This document shows, piece after piece, positions 1 through 8,483 of a stretch of DNA of 8,483 nt. The notes beneath the pieces were generated by a model that was not told where the DNA came from, did not search any database, and saw only the letters and a program-made list of their open reading frames with translations. The translations under genes and the position numbers were made by a program. The number at the start of each line of letters is the position of its first letter. Position 1 is the first letter of the stretch. The DNA comes from Okeania sp. (lineage in GTDB: Bacteria > Cyanobacteriota > Cyanobacteriia > Cyanobacteriales > Microcoleaceae). The stretch spans positions 1-8,483 of the forward strand of contig NZ_JAYKGW010000068.1 of the NCBI RefSeq assembly GCF_035285525.1. The letters run 5' to 3'.

Positions 1-2
1 AT

Positions 3-128
3 CGAAAAACACTAATTAAGGAATTAGTTAATGGGCAAGGACATGAAGTTATATTTCTCCCTAAATACTCTCCAGATTTAAATGATATAGAACAGGACTT
101 TGGTGCATTAAAGAAGAAAAGAATGTAA
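3..128 (+). mobile_element. 3' fragment of an IS630/Tc1-mariner-family DDE transposase gene (the 5' part lies outside the window); possibly a pseudogene
   Basis: Frame 3 reads RKTLIKELVNGQGHEVIFLPKYSPDLNDIEQDFGALKKKRM*. The FLPxYSPDLNxIE block is the conserved segment holding the last catalytic acidic residue of IS630-family transposases. The stop is TAA at 126-128, but the same frame stays open (EGKDKSIDDVIRDYCASSVSHSYSE) to TGA at 204-206, so the TAA may be a disabling mutation. Confidence 0.7.
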
Positions 129-358
129 GAAGGAAAAGACAAATCCATTGATGATGTTATTAGAGATTATTGCGCTTCGAGTGTGTCCCACTCTTATTCA
201 GAATGACTATATTTGTTATTGCGAAGGAATGTGTTTGCGTAGCATTCCGGACCGAAAGCAATCTCAGGCCAACTTCGTATTGCACCATTTTAAGATGAAA
301 CAATCTACTACATTACTATAAAATTAAAAAGTTAATCTAAACAATTATTAAGGATAAA

Positions 359-880
359 ATGTTATCTACTACAGAATTACTTATCGCTACTAAATGGTTT
401 GGTATTGCTACAATTGGATTTTTGATTTTGGCAATTATTGGCTTTATTTTGAAATGGGGATTTAGATTTAGATTAGTGGGAGTAACAGGTTTTATGGGAG
501 TGCTAACTGCTGGTTTATTTGGTTTAAGTTTAGGATTATTTAACCGGGTAGAAATTCCAGGTTCGGTTCCATATACATTAGTTTATGATAATGGTGGAAC
601 TAAAACTGTAATAGCTGTTTCTCCAACTATTTCCGAATCAGAATTAACCGCAACTATGGAACAAGCAGCAGGAGATTTATTTTCATCAGGCCGTTTAGGT
701 GGAGAGGATAAATTAACGATTAGAGTTAGAACAATTATTCATCCAGAAATAGGTGTTTCTGAACCTCTTTATTTAGGACAAGTTAAACGTTCTTTGTTTC
801 AACGAGAAGATGAAAATATAGAGTTGAAAATATTTCCAGAAACTTTAGCAAAGTTAGAAAATTATCAGACTCAAATGTAG
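359..880 (+). CDS. Ycf51-like (DUF2518-type) small membrane protein
   Basis: The 173-aa ORF has two N-terminal hydrophobic helices (WFGIATIGFLILAIIGFILKWGF and LVGVTGFMGVLTAGLFGLSLGLF) followed by a soluble domain. Size and layout match the cyanobacterial/plastid Ycf51 family as I recall it. AAGGA lies 5 nt upstream of the ATG. Confidence 0.5.
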   Translation: MLSTTELLIATKWFGIATIGFLILAIIGFILKWGFRFRLVGVTGFMGVLTAGLFGLSLGLFNRVEIPGSVPYTLVYDNGGTKTVIAVSPTISESELTATMEQAAGDLFSSGRLGGEDKLTIRVRTIIHPEIGVSEPLYLGQVKRSLFQREDENIELKIFPETLAKLENYQTQM

Positions 881-932
881 CACAGACATCTTGCCTATAA
901 AAGCTTTATTGTTATTAGATTTAGCAATAAGT

Positions 933-1192
933 GTAGGTTGGGTTGAGGTATGAAACCCAACAAATATTTTGTTTGTTTCACTCCATTTAATTCAACCTAT
1001 ACTTTTAGCTTTATCAGTCTACTACTAAAGTGAATAATGGTTATAATATCAGATAAAAAAAGTAATCTAGTAAGGTGTGTTATGCAGTAAAAATTTAGAC
1101 TATGAAAGATATTTAACAATCTGTCGTAAGCCACCATTTTATATGTGTCAATACTACTCTAATGTTGGGTTTCGTTCCTCACCCCAACCTAC
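933..1192. repeat. MITE-like unit: two inverted copies of a 30-nt hairpin repeat flanking about 200 bp of AT-rich DNA
   Basis: 933-962 is GTAGGTTGGGTTGAGGTATGAAACCCAACA. 1163-1192 is TGTTGGGTTTCGTTCCTCACCCCAACCTAC, which matches the reverse complement of the first at 27/30 positions. Each copy is itself a hairpin (GTTGGGTT...AACCCAAC). This motif family is common in Nostocales intergenic DNA. Confidence 0.6.
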
Positions 1193-1204
1193 ATCTATAA
1201 AAAA

Positions 1205-1211
1205 AAGGAGA
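1205..1211 (+). promoter_or_regulatory. Shine-Dalgarno-like site (AAGGAGA) for the NTPase gene
   Basis: GGAG at 1207-1210 lies 12 nt upstream of ATG 1223. Confidence 0.5.
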
Positions 1212-1222
1212 ATGTTTAATAA

Positions 1223-2539
1223 ATGACAAATCAAAGAGATTTATTGAAAAGATTATTCAATGCTTTTAAACCTTCTGAACCTTTAAAACCTGGCAGTTCA
1301 GTATATGTTAATTGTCAGGATGTTAGAGGAGATGGAGATGTTATTACAGATTTAGCAGAGAATATTAAATTATCTGATAACAATACTTGTCAACTTTATG
1401 CCGGACATCGAGGTGCGGGTAAATCAACTGAACTTTTACGACTTAAAAAACACCTGGAAGATCATGGATATTTTGTTGTTTATTTCGCTGCCGATGAAAA
1501 GGATATTAATCCGGAAGATACGGAATATTCTGATATTTTGTTGGCTTGTACCAGACATTTATTAGAACATCTGAAACAAGCTAATCCTGAACCATTATTA
1601 GATTGGTTAAATGCACGGTGGTCAGATTTAAAAGATTTAGCAAATACAGAAATATCTTTTAAAAATTTAGATATTGAATCACAAATTAGTCAATATGCAA
1701 AACTTACGGCACATATTAGAGCTGAACCTAGTTTAAGAAAAAAAATTAGAGATAAAGTTAATCCTAATACGGAGAGTTTAATATCAGCTTTAAATAGTTT
1801 TATTAGTGAAGGGAAAAAGAAACTTAGTTCATATTCCCAATTAGTAGTAATTGCTGACAACTTAGACCGGATTGTACCAATTTATCAGTCAGAAGAACGT
1901 ACTAATCACGATGAAATTTTTATCGACCGTAGTGCCCAATTAAAAGGATTAGATTGCCATACGATTTATACAATTCCTATTTCTATGATTTATTCTAATC
2001 ATGCTCTTAATATGAAAGCTGAATATGATGATTATCAAGTTTTACCAATGATTATGGTGGCAACTCCCGAGGGAGAAACTTATGAATCAGGAGTTGCTAA
2101 AATGAGGAAAATTATTGATAAAAGGGTTCAGGAAATTAAACCAAATTTATGTTTAGAAACAGAGTTATTTGAAAGTCGAGAAGTTTTGGATAAAGTTTGC
2201 TTAGTAAGTGGAGGTCATGTTCGGGATTTAATGTTTTTAATGCAAAGTGTAATTAAACGTGCTGGAGGTAAATTACCTATTACTGCTAGAGTTGTACAAA
2301 GAGCAATTACGGAAGCTAGACTTTCTTATATAAGGTCTATTCAAGAAGAGGAATGGCAAGTATTGGTAGATGTTTTTCGTTCTAAAAAAAAGTTAAATAA
2401 TCAACAGTACCGTAATTTATTATTTAATCGTTGTTTGCTAGAATATGTTTACTTTGATGAAGAGAGAGAAAAGCAAGTTTGGTATGATGTTCACCCATTG
2501 ATTAGAGGTGTACAAAAGTTTCAGGAGTTACTGCAATGA
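1223..2539 (+). CDS. STAND/Arch_ATPase-like (ORC/Cdc6-related) P-loop NTPase with no fused sensor or effector domain
   Basis: 438-aa ORF. Walker A is GHRGAGKST (aa 61-69, nt 1403-1429). Walker B is LVVIADNLD (aa 207-215, nt 1841-1867). A sensor-1-like strand TIYTIP follows. A GGxxR motif (VSGGHVRDL, aa 328-336) sits at the start of a helical/winged-helix-like C-terminal part, as in Arch_ATPase/AAA_16-type STAND NTPases. The N-terminal lead-in (YVNCQDVRGDGDVITDLAENI) resembles the segment before the P-loop in ORC/Cdc6-like ATPases. Confidence 0.75.
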   Translation: MTNQRDLLKRLFNAFKPSEPLKPGSSVYVNCQDVRGDGDVITDLAENIKLSDNNTCQLYAGHRGAGKSTELLRLKKHLEDHGYFVVYFAADEKDINPEDTEYSDILLACTRHLLEHLKQANPEPLLDWLNARWSDLKDLANTEISFKNLDIESQISQYAKLTAHIRAEPSLRKKIRDKVNPNTESLISALNSFISEGKKKLSSYSQLVVIADNLDRIVPIYQSEERTNHDEIFIDRSAQLKGLDCHTIYTIPISMIYSNHALNMKAEYDDYQVLPMIMVATPEGETYESGVAKMRKIIDKRVQEIKPNLCLETELFESREVLDKVCLVSGGHVRDLMFLMQSVIKRAGGKLPITARVVQRAITEARLSYIRSIQEEEWQVLVDVFRSKKKLNNQQYRNLLFNRCLLEYVYFDEEREKQVWYDVHPLIRGVQKFQELLQ

Positions 2540-2548
2540 AGGGAGAAA
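2451..2548 (+). repeat. Copy A of a 98-bp duplicated gene junction (3' end of the NTPase gene plus the first 13 nt of the TPR gene)
   Basis: It aligns without gaps to 2684-2781 with roughly 10 mismatches. It contains the functional NTPase stop (TGA 2537-2539) overlapping a relic ATG (2536-2538, ATGA) followed by AAGGGAGAAA, which is the same MKGE start as the TPR gene. Confidence 0.9.
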
Positions 2549-2555
2549 TAAGCGA

Positions 2556-2665
2556 AGACCTCTCCCCCAACCCCTCTCCTGCAAGGAGAGGGGAGAAATT
2601 TTCCCCCTTCCCTTGCAGGGAAGGGGGTTAGGGGGTTAGGTTTTACCCACAATTTTAGTCTAGAC
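2556..2665 (+). repeat. GC-rich double-hairpin repeat element, copy 1 (core 2556-2644, arm 2645-2665)
   Basis: The core holds two perfect palindromic hairpins, CCCCTCTCCTGCAAGGAGAGGGG and CCCCCTTCCCTTGCAGGGAAGGGGG. Their flanks CTCCCCCAAC / GTTAGGGGG are themselves complementary, and the core ends in TTTT. The arm is ACCCACAATTTTAGTCTAGAC. A second copy lies at 5852-5980. This is a typical Nostocales intergenic repeat family. Confidence 0.85.
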
Positions 2666-2683
2666 AAAGTATATACTTATTAC

Positions 2684-2781
2684 ACTTTGATGAAGAGGAA
2701 AAAAAGCAAATTTGGTATGATGTTCACCCATTGATTAGAGCAGTACAAAAGTTTCAGGAATTAGTTTAATGAAGGGAGAAA
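2684..2781 (+). repeat. Copy B of the duplicated gene junction (relic NTPase 3' end plus the functional start of the TPR gene)
   Basis: It reads FDEEEKKQIWYDVHPLIRAVQKFQELV* in frame, against FDEEREKQVWYDVHPLIRGVQKFQELLQ* in copy A. The relic stop TAA (2767-2769) overlaps the functional ATG (2769-2771) as TAATG. Confidence 0.9.
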
Positions 2782-4070
2782 AAATTGTTTCGGAAGAGGA
2801 TTTATTATTAACATTTGCAGAGGAATATGAAGCTTTAGTAGAGAATATTAGATTTAGTGAAGGTTTTTGTTTATTGTTTGTGGAATGTTCCCCAGTACAG
2901 GGAACAAAAATTATGGAGAAAGTTCGCCTGGATATTCCTGAAGAAAAAGCGGAAGTTTTGCCTTTAGATAAGACTATTTATAATTTTTACAATCGAGTCA
3001 AAGAATTTTCTAATCTGAAAAAAATTGATATTTTATTTGTGACTGGTTTGGAATATTCTCTGTATCAATATGAGGATGAAATGAAAGAGAGAGGTTGGGA
3101 TGATAATGAGATTATTTCTATTAGTAATAGAGGAGTTCCTCCAGTTTTAGTTAATTTGAATCAGCAGCGAGAAAGATTTAGGGATGATTTTGATATTTGC
3201 TTTGTGTTTTTGTTACCTAAGTTTGCTGTAGATTATCTGATTAAACGTGCCCCAGATTTTTTTGATTGGCGTTCTGGGTTATTTCGTTTTCCTATGGATA
3301 AGGAAAATTTAGAGCATGAAACTTTGCAGGCTTATTTCAAAAGATTAAAAAAAGAAGATTATGAAAACCTCACGCCTCAAGAATATAAGAAAGAATTAAT
3401 TGAAATTCAAAGTTTAATTGATGAGGATCATCAAACTCTGGAAAGAAAGGTAGATTTATTAATTGAGGAAGGTAGATTAAACAGCAATATCGGGAAATAT
3501 TTAGAAGCGATTTCTGCTTATGATAAAGCTTTAGAATTTAAACCAGAAAATGACCAAGCTTGGTACAATAAAGGCATTGCTCTGAAAAATTTAGGAAGAC
3601 ATGAACAGGCGATTTCTGCTTATGATAAAGCTTTAGAAATTAAACCAGATGATGACCAAGCTTGGTTTCATAAAGGTGTTGCTTTCCTACAGTTAAAATT
3701 TTATCAACAAGCAATAGTTGCATATAAAAAGTCTCTAGATATTAAACCAGACAATGAAGGTTCTATTAGTAATCTTGGCTTAATTAAATATGAAATAGGA
3801 AAAATAGATGAAGCAATAGAACATTGGCAAGCAGCGCTTAAAATTAATAACCAATTTGTAGAACCTAAATTAGCAATAGGAGTTGCCCTCTATAACAAAG
3901 GTGAAATTTCAGAAGGTTTAACAATAGCTAAAGCAGCATTAAAATTAGATAAAAGTTGGGGAAACTTACAGCGTCTCAAAAAAGAACTTTGGGGCAAAAA
4001 ACTATTATCAGATACAGCAAAGTTATTAGAAAACCCTCAGATAAAAGCCTTACTTTTATTGCATATATAG
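2769..4070 (+). CDS. Two-domain protein: N-terminal degenerate P-loop-like alpha/beta domain (aa 1 to about 180), a helical linker, then about 5 TPR repeats (aa 236 to about 405)
   Basis: 433-aa ORF. Clear 34-aa TPR units are present (AISAYDKALEFKPENDQAWYNKGIALKNLG, AISAYDKALEIKPDDDQAWFHKGVAFLQL, AIVAYKKSLDIKPDNEGSISNLGLIKYEIG, AIEHWQAALKINNQFVEPKLAIGVALYNKG, and others). The N-domain shows the pattern strand-loop-helix FCLLFVECSPVQGTKIMEKV (a degenerate Walker A position), then IDILFVTGLE (Walker B-like strand), then LNQQRERF and ICFVFLLP. Calling this domain an inactive NTPase fold is my inference. Confidence 0.8.
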   Translation: MKGEKIVSEEDLLLTFAEEYEALVENIRFSEGFCLLFVECSPVQGTKIMEKVRLDIPEEKAEVLPLDKTIYNFYNRVKEFSNLKKIDILFVTGLEYSLYQYEDEMKERGWDDNEIISISNRGVPPVLVNLNQQRERFRDDFDICFVFLLPKFAVDYLIKRAPDFFDWRSGLFRFPMDKENLEHETLQAYFKRLKKEDYENLTPQEYKKELIEIQSLIDEDHQTLERKVDLLIEEGRLNSNIGKYLEAISAYDKALEFKPENDQAWYNKGIALKNLGRHEQAISAYDKALEIKPDDDQAWFHKGVAFLQLKFYQQAIVAYKKSLDIKPDNEGSISNLGLIKYEIGKIDEAIEHWQAALKINNQFVEPKLAIGVALYNKGEISEGLTIAKAALKLDKSWGNLQRLKKELWGKKLLSDTAKLLENPQIKALLLLHI

Positions 4071-4211
4071 AATAGAAATAGTCAGTTTATTTTCTGAAGC
4101 ACTCAGCACAGAATAAGACTAACAAATTAATCCGTGTATCCGTGGCATAATCCCTGTGAGCTATCCGTAGCATAATCCCTATGAGCTTAGAAAATCCTCA
4201 GATAAAAGCCT
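4026..4211 (+). repeat. 25-bp direct repeat (4026-4050 and 4187-4211, 24/25 identical) bracketing a 136-bp insert that contains a 25-bp tandem duplication (4138-4162 and 4163-4187)
   Basis: The two repeat copies are TTAGAAAACCCTCAGATAAAAGCCT and TTAGAAAATCCTCAGATAAAAGCCT. The internal tandem is ATCCGTGGCATAATCCCTGTGAGCT followed by ATCCGTAGCATAATCCCTATGAGCT. Confidence 0.85.
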
Positions 4212-4236
4212 GATTATCTAATACTAATTCTTGAAA

Positions 4237-4344
4237 GGTGCATCTCAAGTATTTACAAAAATACCTTTTTTATATTCCCCATTTCCCATTCCCCATTTGC
4301 TAAAAATTTATAACTTTTAACTTCCTGCAAAATTGAGATGCACC
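4237..4344. repeat. Module bounded by an inverted repeat and enclosing STRR-like heptamers
   Basis: A perfect 12-bp inverted repeat, GGTGCATCTCAA (4237-4248) and TTGAGATGCACC (4333-4344), encloses ATTCCCC ATTTCCC ATTCCCC (4274-4294). Confidence 0.75.
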
Positions 4345-4356
4345 AAACAAAACTAA

Positions 4357-4478
4357 TATCATGTCCGGATAATAAGTTCTCAAAAAACTTTTCCCTTTAA
4401 ACCTTTCTTTTCCTTCTGCCTTCTGCCTTCTGCCTTCTGCCTTCCTTACTCAAAAATTTAACTATTCCGGACATAATA
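4357..4478. repeat. Module bounded by an inverted repeat and enclosing (CCTTCTG)x4, immediately 3' of the ArsA-family gene
   Basis: The inverted repeat is TATCATGTCCGGA (4357-4369) and TCCGGACATAATA (4466-4478), 12/13 complementary. Four perfect CCTTCTG heptamers plus a degenerate fifth lie at 4412-4446. On the minus strand this would fold in the 3' UTR of the 4483-5670 gene. Confidence 0.75.
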
Positions 4479-4482
4479 TAAC

Positions 4483-5670
4483 CTAAACTTTTGCCACTTC
4501 AGCAAACCTAATCTTCAAATAATCATCCTCCATTTTCGCCCCCGCAGGTTGCAACGCTGCTAAAGCTTGAGGCAAAACCAAATTCCGACGATGATTACCA
4601 ATTCTAATATTCAATTCATCCCCAGTTTTATTCAGTTGAATTTTCTCCTTCGGAATACCAGGCAAATATAACTGCAAATTATAATTACCCTTCTCCTGCA
4701 CCACCTTAACAGTATTTTCCTTATAATAAACCTGACTAGGATCCTCATCTCCATAAAGAGTTTCCTTCAATCTTTCCAAAGCAGCCAAACCACACATTTC
4801 CTCAGAATAAAGAGGCACTTCCTTCACAGGTAAAGGTCTAAAATTATCGTGAATTTCTTGCCGATATTGCTGTTGATTTTCCTTCCATTTTTGAAAGAAA
4901 GGATCGGTTACAGAATCAGGAATAATTCTATTAGCAACTACTAAATCTGTAGAAACATTATATAAACTTAAATAAGCATGAGCCCTTAAAGACTCCTTAA
5001 TAACCATCTTCTCAGGATTAGTAACTAACCGCACAGAAGTCTTAGTATTATCAGTCAAAACCTTTTCCAAAGCCTCTATTTGTTCATAAAATTCATAAGG
5101 AGCATCCATGACTTCTTTATCAGGCAAAGAAAAACCAGTAATAGGTTTAAAAATAGGCTCAAAAAGAGGTCTCAAAGCAACCGACATTCCCTGCAAAGGT
5201 TTATAAAACTTCCTCATATACCAACCCCCTACTTCCGGCAAACTCAAAAGTCGTAAAGCAGTACCTGTCGGAGCAGAATCAATAATTAAAACATCATATT
5301 CCCCCTCATCATAGTGCCGCTTCATCCGCACCAGACCAAAAATTTCATCCATTCCCGGCAAAATAGCCAACTCCTCAGCTTGGACACCATCCAAACCCCG
5401 CGCCTGCAAAACTTGAGTAATATAACGCTTCACAGCTCCCCAGTTTCCCTCAAGTTCCATCAAAGCATCCAACTCCGCACCCCAAAGATTTTCCCTAACC
5501 TTCCGAGGTTCGTGACTCATTTCCATATCAAAGCTATCTGCTAAAGAGTGAGCTGGATCGGTGCTGAGAACCAAAGTTTTATGGCCTAACTCCGCACAAC
5601 GTAGTCCCGTTGAGGCCGCTACCGATGTTTTGCCAACCCCACCTTTTCCCGTCATTAATATTACGCGCAT
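4483..5670 (-). CDS. arsA: ArsA/GET3/TRC40-family ATPase with a C-terminal HSP20-like (alpha-crystallin-type) domain
   Basis: 395-aa ORF. It has the deviant Walker [12 protein letters not shown], the motif [13 protein letters not shown], and the ArsA/Get3 signature [16 protein letters not shown]. The C-terminal part, [38 protein letters not shown]...YLKIRF, resembles the ArsA_HSP20 domain. It is the cyanobacterial single-domain ArsA/Get3 type, so the symbol reflects the family, not proven arsenite transport. Confidence 0.9.
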
Positions 5671-5851
5671 TGATTATTTAACCTTTTGTGAAAAATTTTT
5701 ACATATCTTAAACTTTAGCAGTTTTTGACTTTTCCAGAATGTCGTGGCATTAAGGAGATTTTTCAATATCACAATTATGTATTTTTGTCAATAATATATA
5801 GTAGTTGTAAAAAATTAAACTGAGAACTATTTACGCTTGATAATGCAGGTG

Positions 5852-5980
5852 AAAAACCTAACCCCCCAACCCCCTTCCCTCCCAGGGAAGGGGGAGAAAG
5901 ACTCCCCTCTCCTTGTAGGAGAGGGGTTGGGGGAGAGGTCTTCTAGACCTGACTCAAATACCCACAATTTTGGTCTAGAC
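5852..5980. repeat. GC-rich double-hairpin repeat element, copy 2 (core inverted relative to copy 1, 5852-5941; arm 5960-5980)
   Basis: The reverse complement of 5852-5941 is AGACCTCTCCCCCAACCCCTCTCCTACAAGGAGAGGGGAG...CCCCCTTCCCTGGGAGGGAAGGGGGTTGGGGGGTTAGGTTTTT, which matches the core at 2556-2644. The arm ACCCACAATTTTGGTCTAGAC matches 2645-2665 at 20/21 positions but lies in the same plus-strand orientation. The element sits directly 3' of the stop of the 5987-6367 gene, and on the minus strand it ends in T5, so it could act as a terminator. Confidence 0.85.
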
Positions 5981-5986
5981 ACGGCA

Positions 5987-6367
5987 CTACCTAATTTGAA
6001 AAAGCTGTTTCAAAACATCCAGTCGCGAGATATCCCAATAGTCAATATGACTGTTAATCAGTCCATCCGCATTAAGTTTCAATTCGCTCCAACCTGGTAT
6101 TGCCATTCGAGGTTTCCAGGGAGTAGGAGCTGTCCAACTAAGTGTCCAACGGGTTTTAATTACATTTTCCGATTGACTAATATCGTGTAAATCAAGTTGA
6201 ATATCATTAAACCAATTATTCATAAAACCAATCATTTTTTGATAACGAGCTATCCCTTTAAATTTATTTAATGGGTCTTCAAAATCAACATTTTCTGCGT
6301 AAATACTATAAGTTTGATCGATAGGAAATTTTTGATAATCTTGCTTAAGTATTGAAATAATATCCAT
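5987..6367 (-). CDS. DUF2358-like (NTF2/SnoaL-fold) small protein
   Basis: The 126-aa ORF has the block YAENVDFEDPLNKFKGIARYQKMIGF and a later WTLSW...GWSELKLNADGLINSHIDYWD. I recall these as typical of the cyanobacterial/plant DUF2358 family. The assignment is from memory only. Confidence 0.5.
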   Translation of the reverse strand: MDIISILKQDYQKFPIDQTYSIYAENVDFEDPLNKFKGIARYQKMIGFMNNWFNDIQLDLHDISQSENVIKTRWTLSWTAPTPWKPRMAIPGWSELKLNADGLINSHIDYWDISRLDVLKQLFQIR

Positions 6368-6440
6368 TTAATTTATTGCTGATTGTTTTGTTCTTTATTC
6401 AATTTCAAATCTGAAAATATATAGCCATAATAAATCATTC

Positions 6441-6793
6441 CAGAGAAAAAACTGTAGGGATTTAGTCTCCAAACCCAAGCGCAAAGGATTTTGTCTCCAA
6501 ACCCCTACGATAAAATATTAAAACCTATTAAAGATTGCTATATTTTTAACTAATAACTGAAAAGATTTAACTTGCTTTGATCAAGTAAGGTTTTAACCCA
6601 AGGTAATTATCCATTATCTATTATTCAAGAGAAAAAAACTGTAGGGATTTTGTCTCCAAACCCCTACGATAAAATATTAAAACCTATTAAAGATTGCTAT
6701 ATTTTAACTAATAATTGGAAAGACTTACAAAAGGTATGACAGCCTTCTAGGCTGTGTTACAAAGGTTTTAATTACAGGTAATTATCAATTATC
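6441..6793. repeat. Tandem duplication of a ~170-185 bp intergenic unit (unit 1 at 6441-6618, unit 2 at 6626-6793)
   Basis: Both units share AGAGAAAAAACTGTAGGGATTT...GGATTTTGTCTCCAAACCCCTACGATAAAATATTAAAACCTATTAAAGATTGCTATATTTT (6486-6546 against 6645-6704, nearly identical). Both also share ends GGTTTTAA(CCC/TTA)(A/C)AGGTAATTATC(C/A)ATTATC. Unit 1 carries an extra internal duplication of about 27 nt (GGATTTAGTCTCCAAACCC AAGCGCAAA GGATTTTGTCTCCAAACCC). Confidence 0.8.
6632..6667 (-). terminator. Intrinsic terminator-like hairpin on the minus strand, downstream of the 6799-7362 gene
   Basis: The minus strand reads GTAGGGGTTT-GGAGACA-AAATCCCTAC (a 10-bp stem including one G-U pair, 7-nt loop) followed by AG and T7. 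A second small hairpin, ACAGCC-TTCTA-GGCTGT, lies at 6740-6756. Confidence 0.5.
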
Positions 6794-6798
6794 AATTA

Positions 6799-7362
6799 TT
6801 AATTATCTTCATACCATAAACGCTCTAACTGATAACGCCAAGCTGACAAAGTTTTTTCCCGATATTCTAAATTCATATCTATTTCTCCCATTAAACCTTC
6901 TGCATAAAAACGTTCTAAAGTTTGCATAGTTGCTTCTAAAGTTTGTCCTTGGAGTTTTGCTGCCTTAATTACTTGACGAATTTGATTTTCTATTACTTCA
7001 TTAAAATAACCAGATATACCTTGCTCTTTTAAATCAAGTAATCTTTGAATAGCCTCTCTAAAATCTGCCACTGTTAATGTATAAAAATTATACTGAAATA
7101 CTCCCCAAAGAACATTTTCATAGATAGCATAACGAGTTTCTAAAGTAACATCAAAATTAGCTTCAAGTAACTTTTCAAAAAAAGGTTGAGCATCTTCTTT
7201 AGGAGCAATTGGTATTAATATTCTCAACCAACTTTTGTCATCTGAGATAAGAATTAAAAGTCGAAACTTATCCGTTTCTATTTGCCATGAATTAGGTGAT
7301 AGAGTTTGAATAGATGCTCCAAATATATTTTGTAGTGTTTGAGTAATTTCTAATAAATTCAT
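6799..7362 (-). CDS. Hypothetical protein: N-terminal CesT/SycE/YbjN-like (type III chaperone-fold) domain plus a C-terminal helical extension
   Basis: 187-aa ORF. Its predicted secondary-structure rhythm is strands WQIETD, FRLLILISDD and WLRILIPIA, helix FFEKLLEANFD, strands RYAIYENVLWGVFQY, then helix DFREAIQRLLDL. This matches the alpha-beta3-alpha-beta2-alpha chaperone-like fold. The call is pattern recognition only. Confidence 0.4.
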   Translation of the reverse strand: MNLLEITQTLQNIFGASIQTLSPNSWQIETDKFRLLILISDDKSWLRILIPIAPKEDAQPFFEKLLEANFDVTLETRYAIYENVLWGVFQYNFYTLTVADFREAIQRLLDLKEQGISGYFNEVIENQIRQVIKAAKLQGQTLEATMQTLERFYAEGLMGEIDMNLEYREKTLSAWRYQLERLWYEDN

Positions 7363-7617
7363 AGTATATAAGTTTAATTAATATAGCGCTACGCCCTAGG
7401 GAATAGCGAACAGGGAACACTTAACTGGAAACAGGAGACTATCAAAGGGTTCTTCGTATAGGGAAATGCTCCACAAACAGAATTTAGAAATGTCCTAACT
7501 TTTGCTTCAATTTCTATAATTAACAATTAATAATTACCTCTTATTAAAGTGGATCATACTTCAGTGAGGTATACCTGTCGCGAGCAAGATGCTAGACACA
7601 TTTAATTCTGATCTAAT

Positions 7618-7712
7618 AGACATTTCCAGAAATAAAAAATTAAATCAATTATCGTACAAAAATCATCTATTCTTTCCCCCTACTCCCTACTCCCTCTTTT
7701 CTGGAGATGTCT
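7618..7712. repeat. Module bounded by an inverted repeat and enclosing C-rich heptamers (third example in the window)
   Basis: The inverted repeat is AGACATTTCCAGAAA (7618-7632) and TTTCTGGAGATGTCT (7698-7712), 14/15 complementary. It encloses CCCTACT CCCTACT CCCTCTT at 7678-7698. Confidence 0.7.
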
Positions 7713-7718
7713 AATGAT

Positions 7719-7748
7719 AAACCCCCAGATTTTAACCGGGGGTTTTTT
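7719..7748. terminator. Hairpin flanked by A-rich and T-rich runs, about 80 nt downstream of the 7825-8483 gene; a possible bidirectional intrinsic terminator
   Basis: AAACCCCC-AGATTTTAACC-GGGGGTTT is followed by TTT on the plus strand. On the minus strand the same stem is followed by TTTATCATT. Confidence 0.55.
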
Positions 7749-7782
7749 ACCTAATAGAAGTTAGAAATAACGCTACACCGAA

Positions 7783-7790
7783 GCGATCGC
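7783..7790. repeat. HIP1 octamer GCGATCGC (single occurrence)
   Basis: Exact match to the highly iterated palindrome typical of many cyanobacterial genomes. Confidence 0.8.
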
Positions 7791-7824
7791 TACTTCTTTA
7801 TTGAACTAATAAACCACTAAATTT

Positions 7825-8483
7825 TTAGCCCATCCATTCGAGAACAGCTTCTTCTTTAGTATTAGTACGACGATCTGGAGTTTCACGATTAAACTTCATG
7901 TGAATAGAGCGGTTTTGTTCACCATCAACTGCTACTGCCATGATTGGATAATCAATCAAACCATCAGGGAAAGCCATTTGGAACCGGAATGTACCATCAG
8001 GATTCAATTTAATAGGTCGTCCACCGATGGTAACAGTGGCATCAGGTTCAGTTGCACCGTGGATAATAAGTTCAGCATCAGCAACTAACCAGAACTTGCG
8101 GGGACGAACTGGTGGCATGGAGGCAGCAACACCAGACATATTCATGCCCATACCGGAAGTGGTTAAACCAATACCAGACATATTCATGCCCATACCGGAA
8201 GTGGTTAAACCAATACCTGACATATTCATACCCATACCGGAAGCAGTTAAACCCATACCGGACATACTCATACCCATACCGGAAGCAGTTAAACCCATAC
8301 CGGACATACTCATACCCATACCAGAAGCAGTTAAACCCATACCAGAAGTTGTTAAACCTACACCTGACATTCCGATACCCATACCAGAAGCAGTTAAACC
8401 TATTCCAGAAGTTGTTAAACCTACACCTGACATTCCGATACCCATACCAGAAGTTGTTAAACCCATACCAGAAGCAGTTAACC
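7825..8483 (-). CDS. 3' part of a gene for a Met/Gly/Ser/Thr-rich tandem-repeat protein with a DUF4912-like conserved C-terminal domain (5' end outside the window)
   Basis: The ORF stays open to the window edge: codons upstream of the listed Met read ..GLTASG, continuing the repeat. The C-terminal 100 aa, PRKFWLVADAELIIHGATEPDATVTIGGRPIKLNPDGTFRFQMAFPDGLIDYPIMAVAVDGEQNRSIHMKFNRET, matches my recollection of the cyanobacterial DUF4912 domain. The upstream part is SG[MIV]G[LMI]xx heptads. Confidence 0.6.
   Translation of the reverse strand, partial: LTASGMGLTTSGMGIGMSGVGLTTSGIGLTASGMGIGMSGVGLTTSGMGLTASGMGMSMSGMGLTASGMGMSMSGMGLTASGMGMNMSGIGLTTSGMGMNMSGIGLTTSGMGMNMSGVAASMPPVRPRKFWLVADAELIIHGATEPDATVTIGGRPIKLNPDGTFRFQMAFPDGLIDYPIMAVAVDGEQNRSIHMKFNRETPDRRTNTKEEAVLEWMG
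8131..8483 (-). repeat. In-frame tandem array of 42-bp (14-aa) units with interspersed 21-bp half units inside the CDS
   Basis: 8131-8172 and 8173-8214 are identical 42-mers. 8215-8256, 8257-8298 and 8299-8340 differ at only a few positions. 8362-8403 and 8425-8466 form a second variant, separated by 21-bp half units (8341-8361 and 8404-8424). Confidence 0.9.

What the first reader, a model, noticed from the sequence alone, without database searches (positions are those of the whole stretch)
1223..4070. Split NLR-like pair: stand-alone STAND-type NTPase plus a degenerate-P-loop/TPR protein, with no recognisable effector
Seen in sequence: ORF1 has an intact Walker A (GHRGAGKST), Walker B (LVVIADNLD) and a GGxxR helical-domain motif, but ends where STAND proteins normally continue into sensor repeats. 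ORF2 supplies about 5 TPRs, preceded by a ~180-aa domain whose strand-loop-helix FCLLFVECSPVQGTKIMEKV and strand IDILFVTGLE look like a P-loop core with ruined catalytic residues. The relic junction at 2767-2771 (TAATG) and the ATGA at 2536-2539 show that the two genes originally overlapped stop to start, which implies translational coupling and stoichiometric co-expression. Established knowledge: STAND NTPases fused to TPR or WD40 sensors (Avs/NLR-like, NB-ARC-TPR) mediate phage sensing and programmed cell death. They are expanded in multicellular cyanobacteria, and inactive NTPase paralogs paired with active ones are known in such conflict systems. Inference: this is an NTPase/sensor system split over two polypeptides, with an active ATPase and an inactive-ATPase-TPR adaptor. 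I see no nuclease, protease, TIR, SIR2 or pore-forming motif, so the output is either an unrecognised activity in one of the domains or is supplied in trans. That gap is both the novelty and the main caveat. Context supports accessory status. Spot counts of 60-nt lines give about 32-35% GC inside the pair against about 38-50% in the ArsA-family gene, and an IS630 remnant and MITE-like repeats flank it.
Basis: partly seen in the sequence, partly recalled or inferred. Interest (0 to 1): 0.8.

Follow-up and report, generated by a model that had tools for sequence, protein, structure and literature searches.

The report
Conserved cyanobacterial ATPase plus TPR-sensor gene pair
This is a two-gene module found across cyanobacteria, an active ATPase followed by a protein that joins a dead ATPase-like domain to a fast-changing repeat array; it resembles an immune-receptor switch split over two proteins, but here it sits among housekeeping genes and its output is unknown.

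Summary
Both ORFs and all quoted motifs are real. The pairing is conserved. In 80 of 84 related loci an ORF2-type gene lies directly downstream of the ORF1 homologue, and the other four loci run out of DNA. In 45 of those 80 the genes overlap, 34 with ATGA.

The window's 229-nt gap is an insertion. A MITE-like repeat sits between two 101-nt copies of the old junction.

ORF1 folds as an AAA+ domain, lid and winged helix. It is closest to Orc1/Cdc6, and no curated family reaches its threshold.

ORF2's N-domain folds as an AAA+-like core without a Walker A lysine. Its TPR arrays range from 3 to 39 units among orthologues, and variation concentrates on the concave binding face.

The claims of accessory status do not hold. 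The pair's GC equals its neighbours', the flanking genes are housekeeping genes with conserved synteny, nothing in PADLOC matches, and no IS630 remnant was found.

Plasmid paralogues at 26-35% identity mostly pair with N-domain-WD40 giants. One paralogue carries a TIR domain.

My reading is a split NOD-like sensor/switch, vertically inherited, with no output encoded in cis. I found no published description. I rate it a new variant of a known kind, of moderate interest.

The parts
1223..2539 (+). ORF1, 438 aa: active-looking AAA+ ATPase made of an N-terminal conserved segment, a P-loop core with a long helical insert, a lid and a winged-helix-like end
   Evidence: ORF. There were 2435 homologues and the 120 listed are about 385-458 aa. 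Mean column identity is 71%. The AF2 model has pLDDT 78. Foldseek's best match is Orc1/Cdc6 2qby_A, E 1.7e-7.
1403..1429 (+). Walker A, GHRGAGKST (aa 61-69; K67)
   Evidence: Read from the translation. G61 H62 R63 G64 G66 K67 S68 T69 are invariant in 29 homologues.
1841..1867 (+). Walker B strand, LVVIADNLD (aa 207-215)
   Evidence: I210 A211 D212 L214 D215 are invariant. The model has a strand at 206-212.
2210..2224 (+). GGHVR (aa 330-334) in the lid, a sensor-2-like arginine motif
   Evidence: S329 G330 G331 H332 R334 are invariant. It lies in helices 319-346 of the model. A weak dnaX N-terminal hit covers aa 294-372 (far below cut-off). The comparison with GDAR of Cdc6/RFC is recalled from memory.
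2351..2536 (+). C-terminal winged-helix-like domain (aa 377-438)
   Evidence: The model has helices 377-387 and 394-401 followed by a strand pair 405-411/417-423, with pLDDT 77-94. Whole-protein alignments match Orc1/Cdc6 and ORC subunits, which have an AAA+ domain, lid and winged helix.
2451..2551 (.). Junction copy A: the real ORF1 3' end with ATGA at 2536-2539, plus the first 13 nt of an ORF2-like start
   Evidence: Direct repeat D3; sequence.
2554..2644 (.). MITE-like palindromic repeat inserted between the two genes
   Evidence: It is 91% complementary over 91 nt to 5853-5943, and has an internal 35-nt inverted repeat at 2564-2633. The region is 41.9% GC.
2684..2784 (.). Junction copy B: a relic ORF1 tail ending in TAA at 2767-2769, overlapping the functional ORF2 ATG at 2769
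   Evidence: D3, 89% identical to copy A; sequence. Similar junction duplications occur in Dapis (85 nt) and Okeania (32 and 21 nt).
2769..4070 (+). ORF2, 433 aa: pseudo-AAA+ N-domain, helical linker, about 5 TPRs and a conserved end-cap
   Evidence: It is collinear with the 787-aa Okeania orthologue apart from about 10 missing TPR units.
2769..3299 (+). ORF2 N-domain (aa 1-177): an AAA+-like alpha/beta core with no Walker A lysine. Conserved motifs are GFxLLFVxCSP, ILFxTGLE, NLNQQRERFRD and RAPDFFDWRS
   Evidence: Alignment A1. AF2 pLDDT is 80.5 with five strand-helix units. Foldseek hits are all AAA+ proteins (Hda, TM0771, ORC4/5, IstB, dynein) but weak, E about 1e-3 and TM 0.3-0.47. The profile search found 1322 cluster representatives, and in nearly all of the 150 listed the domain starts within the first 50 residues.
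3453..3968 (+). TPR array (aa ~229-400), about 5 units
   Evidence: Pfam TPR_1 2.6e-31, TPR_11 and TPR_2. There are 102-nt direct repeats at 3486-3689.
4026..4211 (.). A second insertion footprint at the ORF2 3' end. 25-nt copies at 4026-4050 and 4187-4211 flank a 136-nt insert. The downstream copy reads LENPQIKA-stop.
   Evidence: D11 and D14; sequence.

Best explanation
The pair is a vertically inherited cyanobacterial two-protein NOD-like switch. ORF1 is the active AAA+ ATPase, intermediate between Orc1/Cdc6 and STAND types. ORF2 supplies a catalytically dead AAA+-like domain and a TPR array.

The pairing, the ancestral translational coupling, the folds and the repeat dynamics are shown here. 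The following steps are inferred. The dead ATPase domain of ORF2 docks onto ORF1 about 1:1, as inactive subunits do in ORC or clamp loaders. A protein ligand bound on the variable concave face of the TPR array controls ATP-dependent co-assembly. The signal is passed to something not encoded next to the pair, or the assembly itself is the output.

In this window the operon has been split by a repeat insertion and the TPR array is at the short end of the range (about 5 units). Both reading frames and all catalytic residues are intact.
For: - **Pairing:** an ORF2 N-domain gene lies directly downstream on the same strand in 80 of 84 loci. These span Oscillatoriales, Nostocales, Pseudanabaena, Prochloron and Chroococcales. 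The four exceptions have too little downstream DNA.
- **Coupling:** 45 of 80 junctions overlap (34 with ATGA, 9 by 20 nt, 2 by 1 nt) and 8 more have gaps of 60 nt or less.
- **Co-divergence:** identities for ORF1 / N-domain / DUF2518 neighbour are 80/75/87% to Dapis, 77/75/82% to T. erythraeum and 62/61/59% to Microcoleus.
- **Purifying selection:** dN/dS is 0.11-0.32 for ORF1 and 0.21-0.45 for the N-domain, against 0.12-0.28 for DUF2518.
- **Folds:**. Walker A, Walker B and the sensor-2-like residues of ORF1 are invariant. The N-domain has no conserved lysine at the P-loop position.
- **Sensor-like repeats:** arrays have 3-39 TPR units among orthologues. T. erythraeum has 38 units that are 93% identical at the nucleotide level. 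Variation falls on unit positions 3, 4, 7, 10, 11 and 34, which are standard TPR positions 5, 6, 9, 12, 13 and 2. pN of an a-priori concave-face set divided by pS of all codons exceeds 1 in 24 of 28 arrays, and is 2.6-4.3 in the four most homogeneous. The other positions give 0.28-1.09.
- **Precedent:** this is the signature reported for repeats of fungal NLRs (PMC4986451).
- **Stoichiometry hint:** a Calothrix plasmid cluster has two ATPase paralogues followed by a WD40 protein with two tandem N-domains.
- **Family-level conflict link:** one of those ATPases is fused to a TIR domain, Pfam E 1.5e-33. The Acaryochloris paralogue sits among HicAB, RelE/ParE, a NACHT gene and an integrase.
Against:
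- Structural matches are modest: TM 0.3-0.5, with the N-domain at E about 1e-3 only.
- ORF1 and the N-domain show no detectable sequence homology to each other (hhalign probability 0.1%).
- No output domain is present.
- pN/pS between repeat units is confounded by gene conversion and by amplification of a few unit types. In T. erythraeum each variable site has only 2-4 residue states.
- Less constrained TPR surface positions would vary even without selection.
- The 2:2 observation is a single case.
- The TIR link is to a 28%-identical paralogue, not to this clade.
Confidence: 0.45

Rival explanations
1. Housekeeping scaffold. ORF2 is a structural or cytoskeleton-like TPR polymer or assembly platform, and ORF1 is its dedicated ATP-driven assembly or remodelling factor. 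The pair serves a cell-biological role such as envelope, septum or complex assembly, and does no non-self sensing.
For: - The pair is chromosomal, with conserved synteny among housekeeping genes. DUF2518 lies upstream in 35 loci and peptidase M32 downstream in 26. A radical-SAM gene (18 loci) and HflX (9 loci) recur in other lineages.
- Selection on ORF1 and the N-domain is like that on the DUF2518 neighbour.
- There is no effector and no PADLOC hit.
- No orthologue is found on plasmids or phages.
- There is an analogy in Anabaena. The TPR protein All4981 forms filaments, is probably essential, overlaps its upstream gene all4982 by ATGA and binds All4982 (PMC7002697).
Against: - Repeat number ranges from 3 to 39 even within genera, and the arrays are near-identical internally with variation on the binding face. 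That is unusual for a fixed structural partner.
- Plasmid paralogues sit in toxin-antitoxin/NACHT surroundings, and one has a TIR fusion.
- Orthology to All4981/All4982 was tested through primer-derived peptides and found no match.
- The pair was not seen in the model strains whose names I could check.
Confidence: 0.27
2. A dedicated antiphage, abortive-infection NLR/Avs-like system. The TPR array recognises a phage protein, and the complex kills or arrests the cell through an unrecognised activity or a trans-encoded effector.
For: - The architecture is a NOD-like ATPase plus repeats.
- The repeats have the highly-conserved-repeat signature.
- There are weak sub-threshold similarities to PADLOC PDC-S20 (E 1.9e-5) and NCBIfam DS41_1_antiphage (E 8.4e-5), over the P-loop region only.
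- A TIR-fused paralogue exists, and other paralogues lie beside TA and NACHT genes.
Against: - No family threshold is met, and the protein has no effector.
- No defence genes recur in 84 neighbourhoods.
- The locus is stable and syntenic, GC is normal and selection is strongly purifying.
- The mechanistic core overlaps the best explanation. This rival differs only in committing to phage defence, which nothing here tests.
Confidence: 0.15
3. A DNA-directed Orc1/Cdc6-, TnsC- or IstB-like loader. ORF1 binds DNA through its winged helix and acts in replication, segregation or transposition control, with ORF2 as an adaptor.
For: Foldseek's top 15 matches are Orc1/Cdc6 and ORC subunits (E 1.7e-7 to 4e-4). 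TnsC follows at about 1.3e-3. The N-domain hits include Hda, a delta-prime-like protein, ORC4/5 and IstB.
Against: - TM scores are only 0.33-0.49.
- There is no sequence-level hit to any Cdc6, DnaA, IstB or TnsC family or to any PDB chain.
- No transposase, recombinase or origin-like feature is conserved nearby.
- The same NBD, lid and winged-helix layout is shared by STAND proteins, which also appear in the list (RdrA, Roq1, Dark).
Confidence: 0.08
4. In this particular genome the module is decaying. The operon has been split by an insertion, the TPR array has contracted and the ORF2 C-terminus has been replaced.
For: - A 229-nt insertion separates the genes, with a duplicated junction.
- ORF2 has about 10 fewer TPR units than the Okeania orthologue.
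- There is a second insertion footprint at the ORF2 3' end.
Against: - Both ORFs are full length and all invariant residues are intact.
- ORF2 keeps its ATG and an AGGAA sequence 9-13 nt upstream.
- 27 of 80 relatives also have enlarged spacers with intact genes.
- Arrays of 3-6 units occur in other genomes.
- This is compatible with any of the functional readings.
Confidence: 0.05

Closest known systems
STAND / NOD-like NTPases with TPR or WD40 sensors (MalT, AfsR, NB-ARC-TPR, Avs, bacterial NACHT)
   Same: Both have a P-loop NTPase followed by a helical lid and a winged helix, combined with superstructure-forming repeats. The expected logic is ligand-gated, nucleotide-dependent oligomerisation. 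ORF1 gives weak AAA_16, NPHP3_N and nSTAND5 similarities.
   Different: - The repeats are on a second polypeptide that has its own dead AAA+-like domain.
- No effector or DNA-binding output is present.
- ORF1 keeps an AAA+ sensor-2-like arginine and is structurally nearer to Orc1/Cdc6.
- All family scores are below threshold.
- The locus is syntenic and vertically inherited, not patchy and island-borne.
Archaeal and eukaryotic Orc1/Cdc6 and ORC subunits
   Same: These are the best structural matches: an AAA+ core, a lid with a GxxxR-type sensor-2 motif, and a C-terminal winged helix. ORC also mixes active and inactive AAA+ subunits.
   Different: ORF1 has no sequence-level membership, no origin context, a TPR partner, and a roughly 95-aa helical insert between Walker A and Walker B.
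Fungal NLRs with highly conserved repeats (HET-E/NWD, NB-ARC-TPR; Dyrka et al. 2014, PMC4986451)
   Same: Both have near-identical tandem TPR units, repeat-number polymorphism and variable residues on the concave face.
   Different: The fungal proteins are single polypeptides with N-terminal effectors. Their TPR units are mostly 42 aa, whereas these are canonical 34-aa units in a separate protein. The window's own array is short and only 71-86% internally identical.
iSTAND ternary systems (Kaur et al. 2020, PMC7159879)
   Same: Both have an inactive STAND/AAA+-like domain as a core component, and both are enriched in cyanobacteria.
   Different: iSTAND systems are defined by a MoxR-vWA couple and N-terminal effector or adaptor domains. 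None of these is present in 84 neighbourhoods.
Anabaena All4982-All4981 operon (Springstein et al. 2020, PMC7002697)
   Same: A ~650-aa TPR protein with a non-TPR N-terminal part overlaps an upstream partner gene by ATGA, is co-transcribed with it and binds it.
   Different: Peptides deduced from the published primers (N-terminus MNSELFQKLAKA, C-terminus AKLKKIQSSDSNI, and all4982 fragments) match none of the 502 family proteins held. I could not fetch the sequences themselves, so homology is unproven.
Plasmid-borne paralogues (Acaryochloris pREB2, Nostoc UHCC 0302, Nostoc ATCC 53789, Calothrix NIES-4101)
   Same: They are the same two families in the same order, with an ATGA overlap in pREB2. 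The ATPases are 31-35% identical over the full length. The partner N-domains match profile A1 with hhalign probability 93-97%.
   Different: - The partners are 1830-1840-aa TPR-like plus WD40 proteins.
- They are plasmid-borne and surrounded by mobile and TA genes.
- One ATPase carries a C-terminal TIR domain.

Membership tests
STAND NTPase (Leipe et al. 2004) | P-loop NTPase with intact Walker A and Walker B | tested here: met
   GHRGAGKST and VVIADNLD are present, and their key residues are invariant in 29 homologues.
STAND NTPase (Leipe et al. 2004) | NBD, helical domain and winged-helix (NOD) module | tested here: inconclusive
   The AF2 model has this layout. Foldseek ranks Orc1/Cdc6 (E 1.7e-7) well above STAND proteins (Roq1 2e-3, Dark 6e-3). 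The layout is shared by both groups.
STAND NTPase (Leipe et al. 2004) | Match to a curated STAND family (NB-ARC, NACHT, AAA_16, nSTAND) at its threshold | tested here: not met
   AAA_16 scores 27.1 against 32.6, NPHP3_N 24.0 against 24.8, and nSTAND_NTPase5 12.9 against 34. NB-ARC and NACHT give no hit.
STAND NTPase (Leipe et al. 2004) | Sensor repeats fused C-terminally to the NOD | tested here: not met
   ORF1 homologues in the lists are about 385-538 aa, with no room for a repeat array. The repeats are always in the next gene.
Known antiphage systems (Avs, bNACHT, others in PADLOC-DB 2.0) | Significant match to a system model | tested here: not met
   The best hits are PDC-S20 at E 1.9e-5 over aa 61-221 only, and generic TPR hits at 4e-4. 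NCBIfam DS41_1_antiphage scores 21.7 against a cut-off of 370.
Known antiphage systems (Avs, bNACHT, others in PADLOC-DB 2.0) | Recognisable effector domain (nuclease, protease, TIR, SIR2, pore-former) | tested here: not met
   Neither protein has one. A TIR domain occurs only in a 28%-identical plasmid paralogue.
Known antiphage systems (Avs, bNACHT, others in PADLOC-DB 2.0) | Location in variable defence islands or on mobile DNA | tested here: not met
   Only ORF1 and ORF2 recur in all 84 neighbourhoods. The other recurring families are DUF2518, response regulators, peptidase M32, radical SAM and HflX. Plasmid matches are at most 35% identical and phages give none.
Known antiphage systems (Avs, bNACHT, others in PADLOC-DB 2.0) | Protection against phage | not testable with these tools
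   Needs an experiment.
Orc1/Cdc6 initiators | AAA+ domain, lid and winged-helix fold | tested here: met
   The Foldseek top hits are 2qby_A, 7tji_I, 2v1u_A, 1w5t_A and 1fnn_A, with probability 1.00 and TM 0.36-0.49. The resemblance is moderate.
Orc1/Cdc6 initiators | Sequence membership (Cdc6/ORC profiles) and an origin-associated role | tested here: not met
   There is no Pfam, NCBIfam or PDB sequence hit to Cdc6, ORC or DnaA. Origin association was not testable.
iSTAND ternary system | Adjacent MoxR AAA+ and vWA genes | tested here: not met
   No such family is among the recurring neighbours. The definition is from PMC7159879.
NLR-type highly conserved repeat arrays | High internal repeat identity, repeat-number polymorphism and concave-face variability | tested here: met
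   This is met in the orthologues: T. erythraeum units are 93% identical at the nucleotide level, arrays have 3-39 units, and concave-face pN/pS(all) exceeds 1 in 24 of 28 arrays. The window's own array has about 5 units that are 71-86% identical.
All4981/All4982 family | Sequence homology to BAB76680.1 and its upstream neighbour | tested here: inconclusive
   Primer-derived terminal peptides match none of the 502 family members held. The full sequences are not obtainable with these tools.

The most novel reading that the evidence does not exclude
The pair is a core, vertically inherited, effector-less binary innate-immune or allorecognition receptor of cyanobacteria. It would be a 'split NOD', in which an Orc1/Cdc6-like ATPase and a pseudo-ATPase carrying hypervariable, concertedly evolving TPRs co-polymerise on ligand recognition. 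The polymer itself, by containment or sequestration, would be the output. It would represent an evolutionary intermediate between ORC-type AAA+ proteins and fused STAND/NLR receptors.
Probability: 0.15. Interest if true: 0.8.

Novelty: new variant of a known kind. Interest (0 to 1): 0.55.

Why it matters
If the model holds, this is a widespread and previously undescribed two-protein form of the NOD/NLR design. It was found in at least 384 species-level genomes, and the N-domain family has more than 1300 clusters at 50% identity.

Three features would set it apart. Nucleotide switching and ligand sensing sit on separate, translationally coupled polypeptides. The sensor carries a dead ATPase domain as its docking module. 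No effector is attached.

It would give a tractable system for asking how NLR-like switches are gated, because the sensor and the motor can be mixed and titrated separately. It would also bear on how STAND proteins arose from ORC/Cdc6-like AAA+ ancestors, and on what near-identical hypervariable repeat arrays do in bacteria.

If the housekeeping rival is right instead, the pair defines a new ATPase-regulated TPR scaffold specific to cyanobacteria.

Either way, two sizeable protein families that currently have no Pfam model gain a fold assignment and an obligate partner.

Tried and rejected
- **All4981/All4982 of Anabaena PCC 7120.** I followed this as a possible characterised orthologue. The operon layout matches, including the ATGA overlap. 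Peptides deduced from the published primers match none of 502 family proteins, and the supplement holds no family sequences with our motifs. I left it as an analogy only.
- **iSTAND ternary systems.** Rejected because MoxR and vWA partners are absent.
- **PADLOC, Pfam and NCBIfam.** No family reaches its threshold for ORF1 or for the ORF2 N-domain.
- **PDB sequence searches.** Single sequences and profiles gave nothing meaningful.
- **ORF2 N-domain as a recent paralogue of ORF1.** hhalign of A1 against A2 gives probability 0.1%, so no sequence homology is detectable.
- **Phage origin.** No tblastn hit in 50,697 phage records.
- **IS630 remnant.** No transposase family in nine small ORFs.
- **GC-based foreignness.** Rejected.
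- **Intrinsic terminators inside the inserted spacer.** None found.
- **Model-strain locus tags.** I searched for names with a Nostocales query and with cluster look-ups. Only generic names came back (ATP-binding protein, AAA family ATPase, and 'PilB' in two records).
- **The 2026 Avs/STAND survey (PMC13581612).** It contains nothing about a split or cyanobacterial pair of this kind.

Full report
**What is in the window**

ORF1 (1223-2539, 438 aa) and ORF2 (2769-4070, 433 aa) are the two longest + strand ORFs.
- ORF1 has GHRGAGKST at aa 61-69, LVVIADNLD at aa 207-215 and GGHVR at aa 330-334.
- ORF2 has FCLLFVECSPVQGTKIMEKV at aa 33-52 and IDILFVTGLE at aa 86-95.
- ORF2 gives strong TPR hits between about aa 230 and 400 (TPR_1 E 2.6e-31, four stretches). 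Its first ~220 residues hit nothing.
- ORF1 gives only sub-threshold P-loop hits: AAA_16 27.1 bits against a cut-off of 32.6, NPHP3_N 24.0 against 24.8, ATPase_2, PADLOC PDC-S20 at E 1.9e-5, and the NCBIfam Sll1717 family at 23.9 against 75.

**The junction**

- 2451-2551 and 2684-2784 are 101-nt direct copies, 89% identical, of the ORF1-end/ORF2-start junction.
- Between them lies a palindromic repeat (2554-2644) with a 91% complementary copy at 5853-5943.
- So an insertion with a long junction duplication split a formerly overlapping gene pair.
- A second footprint of the same type sits at the ORF2 3' end. Copies of 25 nt at 4026-4050 and 4187-4211 flank a 136-nt insert, and the downstream copy reads LENPQIKA-stop.

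**Is the pair conserved?**

- ORF1 has 2435 homologues at E <= 1e-3. The 120 best are all cyanobacterial, 58-80% identical and about 385-458 aa.
- Three long contigs showed the downstream gene to be a 770-830-aa protein with the same N-domain followed by many TPRs, overlapping ORF1 by 4 nt in two of them.
- A scan of one genome per GTDB species found 384 species with an ORF1 relative. This used two exact 9-residue patterns, so it is a lower bound. The best 80 loci are all cyanobacteria. They cover Okeania, Dapis, Trichodesmium, Microcoleus, Moorena, Nostocales, Pseudanabaena, Prochloron, Aphanothece and Chroococcales.
- tblastn of the ORF2 N-domain finds it directly downstream on the same strand in 80 of 84 loci. 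The other four end within about 320 nt of ORF1.
- Of the 80 junctions, 45 overlap (34 by ATGA, 9 by 20 nt, 2 by 1 nt) and 8 have gaps of 60 nt or less. The other 27 have larger gaps, and many of those keep ATGA at the ORF1 stop.
The pairing and the ancestral translational coupling are real.
- No fused ORF1-ORF2 protein appeared in any list. Two genes is the only state observed, not a recent fission.

**Folds**

ORF1 was modelled with a 29-sequence alignment, giving pLDDT 78.
- It has a P-loop core with a roughly 95-residue helical insert between Walker A and Walker B, then a helical lid carrying GGHVR, then a winged-helix-like end.
- Foldseek against the PDB ranks archaeal Orc1/Cdc6 first (2qby_A, E 1.7e-7). 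Many ORC and Cdc6 chains follow, then RdrA (4e-4), TnsC (1.3e-3), the NLR Roq1 (2e-3) and Dark (6e-3). TM scores are 0.33-0.5.
- The lid motif SGGHVRDL resembles the sensor-2 motif of Cdc6/RFC-type AAA+ proteins. That comparison is from memory. The only tool support is a weak dnaX N-terminal hit over aa 294-372.
- ORF1 is therefore an AAA+ ATPase on the Orc1/Cdc6-STAND borderline. It is not a confident STAND member.

The ORF2 N-domain was modelled with 21 sequences, giving pLDDT 80.5.
- It is a five-stranded alpha/beta domain. The Foldseek matches are weak (E about 1e-3, TM 0.3-0.47), and all but a few of the 50 listed are AAA+ proteins. They include inactive or regulatory ones: Hda, the delta-prime-like TM0771, ORC4/5, IstB and dynein modules.
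- Alignment A1 shows no conserved lysine or GK[ST] after strand 1 (CSPxxGxx-I). It does show invariant G93 and E95 after strand 3, and conserved arginines R134, R136, R160 and R168.
- hhalign finds no sequence homology between the N-domain and ORF1.
- A profile search of 1.84 billion cluster representatives found 1322 proteins with the N-domain, 229 of them at E <= 1e-30. In nearly all of the 150 listed it starts within the first 50 residues, followed by 0-1000 further residues.

**Context: accessory island or core gene?**

I clustered all ORFs of 90 aa or more in the 84 loci. Only the ORF1 and ORF2 families are universal.
- The next most frequent are response-regulator/kinase genes (38 loci), DUF2518 (35), peptidase M32 (26), a radical-SAM enzyme (18) and HflX (9).
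- DUF2518 lies immediately upstream in the window (359-880) and also in Trichodesmium, Okeania, Dapis and Microcoleus.
- The radical-SAM ... pair ... HflX arrangement recurs in Crinalium, Chlorogloeopsis, a Chroococcales MAG and Phormidium.
- ORF1, the N-domain and DUF2518 diverge in step: 80/75/87% to Dapis, 77/75/82% to T. erythraeum and 62/61/59% to Microcoleus.
- Crude Nei-Gojobori dN/dS values are similar: ORF1 0.11-0.32, N-domain 0.21-0.45, DUF2518 0.12-0.28.
- GC of the pair (31.7% and 31.3%) equals that of the neighbouring genes (30.0-33.1%). The Get3/ArsA gene is simply GC-richer at 40.6%.
- No transposase family was found in the small ORFs of the spacers.
- There are no phage hits, and no plasmid hit above 35% identity.
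- The 'accessory status' part of the finding is therefore not supported. This orthologue group looks chromosomal and vertically inherited, probably with losses, since I did not find it under the names of the common model strains.

**The TPR array**

An HMM of the 34-residue unit counts 3 to 39 units among orthologues. The number differs widely within genera: Okeania has 5-21 and Microcoleus 5-17. Some short values may be assembly artefacts.
- The window's ORF2 is collinear with the 787-aa Okeania KiyG1 protein except for about 10 missing units.
- The finished T. erythraeum IMS101 genome encodes a 1694-aa orthologue whose 38 units are 93% identical at the nucleotide level.
- Differences there are confined to unit positions 3, 4, 7, 10, 11, 22 and 34. 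With W at standard TPR position 4, these are standard positions 5, 6, 9, 12, 13, 24 and 2. That is essentially the helix-A concave face. I take the identification of those positions as the ligand face from established knowledge of TPR structure.
- I used an a-priori concave set (standard positions 2, 5, 9, 12, 13). pN of that set divided by pS of all codons exceeds 1 in 24 of 28 arrays, and is 2.6-4.3 in the four most homogeneous arrays. The remaining positions give 0.28-1.09.
- This combination of high internal identity, repeat-number polymorphism and concave-face variability was reported for TPR, ANK and WD repeats of fungal NLRs (PMC4986451).
- Three caveats apply. Gene conversion and block amplification of a few unit types inflate such ratios. 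T. erythraeum shows only 2-4 residue states per variable site. Surface positions are less constrained in any case.

**Paralogues give the only link to effectors**

tblastn against plasmids found full-length ORF1 paralogues at 26-35% identity. I read six of the ten records, and five have a repeat-protein gene directly downstream or, in Calothrix, one gene further down.
- In Acaryochloris pREB2 and in two Nostoc plasmids the ATPase is followed by a 1830-1840-aa protein. In pREB2 the two genes overlap by ATGA. The N-terminus of the pREB2 partner is homologous to the ORF2 N-domain (hhalign probability 94%). The rest of the pREB2 and Nostoc UHCC 0302 partners is a TPR-like region plus 14 WD40 repeats.
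- pREB2 places the pair among HicAB, RelE/ParE, a NACHT gene and an integrase.
- On a Calothrix NIES-4101 plasmid the cluster has two ATPase paralogues. The second (28% identity over aa 8-436 of ORF1, E 2e-44) is fused to a C-terminal TIR domain (Pfam E 1.5e-33). The next gene is a WD40 protein that begins with two tandem N-domains (hhalign probability 92.7% and 97.3%).
- Two ATPases with two N-domains fits 1:1 docking, but this is a single case.
- Nostoc UHCC 0302 has both the chromosomal orthologue and three plasmid paralogues.
- So the superfamily has a mobile WD40 branch that looks like a conflict system. The window belongs to the chromosomal TPR branch, which has no effector.

**Literature**

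- iSTAND systems need MoxR and vWA partners (PMC7159879), and these are absent here.
- The 2026 STAND survey does not mention such a pair.
- The Anabaena All4982-All4981 operon is strikingly analogous. All4981 is a filament-forming and probably essential TPR protein, overlapped by ATGA with an upstream partner that it binds. Homology could not be shown.
- All database names for the family are generic.
- I found no description of this two-gene family. My search covered open-access papers only.

**Verdict**

I commit, at about 0.45, to the following mechanism. The pair is a split NOD-like switch in which ORF2's dead AAA+ domain docks on the ORF1 ATPase, the variable TPR face senses a protein ligand, and the output is supplied in trans or by the assembly itself.
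- Shown: pairing, ancestral coupling, folds, repeat dynamics and context.
- Inferred: docking, ligand gating and output.

The rivals are:
- a housekeeping ATPase-regulated TPR scaffold (0.27);
- a dedicated antiphage system (0.15);
- a DNA-directed ORC/TnsC-like loader (0.08);
- local decay of the module in this genome (0.05), which is not exclusive of the others.

I rate it a new variant of a known kind, with interest 0.55.

Noticed in passing
L004-L015, L029-L031, L037, L048, L052, L053, L063-L068, L071 (ORF1/ORF2 junctions); window 2540-2768: The ORF1/ORF2 junction is a recurrent insertion site. 27 of 80 loci have spacers of 95-2432 nt, often with ATGA kept at the ORF1 stop. Long duplications of the junction (85, 32 and 21 nt) also occur in Dapis and two Okeania genomes, but their inserts do not match the window's repeat.
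   Followed up: partly
window 4026-4211: The ORF2 3' end is duplicated (25 nt, 96% identical) around a 136-nt insert that contains a 25-nt tandem pair (4137-4186). The downstream copy ends LENPQIKA-stop, so the last 6 residues of ORF2 (LLLLHI) probably come from the insert.
   Followed up: partly
window 927-1198: A MITE-like element lies just upstream of ORF1. It has 36-nt terminal inverted repeats (86% complementary) separated by 200 nt.
   Followed up: no
window 2554-2644 and 5853-5943: Two inverted copies (91% over 91 nt) of a G+C-rich palindromic repeat. One splits the ORF1/ORF2 operon. The other lies between the Get3/ArsA and DUF2358 genes.
   Followed up: no
window 6422-6800: The intergenic region holds a roughly 159-nt tandem duplication that includes two perfect 61-nt copies (6486-6546 and 6645-6705).
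   Followed up: no
window 7825-8466 (- strand): A 213-aa ORF whose N-terminal two-thirds is a 21-nt (7-aa) tandem repeat, GMGLTASGMGMSMS-like, in about 20 copies. A roughly 90-aa non-repeat C-terminus follows. It has no Pfam or NCBIfam hit and is 43.9% GC.
   Followed up: no
window 4414-4443: A heptanucleotide microsatellite, (TCTGCCT) x 4, downstream of the Get3/ArsA gene.
   Followed up: no
window 4483-5670 (- strand): A Get3/ArsA-family ATPase with a C-terminal HSP20-like domain (ArsA_ATPase E 1.3e-113, ArsA_HSP20 1.3e-22). It is markedly GC-richer (40.6%) than the rest of the window.
   Followed up: no
window 6799-7362 (- strand): A 187-aa ORF with no family assignment. There is only a weak sub-threshold CesT-chaperone similarity, E 0.008.
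   Followed up: no
L088 5989-13284 (Calothrix sp. NIES-4101 plasmid4): A paralogous cluster of three genes: an ATPase, an ATPase fused to TIR, and a WD40 protein with two tandem ORF2-type N-domains. It is the only effector-bearing member seen, and it shows a 2:2 match of ATPases to N-domains.
   Followed up: partly
L018 7311-12395 (Trichodesmium erythraeum IMS101, NC_008312.1): The ORF2 orthologue is 1694 aa with 38-39 TPR units that are 93% identical at the nucleotide level. Only 2-4 residue states occur at each of seven variable positions, which suggests recent block amplification of a few unit types.
   Followed up: partly
L003 12174-13376 and the equivalent position in about 20 Microcoleus loci: A second, separate 400-aa TPR protein with 6-8 units is conserved a few hundred nt downstream of the ORF2 orthologue in the Microcoleus lineage.
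   Followed up: no
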